64,000 bases of DNA from Octopus vulgaris (Eukaryota): positions 31,310,001 through 31,374,000 of the forward strand of contig OX597814.1 in NCBI GenBank assembly GCA_951406725.2. The letters are read 5' to 3'. Shown here in pieces: positions 1 to 64,000 of the stretch. The notes below the pieces were generated by a model. That model did no database searches. It saw only the letters and a list, made by a program, of their open reading frames with translations, and was not told where the DNA came from. Numbering within the stretch: position 1 is the first letter of the stretch; each line of letters starts with the position of its first letter. Made by a program: the position numbers and the translations under genes.

Positions 1-18
1 TATTTTAACTTAGCTATA

Positions 19-559
19 CCAGGGTTGGACAAAATAATGGAAACACCTAGTATCATAGCATCGTGATTTTGCAATATCTATAAAACCGTCAAAAGCTTGT
101 TTATTTTTATGTTTTTATGATTTAATATTAGTGTTACCTAACATGTTTTGCTAAAGTTGCAGTTTTTCTTTTCAGATATCATCAGCAAAAGGTAATTAAA
201 ATTCATTAAAATGACGGATCTAATAGACTTTCAAAGAGGTGAAATTGTTGGTGCTCGTATGACAGACACTAGCGTAACGGAAACAGAAGAAATGTTTGGT
301 GTATCAAGAAGTACTGTTTCAAAAGTAATGGCAGCCTTTGAGAAAGAGGGAAAAACCTCCTCGCCGAAACAAAACTCCGGAAAAAACCCCAAACTTTCAG
401 ATAGGGACCGTCGGACACTTACGCAAATTGTTAGAAAGGATCACAAAAGTATAGCTCCTACAATTACTGCAGAGCTTAATGACAACATCGAGAAGCTAGT
501 TTCCACAAAATAATGTTCACCGGGAGCTGCACAAAGCTGGATTTCACGGGAGGACTGCA

Positions 560-560
<1 letters not shown>
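19..560 (+). mobile_element. 5' fragment of a Tc1-family DNA transposon, truncated at a (TA)n tract
   Basis: TA then CCAGGGTTGGACAAAATAATGGAAACACC (Tc1-like TIR) at 17-47, followed by a transposase N-terminus; no right TIR found in the window. Confidence 0.8.
211..560 (+). pseudogene. Tc1 transposase N-terminal paired-like HTH region (frameshifted, truncated)
   Basis: MTDLIDFQRGEIVGARM...FGVSRSTVSKV...SGKNPKLSDRDRRTLTQIVRK, continuing after a frameshift as VHRELHKAGFHGRTA; no DDE domain. Confidence 0.85.
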
Positions 561-619
<59 letters not shown>

Positions 620-621
<2 letters not shown>

Positions 622-845
622 TCTTACTCTTTTACTTGTTTCAGTCATTTGACTGCGGCCATGCTGGAGCACTGCCTTTGGTCAAGCACATCGACCACAG
701 GACTTATTCTTTGCAAGCCTAGTACATATTCTATCGGCCTCTTTTGGTCGAACCGCTAAGTTACGAGGACGCCAACTCACCAACATCGGTTTTCAAGCTA
801 TGTTGGGGGACAAACACAGACGCACAAACATATGCACACACGTAC
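620..845 (-). mobile_element. SINE family A, 3' module (its 5' module is at 3594-3757, split by the LINE)
   Basis: Matches the 3' half of complete copies (e.g. 37991-38378), including the CAGCATGGCCGCAGTCAAATGACTGAAAC tail. Confidence 0.9.
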
Positions 846-875
846 ATATATATATATATTCATATATATATATAT

Positions 876-3573
876 GATTTTGATTTTGATTTGATTTTGA
901 TTTTTCCAGTTTCAGCTTATGAGCTGTGGCCATGCTGGGGCACCGCCATTTGGTGTTGCTACTTGGTTTCACTTCATGAAGGCTTTCTAGCAGCTTCTAT
1001 TTGGTGCATGAGAGAGTTCGATGCAGCTGCCCTCATCTGCCCCTCCTGCCGTGAAGTTGGTTCATCTGGGACACCTGACAGGAAGAGATCCAGCTTCATT
1101 TTAAAGACATCTGTATCCACCCCATGCAGGTCTCTCAGGTTCTTCGGGAGGATATTGAAGAGCTGTGGGCCTCGGAAACCCAGGCTATCACAGAATCTTG
1201 TCCTACATCTTGATGGCAAGTTTGGAGTCCTAGGCACCACGCAGTGGCGCCCAGTTCTGGCATTTGCGTAACTCTCGATGCCAAAGTTCAGGACACTTCC
1301 CTCCAGGATCTTCCAGATGTATATTATGGCATATCTTTCCCGCCTACGCTCCAGGGAATATAATTTTAATTTCCTGAGTCTTTCCCAGTAGCTTACATTC
1401 TGCATAGAGGCTATCTTCTTCGTGTAGCTACGTTGGATCGCCTCGAGCTCTGTGATCAACTTGACACTGGATGGTGACCATAACTGAGAGCAGTAGTCAA
1501 AGTGGCTTAGGACAAGTGTCCTCCAGAGGACCATCATGGTTTCTTGTTCTCTTGTTCTAAAGGTTCTGAGGATCCATCCGGCCAGTCGTCTACATTTCAT
1601 TGCCAATTTAGCAACATGTACACGAAAGGTCGCGTCATCACTCATGTAAATACCCAGGTCACGCACTGATTGTGCCTCTGGGATTGCTATTCCTCCGGGT
1701 CCAGTGTATTCATTGGGTATTGCATTTAGTTTTGCATGCTGATAGTATAGAGCTTGAAACTTTTCAGCATTGAACTGCATGCTATTCTTTTCGGCCCACT
1801 TGTATATTTTGTCTAGCTCACATTGCAGGTGTTTAGTGTCCTCAGGGTTCTGTATTGCCTGTGAAACTTTTGTATCATCTGCATAACTTGTGATCGTGGC
1901 CCTCTGCGTGGCTGAGGGCATGTCTGAGAGGGTCATTATGAACAGTAGTGGTCCCAGAACAGTGCCCTGCGGAACACCGCTCACTATTTGCGTGTTAATG
2001 GAAGTGGCCCCATTGGCCACTACCACCTGACTTCTATCTTTCAGAAAGTCATGAAGCCATTCTCCCAGTTTTCCAACTATGTTGAGATCACGCAGTTTGT
2101 GACATATCATTCCATGATCGACTTTATCAAAGGCCTTTGCAAAGTCGAGATATATCACTTCCACATTTGAGTGGTTGAGCAGCCGTTTCAGCACCCAGTC
2201 ATAGTGTTGTAGGAGCTGAGTTAAACAGCTTCTCCCTGGTCGGAAACCATTTTGGGTGTCGGGCAGCAAGTCATTTTCTTCAAGGAAGGTGATCAGCTTC
2301 CTTCTGACTATTCATTCCATGACCTTGCTGATGTGTGAGGTCAGAGAGATAGGTCTATAGTTCTTGGCTTCCGCTCTGCTACCTCCTTTATGAATGGGGC
2401 ATATTTTACCTTCCTTCAGTTTTCTTGGAAGTTTGCCAGCTGCAAGGAAGCTCTGAAAGAGGAACTGCAGTGGTCTTGCTAGGACTCTCTTACATGCTTT
2501 TAGGAGGATTGCCGGGAATCCATCGGGGCCAGTAGCTGAGTCTGTTTTCATTTCATCTATAGCCTTGATTACATCGTCTTCCTTTATATCGATGTAATCT
2601 ATCGTCGCCGCCTCTGGTTTTATATCTGCAGTGGTAAAAAAGTCAGTTGGATTGGTGATTTGGAGATGCCCAAGGGGTGGAGTGAAAACACTCTTGAATT
2701 GCTCATTCAGTATTTCACTTACCCTCATTGGTTTTCCTGTAAGTGTGCCATTCTTTTCGAGGAGTGGCCCTATTCTACAGTGCACCGTAGCTGTTTCTTT
2801 GGCATACCTGTAGAAAGCTCTGGGGTTAGATTTTATGTTGTCTATAGCCCAGGCTTCTTTGTCTGCTCTTTCCTTTTCATGGGAGAGTTTCAGACATTTT
2901 TCGATTTCCAACAGTTTTATTTTTAGGCGGGACTTTTCACTGCTTTCAATCTGTTTGTTTAGGCGATTTGAAAATTCTGTACGCCGTCTCATTAGAATTT
3001 TCCTCTCTCTGGGGATTTTGTTCTTGTGTACAGTGGCCTTTCTCTCTGGGACATATTTGTAGCATATGGCTTGCATTACAGACATGAATTGTTGAAGTTT
3101 CACGTCGATGTCTGGCGAGGAGAGACATTTAGGCCAGTTTTGTTTGAGGATCTCTTTCTCAATTTGTTTCCAGTTTGCCTTATGGTAGTTCCAAGCTGGA
3201 AAGATTCTGGGGTTTCTTGTAGGCTGCAAGTCCGTGCTCTCTTTTGGCCCGTACATGGTCAGCTCTATCATGTTGTGATCCGAGAGTAGTGTCGGTGTCA
3301 CTTTCACATTATGGATGAGATCCGTGTCATTTGTGAAGCAGAGATCCAGTGTGTTACCTGCCCTGGTTGGTTGGAGTATTACCTGCTCCATGTACAGGGT
3401 GTTGATGAGGTTCAGGAGGGACCTCGCCTGTCCTCGTTCACATCTTGTCATTCCTGGGAGAGAAAGGCCCTCGGGCCATCTGACATTTGGCAGATTGAAG
3501 TCTCCCATAAGAAGTACACTTATGTGTTGTTCTAATGTGGTTAGAACTTCTATTTTTATAAGACAGTCTTCTT
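876..3573 (-). mobile_element. 5'-truncated CR1-group (APE-RT) LINE with intact 3' UTR and (AAAATC)n tail
   Basis: APE C-terminal motifs (MGDFNLP, TRAGNTLDLCF, SDHNMI), RT motifs (NYRPISLTS, QNGFRPGRSC, YLDFAKAFDKV, GVPQGTVLGPLLF, YADDT), short 3' UTR and a tandem tail at 876-905. Confidence 0.95.
974..3571 (-). pseudogene. LINE ORF2 (endonuclease C-terminal part plus reverse transcriptase) with one in-frame TGA at 2312-2314
   Basis: ORFs 2312..3508 and 974..2269 are in the same frame and read SHISKVME*IVRRKLITFLEENDLLPDTQNGF; the frame stays open upstream to 3571. Confidence 0.92.
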
Positions 3574-3593
3574 ATATATATATATACATATAT

Positions 3594-3757
3594 ACGACGG
3601 GCTTCTTTCAGTTTCCGTCTACCAAATCTACTCACAAGGCTTTGGTCGGCCCGAGGCTGTAGTAGAAGACAATTGCCCAAGGTGCCACGCAGTGGGACTG
3701 AACCTGGAACCATGTGGTTGGTAAGCAAGCTACTTACCACACAACCACTCCTGCGCT
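3594..3757 (-). mobile_element. SINE family A, 5' module (tRNA-like head plus CORE-like segment)
   Basis: Minus strand: A-box-like TGGTTGTGTGG, B-box-like GGTTCAGTCCC, then CCTTGGGCAA. Confidence 0.9.
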
Positions 3758-4034
3758 TATATATATATATATATGCACGTGCGTATGCATATATATATAT
3801 GTATAAATATGTGTGTTACTATCTGTCTATAGATGTGTGTGTGTGTTCAAGTGAATATAGATGCCCTATAATATAAACTTGCGTTTATCTTTGCCTCACA
3901 TTTGCTCTGTAGCCCATAACTAGAAATACTTATTGGTATATTTAACAACTATACAAAAAATAGACTTCCATCATGACAGTCTACGTGGAGGAGCAGTTGT
4001 ACATTTATTTGTACGCAAATTGCTACTATTTTTA

Positions 4035-4136
<102 letters not shown>

Positions 4137-4655
4137 CCGTAAATCCTCGAGTATAATTCGCATTTTTTTCCCAAAATTTAAAGGTCAAAATCCCTAGTGC
4201 GTAGTATATACGAGGTTAAACATGAAAATTATTTTCTAAGCAATGTCCGAAACTCTATTTGCTGCCCGGCAATGTTTATTCAGACGCATTTTGTGATGTC
4301 GGACGTGAAAATACCATAAGGTAAGCCTGAAAGCAATGAAGTCATGAAAGAAACATCCATAACTTGCAATAAGCAACATTTATTAAACGTTATTACTTTT
4401 ATTACTGTTATAACTTATTTTCTGCAAACAAAATGCATAAAAAAGCTACACGTTTGCATTATGTTATATATACAATAATAATAAAGTACGTTACCGTATG
4501 CAGTTTTACAAACCAATGACGTTATATAGAGCTCCTTGACTCAAGTTAGAGAAGGGGTGCGTATTATACACAAGGTTTAGGTTTTTCAGAGGTACAGCCC
4601 CTAAAAATCCCCTTCGTATTATACTCAAGGGCGGACTATACTCGAGGATTTACGG
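4137..4655. mobile_element. 519-bp non-autonomous Tc2/pogo-like MITE inserted in a (TATC)n tract
   Basis: 19-bp perfect TIR CCGTAAATCCTCGAGTATA, TA on both sides, subterminal GTGCGTAnTATAnAC-type repeats, no ORF. Confidence 0.92.
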
Positions 4656-4677
4656 TATCTATCTATCTATCTATCTG

Positions 4678-4756
<79 letters not shown>

Positions 4757-5311
4757 GTATATATGTTTTGTATAAAGAAAGATGTCTGTGTCTTCATTAC
4801 ATGAGCACATATGCATAGATAGAGTCATATGATTATATATATATAAAGAGATACTTTGTTAGATTTACTTTTGATATTTTTAACTTTTAGCAAGGAACAC
4901 GTACATATTTCGGTGAAGTCCATAAAGTTTGATATCATGTTAATAAACAACCTCATATCATTACATAGTAAAAACTAAGTATTCCAGGTGTCTCGTTTCG
5001 CATTATGGTCTTTTGGCAAAATTGTCACATAAATACTAATACTTATCTGCAAAATGTTTTTGCATTGTGAATGTCTTTGTTCCTATGACTAGAGGTATAA
5101 GTATATATCTTCATCAATTCGTCGTGCTGGAATTGTACAATTTCTTGTACAGGATTTTCTGTAGGCATAGGAACACAGATATAAACACACACAAACATAC
5201 ACACACACACGCGCACACACAAACACATGCATGTATACATATAGATGTGTGTGCTGAGAGAAATAGAAAGAGAGGATAGAGTGAGGTTGTTTTGCACATA
5301 CACATATAAAG

Positions 5312-5346
<35 letters not shown>

Positions 5347-5399
5347 AGCATTAACGTACATGTAGATATGTACGTACATGGATATATGTATATTCATGC

Positions 5400-5441
<42 letters not shown>

Positions 5442-5600
5442 ATATATATATAAACATGCATTTATGCACATATATATGTAAATATATAAATACATATATG
5501 CATATACACGTATGTATCTATGCATACATACACACATACACAGGTACTCCTAAACACAAATGAACATATCTATCTATATATCTATCTATCTATCTATCTA

Positions 5601-5651
<51 letters not shown>

Positions 5652-6091
5652 TTATATATGTATATATCGTCTCTTGCTGTGAAAATATATATATCATTTA
5701 CGGCAACACTGCTGAAGAATTGGTTTTATAAACAGGTGCGAGCGGTCATTTTCCTGTTAGGAAATGGTCACTGATTTACGAATAGGTGGTGATGTGTGAG
5801 GTTTTAGGAAGATTGTTTAACGATTACTGCACCATGAAAGAAGAAACAGAAAGAACCTTGGGCTATGCAATGCAACCGCCAAACATTGCTTTGATCATTA
5901 TCTATCTGATATTCACGCTGTCTCTTTTGGCTGAGAAAATAGCTGAATCAATGATTAAATGTTTACAATTGTACAAATATACTCGCCCACAATCACACAT
6001 AGGCTTTATAAGCAAACATATCTACACACACACACGCACACCTACATATAGATTTTTAGATATATACGTACGTATACATGCATGTATGTGA

Positions 6092-6134
<43 letters not shown>

Positions 6135-6501
6135 CGTACATACTTGCATACATACATATGCATGTATGTATGAATGTATTGAAAAGAATGGTGTGGCTCT
6201 TTTAATGAGCAAAGAATTATTGCCAGAGTGTGAAAAGTAAATAGTTTCGTCATGCTGTGTGTTTTATCCCTCCGTGATCAGAAAAAGTAAATCAGTCCGA
6301 CCAATTTCTGGTGTTGTTAGAACTTCTTCAGTGGAAGAAAGACTGCCATCTTGTGTCCACGGAAATATTTGTAAATCACAGCTAAGTTAAGTCTTCTCAA
6401 AGCAAAACTGATCATCGCTTCTCAAAGCTAAACTGAAATAAAAGCAAAACTGATCATCGTGATTGATTTGTATAACATTGTATGAACTGACAAATAACTT
6501 T

Positions 6502-6880
6502 GTTACCCACCCCCTTCGCTAAGGCGGAGGTATTGTTTTCAGTCATGTTTGTTTTACTTGTTTGCTTAACCGTGGACAAGATATCTCAAGAACCACTGGG
6601 TGGATTCGGATAAAACTTATAGGGGTATTTGGCCGCACGACTGGCACGAACCGAATAGATTTTGGGATCGACCCATTACCGGAGAAAGATTTTGGATTAT
6701 TTTTCTTTTTTTCCTTTCCTTAATTTTTGAGAGCGGTCGGGTTCATTTTTAATATTCTCGTTTGTGAGAGCAGTCGAGTTTATTTCAGATATTCGCATTT
6801 TAATAATCATTTCTGGTTAGTCGTTGCGAGTACGTTGATATTGCTTTGGCGGAGGTTTGTGCTCTCTGAGTGCTCTTGTT
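6502..6880 (+). mobile_element. Non-autonomous Helentron/HINE-like rolling-circle element
   Basis: 5' CCTTCGCTAAGGCGGAGG palindrome/subTIR, 3' TTTGGCGGAGG subTIR, terminal GTGCTCTCTGAGTGC hairpin, ends CTTGTT in a T-rich site. Confidence 0.75.
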
Positions 6881-7184
6881 TCTAAATATTTTCTTGAAGT
6901 TTTAGAAACAAGTTTTGACTCTAAGTATTCCTAATCATCAGCCATGTTTCATGAAAAATTAACAAGTTGTTTTTTATATAGTTTCAGTTAATTTTTTTAC
7001 TTGTATATTTAATAACCATAGTGCAAAACTTCGAAATTCTGTGAAGTTCCGATATCTCTTCAAGAAATTGTACTAACAAGGTTTTTTTTTTTTGCTTCGC
7101 TTGTAAATAGAAAAATTCATAAAACACAAAAAATATAATGCAAAGTATGAAAAGGTCATGAATTTATACGGAAACGTACTTTCG

Positions 7185-7330
7185 GTTAAAATTGTGCTTC
7201 TGAACCACATGATTTTGGGTTCAGTTACACTGCGTGGCATCTTGGAAAAATTCTTCTACTAAGCCTCAGACCTACCAAAGCATTGTGAGTGGATTTGGTA
7301 GACGGAAACTGTAAAAGATGACAGTCGTGT
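7185..7330 (+). mobile_element. Degenerate SINE family A 5' module
   Basis: GGGTTCAGTTACACTGCGTGGCATCTTGG...GTGAGTGGATTTGGTAGACGGAAACT. Confidence 0.8.
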
Positions 7331-7367
7331 ATACACACACACACACACACACACACACATTTATATA

Positions 7368-7815
7368 TCATCATCATCATTATCATCATCGTCGTCGTCG
7401 TCGTTTAACGTCCGCTTTCCATGTTGGCATGAGTTGGACGGTTTGATTGAGGACTGGCGAACCAGAAGGCTGCACCAGGCTCTAGTCTGATCTCGCAAAG
7501 TTACTACAGCCGGGTGCCCTTCCTAACGCCAACCACTCCAAGAGCATACTGGATGTTTTTACGTCCCCCCACCACCCGGCACGAGGGTCAGACAGACTGT
7601 TCTGACAACGACCACGTTCAAAATGTGTTTTTTACGTGCTACCTGCACAGGAGCCAATCCGGCGGCATTGGCAACGACTAAGCTCGGATTTTGTTTTCCA
7701 CGTGCCACCGGCACATATGCCGGTAAGGCGGCTCTGACAACAATCACACACGGATGTGCCTTTAACGTTCCACTGACATGAGTGCCAATTAGGCGGTACT
7801 CTCATCGACCACGTC
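7368..7815 (-). mobile_element. Non-autonomous retroelement with four degenerate ~65-bp internal units and a (GAC)n/(GAT)n tail
   Basis: Minus strand GGTTGGCGTTAGGAAGGGCACCCGGCTGTAG motif, simple-repeat tail, tandem units at about 7551, 7620, 7685 and 7751. Confidence 0.65.
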
Positions 7816-7828
7816 AGCGATTTAGATA

Positions 7829-8194
7829 CGCTTTTACGCTTTTACTTGTTTCAGTCATTTGACTGCGGCCATGCTGGAGCACCGCCTTTAATCGAGCAAC
7901 TCGTCCCCGGCACTTATTCTTTGTAAGCCCAGTACTTATTCTATCGGTCTCTTTTGACGGACCACTAAGTGACAAGGACATAAACACACCAGCATCGGTT
8001 GTCAAGCAATGCTAGGGGGACAAACACAGACACACAAACACACACACATATATATATACATATATACGAAGGGCTTCTTTCAGTTTCCATCTACCAAATC
8101 CACTCACAAGGCTTTGGTCGGCCTGAGGCTATAGAAGAAGACACTTGCCCAAGGTGCCTCGCAGTGGGACTGAACCCAGAATCATGTGGTTGGT
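7829..8194 (-). mobile_element. SINE family A copy (slightly 5'-truncated)
   Basis: Both modules and the internal microsatellite are present. Confidence 0.9.
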
Positions 8195-8217
8195 GTTCGA
8201 GCTTAGTGCTGCATTTT

Positions 8218-8613
8218 AGGCACAGGAATGGGTGTGCGGAAAGAAGCTTGCTTAGCAACCACATGGTTCCGGGTTCAGTACCACTGCGTGGCACTTTGGG
8301 CAAGTCTCTTCTACTATAGCCTCGGGCCGACCAAAGCCTTGTGAGTGGATTTGGTAGATAGAAACTTAAAGAAGTCCGTCGTATATATAAATATGTATAT
8401 GTAGGTATTTGTGTGTTCGTGTTTGTCCCCGCACGATCGTTTATCAACCGATATTGGTGTGCCTTAATCCCCGTATCCTAGCGTTTCAGCAAAAGAGACC
8501 GATAGATTAAGTAATAGGCTTACAAAAATAAGTCCTGTGGTTGATTTATTCGACGAAAGGCGGTGCTCCAGCATGGCTGCAGTCAAAAGACTGAAACAAG
8601 TAAAAGAATAAAA

Positions 8614-8617
<4 letters not shown>
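8218..8617 (+). mobile_element. SINE family A full-length copy
   Basis: Head, GGTTCAGTACC B-box, internal TA/TG tract, 3' module, AAAAGAAT tail. Confidence 0.9.
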
Positions 8618-8693
<76 letters not shown>

Positions 8694-8713
8694 ATATAAA
8701 TATATATATATAT

Positions 8714-9210
8714 ATCGTGACGTATTTTTGCCATTTCAATATGGCTAACCCCTAAGGGTGGATGCTACTGTAGTTTTTAGCCCCAGGAGGACACACTCCT
8801 CCAGCTGGCCATAGACACACTTTCTGTGTCCTGTCAGTATTTGCAAAGGGAAGTCATCCTTCCCGTCTTCAACTTATGATACACACGGACTCGAGTTTCG
8901 AGGTATTGACCTCTCGTCAGCGTGTGACAATCATAGTTGTCGCCGAGAATTAGATTTCCTTCACAAATACTTATACTTTTTCCAGCGCCCACTGTCGCTG
9001 ATATTGAAAAAGTGAAATCAAACAATGATAAATATCAAAGTGAGTTATATACAGTAGCGGTAACACATCGTGACGTATTTTTGCCATTTCAATATGGCTA
9101 ACCCCTAAGGGTGGATGCTACTGTAGTTTTTAGCCCCAGGAGGACACACTCCTCCAGCTGGCCATAGACACACTTTCTGTGTCCTGTCAGTATTTGCAAA
9201 GGGAAGTCAT
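8714..9210 (-). mobile_element. Hammerhead-containing non-coding element (retrozyme- or mini-Penelope-like): 353-bp unit plus 144-bp perfect terminal direct repeat
   Basis: 8714-8857 is identical to 9067-9210; the HHR lies in the unique part; (TA)n on both sides; no ORF of note. Confidence 0.85.
8870..8939 (-). ncRNA. Type I hammerhead ribozyme, canonical core, extended stem I
   Basis: Minus strand CAAC-TATGAT-TGT-CACACG / CTGACGA / GAGGT-CAAT-ACCTC / GAA / ACTCGAGT / C / CGTGTG-T-ATCATA-A-GTTG; predicted GUC cleavage between 8888 and 8887. Confidence 0.92.
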
Positions 9211-9334
9211 TCCATATATATATAAACATGTTTTTATATATACACATATATATGTGTATGTATGTATATGTATATAAAAGTGTGTAAATGTGTGTGTGAT
9301 TATCTATGTGTGCACGTGGCTTTGTGTATTTTCT

Positions 9335-9536
9335 TGTCCCACCGCCACCGCTTGACAACCAGTGTTGGTGTGATTACCTCCCTGTAACTTAGCCGGTCGG
9401 CAACAGAGACCAATGGAATAAGTACCAGGCTTAAACAAATAAATCCTGGGCCGGTTTGTTTGACTAAAACTATTTACAGTGGGACCCCAGCATGGATGCA
9501 GTCAACTGACTGAAGCGCATAAAAGAATAAAAGAAC
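9335..9536 (+). mobile_element. SINE family A 3' module (diverged)
   Basis: CGCTTGACAACC...CCCCAGCATGGATGCAGTCAACTGACTGAAG...AAAAGAATAAAAGAA. Confidence 0.8.
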
Positions 9537-9761
9537 ATCCGTTAAGAATGATACGTCTCGTCATTTTAGGGAGGGTTTTATTTGAAACATTTTTGCGGAG
9601 TTTGAATGTGCAGTGGAAATGCTGGTCTAACCGTGACGCGGAGAATGACATCGGCTTAGGTGGATTTTCATGTTGTCAAATATCTCGAAGATCCATGAAG
9701 TTCGCAATAGTAGAATACGAGATGGTAACACAATTGGTAAAGAGTAAAGAATAAACAGGAA

Positions 9762-10060
9762 AAACCCCATTCGGTTAGAATGACTATGGGATTGCACCTA
9801 GAAACAAACTCTCCGAGATATAAGTCCGGGCAAGATTGTTTATTGAAGACTAGCAATGGCCTATGCATAACAACCTGCTCTCACCACGTCACCGATGTTA
9901 TCCAAGGCAAAGGCAAAGGCTGATACAGCTTGGCACCAGTGATGCTGCAACTTATTTCTACGAATGAGTGAACTGGAGCAACAAGAAATAAAATGTCTTG
10001 CTCAAGAACACAAAACAGCCCGGTCCGGGAATTGAACTTACAACCTCATGATTGTTAACC
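9762..10060 (-). mobile_element. SINE family C, diverged copy
   Basis: Colinear with 63085-63414 (GTCCGGGCAAG, TTATCCAAGG, GAGTGAACTGGAGCAAC, TGTCTTGCTC). Confidence 0.85.
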
Positions 10061-10424
10061 TAATTAACTAAAACAATATGTTGGTTTCAGGGCTTCATAC
10101 TGTCAGTGATAAGTTTATATCGGCCATTATTTTGCGGACTAATGGTTGTGTTCAAGTGATCCGGGTCCCGTTTGTTCTAGGCTTCCAGGTTCATGAGTTC
10201 TTGGACCAAATGATGACACAAGAAGCTAACCATAATCAGAAATTAATTGAGAAAAAGTTATTGTTAAAATGTCGGTTGAAGTGGCGAATACTCTTATTCT
10301 TTCGGTGCTGTGTTATATACGGTGCAGCAAAGCGTCAGGCAAACCATCCGGCAAATCGTCCGACAAACCGTCCGGCAAAGCTTTACTGCACTCAAACTAT
10401 AACTGTTACATTCTGGTGAAACTA

Positions 10425-11646
10425 TCAGGTCACCCCCAAAGTTCTGTCCGATTTTACCTTTTTTAAAATTGAATGAAATTTAATAGTATTTTAGAATGTC
10501 TAATGGAATTAAAAATTATTTTTATACATTTGTGTACAGAATAACAGAATTAGAATTTCTCTGATTAAAACCCTTCTAACATGGAAGTATCCAAATCCAA
10601 AGAGCATTTAAGGAGCATAATGCTTTATGAGTACAAAAAAGGAAACTCTGCAGCCGAAGAGACTCGAACACATAGACTCAGTTTATGGGAAAGAATGCTT
10701 GAAAGAATGAAATTGCAGAAGATGGTTTGCAAAATTCAGAAATGGAGATATCAGCCTTCAAGATGAAGATCGAACAGGACGTCCAGTTGAGATTGATGGT
10801 AAGCTACTTGAGGCATTACTTTAAAAAAATCCTGCATTATCAATAAAGCTTAGTTAAAACCGTATAACTGTTCATCATCATCTTCAACAACTTAGAAATG
10901 TTCCTAAACTTGGAAAATGGGTGCCTCATGAATTGTTCGAAAGCAACCGCAAATCCAGAGTTGACATCTGCTCTTCTCTCCCTTCCCGCGAACTCATTTC
11001 ACCCTTTTTGGATATGACTTGTGATAGGTCGAACGTCGAACACAGTTGCTTGGTAAAATGGAAAAAGCTCAACCACAACCGAGAAGGGAACTTCATGAAA
11101 AAGAGGTTCTTCGCTTTATCTGGTGGGATTGCAAAGGAATAATTCGCTTTGAATTGTTACCACCTAATGCAACAATCAATGCTCAAGTCTACTGTCAGCA
11201 ATTAGAGCGTTTGAACCAAGTTTTGAAAAAAAGACCCGCTTTAATGAATCGAAAAGGAATGATGTTTCATGAAGACAATGCGCGACTCCCACACTGCTAA
11301 GACCGCAGCACAGAAGATCGAAGAGCTTGATTGGGAAAATATTCATCATCCACCTTATTCTCCCGACCTTGCTCCTTCAGACTCTCATTTGTTTCGTAGT
11401 TTACAGAATCATTTGGGGGACATAACTTTCGCAAGCCAGGAGGAGTTCGAAACTGACATTTCAGATTTCTTCGTTGTGAAACCAAAAGAGTTTTACATTG
11501 ATGGGATTAAAAAGCTTGTAAATAGATGAAAGGAAGTCATAGATAATCAGGGAAAGCACATTGATGATTAAATTTCAATTAAATATAACATTTGAACACT
11601 TGTTTTCTTTATTCAAAATTGGGACAGAACTTATGGGATGACCTGA
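10425..11646 (+). mobile_element. Full-length decayed mariner (DD34D) transposon, 1222 bp
   Basis: Imperfect ~31-bp TIRs TCAGGTCAyCCC..AAGTTCTGTCC, TA at both ends, transposase remnants inside. Confidence 0.95.
10581..11529 (+). pseudogene. mariner transposase pseudogene (frameshifts, deletion around the first catalytic Asp)
   Basis: EHLRSIMLYEYKKG, WVPHEL, WWDCKGII, FHEDNAR and HPPYSPDLAPSD motifs across several frames. Confidence 0.93.
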
Positions 11647-12169
11647 TATATCGAGATAAAGTACACTCTCCACCCAGAATTCTTATTAAAGACACCACAT
11701 AAACTCTCAGAGGGGATGTGGTTTTGAAGCTTGTAAACTATCAAGTGTGAAACAGCAATAAAAGATAAAACTAAAATATGAAAGGACAACATCGATGTTG
11801 TGTACTTTCAGATCTAAAATATTTTTAACCTGATATTTCACTGAACCTGGTTTCGTTCAGAAAAAATGTAAAGATGATGTAAATGTAGAATTTTTTTTTT
11901 TAATTGAAGGGTATATGAAAAATAGGTGAATAACGAAAGTAGGAAATATTTGAGAAAAAATATTTCCGAAAACATGTGAATATTTCCTTACTTTTAAATT
12001 TAGAATTGTTAAATTATTTATTTATTAATAATATCGACGGTGACGTCAGCTACAGCAGCAGTGCTGCAGCAGCAAATAACAGCAATAAAGCATCAAATAA
12101 ATAACAACAACGATAAGAATGATGATGATGATGGTGATGATGATGATGATTATGATAAAAAATATTTCA

Positions 12170-12349
12170 TTCTAATTTTGACACAAGCCCCTTAATTTTT
12201 GTTATAGGAGTTTGGTTGATTACATCAACCCCAATAGTTGACTGGTACGTCATTTGATCGACATTGAAAAGAAGAAAAACAACAGCGACTTCAGCAGGAT
12301 TTGAATTCAGAATGCAAAGTGTCGAAACAAATTCTACATAGCGATTCCG

Positions 12350-12352
<3 letters not shown>
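12170..12352 (-). mobile_element. SINE family B, diverged copy
   Basis: GATTACATCAACCCC, GGATTTGAATTCAGAATG; colinear with 32958-33191. Confidence 0.7.
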
Positions 12353-12448
<96 letters not shown>

Positions 12449-12537
12449 GGAGGAGGAGAATAAGAATGAGAATGAGAATACTATCAACAACAACAATGCT
12501 AATGGTGCTGATAATGTCTGTTATTTTTTTGAATGCA

Positions 12538-12569
<32 letters not shown>

Positions 12570-12667
12570 TTGTGTATACATAAACGCATACGTACATGTG
12601 TGTGTATGTGTGTGTGTCTGTATGTATATATATATAATATCTATATATATGTATATACATGCATATT

Positions 12668-12698
<31 letters not shown>

Positions 12699-12784
12699 CT
12701 GTATATATATATATATATATATTCTTCTTCTCATGCGTTTACAAACACACACGCACACACACAAACACATGCACGCACGCACGC

Positions 12785-12859
<75 letters not shown>

Positions 12860-15108
12860 CACACACACATGTAAATGCATGTATATAGCCTGAAAATATG
12901 AAGAAATATCTGCGTCGGAGAACGAAATGCTTGTTTATATTTTCTGCTATGAGAATCAAGAATAGCTTGTAAATTTCTTCTTAGCATTCAAAGTATCTAA
13001 ATGTCTCCTAACGTATTTAACACGCTTCAAAAAACATCTCAGTGCTTTAGGACAAGTTAAGGATAAAGGGGGCTATGGGTTAAGCAAGTTTTTCTGACTG
13101 TTTTGAATAGAGAATATTCCTTACCAACAAGTGCTAATTTGGCATAAAGAACCCTTACAAAACTTATTGATTTTAGCTGTTTTCTTCACTGAAATAGGAA
13201 AGGGGGATAATAGTAATGGACAAACGACTACTTCCTGGATAGTGATAAGAATGCCAGTGGCGAGGTACAGTATCATTAGCCTCCAGGCATGTCACTATGA
13301 AAGCGGATGGAACTAGAAATTCTATACTTCGGTCATTTGTCACAATTACCACGAAATAAGGTATCGCGTCAGTGAATTATTGAAGAATACATTGTACGCA
13401 CCTAAAGATATGTACAATACACCCGAATACAATAACATTTTACACGCGTCGAAATATCTATTACACGTACATATGAACATAATCGCATATACACTTATAC
13501 ATATACACATGTATATATATATATAAACATGTACATAGATATATAAGCACAACGCATTGCAAACATATATTAGTTTTACAATTCGTAAACCATTTGCTTT
13601 GAAATTTTAAATCTTTAACCTTCTACATACTACATGCAACGATTCCACAAAGGCCCCAAATTTGCCAAATTTGGGAAAGGCATAAATGTTACATCTTGCC
13701 AAGTTTTCTACTGTGGTGGACCTGCTCGATTTAACCTTCAGAGCAGATTGGTACCCCACCATAGCTGCAGTCCAATGATCGAAAAAAGTAAAGAGAAAAC
13801 GATAATTATCCAATGTGTATGTTGTTTATAAACGGTGTAGTGCATTTGGAGGTAGATTAGTGTGGTACTTCTAGCAGATAGAGACAGTTTCAGTTATATC
13901 CTTTTACATTCTGAGTTTGAATCTCGTTCGAGATCACTTACAGTTTCTTTCTTCCGAAGTGAACAAAATGATAGTAGCAATCATATAATTAGGTGTATTT
14001 AATGGACTGTATGCTTGATCAAATTCCAATGTTCAAAATCAGTATTTGTTCTATATGAAAATGTAATCAACTAACAACAATAAAGTGATTTCCTTAAACA
14101 CATCTTGTGTTGATCTATCCTCTGCCCAACAAATTTAATAGTATAATTGATGCAATTATCTATGCTGTATCATTGGGTAGAACTTCTCTGGTACCTAAAG
14201 AAGAAATAAGAAATCTTTCACTATATATCACGAATTTTCTCTTGCACAAGTTTTTTCACTCTTTTCGAGTCACATCTCATCACAACTGATCATACAATCG
14301 AATAAAAAAAACTACAAAAACTGTTTCATTGTTTTACTTTTGTTCTAGATATTATCTGTCTATCGCAACTCTTCATAGAAGAATCAGATTTTTACTAAGG
14401 ATAGGAAGTGAGGTATGAATTCAGAATGCTCAGAGCTGAAAAACACACCATAATGCATTCTAACTAATGAAATGCTTTGATATTTCCACCAATTCTCTAT
14501 CATTAGACAATGTTTTATGTTCTGACAGTCAGAACATAAAGTAAAGTTCACCTTAGCAGGATTTTGAGATCATACTGCAGAGATTTAGAACTTAAACATC
14601 GACCATGAAAACATGAAAGGTAATTTGATTGATTAAGTTTGAAATCAAAGCGAAGAGATATGTTTAGAAGTTGACATCAGTCACAGATCTCATCTTGATG
14701 TGAATATAGCGTTCACCCATTTATAGATACTTCTACTATATAAGTAACAGAAATTGTCTAAAACAAATGTTTTGCTGTTGGTCTAACACAAAGAGGCTGC
14801 ATCACTTTTAAACGTTTTGCTTTTAAAAAGTTATGCTCAGTTAACAACATACATGAATAAAACCTTTATAAACAAACAAGAAAATAATTAAGAACAAAAA
14901 ATATATTTTCGCACAATATGATGTAAAATATTACAGTTATTCGGATAGGGAGTATTACCTATTTGTTTCAACTCTATTTGATTTCTTTAAATGTGATTCA
15001 AAGAAAGTTTTTCGTTCAAACATTTCCCAAGAGAAGGAACTGTGTTGTTTCATGTATTTGGCAGATATTCTAAATTTCTCATTTTACATTCCCTTTCCAG
15101 AAAAATTG

Positions 15109-15148
<40 letters not shown>

Positions 15149-16074
15149 AAGTACAAAAGAAATTCGAACAAAGAAAAATGATAGAGTTTAAAGCCTTAAA
15201 CTAAGAAAGGATTTCTGTTTCAAGATAGCTTTATTTAATTTATATATTTAAAAAAATACATACATATATACATAAGAATGTAAATCTGAAAGTTAAAGGA
15301 ATACAAAAAGAAAAAAAACAAATCATGGAATGCGATATATATACCATTCACTTCCAAAATAAATATATGTGATATCTATAATTATGAAATTGTTTATTGT
15401 ATATTTCAAATCAAACGGATTTAAAGTGTACTAGAGTTAGTATTGTTAAATAATTTACTGGAAGCGAACTTTTAAAATAAAAGTATTCATAGAAAAGTAC
15501 TTCTGGGTAATTTTGATAAAACAATAGATAATAATCTACAAGGCTATACATCCTTGCAAAAGACATATAAGCTACTTGATAAAATTCTTTATTTTTATTT
15601 AACTTTATTTTTTCGTCAAGAGAAAACGGTTTTATATAACCTGAATGCATTTTCCCTCCGTTCAGATTTAACATAAATGAATACTTATATCCCTGCGCTA
15701 ACTTGAGAAGCCTAATTTGTATAACCAGTCTCTGCACAAATCACTATGGGAACCTATGTGAATATGATATGCAGAGAGAAAAATACTCTCTCACACACAC
15801 ATATACGTATATATAGGTATTATAAATGCAAACACGCAACATATGTGTGCATATTATATGTATATGAATTTTAAAAAGCGCACCATCGCTCACAGATCTA
15901 CGCACCTACATACAAAACGATATAGTGTATACATTGTACATATGCGCATATAAATATATGTGATTGTGTCAACTGTGTGTGTATGTATGTATGTGTATAT
16001 ATATATGTATATGTATATGTGTATGTATATAAAAATATATGTATGTATGTATGGATACGTGTAGATTTGTAGTA

Positions 16075-16250
16075 TTGTTTTATATATTTTCATGCATATA
16101 GTTGCATATATAAACAGCTCATATATACTTAAATGTAAACTTCTGGAAGGTTTTACAGATTTTTACAGTTCTAGTGATAGCTTGAATCTGTAGTCTTCGA
16201 ATCAACTTTCTCCTTTCTGGTTTCGAGAATCTTAATTTATCAAGAATTTG
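16075..16250. repeat. Unclassified dispersed repeat (second copy 35770-35955)
   Basis: Shared CATATAGTTGCATAT...CTGGAArGTTTTACAGATTT...ATCTGTAGTCTT...ACTTTCTCCTTTCTGGTTT, both copies next to microsatellites. Confidence 0.7.
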
Positions 16251-16470
16251 TGTATATATATGTCTCTTCAATTTTTTAATTATTATAAATCTTCCACTGA
16301 GAAGGGAGCCTGTTTACAACATATCTTTACGGTTTCACTCACAGATTGGACTGGACTGGTAATGTAGGAATCAGCCGGTCAATTTCTCTTTCTGAAAATC
16401 CCAGTTTATCCAGATTCTCGTTTATGTATGTATGTATGTATGTATGTATGTATGTATGTATGTATGTGGT

Positions 16471-16856
16471 GGAGGCGCAATGGCCCAGTGGTTAGGGCAG
16501 CGGACTCGCGGTCGTAGAATCGCGGTTTCGATTCCCAGACCGGGCGTTGTGAGTGTTTATTGAGCGAAAACACCTAAAGCTCCACGAGGCTGCGGCAGGG
16601 GATGGTGATGATCCCTGCTGTACTCTTTCACCACAACTTTCTCTCACTCTTACTTCCTGTTTCTGTTGTACCTGTATTTCAAAGGACCGTCCTTGTCACT
16701 CTCTGTGTCATGCTGAATATCCCCGAGAACTACGTTAAGGGTACACGTGTCTGTGGTGTGCTCAGCCACTTACACGTTAATTTCACGAGCAAGCTGTTCC
16801 GTTGATCGGCTCAACCGGAACCCTCGTCGTCGTAACCGACGGAGTGCTTCCATCCA
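16471..16856 (+). mobile_element. SINE family D, full-length, long-tail variant, in a (TATG)n tract
   Basis: tRNA-like head TGGCCCAGTGG ... GTTTCGATTCCC; first ~190 bp shared with 58253-58554. Confidence 0.88.
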
Positions 16857-16994
16857 TGTATGTATGTATGCAAATCACATATCGTACATTTTCTTATGAG
16901 TACCTCCATGTCGGTTACTGGAGTGATATTTGATCACTTTATAGAATGTTTGAGTGTCGGTTTGGTGTTGTTTGGAATGAGATAACTTACCTAA

Positions 16995-17070
16995 TGGGCA
17001 GGTAGAAGCGCTTTAACCTTGGTTGGTAATCTACCTAGGAGAAGGAAATCTCCGAAATAAAACCTGAGGC
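16995..17070 (+). repeat. RTE-LINE 5'UTR-like motif
   Basis: CCTTGGTTGGTAATCTACCTAGGAGAAGGAAATCTCCGAAATAAAACC resembles the recalled RTE 5'UTR motif CTAGGAGAAGGAAAACTCTGA. Confidence 0.4.
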
Positions 17071-17943
17071 CTTGAAAGTTCCTGGTTTTGCCAATTTCCA
17101 TGTCACACCGGCAGAGGTCTTCTTGCGCCAATAGGAAGGTGTGTGTGTGTGTGTGTAGTGCAAGCCACATCCACTGAATATTATTCCTCTGCACAGGTAC
17201 TTCCCGTACTCCAAATCTTGGTAAAATCAATGAATTTGTCTATTTTTACTGTTACGACTACTACCACTAACAGCAACAATACTAAAGGTCCTCATTATGA
17301 CAATAACATGAGAAAATACTAGCTTAGCCAAGAGAAAAGACAGTAAAAATTACCTTATTTGGGGGTTTAAAGTTCTATTACTATAGCTACTCCTACCACT
17401 ACTACTACCACCACCACCACCACCAACACCAACACCAACACCAACACCAACACTAACAACAACAACAACAATAAAGGAGATGATAATTCTGATGATGATA
17501 ACTGAAGTGTAAAAATCCCTGGGAAATGTTGTTTGCCACATTTCTAAAAATAGCCTAATTACTGCCTTGGCCAGGGTCAAAATACAGGTCCCTCGACATG
17601 TTCAACAAACCGTGACGCCTAAGCCAAACACCAATCAACTTAAGTAATTTAGTAAAATCACACACTGTTTGGTCAGAATACACTCTGCAAAACTTAACAT
17701 TGTGGAGCCTATACAAATGTATTTAAGACGCAGTTTACCCATCTCACCACAGTTGTAAATCTTAAAACATAACTGTCACCACTACTACATGAACCTGAAG
17801 ATTGCATAGTTCAATGCATGAAAGTATTAGTGCAATCAGAATGGACATTTAATATTCTGTCATTTCATTAAATTATATTATCTTATATTATATTATTATA
17901 AGAGTGTAAATAAAACGTGAAAATCTTTGAGCAATGCATACAT

Positions 17944-17974
<31 letters not shown>

Positions 17975-19289
17975 TATATATATATGTATGTATATAACTT
18001 AGAATAAATATGCTTACTAGCTACGGAGAGGGTGTCAGTAAGTTTTATTTAAGTTTAGAGATCTTCTATGATGAATTCCCGGAAAGATCTACCAACGGAT
18101 ATCCTCATGAATCAGGGCCTAAATATTAGCTACATAGATCTACTGAGAATATATCTGTATGTATATTTCTTTCATTCTCCAATTTTCTCTTATGTAAATC
18201 TTATTGAACATGAGTTTCTCTTTTAGCCTCCTTCTCCTTTTCATGTTTTCTTATTTCCATTATATAATCCTTTTTACAGTTTTCTCTATCTTCCACCCTC
18301 TGCCTCTCTCTGTCACTTTCATTCTTCTCTCCATTCTTTTTCGATATCGTTGTTGTTAAATGGTTTGTTTGATAAGACACATACGATAACGAAACTCCAT
18401 ATCTACCAGAAACGTATTCCCAAATTAATCACAATTTAGGCTTACGAACTAGCTGAGATCATAGTTAAGTCAAACTTTATTACTATTCAGTACTCTCAAT
18501 TTAGCGTTCGACTTCTATTGATATTTACTTTTTATCTTTCAATGAATGTTGGTCCAAATTGGTCAGTGAATATTGGTCAATATTCGAGTGTTGTTTCACT
18601 TTTGCCTAATCTTAATACAAATTATTCAATTAAAGTCCGAAAGGCATGAGGATAGATACATTCCTCTTTGGTAGAGCTCTCATTGACTTCTTTTAGTTTC
18701 ATTTGAAAAAGAAATTGAGAGTGGAGTAGGAAGTGCTGTCCTCGAGTGAGTCTACTGAAAGGTAGGTGAAAGCTGCGAAAAGGGCAAGTGTTGATGGTGC
18801 CTGTCTAAGTGTAGAGCTGTGAACCGGAGAGAAGGAATTGGAGAGGGCACTTGGTCTTGGTGTTCAGGGAAATCTCGGATAGTGGGGTCTCTCTATTATC
18901 CCAAGCAATCATCTTTTTTCAGGAGAGCTACATTTCTATCATCCTCTCCCCACCTTTTAGAAAACCTTTGTATACTATGCGTGTCTCTTCCTTCTCATTG
19001 TATACCGTGTGTACTTATAATTTTTCTTATTATAATTATTTTATCATTTCATTATATCTAAACCCAAAAGTTTATGTCTGTCTTTTGTATTGCTCCTGTC
19101 ATCCTTCGCCCTGTTCACAAAAAATGAAGCTGTTCTTCTTCTTATTATTCTTATTGTTGTTCTTGTTGTTTCTTTTTATCTCAGGTTTTGTTGGAACTCT
19201 TGGAGGCTTGCATGCGTAGCGGGCTTGTTGCCTTCAGCCTACGGTACCATGCCATCTGTTCTTTTCAGCTGTCTAATACTTTCCTAATT

Positions 19290-19740
19290 ATTCTGTCAGT
19301 ACTAAGGAGACAAACCTATAAACTTTTTTACTGGACACTCTATTCTGATTTCCTTTAAATTCTTATTGATGCCTTCCTATACTGATCCCAAGGACCCAAC
19401 AATAATTGACACTATTTTCACCTTCTTCGTTTTCTATAGCCGAGGTATTTCGTAGTTAAGACGGTTGTATTTATCTATTTTTTCGCCTTCCCTCTTGATT
19501 ATCGTGGGTCATAAGGGTACGCAACATCAACTATATAGCGCATGTGGTGCATCTTGTCGAACACCACTAGGTCCGGTCTGATATGCACTATTACCTGATG
19601 TGTTTGGATTGGGAAATCGCAGAGCATTTTGCAAGTGTACGACTCCGCCACTCTCTGTGGTTTGTGATCATACCAAGTCTTGCCTCTCTCCAACCGCCAC
19701 GTTTCGCAGTTTCCAATGTAGCACGTTCATTACCTTATCG
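19290..19740 (-). mobile_element. R4/Dong-like LINE fragment (RLE endonuclease region)
   Basis: CDFPIQTHQVIVHIRPDLVVFDK...IVDVAYPYD, followed by IIVGSLG. Confidence 0.8.
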
Positions 19741-19808
19741 TGTCGCTTATCATCATCACCATCATCATCATCATCATTATCACCACCACCACCACCACCA
19801 CCACCACC

Positions 19809-19841
<33 letters not shown>

Positions 19842-19854
19842 CTCATCATCATCA

Positions 19855-20175
19855 TTATTATTATTATTATTATTATTTGTTTTTCTTCTTTCAATTCTGC
19901 TTCCATTTCTTGCTGAGTGTCTTCCTGGTACCTAGGGCAAAGAACTTCATTATATACATTGATTGACCATTAAAATAAACACACCAGGCTGATTGTTTTT
20001 CAAGATCAAATAAAGTTTTAACAATTATCACGTACCAGATGAAAAATCTTTCGCACTTCTTGCATGAATTGTAAGCCAGGGATCATTCCCAAATTTCGAT
20101 CATTCCAAGTGCTCCTACATTCACCAGTGTTGTAATCGACTTAAGATGGCACATATTTTCGATTTCAATGATGTG
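19855..20175 (-). mobile_element. R4/Dong-like LINE 3' end with (TAA)n tail
   Basis: VNVGALGMI-like C-terminus; 3' UTR homologous to 20355-20480. Confidence 0.7.
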
Positions 20176-20354
20176 GTGTTTAGCAGTAGTTCAGTATCAA
20201 ATGCATCAGAATATGGTCCCCCTAGCACCTACAACATTTGGAAGATTAGCCAAAACTAAGAAGCGGAGGCTATGTCCTTTTCGGTATTAGTGTTTCGATC
20301 TCTCGTTCCAGGTTTCCGTCCGTAAGCCAAAGCTAGCGTTCTTTACTAGCAACT

Positions 20355-22120
20355 TATTATTATGAGTTTTTTCTTCTTTTAATTTTGTTTCCATTTGTTG
20401 CCGAACGTCTTCCTGACTATTAGTGCAAAGAAGCTCACTGTATACATTCATAGGGTATTAAACTAAACGCACCAGATTCTTCATTTTCAAAATAAAATGA
20501 AGTTATGTGGGGAAGAAATATGGGTGGTAATCGTTCTCACATCAACACTGCTCTTCCCAGTAAGCGTGACGTACCAATTAAAACAATCGCCTGGACTTCT
20601 TGCATGAATGGTAAACTAGGGATAATTCTCAAATAATTTTCAGTTTTTTTTTCTTGATCATTCCAGGCTCTCCTACAATCACTAGTACTGTAATTGCTTT
20701 GACATGTCACATAGTTTTAATTTCAATGAGCAAATCTTTATATTTTCTGCGCTAGTCAAATTCTTTTGCCAAGATATTATGATCACACGTAATACTCATA
20801 TGAATCAATATCGTTTTGGTCTTCCACAACAATATCCAGTTTATTATCTTTTGTTGTTCGATCTATATGTACTGGAACGTCTCGAAAATCGCTATATTTT
20901 CTCCCTCACTTACAGTCTCAGGGTGGTTATTTGGTTATTATACTACTTGTCGGCAGTTTTGATTTTATAATGCCAACGTATTAACCATTATAGATATTGG
21001 CCAATTTTATATCCAGAGATTAAGTGGTCCACTGTTTCAGTTGCATCATTGCAGAACTGGCATCTTGGAGTTACTTAAATTTTCATAACATTGACTTGAT
21101 AGTTCCGAGTGAATAAGCTTTCATCTTGAGGAGCTATGAATAAGTCTTCGCGCTCTAACTTTATCCCCGAGCTTCGTAGCCACTGATGTATGTGCCACTG
21201 GCCTACATCTGCTTGTTTGCTACGGACCACATACTTACCATGCAAAGGTTTCCATTCCCACCTATCAGCGAATTACTCGTGCAGTTTTTCTTCTACCATT
21301 AACTTCACCTTCTTTGCAACAATAGTTGCCATACTCACCTCAGGTTGAACAGCCTGGGTATCATGTATGAGATGAACAGAAAAAATTTGCTCTCCTCTAT
21401 GACAGAATCGAGCTTCTTACGCCTTTCGTAATTTTCAACAAGTTTTAGCATCCGCCCATTTTTTTGCTTCATGCTATTTGGCCGGTCCAATTGCAGTGGT
21501 TTTGTAAGAGAGTTCAAATTAGATCAAACTTTGGTCTCTGGGAAGTGAAAGACGATCCACGTCTGCCATTGGGTTGTGCATCACATTGCAACTCAGCAGC
21601 CTGCATATTTCTCTGTCAGTTTTCTTCCGTGATATTCCAGTTCAACACATTGTAACTATAAGTAACAAGTGGAACTGCTTAGGAATTTATGACTAATAAC
21701 TCGTTAAGTGCATTTAGCTCAGGTTTAGAGACTGCTCGAACTCTCCTATAGCACTCCTTCTGATCTCTTTCATGCTTGCATGTTGAATGTTAGCACCTTC
21801 ATTTATTGCTAGGCGTTTGTAGATTTGTTCTTATTCAAATTTTTGTATAAATTTATCGACATCTAACACGACTGAACTTGTGGTCTCCAATTTACCTTTC
21901 TTGAAAGTGGTCTTGACACAATTATCAAAGCCAAAGTCTATTCCAATGTCACCGATGAATGCTTTGACAGCACGTAAGGGACATCCAAGCTTATTTTTCT
22001 CTTTGCCGTAAAGTTTTAAGTCAGTCATATAAAATAGATGACTTATTTTATTATCATCAATTTCATACCCTTACCCTATTCTGTTAAGTTCAATTGCTAG
22101 GGATATTAGAGCTATGCACA
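20355..22120 (-). mobile_element. Decayed R4/Dong-like (RLE-type) LINE, RT through 3' end
   Basis: HLFYMTDLKLY, DIGIDFGFDNC, zinc knuckle CQFCNDATETVDHLISG, IVGEPGMIK, TAA tail; many stops. Confidence 0.85.
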
Positions 22121-22199
22121 TTATTACCCAAATCTGCCACTGGCTAATTTAATTAGTAAAGGTGTTCTCTGAGGTTTGGCAACAGCAAACTCAAACCGT

Positions 22200-22560
22200 A
22201 CCAATACTTCTTAGGGTTCTGGAAAAATAGGGAATGAAATTTTTCTCCATGTTGAAAATACGTGTATCCATCAGTCGCTTAGGAAGCAGTGTGGTTTTTG
22301 TGCTGAGTGCACCAATTTCTCCACGAAAATTTTCAGCCTTGCGTTCCACAATCTTGCCGTCTCTTTGGGTAGATCCTCACATTTCTCAATTTTCGCAGTT
22401 TCCTTGATATCCATTCTACGATCATGCGATGTCCTTTGCTCTTTTTGTTCTGCACAATCATGTCTTGTCTCCCTACTCTAATAGTATAATCGGTTTCTAG
22501 AGAGAAATTCCATAACATGTAATTATATTTCACAATAATACCTTGCAGGTCATGCCCAAC
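22200..22560 (-). mobile_element. Further RLE-type LINE 3' fragment
   Basis: LWNFSLETDYTIRVGRQDMIV resembles LWDFxIQTDxxIxxRRPDIV. Confidence 0.65.
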
Positions 22561-22619
22561 CGCTTTTCAGTAATTTCAAATTCACAGAATTGATTATCAT
22601 CTTACTACACTCTTCTACC

Positions 22620-23078
22620 AGCACAATCGATCTCGGTGTGATTTGAACTCAGAGCATAAAGTGTCGAGAGAAATGCCGATAAGTATTTTGTCCGCTCTGC
22701 TAGGGATTCTGCTAACTTCCTGCCTTAATAATCCTTTTTACTATAGGCTCAAGGCCTGAAATTTGAAGGAAGTGGGATATTCGATTAAATGGACCCCAGT
22801 ACTCCACTGGTACTTGTTTCATCGACCGTGAAGATGAAAGGCAACGTTGACCTCGTCGAAATCTCGCAACATTAATAATACTATTCGTTTCAAATTTTGA
22901 TACAAGGCAATTTAGTGGAGGGATGAAGTCGATTACATCAACCCCAGTAAACAACTAGTACTTATTTTATCGACCCCGAAAGGATGAAAGCTAAAGTCGA
23001 CCTCAGCGAAATTTGAACTCGGAATGCCGCTGAGCGTTTTGTCCAACGTGCTAACGATTCTGCCGGCTCGCCGCCCTA
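22620..23078 (-). mobile_element. Cluster of three SINE family B copies/fragments
   Basis: Repeated TCGACCCCGAAAGGATGAAAG and ATTTGAACTC motifs. Confidence 0.85.
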
Positions 23079-24140
23079 GCCTTAATAATAATAATATTAA
23101 TAGAAATTCTGCATTATATGTGTAATATGTTATTATAAAACCGGTTAAGAAATGAAAATAATTGTTTTGCCTTTAATAGATTCCATAATTTATTTGTATT
23201 TCTACAGGAACAGTGAATCCATCTACATTTACCACTATGGAATATATGGAATATACATTCGCTTTTGACAGTAACAGCCATTCAATGTCGAAAATTAGTT
23301 TGCTAAACAGCAAGACCAATTTATCTTGAATCAGTGTATGATATAACTAGAATGTCAAATAAAGAAAGTCCCGAGGCAGTATAAAGCGTGTTGTATATAA
23401 TTTTGGTTGCTGTTACTTTTGCGATGGTGACATAATCACACCCTTTAAGTTACACTTTCTCTTTTCATGGAAATACCACACAATATTATTGCTTGCAGAA
23501 AACCTCTGTTCCTTCGAAGACAACAACTACAAAAACAACCCTATACAACAACTTGCACTGGCTTCCAACAGTTTATTCTGAAACTTTTCCACGGCAGTCT
23601 CATTTCGTTGTTATTCTAAAATTTGCAATATACAGTGCTATTGATGCAGCACTGTGAACAATATTTCGCTTGCAATCATTTCCGTTTATAGAAGACACCG
23701 CATCTTAATTGTTATACATGCTGCTGTTCGAGTGTCTATCGATTTGCAATGTTTTCAGATGGCTGATTTCACATTCCGAAGTGACTTCAGCCTTCCAGAA
23801 ATTCATGTAACTAAAGTAACTAACTTGAACTGTTCACATTATGAATGAAATATTTCGCCTTCTTAATATTTATTTTACCGTTCTACTTTCTTCTCTAGTT
23901 TACATTTCACTTGTCAAACGACTATTTCAATATTAAACTTTTCAACTTACAACGTCCGTGAGAATTTTTAACATATTTCGAGGATATTTTTAAATAAATG
24001 TAGTTGATTGCAAAGAAATACCAAAACCTAAAACGATAATACTTTGTGTGTGAGTGTGTGTGTATGTATGAATAAATAGATGTGCATGTATGGCTATGTA
24101 CATATGTGTTTCTGCGTGTGTGTGTGTGTGTGTGTATATA

Positions 24141-24397
<257 letters not shown>

Positions 24398-25278
24398 TAT
24401 ATATATGTGTGTGTGTGTGTGTGTGAATATGTGTGTGTGTCTATCTGTGTGTGTGTATGTGTATGCGTATGAGTGTCTTTATTCGTGTGAGTGTGTGTGT
24501 GTTTATGAACAAATATAATGTGCTAATGTGTTAATAGTTCCTGGAGAACTGTGTTGAGTAAAATCATAGTGTTTCTTTATGATAAGAAAATGAAAATGAT
24601 TTGCATATTGTGAAGGTTACAGTTAGGAACCGTTTCTATGTTTGGGTGTTGCCTAAAAGACCCACAAATTAATCACAAATCACGGCGATTTTAAACATAC
24701 ATAGCAAGATCCAACCCGCAGGAAAACAAATGTATTGCGCTTAGATACCTCTCTCCTACCATGAACCTATCCTACACATCCACGCACATGCACAACCATC
24801 GGTAGGGTGAGCTTCCTGCGAACGTTCTTACTCCTTTATGCTAGTTCTAGCCCACTGTTTTATTTCTTTCGTTATTCTTCTCTCCTTCCTCTTGCTTTTC
24901 CCTTTCACTCTCTCCTTTTCACTCTTCTTACTTATTCTCTCCCTCTGTCTCTCTCTCAGTTTCGTCTCACTCCGACTTAGACTGCGTCTCCACTTCTGGT
25001 GGTCCCATTTTTCTTTCTACCTGAAACTTGCCATATGAACCGACATGATTTTTGGTCGTATATAACTTTTGTTTCTCCTAGTTCTCACTTCTTTTTTCTA
25101 CACCTTCTTTCTTCGCTTTGGTAGATTTATTATCCGAAGCAACCAATTCTCATCTGGTGTATTAGGTTTCCTTATATATTTCTTTGTTATTTTTTCCAGA
25201 CGCGTATTTTCGCCCATCTGACTACGCGTGGTATATTTTCTTTGTTTCCACTTAGTATATATGAATGCATGTACATGT

Positions 25279-25321
<43 letters not shown>

Positions 25322-25501
25322 CGTGTGTGTGTGTTTGTGTGTGTGCATGTGAGTGCGTTGAAATACGTGTTTTGAGATGCCTTTTGCAAAGGTGGTCGAA
25401 AAACGATGTATGATCTTCTAGCTGCGGTCGTATGCGACTCATATCAATTCTCACACGTAATGCATGCGGTTGCTTGACTTGAAACCTTGTAAAAAATCAA
25501 T

Positions 25502-25694
25502 ACCACGTTTAACAACAGATGTTGGTGTGTTTACGTCTCAGTAACTTAACTGTTCGGCAAAAGAGTCCGATAGAATAAATACTAGGCTTACAAAGAATAA
25601 GATCTGGGGTCGAATTCTTCGACTAAAAACCCTTTAATGTGGTGGTCCAGCATGGCCACAGTCAAATGACTGAATCAAGTAAAAGAATAAAAGA

Positions 25695-25695
<1 letters not shown>
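25502..25695 (+). mobile_element. SINE family A 3' module
   Basis: CAGCATGGCCACAGTCAAATGACTGAA tail. Confidence 0.85.
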
Positions 25696-25727
<32 letters not shown>

Positions 25728-26296
25728 CGTGTGCGTGTGTGTGTCTGTCTCTGTGTGTGTATGTATGTATATATATATTCATCGATCGGATCTTCTTGAT
25801 ATTCAGTCACATGTACAGCAGAGTCTGTAAGAGAAGGTTTCTCTGATCACCGCACGATTCCCAGATTTAGCATCATATAAAACACTACGCAACAACTTGC
25901 TGGTCATATACTTTGTAATTGTTCTCCCCCCACCCCTATAAACATTTCCGCAAGATGTGTTCCTTTAACTCTACTGATACACTGAAGCTAATAGCATTGT
26001 TGTTAATTCACCGAAAGATCGAAACATCAGAACTTCAGTTAAAATCCGTTAAGGATATGTGTGTGTATGCATGCGTGTGTGCGTGTGTGCGCTTGTGAGT
26101 TTGTAGTGTGTGTGTGTGTGAGTGTGTGTATCTATACCATGTATTCATAGATATAGAGATATATATTCATATATATATATATATTATATATATGTATGTG
26201 TATATATTAATTATTATTTGAGGGAATAAAATCCAAACTTACAAGGAAAAAAATTCAATTTAGAAATACTATGTGCGTGTGTGTGTGTGTATTTGT

Positions 26297-26347
<51 letters not shown>

Positions 26348-26628
26348 TACTTACTTTGCTTTTTCTTTGGCCTGTTCGTTTGAAATTTCATGTATTTAAT
26401 TTTACCGTAGTTTTCCTTCTGACGCACAGTAGGAAGCCATGATCTTCTTCTCTATGACGGTTTCCCATCTCCTCTTAATTTTAATAATCTTTCTCTGTAA
26501 TTTTTCTCTCTATTTCTTTGCTTTTTTGTCTACCCATACAACCTTTTAGACGTTATCCGAGATTCAACACATTGCCCTCATTGCTTTGTCTCTCTCTCTC
26601 TCTCTCTCTCTTTCTCACTCTCTCACAC

Positions 26629-26660
<32 letters not shown>

Positions 26661-26702
26661 TTACACACATACACACACACAAACACAGAGACACACACAC
26701 TC

Positions 26703-26760
<58 letters not shown>

Positions 26761-27193
26761 TCTCTCTCTCTCCCCCTCCCTCTCTCTCTCTCTGCCTTTG
26801 TGTCTGTCTGTCTCTCCTGTATTGTATTTTTTCTCTTTCCTGCGCCTTAAAATCGAAGGACTTTCACTTTCTATTCAGAATTTTCGGTCTGGTCTCGTAC
26901 GTCACTACCTTTCCCCACTATTTTGAACTTGTTTTGTTTTTAAGTCAATACAATTTCCTATTTAATGTATATATTTGCTTAGCATTGTTTTTAATCTACC
27001 GCATGTCCTCGCATATCTGTTGTCGAGGTTTTTGTTCTTTTCAAAAACAACTTCACTTCCGGATTTTTCTTAAATCTAATGGTGCACTGAAACCATTTGT
27101 GTTGTTACTGTGCCGAAGTGGAAGATTTTAGTGAAAATCCGATGAGCAAAAATATATACATATTTACCGGTACATGTACATATACAAAATGAA

Positions 27194-27367
<174 letters not shown>

Positions 27368-27395
27368 ATAAATCCTTAAATCCTTAAAAATGTTT

Positions 27396-27835
27396 TAGGC
27401 GCAGCGGTCGCTGTGTGGCAAGTTGTATGCCCCCTCTATGTAACGCCTTAATGGCGAATTTTCATGAAATAAAGTCGCATACTTACCAACTACATGGTTC
27501 AGGGTTCAGTCCCACTGCGTAGCATCCGAGGAAAGTATCTTCTACTATAGCCGCAGGCCGACCAAAGCCTTGTGAGTGGATTTGGCAGACGGAAACTGAA
27601 AAGAAGCCTATATGTATATATATATATATATATACATATATGTATATGTTTGTGTCTGTTTGTCCCCCACCCCATCGTTTGACAACCGATGCTGGTGTGT
27701 TTACATCTCCGTAACTTAGCAATTAGGCAAAAAGACCGACGGAATAAGTACTAGGCTTACAAAGAATAAGTCCTAGGGTTGATTTGTTCGACTAAAGACG
27801 GTGCTCTAGCATGGCCGTAGTCAAAATGAAACAAA
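27396..27835 (+). mobile_element. SINE family A copy with interrupted head
   Basis: Head start 27396-27422, resumes at 27482; both modules present. Confidence 0.85.
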
Positions 27836-28730
27836 TACAAGAACCAAAGCATATGTATATGCATACATGTATATGTGCATGTATGTGTGTGTGTGTGTTT
27901 GTGAGCATGTGTTTCTGTGTGCGTATGTGGATGTGCGTGTGCGTATGTATCTGTGTGTGTGCATATATGGGTATGTGTGTATTTCAGTCTGTGTTCGTGC
28001 GCATGTATACATGTGTGTGTACGTATACTTACATTTATACATTTAGGGGAAGCCTACGACCTTTTATATCCCAAAGGCTTTTAACTCAAGATTTGCATAC
28101 TATTTTATATTTATTGCTTTATCTGCTTCCAGTTCAACTGCTAAAATCTAATTATGTCACGTTTCATAAAGTAGCTGGTTCATTATGACGAAAAAATGTG
28201 TCTTTGTGTGTGTTCTAACTGTGTTTTCTATGACCTATTTGTTGCTTTTCCCTTGTGTTTACGCATGTATATGTGTGTATACACACACATACACACACTC
28301 GTCTATAAATACACTCACATATATCATCATGCACACATTCACACGCATTTGCGTCAATAAAAATCAGATTAATGCTAATACTTTGATTTTTTTACTTGTT
28401 TCAGTCTGTTAGCTGTGGCCATGCTGGAGTACCGCCTTGAAAGTTTTTAGGCGAGCAAATCGCTCCCAGAACTTATTCTTTTAAGCCTAGTATTTATTCT
28501 ATTTGAATTTGATCCAAATAACTTCCTAGATGTAATTTTAACTCTATATTACCTATATGGTTTAGTAAATATACAAATGATTCCCCTAATTATATAGATA
28601 CATGTGTTATTATATACTGTATTTTTTAGATAAATTTGTAATAACTTATCTTTCATATGTAGTCTATTAAAACCATATCCCCTTAGTAATATCACTTTAA
28701 CCTAAAATACACACATACATACATATATAT

Positions 28731-28975
28731 ATCGTTTTTGAATTTGGTTTGCAAGATTCTTTATATGAGTTCGTGTGTTGAAGCATATTCTGTTGTGTCT
28801 GAGGAGAGTCATTTGTGCCTTATAATGTAACACACTCACCGGTAAAATTTCCTCTTATTTCTTATTTTTATTTTCATTTTTTAAATTTTTTAAATTTTTT
28901 ATAAATGGAAATTTTACCGGTGACTGTGTTACATTATAAGGCACAAAAAGAAAATGACTCTCCCCAGACACAACA

Positions 28976-28977
<2 letters not shown>
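28731..28977. repeat. Fold-back element between (TA)n tracts (~65-bp arms)
   Basis: 28790-28852 is the reverse complement of 28907-28976 apart from an indel and a few substitutions. Confidence 0.8.
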
Positions 28978-29034
<57 letters not shown>

Positions 29035-29058
29035 TAGATAGATAGATAGATAGATATA

Positions 29059-29181
29059 TTTCTGTAGAAGAGCGTAGGCTCGAAACGTAAAAGACTTTTT
29101 CTCTTCCTGAGCGTTATACTAATACATCTGCTTGTTTTGTACACCACCTGTCTTCGTCGTTTGTTTTTTCGTAAACTTTCG

Positions 29182-29182
<1 letters not shown>
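29059..29182 (+). mobile_element. ~125-bp element starting with a minimal HHR-like motif (second copy 53964-54098)
   Basis: TTT/CTGTAGA/A/GAGC-GTAG-GCTC/GAA/ACGT/A/AAA; flanked by microsatellites. Confidence 0.7.
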
Positions 29183-29247
<65 letters not shown>

Positions 29248-29249
29248 TA

Positions 29250-29454
29250 TTTTACTCTTTACTCTTTTACTTGTTTCAGTCATTTGACTGCGGCCATGCT
29301 GGAGCACCGCCTTTAATCGAGCAACTTATTCTTTTGTAAGCCCAGTACTTATTCTATCGGTCTCTTTTGCCGAACCGCTCAGTAACGGGGACGTAAACAC
29401 ACCAGCATCGGTTGTCAAGCGATGTTGGGGGGACAAACACAGACACACAAACAT

Positions 29455-29491
<37 letters not shown>

Positions 29492-29625
29492 TACGACGGG
29501 CTTCTTTCAGTTTCCGTCTACCAAATCCACTCACAAGAAGACACTTGCCGAAGGTGCGACGCAGTGGGACTGAACCCGGAACCATGTGGTTGGTAAGCAA
29601 GCTACTTACCACACAGCCACTCCTG
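29250..29625 (-). mobile_element. SINE family A copy (small internal deletions)
   Basis: Near-consensus modules. Confidence 0.9.
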
Positions 29626-30241
29626 TATATATAAATTCATCCACATTTTACTATCATATTGCGTAATGTAACAACTTAATTTAAATAATATAATAGAGTC
29701 AAGAAATCCTATATCATTTTCTTTATTGACTTTTACTATCCCACCTACTAATAGCTAACCTTGAATTATTTGTTTTTTTATTTATATACATTTATATACT
29801 TTTGCCTAGTTTGTTGTTTATGTTATCGGTTATCCATTAACCAACCATAACAAAGTCATGACCTTTCAAAACAATAGATGACCAATTAGATTACGGGACT
29901 GACCATAACCCTCTCCCCGCTTCCCGCAGGATTTCAGCAACTTGATAAACAAAAAGTAACGGAAAATAATAAAGTATCTCGATTAATACCTGGAAATTTA
30001 TTACTTTTAGTACCGACTAATATCACAGGTATTAATATAAACTCTCACCCACTTATTGTGAACCTTTATCTGAAGTCCTCAATAGAAAACATATCGCATA
30101 TTTATATGTATATATATATATATTGTTATATTTCGGAATGGTCATATTGCCAGTTTAGCCAATAAAAACACACGGACTATATATTTGGTTTTATTTTGCT
30201 TCAGTGTTATTTATTTTTTACATTAATCTTAATCTTATTTC

Positions 30242-30285
30242 GGCCAGAGTTCTTTCGTCACACTCCTGTGACCGCATCAGTGGTC
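30242..30285 (-). ncRNA. Minimal type I hammerhead-like motif (variant core)
   Basis: Minus strand GACCA / CTGATGC-G / GTCACA-GGAG-TGTGAC / GAA / AGAACT / C / TGGCC. Confidence 0.6.
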
Positions 30286-30645
30286 CTTTGTTTTCTTCTT
30301 ACTTATTTGTGTCTCTCCTTACTAACCGTCAGCCATTTTGTATTTCTATTGTATGTCTTCATTTGCGCAGGCTTATATCTCTATGTGCGTCTATGTTTAT
30401 TTAGTGTGTGTATGTGGGAGGATGCCTGTAATATTTGTATCATCTGTTTATATATGTTCATGTAATTTGTATTTTGATTTTGTTGTTTTTGTTTATTCTT
30501 ATTTTGTTCATGTGTTTACATCCACTTATTATTATCATTACATATGGTTGTATGTATGTATGTATGTATGTATAACAACAATACTAGTAATAATAATAAT
30601 AATAAATCGAATCGAAAAAAATCTGGCACAACAAATATTTAAATG

Positions 30646-30712
<67 letters not shown>

Positions 30713-30732
30713 ATAATTATTATAATTTGCAT

Positions 30733-30780
30733 CAGCATGGCCGCAGCTCTGAGCTGAAACTACAGCAAAAATATAAAAAG
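30733..30780 (+). mobile_element. Very short 3' tail fragment of the CR1-group LINE type
   Basis: CAGCATGGCCGCAGCTCTGAGCTGAAACT matches the LINE 3' end at 909-947. Confidence 0.6.
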
Positions 30781-30954
30781 AAAAATACGATCTGCTACAG
30801 TAATCCTCCCTTCTCAACACATGAAATATGTATGTACCTATGGGTATGTTTGCACGTGCCTGCCAAGTGTGTGCCAAAACTATTTCAGCAGACCAAAAAG
30901 ACACTGGGGCTCTAGTTGCAGAAAATCTCCTTGATTGTGTCGAGAACGATTAAA

Positions 30955-31236
30955 ACTTTTTGAAAACTTTGCGTAGGCCTCTGAGCAGGTACCGCCAAGC
31001 TTTGGGGCAAAACTCGATGCAGATTCTCTCTTCAACTTTCTCTGCCTTGATTAATATGACGATCATACGGTACACACTTTCTTTCCAAGCACGGTTGTAA
31101 ACAGTGGAAGTGAGTTAGAATGTTAAAACTTAGTGCGCATGCACAACAGAGTTCATGTCAATCTTTGCCCCAAGTGGTTTAACTCTGCGTGCTTTAGATT
31201 CGTTACTACGGCAAGAGTCCTGATGCTTATCGATTA
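30955..31236 (-). mobile_element. 5' remnant of a second mariner-like element
   Basis: Minus strand encodes frameshifted RICIEF..KLGGTCSEAYAKFSK, resembling a mariner N-terminus; TIR-like AATCGATAAGCATCAGGACT upstream. Confidence 0.55.
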
Positions 31237-31429
31237 CTCTTTTACTCTTTTACTTGTTTCAGTCATTTGAATGCGGCCATGCTGGAGCACCGCCTTTAAT
31301 CGAGCGACTCGACCCTGGGACTTATTCTTTTGTAAGCCCAGTACTTATTCTATCGGCCTCTTTTGTCGAACCGCTAAGTAACGGGGGCATCGGTTATCAA
31401 GCAATGCTAGGGGGACAGACACACACACG

Positions 31430-31463
<34 letters not shown>

Positions 31464-31604
31464 TACGACGGGCTTCTTTCAGTTTCCGTCTACCACATCC
31501 ACTCACAAGGCTTTGGTCGACTCAAGGTGCCACGCAGTGGGACTGAACCCGGAACCATATGGTTGGTAGACAAGCTACTTACCACAAAGTCACTCCTGCG
31601 CCTA
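31236..31604 (-). mobile_element. SINE family A copy
   Basis: Both modules and a tRNA-like head. Confidence 0.9.
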
Positions 31605-31626
31605 TAGATTACGTATATATATATAT

Positions 31627-31723
31627 ATCACCATGACCGACCAGGCTATCAGATGTTGCTACACATCGCTGGTCACAATGCGCTTCGCATTGTTTTAGCC
31701 TTCAAATGACGCCACCCCGTTGG

Positions 31724-31727
<4 letters not shown>
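31627..31727 (-). mobile_element. Isolated SINE D short-tail module in (TA)n
   Basis: Matches 58253-58355. Confidence 0.85.
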
Positions 31728-31780
<53 letters not shown>

Positions 31781-31854
31781 ATGTATGTATGTATGTTTGT
31801 TTGTGTGTGTGTGCGCGTGTGTGTGCGTGTATGTGTGTATGTGTGTGTGTAGCA

Positions 31855-32020
31855 CGTCGGTATTTCCTCTGTCTTTATGTTCTGAGTTCAAATTCCACCG
31901 AGGTCAACTTTGCCTTTCATCCTTTCGGGGTCGATAGATTAAGTATCAGTCGCGCATTGGGGTCGATCTAATCGACTGGCCTCCCCCACCAAATTTCGGG
32001 CTTGTACCTAGATTAGAAAA
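31855..32020 (+). mobile_element. SINE family B, 5'-truncated
   Basis: GAGTTCAAATTCC, GCCTTTCATCCTTTCGGGGTCGATA. Confidence 0.85.
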
Positions 32021-32354
32021 GTATGTGTGTGTGTGTGTGTGTGTGTAGGTATTTTGCAGCCTTCGGGCAGTCCGTGGTAGGTATAAAAAAACAATATTCT
32101 GGAAGAATAAAGATTTATTGGCGTCGAGGATTGTATGTTTTTCCTATAACAAAGTTCGATATGCTGAAAAAATTATTCATGGCTCATGATTAGCTACTTG
32201 AGTTGCTATGAACGTGAATAATAATCCAAATGGAGGGAGTGGGGCGGGTGAAATTCAGGCTACGTATGTTTCCTAGCTAGCAGATCCTCTGACGTATTAA
32301 TTATTTAACGAAGGGAGGGTAATCTGCTTGTTGCCGAATCGCCAAGCCACCCTC

Positions 32355-32495
32355 CATGAATTTCGATCTCGTAAAATCCCTCTTGCAAACCGAAATCTGA
32401 ATAGTTTTGAACAGGACTTAACCAATTTGATTAAAATTATCAAATTTAAACCCAGAGGAAGAGCTCTCGACTCTCACCTGACAAAAATCAGTTAC
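32355..32495 (+). pseudogene. Fragment of a Penelope-like element ORF (region upstream of RT)
   Basis: FRSRKIPLANRNLNSFEQDLTNLIKIIKFK resembles the recalled PLE motif FKSxxxPxxxxxLxxFExDLxxLIKNIKF. Confidence 0.6.
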
Positions 32496-32557
32496 TTAAT
32501 CAGGAAAACTCAAACGTATCTCGGTCGGAATTCTCGTCCACTGGCAACCTGTATATA

Positions 32558-32619
<62 letters not shown>

Positions 32620-32957
32620 TGCGTGAGTGTGTATGTGTGTAGCTAAAGTTGAGAACGTAATTTGATTAGTAATCTAGATACATCTACATGGGTGCGCACA
32701 CACAGATAGACTCTCAAATACAAATACGTACACTTATACTCATCAATGCATACACATGAGTGTGTACGCGCACGAGCGCGTGTATGTTTGTGCGAAGTGG
32801 GAGAGAGATATAGGGAGATAGAGACCAGAAACAGGAAACTGCAATTACTGTCCCTGGCTACTTCAGCTTTCATGAAAAAATGTTAATTATGACGTAATAT
32901 ATTATTGAATACAGCGTTACGCCCAATTTGAGTTCACATTACCATGATATACTACAT

Positions 32958-33191
32958 ATTGAGGCGGTGAGCTGGCAGAAACGTTAGCACGCCGGGCGAA
33001 ATGCGTAGCCGTATTTCGTCTGCTGTTACGTTCTGAGTTCAAATTCCGCCGAGGTCGACTTTGCCTTTCATCCTTTCGGGGCCGATAAATTAAGTACCAG
33101 TTACGCACTGGGGTCGATATAATCGACTTAATCTCTTTGTCTGTCCTTGTTTGTCCCATTGTGTTTAGCCCTTTGTGGGCAGTAAAGAAAT
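32958..33191 (+). mobile_element. SINE family B, full-length reference copy with 14-bp TSD
   Basis: TGGCAGAAACG A-box-like, GAGTTCAAATTCC B-box; ATGATATACTACAT at 32944-32957 and 33192-33205. Confidence 0.93.
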
Positions 33192-33379
33192 ATGATATAC
33201 TACATGTATAATGCGATCCCGACTTGTTATGTAAAAAAAGAAAACAATAATTTCTCGTTTCATAGAAGTTGATACTTCTGTACTGCAATTTCTTTTTCTA
33301 TTTTTAAGGAAACCAACGTAATGCCACTTCAAATTCTAAAACATAAAACACAAATACTAATATTGTTATAGATTCTGTT

Positions 33380-33745
33380 TTTGCACACTTGCTCAAACAT
33401 TTCAGCGACGGCTATGGACCAAATTTGTTCATTAAATGAATTTATCTTGGAAATCAGTAAAACTTCTGATCCTTCGTTTGAGTCACCCAATATTTTCAGT
33501 CATTTTGTCCATGTTTTTCTTGTCTGCCATACTTTCAACCAATTCTTTTCACAGTTCTGGGTAATGCCCCTACATTTTGCGTTCATACATTCTTCACTAC
33601 TTGGTATTTTCTGAAGTCGTGCTTAGAATGTTTTTCCATCACGTAATGCTGCACTCAACAACCCCAAGATTACTTGCGGTAGCACTGTTGCTCTTTTCCA
33701 ATATTTCTATAATTTCCAGTTTAAATTTTTAGTTGTACACGATAT
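33380..33745 (-). pseudogene. Decayed pogo/Tc2-like transposase N-terminus
   Basis: FKLEIIEILEKSNSATASNLGVVECSIT*WK (Brinker-type DBD-like), then HYPEL*KELVE (CENP-B HTH-like). Confidence 0.55.
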
Positions 33746-34881
33746 AGATAAGGAAAAAGAGAATGAAAATACTGGCATTTTACATAATACCCGATTACGA
33801 TCGTTTAAATAGTACATGGGATAAATAAATAATTCAACATGATGCACTGATTAGGTAATTTCATCCGATATAAAATAGAATCCAAATCAGTCATCCCATC
33901 ATGGCCTTAAGAACGATGCAACGCCTTCAAGGTCGTGATGAGCTGACAGAATTGGGTTCCATTTAAAATTGGATGAAGTAACAACGTTATTGTTTATAGT
34001 GATCCATCATGTTATATGAATTATCTAACTCAACTGTTATTGAAATGGGCGTAACTGGATGCAAAATGTAACACCAGTAGCTTCCATATTACATTCACTT
34101 CAGGTTTTACTCCATGGTTGACATAAGTCTGGATTTTAAGCTAGTGTTGAATACTTTATTCTACTGGATTAGAGTTGGTGCTAAAGTAAACCCCCATCAA
34201 ATGTATTACATACTTTGTGACACACAGCGTTATCTGAAACACATTTCCACGTCATTGATTAAGTATTTTGCCAGTGTGCTCATATTGTTACAGTACTGCT
34301 TCAGACTACCAATGAATCATTTTCACAATAAAGGCAATATATATCTGGCTGATGAATAGCTTTTATCTACAAACCGATCGCCAGGCGGATTGCAGCAGTG
34401 ATTCTACTGTTAAAGAAGACTTTAGGATTCTACAGTTAAGTTAGATGAGTTATCCTTGGAACAGCAGGCGTGCAAATTAGCACAAAAACTCTTTCTAGGG
34501 TTGAAGTTATTTATTCACATTACTACAGACGTAAATTTAATTTTGTCTGCTAATTTTGTCTAATTTTAATTTACCTGAGAAGCATCTTGAAATTAGCTCA
34601 AATTATTTAATGCTATACCAGCTCTGAACGAGTACACTTATTACCATTGAATTTCAAGCAGAGAACATACCATATTTGTGCTTATACGACTGAATTATCG
34701 CATAAGTACTACCAATGATAAAATAGCAGGGTCTATTTGAAACAGAGCTTAGCTGCTGTTTCAAGTTCGGAGCAAAATTTCTTTCGTGGTTTATGAAGGT
34801 ATAGCTAAAGGAATCAGTGATGTCGTGCATTTGAATTTTGTGAAATGTCCACCGGTTCCAGGAGAATGAGCTTATTGGATT

Positions 34882-35109
34882 TTAGTTAGTTAGTTAGTTA
34901 GTTAATTTTTTGGCTCAAAAGCAAAAAGCAAGGCCATGTAGGGGGACATGGAGTTAAGTACAGGGTGGTGTTCATGTAAAGAGTTCAGGCCACTTGAGGT
35001 CAAGGGTGACTTTGAACAAAGTGGTCGTCGGCATCTTCACCATCTCGTCTGGCAGCTTGTTCCACGGATCCGCAACCCGGACGGAGAAAGCTCCTCTCCT
35101 TCGATTGAG
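34882..35109 (-). mobile_element. 3' end of a second CR1-type LINE with (TAAC)n tail
   Basis: RRRGAFSVRVADPWNKLPDEMV...FKVTLD*, the typical CR1 ORF2 C-terminus. Confidence 0.88.
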
Positions 35110-35698
35110 TTAGTTGGAGTTCTTTATGAATATATAGGGCCAGATGAACTGATTCAAACATGTTTTATATCAAATCCATGGAAATTATCTTGCGGTTCTG
35201 ATAACGCATGTAGAGCTGATACCTGAAATGTTTTTTGTTTTCTGTATATAAATTGGGTTTCTTTATGACTACGTATGGAATAATGCGATCATGAATATTT
35301 TAATTTACACAAAAGAAACGGGGAGAGAGAGCGAGCGAGAGAGAGAGAGAGAAGATTGGGAGAGAGAGAGAGCGAGAAAGAAAGAGAGAGAGCAGGAGGG
35401 AGAAAGAGAGAGTCATAAGATTTATTTGCAGTATTTGAGAAGACACAAATCGGTTGACATATATACATAAACACATATATACAAGCAAACATGCATATGT
35501 GTATACATAGACATACATGCACGTACACACAGCCACTTACACATACAAGAACACACACACACATTCTCAAACACACACATTCACAAACACAAACATACAT
35601 ATATACGTATACCTGCATCTGCAGATGTATAGATATATAAAAATATATATAGACACACATACATAAAGAATAAATATACAAATGTATGTGTATACATT

Positions 35699-35730
<32 letters not shown>

Positions 35731-36100
35731 TGTATGTATGTATGTATGTATGTATGTATGTATGTGCAGTTTTGTATATTTCATGTACGTATTCTAATGC
35801 ATATAGTTGCATATCTAGACATGCTCATATATATTTAAATGATAAACTGCTGGAAAGTTTTACAGATTTAAACAGTTCCAGTGATGTATTGGATCTGTAG
35901 TCTTGGAATTAACTTTCTCCTTTCTGGTTTTGAGGAGGCTAATTTCTCAAGATTGGTATTTACGCAGTGTGTTACGTATCTTAGGGTCCCAATAATTACA
36001 GGTATAAACCTGAATATGTATGTATGAAAGTATGTATGTGTGGATGTATGTATATAAGAATGCACGTATGTATGTATCTATCTGTTTGTCTGTCTGTCTC

Positions 36101-36163
<63 letters not shown>

Positions 36164-36164
36164 T

Positions 36165-36346
36165 TATTTTATTCTATAGGACTAGAACGGTTTCATTCAA
36201 ATGAAATCTTCAGAGCTTCCTGAAGATTTCATTTGAATGAAACAGTTCTAGTCCTGTAGAAGCTCCTTCTATAAAATAAATTAATTTACTCTGCTATGTA
36301 TTGAGTACCTTATTTACTGTGGTTAACCACGACTCAACCCGGGACC

Positions 36347-36350
<4 letters not shown>
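36165..36350 (+). mobile_element. HHR-bearing short element with inverted 5' duplication, between (TA)n tracts (3' tail also at 39971-40033, minus strand)
   Basis: Arms 36172-36213 and 36220-36261; tail TACTCTGC.ATGTATTGAGTACC...GGGACCTAC repeated elsewhere. Confidence 0.8.
36213..36265 (+). ncRNA. Type I hammerhead ribozyme with U-U at 10.1/11.1
   Basis: GAGCTTC / CTGAAGA / T-TTC-ATTT-GAA-T / GAA / ACAG-TTCTAGTC-CTGT / A / GAAGCTC; predicted GUA cleavage after 36258. Confidence 0.78.
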
Positions 36351-36390
<40 letters not shown>

Positions 36391-36395
36391 TATAT

Positions 36396-36700
36396 GTAGT
36401 GGTTGTCTACTCCTTATGCAGAGTCTGACCACTTCTTGTACCAACACCTTAGATCCAAACGTCTGATGTAGCTTTTTAAACCAGTCAATGATTTGAAAAG
36501 ACAACCACATATATTGCATATCTGCTTTGGATCACCAAGAGCTGCAGTTAAGTCCTGATTTTGAGGATCTTAAAATGTCTTTTGAGGCCTCCGTTAGAAT
36601 TGCAGATCTTATGGCATACACGGCATTGAAAGGTGTGCACAGATATATACACAGAATATTTGGTGTATCATCTGTTTTACAAAGCTCGTCTACAGGTATC
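36396..36700 (-). mobile_element. 3' end of an RTE-type LINE encoding two C2H2-like zinc fingers
   Basis: FQCRVCHKICNSNGGLKRHF and ICNICGCLFKSLTGLKSY; 3' hairpin has the same layout as 60085-60114. Confidence 0.65.
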
Positions 36701-36899
36701 GGATACTGTATCCTATTATACAGCAGGAAATTCATTTTTCTGCATACATGTGTGGTAATCCGTTACTACCTGCGGAATTCATACAACAAACAAAATTAAT
36801 AAAAAGAGATGGAATGACCAGATTCTAATACAAATCACTACAAATGTTTCTGTACATTTTTATCAGCATGTAATTGCTGATTGCTTCATATATTATACA

Positions 36900-37304
36900 T
36901 ATTATGATCCAACAAAAGCTCCGCACCACCTTGAAATTTTAATGGAAAGAATCGACCATACTACTATCGACCATAGTACATGTTTTTAAAGCTTGTTATT
37001 TGTTGTATTGATCATATTTGGCGAACCGCTAGCATACTGGGACGTAAATATATCAACAGTGCTTTTCAAGTGGTGGTGGTGGGAGGGGGTAACATAAAAA
37101 TACACATATCCATGCGTATATAAACAACGGGAGTCTTGCAGTTTCTGTCTACCAAATCGAGACAAACAAGGCTTTGGTCTGCCTGAGGTTATAGCGGAAT
37201 ACATTAGGCCAAGGTGCTACGCTGTATGACTGAATCTGGAACCATGTAATGGAAAAGCAAGCTTCAAGCAAGCTTCTTACCGCACACACACATCTATCTA
37301 TCTG

Positions 37305-37394
<90 letters not shown>

Positions 37395-37617
37395 AATCTA
37401 TCTATCTATCTGTCTGTCTGTCTATCTATATATATATCTATAAATAACAACCTCAGGCACAGGAGTGCAGTGTGGTAAATAATTTGCTTACCAATCACAT
37501 GGTTGGGCAAGAGACTTATACCATAGCCTAGGGCTGACCAAAGCCTTGTGGGTGGATTTGGCAGATGGAAACTGAAAGTATCCCATCTTATATATATATG
37601 TGTATGTGTGTGTGTGT

Positions 37618-37667
<50 letters not shown>

Positions 37668-38378
37668 GTGTATGTTTGTGTGTATGTTTGTGCCCGAAAA
37701 ATCGCTTGGTAACGATGTTGATATGTTTACGTCCCCGTAACTTATCGGTTCGGCAAAAGATATCGATAGAATAGGTACTAGGCTTACATAGAATAAGTCC
37801 TGGGGTCGATTTCGTCGACTAATGTCGGTGCTATAGCATGGCCGTCATCAAATTACGGAAAAAAGTAAAAAAGTATAAGAGTATCTATCTGTCTTTTGTC
37901 GATAATATAAATATATGCATATCCAAATTGTGTATGTAAGAATATATACATATACGCATGGTGAGGTATGCATACATACATATATAGATATAGGCGCTGG
38001 AGTGGCTGTGTGGTAAATAGCTTGCTTACCAACCACATGGTTCTGGGTTCAGTCCCACTGCGTGGCATCTTGGGCAAGTGTCTTCTACTATAGCCTCGAG
38101 CCGACCAAAGCCTTGTGAGTGGATTTGGTAGACGAAAACTGAAAGAAGCCCGTCGTATAGATGTATATGTATATATATATATGTGTGTGTGTCTGTGTGT
38201 CCTCCCCCAACATCACTTGACAACCGATGCTGGTGTGTTTACGTCCCCGTCATCTAGCGGTTCGGCAAAAGTGACCGATAGAATAAGTCCTTGGGTCGGT
38301 TTGCTCGACTAAACGCGGTGCTCCAGCATGGCCGCAGGCAAATGACTGAAACAAGTAAAAGAGAAAAAGTTTAAGAGA
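36900..38378. mobile_element. Three SINE family A copies (36900-37285 -, 37455-37880 +, 37991-38378 +)
   Basis: Family A modules in each; 37991-38378 is close to consensus. Confidence 0.88.
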
Positions 38379-38832
38379 ATATATATATATATATATACAT
38401 GTATGCATGTTTTTTAATATGCGTATACGCGTTTGTTACATATGCATAAATGTTTATCCATCAATCAATACATTTATAGATCCATATATTTATCATAAAT
38501 ACATGTATAAATAAACACAAGAACACGAACGCATGTTCATATAGATGCGCGTGCAAATGCCTACGTATACATTAATATTTATGCACACATACACACACAC
38601 ACACACTCTTATATATGAATATATATATATATATATATATAGATTTATATATATATATTATATATATATATATATATGAAGAGAGAGGGAGAGAGGGTGA
38701 GAGACGGAGAGAGACGAAGAGAGACAGAGAGACAGAGACAGATAGATAAATATATATATATATATATACGTACGTGAATAGACATATTTATCTATTTATC
38801 TATCAATCTATCTGTATGTATGTATGCATTTA

Positions 38833-38892
<60 letters not shown>

Positions 38893-38944
38893 CATGTGTA
38901 TATATATATATGTATGTGTATATATATATACATATATATGTACG

Positions 38945-39006
<62 letters not shown>

Positions 39007-39120
39007 TAATCCAAACAAGAAAGCACAAAAAACACAACGCGAGGACGTGGAACAAATATAGTAATGCAAGTATATATATATATATATGTGTGTGTATATA
39101 TGCATGTATGTAAATGTATA

Positions 39121-39151
<31 letters not shown>

Positions 39152-39367
39152 CATATATATACAAGTGGAGGCTGAAAAGTTGCCGGCTTTGTGTAACAGA
39201 AAACGAACGAGGATCATTTAATTATGGTTTTACCCAACATATTCCACTCACGGACTCGTAAGATTACTGTAGCGGTCCTTGTACTTGGGCATCCAAAGAG
39301 GCCTTTGCAATCTTCTTAAAGCCAGGAATATTTCAACACCGCATGCTGTGCATATACATACATATAA

Positions 39368-39432
<65 letters not shown>

Positions 39433-39891
39433 TATAGATATATATGTGTGTCTGTGTATACATATGCGAAAATTCCCGGGTTCGATCCTCGGCAACTCCA
39501 GAATATAGAATGCATTTTTTATAGGCGCAAATAGCTGTGTGGTAAGGGGCTTGCTTATCAACAACAAGCTTCCGGGTACAATCTCACTGTGTGTGTGCGT
39601 GTGTGAGTGTGTATGTATGTGTGTGTGTGTTTGTGTGTATGTGTTACGCCCCCCCCCCCGCATCGCTTCACAACCTGTTTTGATGTGCGTTCGTCCCCAT
39701 AGCTTAGATCTTCGGCAAAAGAGACCGATAATATAAGTACTAGGCTTACTAAGAATAAATCTTGGGTCGATTTGCTCGGCTAAAAAAGGTACTCCAGCAT
39801 GGCCGCAGGCAAAAACTGAAACAAATAAAAGAGGAAAAAGAAAAAAATATATATGGATATATATATATATACATTTATATATATATATGTT

Positions 39892-39955
<64 letters not shown>

Positions 39956-40082
39956 CATAAGTATATATATGTAGGTCCCGGGTTGAGTCGGGGTTAACCA
40001 CAGTAAATAAGGTACTCAATACATTGCAGAGTATATATATATATATGTATATATATACAGATATATATATACAGATATATAT

Positions 40083-40121
<39 letters not shown>

Positions 40122-40227
40122 TATATCTCTATATATATACTCCGATATATATGTATATATATGTGTGTATATATATATATACATATATATATATAATTAT
40201 ATATATACATACATATATATATATACG

Positions 40228-40284
<57 letters not shown>

Positions 40285-40490
40285 GTATATATATATATAC
40301 ATATGTATATATATATATATATAGGCGCATGTATGACTGTGTGGTAAGTAGCTTAATTACCAAATTTACGGTTCAAAGTTCAGTCCCACTGTGTGGCACT
40401 TTAGTCAAATGTCTCCTACTATAGCCTCGGATTTGGTAGACAGAACCTAAAGGAAGCCCGTCGTACACATACGTGTGGATGTGTGTGTGT

Positions 40491-40534
<44 letters not shown>

Positions 40535-40851
40535 ACGTGTGTATGTATTTTTTATCCCCCATCATCGCTTGACAACGGATGGTGGTGTGTTTCCGTCTTC
40601 GTAACTTAGCGGTTCGGCAAAAATGACCGATAGGAGAAGTACTAGCCTGACAAGGAATAAGTCCTGGGGTCGATTTGTTCGACTAAAGGCCCTGCTCCAG
40701 CATGGCATCAGTCAAGTTACCGAAACTAGTAAGAGTGTATATATGTATTTAAGTACATACATATATATATATACACATATATACACACATATATAAGAAT
40801 GTATGTATATATATATATATATACACATATAAGCACACATATATAAAAATG

Positions 40852-40900
<49 letters not shown>

Positions 40901-41168
40901 GTATATATATACACACATGTATATATATATACACATATATAAATGTATGTTTGTGTATGCGTGCTTGTGTATGCATTTATATTTATATGTATACCTTTAC
41001 ATCGATATATCTATGCATAAGAGTATACATATAAAAATGTGTTTATATATATACTAGGAAACATATAAAGATATGCATGTATGCATGTATGTGTTTATGT
41101 CTATATATATTACTAGCCATATGTATATATATATATATATATGCGTGTGTGTGTGTGTGTGTCTATGT

Positions 41169-41215
<47 letters not shown>

Positions 41216-41381
41216 TATATATATATATATATATATGAGAATATATTTATGTACACGTTCAATATATTTACAGACAAACACACACACAGAAACATATAGA
41301 TATGTTTACGTTTATGTATATATACATACTTATATATGAATATATATATGCATATTTATATATATCTATATAGATATGTAT

Positions 41382-41436
<55 letters not shown>

Positions 41437-41694
41437 TATATATATATACACATATATATGGACATATATGCATATTGATATATATGCATACATATATTCG
41501 TGTGCATGTGGATGTCTATGTGTATATGTGTATATGTGTTTATATATATATATAGATATATATATATACACATGTATTTATATATATGTGTTTATATATA
41601 TATATATATACACATACATACACATAGACATAAACTCAAATACATACACATGTATATATATATATGTATGTTTGTATACATGTATACAGACGTA

Positions 41695-41726
<32 letters not shown>

Positions 41727-42062
41727 CTTTCATTCTTTTCCTCTTCCCAACTATGGGGCTATGGTTATGCTGGAGTACCACTGTGGTCCCTTGGATTTCC
41801 TCAGTCTGGAGTGTTTCATATCACCACTCCTGTATTTGACTATCTCCCAGTTGTTGGCCCATTTGGTATATAAGAGAATTTGATTTCGTACCCTCGTCTG
41901 CACCTCATTTGGGGCTGCTGGTTCATCCGATATTATGAAGAGGTTGGTACTTAGTTCATTTTCGAACACATCTTCCACCATATGCAGATTTGTTAGATTT
42001 TTTTGGCATAGCATTGAAGAGCTGTGGGCCTTTGGAGTCTAGGATATTGCAGTACCTGCTCC
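41727..42062 (-). mobile_element. Older diverged 3' fragment related to the CR1-group LINE at 876-3573
   Basis: KNLTNLH..EDVFENEL..NLFIISDEP aligns with KNLRDLH..TDVFKMKLDLFLSGVPDEP; tail GTGGTACTCCAGCATAACCATAGC. Confidence 0.8.
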
Positions 42063-42193
42063 TGAAAAACATAATTAGGTAGTACTCCTTCTAGAATTTT
42101 CCACACGTTTATTATTGCATATCCCTCACGCACATATATATAGGAGTTTAAATACATATGCTAGTGAATATATATGTATAAGTATATACAGTA

Positions 42194-42230
<37 letters not shown>

Positions 42231-42395
42231 CTCTCTCTCTATATATATATATATACATACATATATAAACATGCATGCATATATGTACATATGTATATGT
42301 GTACGTGATTGTGTGTCATTACACCCGTTTGTACCCATGCATGTATATGTATGAGTGCTCATATTCATATATACATACACACAAACACACCCACC

Positions 42396-42442
<47 letters not shown>

Positions 42443-42451
42443 ATATATATG

Positions 42452-42521
<70 letters not shown>

Positions 42522-42535
42522 GGAAGTATGTTTAT

Positions 42536-42587
<52 letters not shown>

Positions 42588-42830
42588 CACGCACAGATGT
42601 AAATGTTTGAAAGAATATCAAGAATGAGGTAGTGATCTGAGGACCCATGGAAGGCATTACATCGAACCTGTTACAGGCACCCGTCTTGAATCACTATGTA
42701 ACTGCAAACACGTATATATGCATATATGCATAACTACATGTATACACACACACGCATACATATATATGTGTGTGTGTATGTAAATGTATATATATGTGGA
42801 TAGATAGATAGATTGATAGATAGATAGATG

Positions 42831-42872
<42 letters not shown>

Positions 42873-43083
42873 CAGATATATGGATATAGATATAGATATA
42901 TGTAGGTATATATGTAGAAATATATTTATAAACAAATATATGTGAAAAAATCAAATATGCATATGTATATCTATTTGGGATCATGTGCATATATATGTTT
43001 GTGTATCTCTCTCTATACAAATGTATACATATATATATATATACATATATATATATAAATGTGTGTATATATATATATATATA

Positions 43084-43154
<71 letters not shown>

Positions 43155-43576
43155 ACATACATATATGCACACATTTTGGCTCTTTTTATTTGTTTCAGTT
43201 ATTTGACTGTGGCCATGCTAGAATAACGCGTTTTAGTCGAAGAAATGGACCCCAGCACTTATCCTTTGTAAGACTAGTACTTATTCTATTCACTCTCTTT
43301 TGCGAAACCGCTAAATTACGGGGACGTAAGCAGACCAACATTGGTTATCAAGCGATGTTGGGGGGAAAACACAGACACCCCCACACACACACATATACAT
43401 ACACACACACACATATATATATACATATATACGAGGGCTTCTTTCAGTTTCCTTCTACCAAATCCACTCGCAAAGCTTTGGTCGGGCCGAGGCTATAGTA
43501 GAAGACACTTGCCCAAGATGCCACCCAATGGGACTGAACCCAGAACCATGTCGTTGGTAAGCAAGCTACTTACCAC

Positions 43577-43620
<44 letters not shown>

Positions 43621-43807
43621 TCTTATATATATTCATTTATAAATTCACACACGCACATAATATATATGCACACTTATACAAATCATCTATGCATATATAT
43701 CTATGGTAGTAATACAGTATCTAGTATGACCGCAACTTACAAGAGAGTAGAAGAGTATGTGTGCGCGTGAGTGTGTGTGTGCGCGCGAGCACTTGTTTAT
43801 ATACACA

Positions 43808-43901
<94 letters not shown>

Positions 43902-44074
43902 CATGCACCCACATTAATGAAGATATTAATATATACACACATATATTCACCGAACAGAGGCACATCGATACCAACTTCAATATATGTGCACCCTTAATTA
44001 TACCAATACCCACAACCATAAACAGTTTTATATATAAACATATGTATATGTATGTATATGATCAGTGAGAGCTA

Positions 44075-44141
<67 letters not shown>

Positions 44142-44142
44142 A

Positions 44143-44198
<56 letters not shown>

Positions 44199-44199
44199 A

Positions 44200-44274
<75 letters not shown>

Positions 44275-44287
44275 AATCTATCTATCA

Positions 44288-44426
<139 letters not shown>

Positions 44427-44509
44427 ATATGAATAATATATATATACATATGCATATATATACATACATAAATGTACATACCTACATATATATGTATATA
44501 TACATGCAT

Positions 44510-44745
44510 GTATGGGTACAGGACTTCAAAGAATCGTGAACAAAATGAAAAACGAGAACATAAAATAACAAAAACTTTGAAATCGAACTTTTCTTTTTTT
44601 GAACAACGAAAGAAACAAATAGAGAAACGAGACGGGCAGCACAAAGAACAACCCCTTCATCAGCTGTACCCTGTTTTATGTACACCGTGTTTCGAACGTG
44701 GGGACAAGACGCAAGTTCGTTAAAACAGTCGTTCCCGCAAAATAT
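44510..44745 (-). repeat. Dispersed family ending in GTCCTGT(A/C)C(C/T)CA next to (TA)n (also 53780-53917 +, 57696-57806 -)
   Basis: Shared TCGAAA...GGTGTA...CTGATGAAG...TTCTTT segment in two copies and a common 3' end in all three. Confidence 0.6.
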
Positions 44746-44977
44746 TGTGTGTGTGTGTGTGTGTATTTATGTATAAATACGTATATCTGTCTATACGCAC
44801 ACACACGTGAACACACAGACACACATATATATATATTGTAATTACATGTTTTTAATAAATTTTGCTTATAAATTTATTCATAGTAATTCATACAGGTATA
44901 AGATTTTAATACATTTGTGGATGTAAATATATATATATATATTCACATCTATTCATACATGAGTAGGTACACACACA

Positions 44978-45041
<64 letters not shown>

Positions 45042-45196
45042 CTATATATAGTTATATATATCTATAGATAGACAGATGCATACATATATATGCATATATA
45101 TATAGGTATTTATATATATACACGCACATATATATGCATTTATATATGTATTTATATATATATACATACATATATATGTATATATGGATATTTATA

Positions 45197-45241
<45 letters not shown>

Positions 45242-46099
45242 CATGAAATTGTACACTTGCGGATATATTATGATATGATTGTTTTGACTTCGATAATTTC
45301 TCCTTTAGACAGGATACTTTTTATGATGCCACAGATTAGCCGCTGTCCAAACCTCGAAAATGATGGTTTATTTTCAACGCCGTATCTTCATTGAAAAATA
45401 TTCTGGCATGTTTTCGATCGAACTTTTAGAGATCCCCCCTCTACTCTTATTAAATTCCCCCACCTCTCCCCGTGGAAGAATTAATAAGAAAAAATTTCTG
45501 TCAAGGCCCTGTTGAGAAGCTTGGCGTACTCAGAATGTGTGCCGCCTGGGGTATCCTCTGAGTTTGGGCACCCCTTTTACATGCTTATAGACTAGACTAA
45601 AATTATGTCACCCGGCGCGAACCTTTCCCCTCGTCTCCCTTAGCTACGCTAGTTAATGATAGTATAGCTTTAGCTATCGCCTAAGTAGTCGGGATGGTCA
45701 CGAATGGAATTTATCATTGATTTGGATGGACTGGAATTGTTCTCTGGCTAGTTAGAAACAGCATCATTACTAAGAGCAGCCGAAGCAGCAGTAGCAACAA
45801 CAACAGCATCAACAACAATAACAACAACGACAACAGCAATTTGCATAAATGTAAAACTGACGATGCATGAATATTTACAGAGGAATTCTGATACACACAC
45901 ACACACACACATACAACAGTTGTGCGCTCACAATAACAATCTGTTTCGCGTCGACTTGGTTTCCCAGGCCCCGCCTTCTTTCCACTTTCGCTCCACCCCC
46001 CGTCAAGCGTCTCCTCTGTATCTAAGTTTTGTGTTGATGTATCTTAACATCTATCACTCAGCACTCATACTCACCATTTTGGTAACAGTAACACCACAC

Positions 46100-46200
46100 T
46101 ACCACTACCACTACTACTACCAATAACACCATCACCACCACCACCACCACCACCACCACCTCCACCAATATAACGAAGAATACTGTTACTATTCTACCAT

Positions 46201-46278
<78 letters not shown>

Positions 46279-46323
46279 CACTACCATTATTATTTTTACT
46301 ATTATTTTTACTATCATTTTTAC

Positions 46324-46358
<35 letters not shown>

Positions 46359-46486
46359 TCTCCAATATCACCAGCACCGCCACCACCACCCTACCACTAC
46401 CACTACTACTACCAATACCACCACCACCACCACCACCACCACCACCTCCACCAATATAACGAAGAATACTGTTACTATTCTACCGA

Positions 46487-46534
<48 letters not shown>

Positions 46535-46569
46535 CATTATTATTTTTACTATTATTTTTACTATTATTG

Positions 46570-46603
<34 letters not shown>

Positions 46604-46628
46604 CATTAACTTCGCCAATATCACCAGC
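46100..46628. repeat. Tandem duplication (~286-bp period) of a CAC/TAC/TAT trinucleotide mosaic
   Basis: TCCACCAATATAACGAAGAATACTGTTACTATTCTACC at 46161 and 46447. Confidence 0.85.
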
Positions 46629-47113
46629 GCATTAGCCCTCTCAGAGCGTGCCATATCAGCTCCTCCGCCATTTACCTCGCACCCACCAGCACTAACATCA
46701 TCAATTTTTTCCCCCCGCCACTACCACCGCGATCATCAGACACAGACACACGCACGCGCACACACGTGCAAACAGTCTCCGTAGCCATTGTTCTCGCCGC
46801 AGTTCCATCCATGTAGCTAACATACAACTACGACAACAACCACAACCACAACCACCGCCACTGCCATCACCACCACCTCCACCAACACCAGCACCAAAAC
46901 AACCACCACCACCACCACCACCACTAATACTATCAGAGCTATAAGGGTCGGTTAATCAATGACATCGATCCTAGTATATTATTGGCATTTTCGTTTAATG
47001 GACCCCGAAAGCAGAGTTGGCAAAGGCGGGATTTGAACTCAAAGACTCGCAACAAATAAGGGAAAATATTATATATATATATAATATATATATATGTATT
47101 TTTCTACATACCT

Positions 47114-47189
<76 letters not shown>

Positions 47190-47264
47190 ATATATATATA
47201 TATATATATGTATATGTATATGTATATATATATATATATGTTTCTCCATTCTCTAATTTTGTAG

Positions 47265-47403
<139 letters not shown>

Positions 47404-47490
47404 ATTTGCGACCATCAACATCTTCTTACTATTTTTAAACAATAACACCACCATCACCTTAACCCCCACTATAAAGACTGTCGCTGGCAT

Positions 47491-47531
<41 letters not shown>

Positions 47532-47540
47532 CTACCACTA

Positions 47541-47574
<34 letters not shown>

Positions 47575-47657
47575 CGCTGCTACTACTACTGCTACTGTTG
47601 CTGATGCTGTTGTCACCTCCTCCTCCTCCGCCGCCGCCCCACTACCGCACCCACCGT

Positions 47658-47724
<67 letters not shown>

Positions 47725-48176
47725 GCTACTGTCAATAATAAAATATTTCCAGTGGTTTTATTATTATTGTCTTCAATACAACCACCACCGTTACAAGCTA
47801 AAATGCCCCACCACCATCACTATCGCCCATACCACAACCACCTGCATTACTACTGCCATCACCGCCCCTCCCTCGATAATAACACAACTTGCAACACCTC
47901 CGCGACTTGTCTCACTACCACCACCACTAACACCACCACCACCACCGTTACCACTACCACTACCACCGCCACTACCACTTACACCATTATCAACCTGCTA
48001 CCTCCAAAGATAGATACCCCCCCCCCTCGACAGCGTCCACTACCACCACACCACAAACACCAACACCATCACCATAACCCCCGCCACCAATACCTCCCCC
48101 ACCACTAACACCACCACCACCACCACCACCACCACCACCATAGCTGCTACTAGCATCACCAGCACTACTACTGCTG

Positions 48177-48219
<43 letters not shown>

Positions 48220-48519
48220 AACAGTGATGGATGTCCGTCATTGCTCATCACAGCATCAGCAACAACGCTAGAAGCATCCTCTCATTTTAACCAAACCCAA
48301 GTGCCAGTCACCATCAACAAATATTATATACTTCGCATTTATTTTCGATAGCCATCCAGCACTGCTGTCAATAGCAGTAACAACCACCACACAAAAACAA
48401 TAATATATGAATCAATGAGGACATCTCTATGTGGCAACATAGAAGGCTAGAAATAGCAGTTAAATATTCGGCAGTAAAATATCTTACTGCCTTTACAGAC
48501 ACGTTCCCTTTTCTTTCTT

Positions 48520-50320
48520 ATCTTTTATCTTTTACTTGTTTCATTGATTGCACTGCGGTCATGCTGGGGCATCGCCTTGAAGAGTTTAGTCGAATAAATT
48601 ACCTCCTCTATTTAACTGCTATTTCTAGCCTTCTATGTTGCCACATAAAGATGTCCTCATTAATTCATATGTTATTGTTTTTGTGGTGGTTGTTACTGCT
48701 ATTGACAGCAGTGCTGGATGTCTATTACCTCCAGTATATATTTTTAAACCGGTACTTATTTAAACGGTTTTTTTAACGAACTGCTAAGTTATGAGGGGAC
48801 GTACACAAACTAACGCCGGTTGTCAAGCGTTGGTGGTGAGACAAACACGCTCAAGCATTCATACATACATAATACAAATATAGGTATGTGTGTGTACGTA
48901 TATGGCACCTTGGGTAAGTGTCTTCTCCTATAGCCTCGGGCCGACCAAAATCTTGTGAGTGGATTTGGTAGACGGAAACTGAAAGAAGTCCGCCGTATAA
49001 ATAAATATATGTATGTTTTTTTTGTGTGTAAGTCTGTGCCATCCCCCTGCCATCACTAATGCGTTTGTATTCGGGTAACATAGTGGTTCGGCGATAGAAT
49101 AAGTGCGAGGCATACGAGGAATGAGTCCTGGAGTCGATTTCTTCGACTAAAACTCTATAAGGCGTTGCTCCAACATGGCCGCAGTCAAAAGACTGAAACA
49201 AGTAAAAAGTACAAAAATATTTGTGTGTGTGTGTGTTCTCTTTACCTCTTGAGAACCTGTGTTGGTCTGTTTACATCCTTATAATTTGGTGGTTCTGCAA
49301 AACAGACCAATAGAATAAATAACTAGAGTTTAAATCAATATAACTACTCTCGATTCGTTCGAATAAAATTCTTCAAGGCGGTGCCCCAGCATGACCACAG
49401 TTTAATAACTGAAAGAAAAGAAAAATTGTACATAAAAGATGTGTGTATGTGTGTGTGTGGGGGTGGGTGCGTGGCTATGTAGTAAGAACTTTGCTTCTCA
49501 ACCACTGGTTGCGGGTTCAGTCTCACCGCGTGGTACCATAACAACGGTTCGGCAAAAAAGAAGGACTAATAGAATAAGTACTAGTCTTACAAAGAATAAG
49601 TCCCGGGGTCGATTCAGCATGCTGCAGCATGGCCACAGTCAAATGACTGAAACCATTAGAAGAATATGTATATATACACCTGCGACGGAACTGGCTTCCC
49701 CTCACAAGGTATTTATCGGCACTTTTCTTAGAAGACACTTGCCAAATGTGCGGCGCTGTGAGACAGAACCCAAAACCACTCGGTTACAAAGCTAGTTTCT
49801 TAACCAGACAACAACTACTCTTGCCTATTAGCTTATTTGTGTATTTCTCTATGTGTTTGTCCTTTTACAATTGACCGAATAGCCATCTGGCTAAAATGTG
49901 TTTAACCATGTCTGTTTGCTCGTGGTTGACCTCTCACCTGAGACTAATCAGTAATCAAAATAGTAGCACAAACACTGTTGTAGTGGTTGTGTGGTAAGTA
50001 GCTTGCTTACCAACCACGTGGTTCCGGGTTCAGTCCCATTGCGTAGCACCTTGGGCAAGTGTCTTCTACTATAGCCACGGGTCGACCAAAGCCTTGTGAG
50101 TGGATTTGGTAGACGGAAACTGAAAGAAGCCCGCCGTACATACATACATATATATATACATATTTGTTCTATCGGTCCTTTTTGCCGAACTGCAGTTCGG
50201 CAAAAAAAGACCGATGGAATAAGTACTAGGCTTACAAAGAATAAGTCCTGGGGTCAATTTGTTCGACTAAAGGCGGTGCTCCAGCATGGCCACATTCACA
50301 TGACTAAAACAAGTAAAATA
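48520..50320. mobile_element. Cluster of about six SINE family A copies/modules in both orientations
   Basis: Modules at about 48520-48850 (-), 48903-49215 (+), 49250-49425 (+), 49468-49660 (+), 49700-49830 (-), 49980-50320 (+). Confidence 0.85.
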
Positions 50321-51289
50321 CGACTACTACTACTACTACAACCAACCATCCCCATCTCTGGGACTCCAGCAGCAGTAAAGAGCCGACTGCAACGGCACCC
50401 ACGGCACCAGCGGTTGATGTGAAATATCCGATTCTGGTTGCCAACACCATCCAAGTTAATACAAACCATGAGTTCGTCTCCACCACCATCACCGCAACCA
50501 TCATCAACAGCAATGCCACAACTACTACCACTACTAACATCAACGCCGCCACCAAAACCACCACCACCACCTCCACCTCTACTACCATCACCATCATCAT
50601 CACAACCACCACCTCCTCCTCCTCCTCCACCACCACCACTACTGCTATAACTACCACTATCGTCACCATCACCACCATCACCACCACCATCACCACCACC
50701 GTCACCTCTAATACTACCACCAGCATCATAATCACCTCTTCCCCACTACTATCTCTAACATCGCTAGTATCACCATTACCACCACCACCACAACCATCAC
50801 CACCACCACCACCACCACCACCATATTACACTACAACCGCAGCTACCGCAATCCTCCGGTCATCATTACTACAACCACCAATACTACAATTTCTATATTT
50901 ACCACCACGTACATCACAATCACAAACAACTCCATCGGCACTATCAACCCCACCTCGCTAGACATAGCAGCTAAATGTCCAACAAACACCACTATTGATA
51001 CTATCAGCTCCATCCCGATAGATCTGTTAGATGCAGCAGCTAATTGTACCATAATCATTACTATAAACATTACCGAACCCACTCCGCTAGAAATGCTAGA
51101 TATAGCAGCTAAGTTTCCCTGAATTCAAACCCTTCTGTTCTATATAATAAAGAAGAATATATTGGATAATGTATTCTCATTACAGAGTATATTATCCAGT
51201 ATATGGGGATGGTCACGGCTGTAATGTTTTTTGTCATGCCTTTGCAAGACCCGGGATTATGTGAAGCTAAACAACAACATCGTCTATAT

Positions 51290-51475
51290 CAAGGGTCCCC
51301 AAACATTTCAGACCATCAACCCCTCCATGGAATCCTTGACCCCTCATCGACCCCCAGCCACGTACAAGAAAGTAAATAAATAGTAATTAGATGTGCAGTT
51401 TCATTGATCCTTTGAATAGTCCCATCGATCCTCCTCCCCCGCAGGGGTCGATATCGACCACTTTGGAGACCCCTG
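51290..51475. mobile_element. 186-bp hAT (Charlie-like) MITE
   Basis: TIRs CAAGGGTCCCCAAA / TTTGGAGACCCCTG; 8-bp TSD GTCTATAT at 51282-51289 and 51476-51483. Confidence 0.9.
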
Positions 51476-51626
51476 GTCTATATCACTTCATTGACCACTA
51501 CTATCATCATCATCATTAGCAGCAGCAGCACCACCACCTACACCTCCACCACCACCATCACCACTGTCACTTCTAGTCATCACTTTCACTATCACAGACC
51601 TTCCACTAACAGCCAGCACGACTACC

Positions 51627-52048
51627 TATTTCTTTACCACCCACAAGGGGCTAAACACAGAGAAGACAAACAAGGACAGACAAACGGATTAAGTCGATTA
51701 CATCGACTCTAATGCGTAACTGGTACTTATTTAATCAACCCCGAAAGGATGAAAGGCAAAGTCGACCTCGGCGGAATTTGAACTCAGAACGTAACGGCAG
51801 CCGAAATACCTATTTCTATTTCATTACCCACAAGGGGCTAAACACAGAGGGGACAAACAACGACAGACATAGGTATTAAGTCGATTACATCGACCCCAGT
51901 GTGTAACTGGTACTATATGTATCGACCCCGAAAGGATGAAAGGCAAAGTCAACCTCGGCGGAATTTGAACTCAGAACGTAACGGCAGCCGAAATACCGCC
52001 ACGCATTTCGCCCGGCGTGCTAACGTTTCTGCCAGCATGCCGCCTTAT
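51627..52048 (-). mobile_element. Dimeric SINE family B with a single 14-bp TSD
   Basis: Full copy plus a 3' partial copy joined at GGTA; CCAGCACGACTACC at 51613-51626 and 52049-52062. Confidence 0.9.
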
Positions 52049-52813
52049 CCAGCACGACTACCATCAATGACAGAATGATCACCACTATCAATACCTCCCC
52101 ACGCCACCTCCACCACCACCGTCAGCCACTATCAACCCTACACTACCCCTGTCATCACCACTACCACTACTACTACTGCAGGCATTCGACAGCAATACCA
52201 CCAAATACTGTAACCGCTTCAGTCACACGCTAGAAAGAATGACAATGTGTTTGCTCGATTTGCTAGAAATAGCAGCCAAATATCCCTCGTATTACACCCA
52301 GGTTAAAGCTACCTATTTCTTTATTACCCATAAGGGGCTAAACATAGAGGTGACAAACAAGGACAGACATAGGTATTAAGTCGATTACATCGACCCCAGT
52401 GTGTAACTGGTACTATATGTATCGACCCCGAAAGGATGAAAGGCAAAGTCAACCTCGGCGGAATTTGAACTCAGAACGTAACGGCAGCCGAAATACCGCC
52501 ACGCATTTCGCCCGGCGTGCTAACGTTTCTGCCAGCATGCCGCCTTATCCAGCACGACTACCATCAATGACAGAATGATCACCACTATCAATACCTCCCC
52601 ACGCCACCTCCACCACCACCGTCAGCCACTATCAACCCTACACTACCCCTGTCATCACCACTACCACTACTACTACTGCAGGCATTCGACAGCAATACCA
52701 CCAAATACTGTAACCGCTTCAGTCACACGCTAGAAAGAATGACAATGTGTTTGCTCGATTTGCTAGAAATAGCAGCTAAATATCCCTCGTATTACACCCA
52801 GGTTAAAGCTACC
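51823..52813. repeat. 500-bp tandem duplication (SINE B plus ~265 bp of flank)
   Basis: 51823-52313 vs 52323-52813, near identical. Confidence 0.93.
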
Positions 52814-53426
52814 GTCGTAAAATGATCATTTTAAATTTCTGCACAAGGCCAGTAATTTTAAGAGAAGGGGTTTAGTCGACTACATCGACCCCAGTACATG
52901 ACGAATACTTTATTTTATCGACCTTGAAAGGCTGAAATGCGAAGTTGACCACGATAGGATTTGAACTCAGAACATAAAAGAGCCTGAAGAAATATCGGAA
53001 TGCATTTTGCCGAGCGTGCTAACGATTCTTCCAGCTCGCTACAGCGTAAAATAATAAAGGATGCATTTGTTAATATAGTCCAGGGTATGCAACGCCAGAC
53101 AGCTGAATAGATAGTCACGTGTCTTGTGAGATTGTCTTCGGTTTTACAGCTTCAACATAATAAATTGTATTCAATCTGTACACCAGTTTGTACTGTTGGT
53201 TAGCCCTTAGTGGGCCTAGAACTAAACAGACAAATCCCGTCAAGTTTCCCATGTGCGGTTAACGCATTACCTAACAACGTTACCCAGCAGACCGTTTTTC
53301 GGGAATGTGTGGGTGAAAATATGATTTGACGGAGATTTAGCTACTGTTTCTCACTGATGTAGAGAATACGTTGGAGCGTCACACTTCAATAAACACATGT
53401 AAACACAGATTGAGTACCCTTGTGTA

Positions 53427-53477
<51 letters not shown>

Positions 53478-53478
53478 G

Positions 53479-53517
<39 letters not shown>

Positions 53518-53929
53518 GTACTGTTCCCCTCACCTCTCACGTCACCAGAATAACAACCCCATTTCAAACATTGCACTGGTAAACTCATAAAAATTGTTCC
53601 TATCCAGTATCAACGCCGCCGTTAGCATACCACCACCACCACCACCACCACCACACTCCTTCACTATCTTTTGATCGTGTCCATCATTGGACTGTGGCCG
53701 TGCTGGAGCACCGCCTTGAACGAATCGACACAAGTACTTATTTTTTTAAAGCCTAGTACTTATTCTCTCGGTCTTATTGCTCGAAATGAGGTGTAGATAG
53801 ACAGCTGGCAACTGATGAAGTGTTCTTTCTCTGTATTCACTTGTCCTGTTTTCCATTTGTTCTCGTTGTTTACGTATTTCATGTTATTTGCACCGTTGGT
53901 GACGTCCTGTCCCCATATAAGCATGTATA

Positions 53930-53963
<34 letters not shown>

Positions 53964-53964
<1 letters not shown>

Positions 53965-54001
53965 CTTTCTGTTGAAGAGCGTAGGCTCGAAACGTAAAAG
54001 A
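53964..54001 (+). ncRNA. Minimal hammerhead-like motif with palindromic stem III and U6
   Basis: TCTTT / CTGTTGA / A / GAGC-GTAG-GCTC / GAA / ACGT / A / AAAGA. Confidence 0.65.
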
Positions 54002-54097
54002 CTTGTTTTATTTATATTCCTGAGCGCCATACTAATACAATTGTTTGTTTGTATTCCACTTGCCTTCATCTTTTGTTTATTTTCATAAAACTTCCCG

Positions 54098-54141
<44 letters not shown>

Positions 54142-54831
54142 GGTAGAAATTTGAAATTGATATCAACCAATTAAAACCAGTGGCTTAGCATATTTAAAAA
54201 ATCCGAAGATTAGAAATTATGTTACATTCAAAACTAAGTAATGCCGATTTGACGTATATGTTTAGCATATTAGGCGCCCACTTTAGTGGTCATTCCTCTT
54301 AATTTTGTATGTAACACAATTTTTAATCTTCGAATTTTTTAAATATGCTAAGCCACTGGTTTTAATTGATTAATATCAATTTCTAACCTTATTATTTAAT
54401 TTTAAATGAAAATGTTCTCTAAACGGTAAATTAGCTGCTGAAATTCATTAACTGCTGAGTTATTTCTGGCCTCAATACGCCAAAGTGAAGACATTTGAAA
54501 AATACACCCAAATATAAATTGTAGAACTTTATACATACTTTATTTCGGTTGAGCGTTCTGTATCTAGTTTTGGAAATTGTGTTTTGTAAGCGACAGACTA
54601 GGCTGACGATCTTGCAGATATTTGCCTGTTTACATACGTAAATATTTACAAGTGAAACCGTGGTACGTAGGTATTCGTCTTTAATTTCGTATTTTCATTT
54701 GTCCTGCTCGTTTTTATATTTTGGCGTTTTGCTGAGATTTTATCTTGAGAACACATTCTTCGTGGTAATGGCGATTTGACGTCTATGTTTAGCATAATAG
54801 GTGTCCACTTTAGTGGTCATTCCTCTTAATT
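54142..54831 (+). mobile_element. Penelope pLTR-like non-coding element: 527-bp period, 67-bp direct repeat, ~95-bp inverted 5' segment, internal HHR
   Basis: 54238-54304 resembles 54765-54831; 54142-54238 is an inverted copy of 54298-54389; (TA)n on both sides. Confidence 0.8.
54588..54681 (+). ncRNA. Type I hammerhead ribozyme with a long stem II and U-U at 10.1/11.1
   Basis: CTAGG / CTGACGA / T-CTTGCAGATATTTGC...GTAAATATTTACAAG-T (14 of 15 pairs) / GAA / ACCGTGGT / A / CGTAG. Confidence 0.75.
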
Positions 54832-54928
54832 AAATAAATATATATATATATAACTTACATATATTGATAGAAATAGTAAGACAAAAAAAGAATGAAAAAG
54901 ACCTCGATATTATGTAAATAGAGGAATT

Positions 54929-55194
54929 TATCTTTAAATGTAATATGTGACAATTATTCGGTAGCCATGATAAAACTCCGATTTTCAGATGTCGGGGTGG
55001 AAATCCACGCCGCCATCTTTTCAGTTATCCGGCCATCGGAAAAATGCTATGAAAATGACCCCTCTATTTCTGAAGCATTTTTTCTGATGGCTGGATAACT
55101 GAAGAGATGGCGGCGTGGATTTCCACTCCGACATCCGAAAATCGGAGTTTTATCATGGCTACCGAATAATTGTCACACATTACATTTAGAGATA
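54929..55194. repeat. Palindrome of two inverted ~120-bp PLE pLTR copies, each with an HHR-like motif (55094-55154 +, 54969-55029 -)
   Basis: Arms 54929-55048 and 55074-55194; GATAA / CTGAAGA / GATG...CATC-C / GAA / AATCGGAGT / T / TTATC; homologous to 59175-59268. Confidence 0.85.
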
Positions 55195-55939
55195 TAACTT
55201 ACTTATATATAACTTCTTTCAGTTCCTGTCTACCAAATCAACTCACAAGGCTTTAGTTGGCCCAGGGCTATAGTAAATGTTACTTGCTCAAGATGCCACT
55301 CGGACTGAAGTGATTGTGAAAGAAACTTCTTACCATGCACTTAAAACAGTGTCACCACTCCCATAATTGTTACATTCATCACTAAAACCACCAACATTAC
55401 TACCACAAGTAGTACATCCATTAACGCCAAGACTTGTATCAACAATAGTACTATCACCTACTCTTTCTGTCACCTCACATACCACTTCACTACCACCACA
55501 ACCAGGCTGCCACAAATAACACCACTTTAGTAACAGATAAATCATCACCACTGTATTCTCCTCACGACCAACCTCAATGGTTGGATGTTACAGAACATTT
55601 CGCAGCGGTTATGCAACTATTCTATCCTACCAGGCTTATATCACTATTGGCGCGCCAGAACCACACCTTATCATCAACACCAACTCAACCCATATAAACA
55701 AGAAACAGACCAACAATACAATCACTACCACTAACAACAACACTACTACTAACACCACTACCACCACTAACAACAACACTATCGCCATTACCAATACATC
55801 ATCTCATGATGCCCATTAACTACCGAAACCGACGCCGGCACCACTAACAACAATAACAACAAAGTCACCACTGATGCTGCCCCACTCCCACCACAACGAC
55901 CACTACCACCGATGTCTTCACAACTATTAAGAACATCAT

Positions 55940-57000
55940 TCAAAGTTTGGCACAAGGCCAGCAATTTTGGGAGATAGGTTAGTCGGGTACCTCGACCTCA
56001 GTGCTTAAATAGCGCTTATTTTATGGAGCCTGAAACGATGAAAGGCAAAGTCGACTACGGCCGAATTTGAACTCAGAACGAAAAGACATGAAATGCCGCT
56101 AAATATTTTGTCCGGCGTGCTAACGATTCTGCCAGCTCACCATCTTAAAGGACATTAATGATATGTTTCAAATTTTGGTCGATTACATCGACCCCACTGC
56201 TCAACTGGTACCTTATTTTATTTATCGACCCCGAAGAGATGAGAGGCAAAGTCGACATCGCTGTAATTTGAACTCAGAACGTGTAGACGGACAAAATACC
56301 GGTAAGCATTTCGCTCGGCGTGCTAACAATTCTGTCAGATCACCGCCTTAATAGTAATAATAATCCTTTCTACTGTAGGCACAAGGTCCAAAATTTGAGT
56401 GAAGGGATTACGTCGATTACATCGACCCCAGTGTGTAACTGGTACTTATTTAAACGACTCCGAAAGGATGAAAGTCAAAGTTGATCTCGGCGGAACTTGA
56501 ACTCAGTACGTAGCGACAGACAAAATACCACGTGCTAACGATTCTTATTCCTTTATTGCCCACAATGGTTAAACTTAGAGGAGACAAACAAGGACAGACA
56601 AAGGGATTAAGTCGATTACATTCACTCCAGTGCCTAACAGGTACTTAATTTATCAACCCCGAAAGGATGAAAGGCAAAGTCGACCTCAGCGGAATTTGAA
56701 CTCAGAACGTAACATCAGAAGATGTTAAGAATTTCGCTAAGAATTTCACTCGGCGTACTAACGATTCTGCCAGCTCGCCGCCTTCTTGGAAGTAACAATA
56801 ATAACAAAACTTTTTCAAATTGTGATACAAGGCCAGCAAATTCGAGGAATAAGAAGAATCACTTTGAACCCGCTGGTCAAATGGCGCTTATTTTATCGAC
56901 CTCGACGGAATTTGATCTCTGAACGTAAAGACGGGGAAAATGCCGCTAACATTTTACCACTCGTGCTAACAATTCTGCCAGCTAATTCTGCCAGCTAATT
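55940..57000 (-). mobile_element. Head-to-tail cluster of about five SINE family B copies
   Basis: Repeated GATTACATCGACCCC, GATGAAAGGCAAAGTCGAC, TTGAACTCAGAAC and GTGCTAAC motifs. Confidence 0.88.
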
Positions 57001-57806
57001 CTGCCTGACTAATGATATCAACATTACGAACCCTACTACTTCTCTGTCACTACTTTTCTACCTGTTGGTTTTTATTTTCCACAGAAGTTTTTCTTTCTTT
57101 TCTTGAGTTACTTCCTTGCTTTTGCTGTTTTGTATTATTCATTTTTTGTTGTTGTTGTTTTTGTAGTCAATGTACTGGTTTTTCAGCAGTTGCTATTACT
57201 CTTGTTGTTGTTGTTGCTGTAGCTGTGGGTGACAATAAATTCATAATTTTTTTCTACCCAATAATACCGGAATTTATTTTCTCACGTCTCCCTAGTCTCA
57301 GTCGGTATATTTCTCTTTCACGCATAAAAGAAAAAAATCAGCGTATAGTATGCACAAACTACCCCACCCCAAAACACACTAACACATACACAACAAATGC
57401 ACTTCTACAAACGCACGACCACTTATTCACACAAACTTACAATTTTACACGCGTTCCTATTAAAGGTTAATATAGGGAAAAAAGGGCACATGAAATGAAA
57501 ATAACATATTTACGTATACATATATAAACATGTAGAAATTCATAAATTACGTTATGTATCATCACAAAATAAGATACACGACTATATATATACATATATA
57601 TAGTGTAATAAATAAAATATATGCATACATACAAACATATATGTACGTACCTACATCTACATGTATATATACATGCATATATAAATATATATACGTGAGT
57701 ACAGGACACCACAACTAGACGTAGAACTCAACGAGAAACGAAAACGGAAAAACCATTTTTTTACAACAGAAAAACAGAGTACAGGACATACTACACAAGG
57801 AAAAAC

Positions 57807-57868
57807 TTGGCCTGCTCGCTTAGCCAGCGGGGTGGCGTCATTCGAAGGCGTCATTCGGTCACGTGATC

Positions 57869-57872
<4 letters not shown>
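57807..57872 (+). mobile_element. Internally deleted SINE D short-tail module
   Basis: TTGGCCTGCTCGCTTAGCCAGCGGGGTGGCGTCATT...CGGTCACGTGATCACG. Confidence 0.75.
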
Positions 57873-57903
<31 letters not shown>

Positions 57904-58204
57904 GTATATATAATATATATATATATATCCACATGCATCTATCTTGGCTTGCCTGTTACGTTGAGCTCTGTGTGTGTATGTGTGTGTGTGTGAAACCTTT
58001 CATACTTCATTTTAATTTACCTATATTGCCACTTGTCAACCCTACTTTACAACGTACCTAACCGTCCATCTTTTCCTCCATCCATCCGTATGTCTATCTG
58101 TCTGTGTGTCTGACAGTGCGTCTGTCTCTGTCTCCTCTGTCTATATATGTCTGTGTTTCTATATATGTATTTATATATATATAAATACATATATATATAT
58201 ATAA

Positions 58205-58252
<48 letters not shown>

Positions 58253-58554
58253 GTGACCGTGACCGACCAGGCTATCAGATGTTGCTACACATTGCTGGTC
58301 ACAATGCGCTTCGCATTGTTTTAGCCTTCAAATGAGGCCACCCAGCTGGCTAAGCGGGCAGGCCAACAGAAGAAAGAGTGAGAGAAAGTTGTGACGAAAG
58401 AGTACAGCAGGGATCGCCACCACTCCCTGCCGGAGCCTCGTGGAGCTTTAGGTGTTTTCGGTCAATAAACACTCACAACGCTCGGTCTGGTAATCGAAAC
58501 CGCGATCCTACCATCTCGAGTCCGCTGCCCTAACCACTGAGCCATTGTGCCTCC
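58253..58554 (-). mobile_element. SINE family D, full-length, short-tail variant, in (TA)n
   Basis: tRNA-like head TGGCTCAGTGG...GTTTCGATTACC; body shared with 16471-16661; different 3' end. Confidence 0.9.
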
Positions 58555-58614
<60 letters not shown>

Positions 58615-58635
58615 GTATATATATATATGTATATA

Positions 58636-58683
<48 letters not shown>

Positions 58684-58715
58684 TATATATATATGTATGT
58701 ATATACATATACATA

Positions 58716-59268
58716 TACAAAAGAAAAGCGACACAATTGTCTAATCATATGGTCTTTAAGAGATAAAGGTGTCGATTATAACATACAATGGAAGATTTTG
58801 GCCAGATGTAAGCCCTATACTAACGGCAGCGGAAGGTGCGGTCTATGCGACATGGAGAGATGGCTTATCTGGAAAAGCAGCTTAGACCCTACTACATGTC
58901 TAAATACAAGGACAGAGCTTTTCGGATCATGCCCACATGTGACTAAGTTTCTGTTACGTTTTTGGTCCCCTAAAGAAAACAGATAGAACATGCTTTCTAT
59001 GTTATGTCCCAAGAAGAATTTATATATTTTTATATATTTTTTATATATTTTTTATGTATTTTTATATAATTTTTATGACGAAAAATGCGAGCGATGTATA
59101 AGTACGCAGGCAAGCAGAGTTATAACAGAGTAATTTCCCTTTATTTAACGGTATTTTTTCATAACGTTTTCAAATAGCCAGAAAACCGAAGAGATGGTGT
59201 TGTGGATTTCCACTTCGGCATCTGAAACTCAGAGTTTTATCTTGACTACCGAGTAATGTAACATATTG
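58716..59268 (+). mobile_element. 3' end of a Penelope-like element: GIY-YIG C-terminal ORF remnant plus 3' UTR/pLTR with an HHR-like motif
   Basis: [26 protein letters not shown]...YTNGSGRCGLCDMER...LNTRTELFGSCPH (one frameshift); HHR-like motif at 59175-59248; (TA)n on both sides. Confidence 0.88.
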
Positions 59269-59276
59269 TATAGATA

Positions 59277-59332
<56 letters not shown>

Positions 59333-59358
59333 ATGTTGGGACCAGACACGAGACTCTA

Positions 59359-59390
<32 letters not shown>

Positions 59391-59392
<2 letters not shown>

Positions 59393-60118
59393 TAGAGTCT
59401 CGTATCTGGTCCCAACATGGCATCGCAAGGAGAACAAAAGTTGCTGTGTACCGTGCTTGTGTACTGACATCGCTTCTCTACTCATGTGAGATATGGACTC
59501 TGTACAAACGTCAGGTAAGGGTCCTTGAACGTTTTCATCAGAGATGTCTCAGACACATTCTCAATGTTGGCTGGACCTCAAAAATTCCAGCCACACAGAT
59601 CCTGAGGACAGCTGATATCTTGAGTATTGAGGCGATGGTACACAAGCACCGGTTGCGTTGGACTGGACACCTTATTAGAATGGAGGATAGAAGGATTCCT
59701 AAGCAGATGCTCTATGGAGAACTTGTGAATGGAAGGAGACTCCGGCAGAAACTAAGGCTACGATTTAAGGACTGTGTCAAGTCCTCGTTAAAGGCTTTTG
59801 ATATACAGGACACTGACTGGGAGAACAATGCCTGTCATCGCCACAGATGGAGGAAGCAGGTTAAGGAGGGGATCGATACTTTTGAGAGAGCACATATCCA
59901 GCATGAAGAACTTAAGCGAGCTGCACGAAAGCGCACGGCTCGTATAGTGAATGGGGAAAGCTTGGTCTGCAATGTTTGCAGTCGTGTATGCTTGTCAAGA
60001 GCAGGGCTCATTAGCCACCAACGGAGCCGCAAATGCAAAATATAAGTTAGTCCTAGAGCGCACAATGTTCCTGAAGGTCGGCAATGGTCTTCCTCGGTCA
60101 CGAGTGGACGGCCATCAT
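59391..60118 (+). mobile_element. 5'-truncated RTE (BovB-like) LINE 3' end with an open ORF to 60045
   Basis: TKVAVYRACVLTSLLYSCEIW, FHQRCLRHIL, RLRWTGHLIRM, RIPKQMLYGEL, CNVCSRVC..GLISHQR, 3' hairpin. Confidence 0.93.
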
Positions 60119-60161
60119 ATATATATATATATATATAACAGCCATGTTGTAGTGGAAATAA

Positions 60162-60217
<56 letters not shown>

Positions 60218-60231
60218 GTGTGTGTGTGGAA

Positions 60232-60345
60232 GTGATGTTTATTTCCACTTCAACATGGCTGTTACGTAGGAACCGACGTTACTGCCCTATTTAACCCCAA
60301 GGACACCTCCAGTTGGTTATCGATGCAATCTGCATCCGATATATA
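60232..60345 (-). repeat. Diverged relative of the 144-bp repeat of the element at 8714-9210
   Basis: GTGATGTTTATTTCCACTTCAACATGGCT...CCCCAAGGACACCTCCAGTTGG vs GTGACGTATTTTTGCCATTTCAATATGGCT...CCCCAGGAGGACACACTCCTCCAGCTGG. Confidence 0.6.
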
Positions 60346-60526
60346 TTGTAAGCAGGTGAGCGAGCCCCCACCATCTTCCAGCTGTATGATAAGAAGCTTG
60401 CTTCACAACAACATGGTTCCGGATTCAGGCCCTCTGCGCTGGGCAAAGGTCTGCTACTATAGCTTCGGGTTGATCAAAGCCTTGTGAGTAAATTTGGTAG
60501 ACGGAAACTGAAAGAAGCAAACCATG

Positions 60527-61755
60527 TATGAGCTCAGCAAGGCAATTACAGTCTAGTAGCAGGCAAAGCTCCAGACAGCGAAAGCATCCCACCAGCTCTC
60601 ATCAAGCGCTGCAAGATTACCCTGCTGTACCTTTTGCACGGAGTCCTCTGCCAGTGCGGGAGAGAGGGAGCCGTACCGCAAGACATGAGAGATGCAAAAT
60701 TGTTATGCTGTACAAGAACAAGGATGAAAGAAGTGACTGTAACAGCTATAGAGGCATCTCCCTCCTCAACATCGTTGGCAAAGTCTACCCTCTGGCCCTT
60801 CTGACCTCTCTGCAGAAGTTGGTTGAGCATGTCTACCCAGAATCACAGTGTGGCTTCCGAGCTTAAAGGTCCACTGTAGACATGATCTTTTCCCTTCGTC
60901 AACTCCAGGAGAAGTGCAGGGAGCAGCAGTTTCCCCTATCTGTTGCATTCATCAACCTTACCAAGGCCTTCGACCTCGTCAGCACAGACGGCCTCTTCAA
61001 GGCTCTCCATAAGATTGGCTGCCCTCCAAGACCGCACAGCTTAATTGAGTCCTTTCATTCACACATGAAGGGGACTGTGCAGTTTAAAAGCAATCTTTCA
61101 GAACCCTTCAACATACGCAGCGTAGTCAAGAAAGGCTGTGTGTTTGCCCCAAAGATCTTTAGGATCTTCTTCTCCTGAGTCGCGCTTTCGGCACAGCACA
61201 AAAGGAATCTATATGCGGACCAGATCAGATGGCAGGCTCTTCAATCTTGCCCGCCTAAAAGCGAGGACAAAGTTCTGTGAAGCTGTCATCAGAGACATTC
61301 TATTTGCTGACGACGCTGTAGTTACGACCCACTCCTAACAGGAGCTGCAGCTGCTAATTGACGGCTTCTCCCAGGCCTGCAAGGACTTTGGGCTGACCAT
61401 CAGCCTGAAGGAAAAATGTCCTGGAGCAAGGCACATCAGCACAACCAGGAGTCACCATCGATGACAACGAACTTGAAGTTGTTCATCAAATCGCCTACCT
61501 TGGATCCACCATCACTGTCAACATCTCTCCGATGCCGAGATTGATAAGAGAATTGGCAATGCAACCACTACGCTTGCGCGCCTCACATGAAGAGTGTGGA
61601 CAAACCCAAAGTTGACAGTGAAAACAAAGATGGCTGTGTACAACGCCTGTATCCTCAGCACCATGTTGTATGGCAGCGAGACATGGACCACATAAGCTCG
61701 TCAGGATAAAAAGCTGAACGCTTCCATCTCAGAAGCCTACGACACATACTGTCAT
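60527..61755 (+). pseudogene. Decayed RTE LINE reverse transcriptase region
   Basis: CNSYRGISLL, PESQCGFR, DMIFSLRQLQEKCREQ, LTKAFDLV, LFADD, AYLGS, LYGSETW, with stops and frameshifts. Confidence 0.92.
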
Positions 61756-61877
61756 TCTCGCATTGGTCTCCATATCCACAGAAGGCGCTGCTCAAGCCGA
61801 GCGGCCCAACTTAGACAATAAATAGACGGACATGATGCCCATGGTCAGCCACGATCCGAAGGTGGCCTAAGAAGACC

Positions 61878-62064
61878 TACTGAAAGAGAGGATTTACGTC
61901 AACAAACCGAAGATCCTCGTGCAACTGAAGCAGAACATCAATAGAGAAATCAGAGAAGTGGGGCCTGAAATTCTTGAGGGTATTATTGTGCAAGTTTTGG
62001 AAAGAGTACCGGCGTGCGAATCGAAAATGGCTGCCATTTAGGCGATGTCATTTTTCATATGTGA
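61878..62064 (+). pseudogene. C-terminal remnant of a Tc1/mariner (rosa/DD41D-like) transposase
   Basis: LKERIYVNKPKILVQLKQNINREI...VLERV..C / NGCHLGDVIF. Confidence 0.65.
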
Positions 62065-63020
62065 TGTAGTGCTGTTGCAAATTTGACTTGTGCATATTAA
62101 TTTCTGTTATGTCCTTTATATTGTATCAAAGTTCTATGCATTTATTTGTGAAGTTAAGGAAGTTATTAAAAATTGTTTGGAATAAAGTTAATATATATAT
62201 AATATTAATAAATGTATATATATTATACAATTATTCTGGATTATAATATTCAATTTATATTTTCGTTGAGTTGTACTGCACATTCTCAAAAAAAAATGAG
62301 CAGGGAATGAAACCGGATTTATATCAATGCTTTCAAACGATGAAATTATTCACCTGTATTCACCTTGAAATGCATTCACATACAGAGATACCAGGTCATA
62401 TACGCACCTATATACACACTGCCGTTAGAAACTTTTCCCCAAATATGGGTAATCTGCTTGGGTAATTTTCGGCGAAATTTGTCCAAGTACCGTTTTAATG
62501 TTTTGGAGTATTTTCCTGCTTCGTTTTCTCTCGGGATAACATTGAATATAAGAAGGCGATTAAAGGCAAAATGATATGTAATGTGAGTTTGATACTTGTA
62601 TAGGTGTATGATACGGGAAATAACATGTTTAATAGCAAAATCATTTGGACAGTGTTGATGTAGTATTCTCTGTGTTCTAAAATTTATGTTGCTTTGGGAT
62701 GCATTGTTGAGTACTTTGAAAGGATCTCAACAACCATGACCTGAGGTGCTCTTATTCTTCATAACCTTTTAGTGAGTGTCGGGAAACAATAGGGGGCAGT
62801 GATATTCAAGGTGAGACTTAGCAAATGTTGAGAAGAGCAGTTTTGTGGTATCAAGATGTACGGACAGGAAATGTAAATGTGCAAATAAGTTCATTCTGTG
62901 AATTATATCGACTTATTTTTCATGTGCGCACCCCAGCTTATGTAGTTTACAGTAGTTACAATACAGTCTGATACATTTAGAAATATGAAAATAAGAGGGT
63001 GTGTGTATGTGTGTGTATAC

Positions 63021-63072
<52 letters not shown>

Positions 63073-63084
63073 GTATGTGTGCGT

Positions 63085-63414
63085 TGAGAACCCCTTAACT
63101 TGGCTGACCGTGAGATTGCACCTAGAAAGTTACCCTCAGAGGCACAAGTCCGGGCAAGGTTGTTTATGGAAGACCAGCAGTCGCCCATACATACCGGCCT
63201 CTCCTCTCCACGCCACCAGTGTTATCCAAGGGAAAGGCAAAAGCCGATACAGCTTGGCACCTGTGACGTTGCAACTCATTTCTACAGCTGAGTGAACTGG
63301 AGCAACGTGAAATAAAGTGTCTTGCTCGAGAACACAACACGCAGCTCGGTCCGGGATTAGAACTTACAACCTCACGATCGTATGCTCGACGCTTTAACCA
63401 CTGAGCTATGCGCC
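63085..63414 (-). mobile_element. SINE family C, full-length, with 10-bp TSD
   Basis: Head GGCGCATAGCTCAGTGGTTA...AGTTCTAATCCC, CORE-like TCGAGCAAGACACTT; ATGTGTGCGT at 63075-63084 and 63415-63424. Confidence 0.9.
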
Positions 63415-63807
63415 ATGTGTGCGTAAACATATTTTATATACATATACACACATTTACATATATATTTATACACGACGTACAAATATACAAGCACAACACA
63501 CCCATAGATAAACACACACATACGAGCGCGCGCGCACATGCACACACACACACACACACACACGCACACACTCACAAACTCACATACTGAAAACTCTCAC
63601 AGGTTTTCCGTGGACAAAACTTCACTCACAACTTTTGGTCGACCTACCGAAGAATGAATAAAGGACACTTGACAAGGTACCGACAATTGAATGACAACGA
63701 ATTTGTATCCGAGCGAAATTCTTGACGAAATATCATGCATTCTACGCATACATACATCACATAGGTATATGCATGCACAGATATACACATACTTATGTAC
63801 ACATATG

Positions 63808-63889
<82 letters not shown>

Positions 63890-64000
63890 CATATATATAT
63901 ATGCATATATATATATGTATATATATATATACACACACATATATATATGTATATAGATAAAGAGTAAAGAAATATATATATATGTATATATATAAGTGTG

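What the first reader, a model, noticed from the sequence alone, without database searches (positions are those of the whole stretch)
36213..36265. Hammerhead with perfect stems I and III but a U-U pair replacing G10.1-C11.1, locked by an inverted duplication
Seen: 7-bp stem I (GAGCUUC/GAAGCUC), CUGAAGA, GAA, 4-bp stem III and a GUA site, but stem II opens with U-U and is only about 3 bp. The same U-U is present in the inverted copy at 36172-36213, so it predates the inversion. If both arms are transcribed, a ~42-bp hairpin would sequester the core. Inference: a natural variant class rather than decay, because an unrelated family (54588-54681) has the same substitution.
Basis: partly seen in the sequence, partly recalled or inferred. 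Interest (0 to 1): 0.7.

Follow-up and report, generated by a model that had tools for sequence, protein, structure and literature searches.

The report
Penelope hammerhead with uridine-uridine mismatch
This is the broken-off end of a very abundant repeat, likely a Penelope-type jumping gene, whose hammerhead (self-cutting RNA) motif carries a U·U mismatch already known from such elements in other animals, and the mirror-image copy beside it is likely an accident of insertion that would fold this one copy shut, so the finding is mostly ordinary.

Summary
The motif is real: a type I hammerhead with U10.1·U11.1 and a 42-bp inverted arm; 0 of 150 shuffles match it. Contigs from four organisms, laid at very high depth, show no other letter at either U at the 3% level, so U·U is the family consensus, not decay of this copy. 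It is not new. It is reported in Perreault 2011 and in an axolotl retrozyme family (about 60,000 copies, weakly active, better as a dimer), and I count it in 14 of 26 Hydra-clade Penelope rows of a published table. The locus reads (TA)n, inverted tail-less end, forward end with tail, (TA)n: the known layout of 5'-truncated Penelope insertions, probably in an octopod. The inverted arm is rare, has variable junctions and has lost its stem I partner, so it is probably an integration by-product, not a regulator, though it would lock this copy. The second family also has consensus U·U but may share ancestry. A slipped hairpin hiding G12-A14 confounds the proposed G-C test. Cleavage and the parent ORF are not shown. 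The scan earlier noted other fixed helix II mismatches and two-armed insertions, but not this family.

The parts
36107..36159 (.). Left target: (CT)n(AT)n microsatellite
   Evidence: sequence
36162..36213 (-). Inverted, tail-less copy of the element end: core, U·U helix II and helix III; two private substitutions; a 10-nt deletion removes the stem I 3' strand; runs out into (TA)n
   Evidence: depth only 5-2000 against 9e4-3e6 on the forward arm
36213..36265 (+). Type I hammerhead: stem I 36214-36219/36259-36264 (plus a junction-derived pair 36213/36265), core 36220-36226 and 36239-36241, predicted cut after A36258
   Evidence: cleavage not tested
36227..36238 (+). Helix II: U10.1 (36227) opposite U11.1 (36238), 3 bp and loop AUUU; family consensus
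   Evidence: no other letter at 3% or more in 4 of 4 runs
36227..36242 (+). Competing slipped hairpin (near-palindrome, 14 of 16 bases) that pairs away G12-A13-A14
   Evidence: pair probabilities 0.66-0.76 against 0.012-0.016 for the active register; 4 contigs of run X1 fold back at 36227
36242..36257 (+). Helix III with a quasi-palindromic loop; can pair with a second copy (dimer form)
   Evidence: self-duplex -12.8 kcal/mol against -1.4 for one hairpin
36255..36273 (+). Downstream 8-bp hairpin that covers the cleavage site and the stem I 3' strand
   Evidence: -5.3 kcal/mol; part of the lowest-energy fold with the 3' flank
36282..36349 (+). Optional 3' extension ('tail', about 68 nt): some family copies stop at 36278-36285 and run into (TA)n, others go on
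   Evidence: loose ends and bridging contigs in 4 of 4 runs; solo copy at 39970-40044
36350..36388 (.). Right target: (AT)n microsatellite
   Evidence: sequence
54598..54670 (+). Second family: hammerhead with U10.1 (54610) and U11.1 (54653); this copy has private changes at 54601 and 54660, and the family majority letters there give a 5-bp stem I and a palindromic helix III

Best explanation
The stretch is one truncated copy of a very high-copy repeat, likely the terminal repeat (pLTR end) of a Penelope-like retroelement or of its non-coding passenger, in which U·U at the base of helix II is the family consensus; the family ribozyme is predicted to cut slowly, probably as a dimer or with protein help, and the inverted arm likely arose during insertion and would keep this one copy folded shut. 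Shown: the motif, the consensus U·U in four organisms, the (TA)n target, two alternative 3' ends, and the rarity and variable junctions of the inversion. Inferred: a Penelope reverse transcriptase/GIY-YIG endonuclease nicked the (TA)n target and copied the element RNA from two start points, one with and one without the tail. The two short cDNA arms were joined head to head at stem I, by fold-back or annealing on short palindromes. The promoter-side part and any ORF were lost, so this locus is dead on arrival. In the parent element U·U is a tolerated, weaker replacement of G10.1-C11.1. The closest match of the ribozyme layout and target is the Hydra clade of Penelope elements.
For: Consensus: 6710, 818, 931 and 162 contigs laid; the only listed substitution is at 36284, none in 36214-36283. 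Penelope layout: papers describe 5'-truncation, an adjacent inverted 5'-truncated copy, a tail at one end only and (TA)n targets, and two reverse-transcription start sites that define the tail, with both DNA strands cut and extended. The locus shows each of these features. Inversions are routine: other junction forms in this family (9- and 13-nt gaps in run X1, a 2-nt insertion in X3 and X6, fold-back at 36227), 9 opposite-strand joints among the 15 shown for family 2, and two more inverted repeats at 54150-54386 and 54929-55194. U·U is tolerated: 14 of 26 Hydra-clade rows in Craig 2021 File S2 (13 of 24 distinct motifs, three phyla, inner pairs varying; my count); an axolotl family of about 60,000 copies cuts 22% in 1 h as a monomer and much better as a dimer; Perreault 2011 reports natural U10.1-U11.1. 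Helix III has the same four pairs as four Hydra-clade rows and can dimerise.
Against: No ORF, reverse transcriptase or tandem unit of this family was seen: no genome is held, and pattern scans of viral and metagenome contigs found 0 matches. Penelope membership therefore rests on layout alone. The tail is about 68 nt, longer than the 30-40 bp in print. The family is too uniform to show covariation, so selection on U·U is not shown within it. Rfam gives no hammerhead hit even at E<=10, whereas the canonical site at 8920 scores 32.2 bits. The active fold is predicted at only 0.6% (0.06% with the 3' flank), though the canonical site scores lower still (2e-5), so this model does not discriminate.
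Confidence: 0.75

Rival explanations
1. The family ribozyme is a dead passenger. The master element carried a crippled hammerhead (U·U, a 3-bp helix II, two competing hairpins) and amplified anyway, because cleavage is not needed for insertion.
For: Slipped hairpin favoured by 2.1 kcal/mol and a 3' hairpin over the cleavage site. In the anole Penelope system ribozyme mutants did not affect insertion in vitro, and no RNA-seq reads ended at the cut site. The family is uniform, so descent alone explains the consensus.
Against: All core bases, stem I and stem III are intact in the consensus of four organisms. U·U hammerheads cut in vitro and recur with varying inner pairs. Nearest-neighbour folding omits the core's non-canonical pairs and also scores the canonical 8920 site as unfolded.
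Confidence: 0.2
2. The inverted arm is a selected device: it locks the ribozyme or yields a hairpin RNA that feeds small-RNA silencing of the family.
For: The hairpin is very stable (-65 kcal/mol, z -16.5) and would abolish the active fold. Related junctions occur in three organisms.
Against: The arm is 0.005-0.06% of family depth, junctions differ between copies, no listed contig spans this locus's form in the four runs, the arm carries private changes and a deletion, and inverted truncated copies are a described by-product. The TATAAA-containing upstream flank of the family is missing here.
Confidence: 0.04
3. There is no U·U pair: U36227 pairs with A36237 as a Watson-Crick 10.1-11.1 pair, and U36238 is an extra base before G12.
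For: This register also gives three pairs.
Against: It is 2.9 kcal/mol less stable than the U·U register (-6.7 against -9.6). Family 2 and the published rows have inner helices that fix the U·U register.
Confidence: 0.04

Closest known systems
Hammerheads of Hydra-clade Penelope-like elements (Craig et al. 2021, PMC8557442; read: passages, section 11, File S1 Hydra sheet, File S2)
   Same: Type I hammerhead near the element's 3' end; U after A9 and U before G12 in 14 of 26 rows (my count; the table puts both U in its 'core' columns); 3-4 bp near-palindromic helix III; (TA)n target; an inverted truncated copy with a second hammerhead in Penelope-13_HM; the clade has an octopus member.
   Different: Not the octopus family listed there (Hydra-1_Obim has another hammerhead, and two short motifs of this site gave 0 hits in the supplement text, where long runs are cut). 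Loop III is 8 nt instead of 1-3; helix II is A/U-rich with a slipped register; no ORF was seen.
Axolotl retrozyme hammerhead HHR_Amex2 (Cervera & de la Peña 2020, PMC7229834; read: passages and section 15)
   Same: High-copy animal repeat family with a U·U mismatch at the base of helix II and a firmer helix III; weak as a monomer, better as a dimer.
   Different: That family sits in 350-bp tandem units with circular RNAs and a predicted loop 1-loop 2 contact. Here the unit, expression and any tertiary contact are unknown.
Natural core variant U10.1-U11.1 (Perreault et al. 2011, PMC3088659; read: section 8, passages, Figure S6 as extracted text)
   Same: Same substitution, described as natural and as the best-tolerated mispair (citing Ruffner 1990, which I did not see).
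   Different: By my reading of the figure layout the tested example is from phage PaP3, not from an animal retroelement; no rate for it was visible to me.
Minimal and palindromic-helix-III hammerheads in pLTRs of metazoan Penelope elements (Cervera & de la Peña 2014, PMC4209133; read: parts 1-2 of 4, supplement parts 1-2 of 3)
   Same: Type I, mostly dispersed single motifs from truncated elements, pairs on opposite strands, low activity, dimer-type helix III. By my reading of the extracted figures the Hydra and Drosophila willistoni rows have U·U.
   Different: The text stresses a highly conserved G10.1-C11.1 and an extra base after A9; this family has neither.

Membership tests
Type I hammerhead ribozyme | Core CUGANGA and GAAA, with A15.1-U16.1 and H17 | tested here: met
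   36220-36226, 36239-36242, 36257-36258; no other letter at 3% or more
Type I hammerhead ribozyme | Three helices around the core, helix I open | tested here: met
   6-7, 3 and 4 bp; 0 of 150 shuffles
Type I hammerhead ribozyme | Canonical G10.1-C11.1 pair | tested here: not met
   U·U; a published, active natural variant, so the site is filed as a variant, not as canonical
Type I hammerhead ribozyme | Match to Rfam Hammerhead_1 (RF00163) or another hammerhead model | tested here: not met
   0 hammerhead families among 6 hits at E<=10 and 0 among 84; the control site at 8920 scores 32.2 bits, gathering score 34
Type I hammerhead ribozyme | Helix I-helix II tertiary contact | tested here: inconclusive
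   The upstream flank is replaced by the inversion; family loose ends show no clear extension of helix I
Type I hammerhead ribozyme | Self-cleavage after H17 | not testable with these tools
   Only DNA-type contigs were laid; no raw RNA reads
Penelope-like elements | Hammerhead close to the 3' end of a dispersed high-copy repeat | tested here: met
   Core about 130 nt before the end at 36349; depth 9e4-3e6
Penelope-like elements | 5'-truncation with an adjacent inverted copy; tail at one end only | tested here: met
   The inverted arm ends at the first end (about 36281), the forward arm carries the tail; solo tail elsewhere. The tail is longer than the published 30-40 bp
Penelope-like elements | ORF with a Penelope reverse transcriptase and GIY-YIG endonuclease | not testable with these tools
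   No genome held; 12 of the window's 53 long ORFs were scanned, none Penelope-type, the clear hits being a LINE
Hydra clade of Penelope-like elements | Protein motifs (RWK, DKT, C-terminal endonuclease without CCHH) | not testable with these tools
   No ORF of this family available; not filed as a member
Hydra clade of Penelope-like elements | (TA)n insertion preference | tested here: met
   Both flanks; loose ends into (TA)n in 4 of 4 runs. Also true of Naiads, so not diagnostic
Non-LTR retrozymes | Short non-coding tandem unit with one hammerhead per unit, expressed as circular RNA | tested here: inconclusive
   No tandem unit at this locus. Family 2 has a 527-bp period and the 8920 family a 353-bp period; circular RNA not testable

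The most novel reading that the evidence does not exclude
U·U is the signature of a lineage of Penelope hammerheads tuned to be off by default. In this octopod family it works together with a slipped helix II and a downstream hairpin as a built-in switch that only dimer formation or the element's own protein turns on, and the same palindromes seed the fold-back inversions. Tens of thousands of such ribozymes would be invisible to Rfam.
Probability: 0.15. Interest if true: 0.55.

Novelty: new member of a known kind. Interest (0 to 1): 0.25.

Why it matters
The single locus matters little: it is probably a dead insertion. The family is a useful example. It is very abundant in at least four related organisms, Rfam misses it, and it suggests that descriptors demanding a pair at 10.1-11.1 undercount animal hammerheads. 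U·U is the commonest state in the published Hydra-clade table, yet the main text of that paper has no passage on it under five search terms. If the slipped register proved to be a protein- or dimer-released switch, it would give a testable handle on why Penelope hammerheads are slow and what they do.

Tried and rejected
Own-genome search: no genome held. Exact 24-base pattern: 0 matches in viral contigs and 0 in metagenome contigs; the second metagenome scan was not used. Whole-window Rfam scan: the 150 rows shown of 439 were microRNA-like and other hairpin matches, mostly on microsatellites, none at gathering score; the microRNA hits on the inverted repeat are generic hairpin matches and were rejected. 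No second copy of this hammerhead in the window, and no match to the family's upstream TATAAA-containing motif (0 found, 2.1 expected). Folding probabilities were rejected as a test of activity because the canonical control scores worse. The weak U·U site at 17795 was not used as support: stem I is broken, and the loose descriptor hits in 10 of 150 shuffles. Summed contig depth was not taken as a copy number; 'order of 1e4 or more' is a rough ratio to single-locus contig depth. Lünse et al. 2017 is not held and Ruffner 1990 was seen only as cited; both may give rates for U·U. Six literature searches listed no paper on an octopus U·U hammerhead family; most subscription journals and Repbase were not searchable. 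Earlier scan notes by sequence and by nearby place were blank.

Full report
Observation. The motif is as described: stem I 36213-36219/36259-36265, CUGAAGA 36220-36226, U at 10.1 (36227), three pairs closed by AUUU, U at 11.1 (36238), GAA, a 4-bp stem III with an 8-nt loop, and GUA with A17 at 36258. A strict descriptor finds only this site in the window and nothing in 150 of 150 dinucleotide shuffles. The inverted arm 36172-36213 matches 40 of 42 bases and folds at -65.3 kcal/mol, z -16.5. It goes on about 10 bases further out beyond a 10-nt deletion that removes the stem I 3' strand, and it has substitutions in stem III and in the cleavage triplet. The minus-strand copy is therefore a broken hammerhead.

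Host and setting. The window is eukaryotic, rich in microsatellites and repeats. No genome is held. A LINE reverse transcriptase at 974-2311 has an Argonauta hians protein at 63% identity as its best hit with an organism name, so the host is probably an octopod; this is an inference. The locus reads: (CT)n(AT)n, inverted arm, forward arm, (AT)n.

Family consensus. Contigs of four runs from four organisms (X1, X3, X6, X7; 6710, 818, 931 and 162 contigs laid at 80% identity or more) pile on 36216-36280 at summed depths up to 3.2e6, 1.4e6, 8.7e5 and 9.2e4. The only substitution listed at 3% or more is at 36284, so both U and the whole core are consensus in 4 of 4 runs. The family is too uniform to show covariation, so within it U·U shows descent from a master copy, not selection.

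Element anatomy. Family contigs diverge before 36214 into an A/T-rich flank with TATAAA, which this locus lacks; the seventh stem I pair thus probably comes from the junction. At the 3' side, some copies stop at 36278-36285 and run into (TA)n in all four runs, while others bridge on past 36310. The inverted arm stops at that first end, the forward arm carries the extension to 36349, and a solo copy of the extension lies between (TA)n runs at 39970-40044. Craig et al. 2021 (PMC8557442; passages) describe this for Penelope-like elements: 5'-truncation, an adjacent inverted truncated copy, a 30-40 bp tail at one end, and microsatellite targets. Frangieh et al. 2024 (PMC11167929; parts 1-2 of 4) show that the tail lies between two reverse-transcription start sites and that both target strands are cut and extended. 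The tail here is longer (about 68 nt). No ORF of the family could be reached, so an autonomous element and a non-coding retrozyme-type passenger cannot be told apart; a 2026 preprint (10.64898/2026.07.22.740005; part 1 of 5) argues that the latter derive from the former.

The inversion. Depth on the inverted arm is 0.005-0.064% of the forward arm; this counts mainly contigs near this junction, so it measures this form and its close kin. Other copies show other junctions: 9- and 13-nt gaps in X1, a 2-base insertion that makes the junction a perfect palindrome in X3 and X6, and four X1 contigs that fold back at 36227 on the near-palindrome of helix II. Family 2 shows 9 opposite-strand joints at 9 different places among the 15 joints shown, and the window has two more such inverted repeats. 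If transcribed, the arm would abolish the active fold (predicted share about 1e-29), but the evidence points to an integration by-product seeded by short palindromes. That mechanism is inferred.

Second family. At 54603 the window copy is decayed: G54601 and G54660 are private or minority letters, and the majority letters give a 5-bp stem I and a palindromic helix III; N7 varies, as expected. Neither 54610 nor 54653 is among the 40 rows shown (24 rows hidden). For run X3 every T change counted in table 1 is accounted for by shown rows, so both U are consensus there; for X1, X6 and X7 one to four T changes are hidden. Cover at 54653 is thin (130-1430), and one X7 loose-end consensus shows a sister form with C at 11.1. 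This family has a 527-bp period, like a retrozyme. The two families share no sequence but may share ancestry.

What is known. Perreault et al. 2011 (PMC3088659; section 8) report natural U10.1-U11.1 and cite it as the best-tolerated mispair; in the extracted text of their figure of active variants I read it in phage PaP3. Cervera and de la Peña 2020 (PMC7229834; section 15) describe about 60,000 axolotl motifs with U·U at the base of helix II, cutting 22% in one hour as monomers and much better as dimers. In File S2 of Craig et al. 2021 I count U after A9 and U before G12 in 14 of 26 Hydra-clade rows (13 of 24 after dropping one second-strand row and one identical motif), from Hydra, a sea cucumber and a copepod, with different inner pairs. 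The others have G-C, G·U, U·C or, in the octopus row, an extra G and A-U. That paper's main text has no passage on the mismatch under five search terms. The extracted figures of Cervera and de la Peña 2014 show it, by my reading, for Hydra and Drosophila willistoni. The Hydra clade targets (TA)n and includes an octopus element with a different hammerhead. Helix III here has the same four pairs as four rows of that table. Clade membership needs the protein and was not testable.

How it likely works. In the parent RNA the hammerhead would cut after A17, slowly. U·U weakens helix II. The helix III region pairs with a second copy at -12.8 kcal/mol against -1.4 for one hairpin, as in dimer-type Penelope hammerheads. 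Two competing folds are built into the consensus: a slipped helix II that hides G12-A14 (pair probability 0.66-0.76) and an 8-bp hairpin over the cut site. The active fold is predicted at 0.6%, but the canonical site at 8920 scores 2e-5, so this does not show inactivity. The anole Penelope ribozyme cut only in the presence of its protein and was not needed for insertion in vitro, which fits both a protein-assisted and a dead-passenger reading. By inspection, a G-C revertant also breaks the slipped hairpin, so a separate control is needed.

Library visibility. Rfam gives no hammerhead hit on this site at E<=10, while the 8920 site scores 32.2 bits on Hammerhead_1.

Earlier scan notes (AI notes, unchecked) mention fixed C·C mismatches in Penelope hammerheads of other genomes and two-armed insertions in this genome. 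One of them pointed to the Hydra clade, which I then checked in the paper. None matched this family by sequence.

Verdict.

Noticed in passing
window 8882-8926 (minus strand), with a direct repeat 8714-8857 = 9067-9210: Canonical G-C type I hammerhead with a palindromic helix III inside a 353-bp unit with a 144-bp identical duplication: looks like a young retrozyme insertion.
   Followed up: partly
window 54150-54831: Family 2 insertion: inverted arm, a 67-bp end piece, then one 527-bp unit ending in the same piece and (TA)n; family contigs continue from the end back into the start, as for a tandem or circular template.
   Followed up: partly
window 54929-55194, with a relative at 59156-59296: Another inverted duplication with about 130-bp arms, each holding a hammerhead-like core (at 55099) with a 4-bp helix II and a pyrimidine before GAAA.
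   Followed up: no
window 17783-17850: Weak, decayed hammerhead-like site with U·U and a 5-bp helix II, resembling Hydra-clade motifs; stem I broken.
   Followed up: partly
window 53941-54138 and 29034-29224: Two copies (82% alike) of a short repeat between (TA)n runs with a minimal hammerhead-like core whose first bases are changed.
   Followed up: no
window 974-3571 (minus strand): Nearly intact LINE ORF (endonuclease plus reverse transcriptase) split by one stop codon; best hit with an organism name is from Argonauta hians.
   Followed up: partly
window 59331-59420: Short inverted repeat with (TA)n in its centre: two head-to-head 30-bp arms.
   Followed up: no
window 39970-40044 (minus strand): Solo copy of this family's tail, flanked by (TA)n on both sides.
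   Followed up: yes
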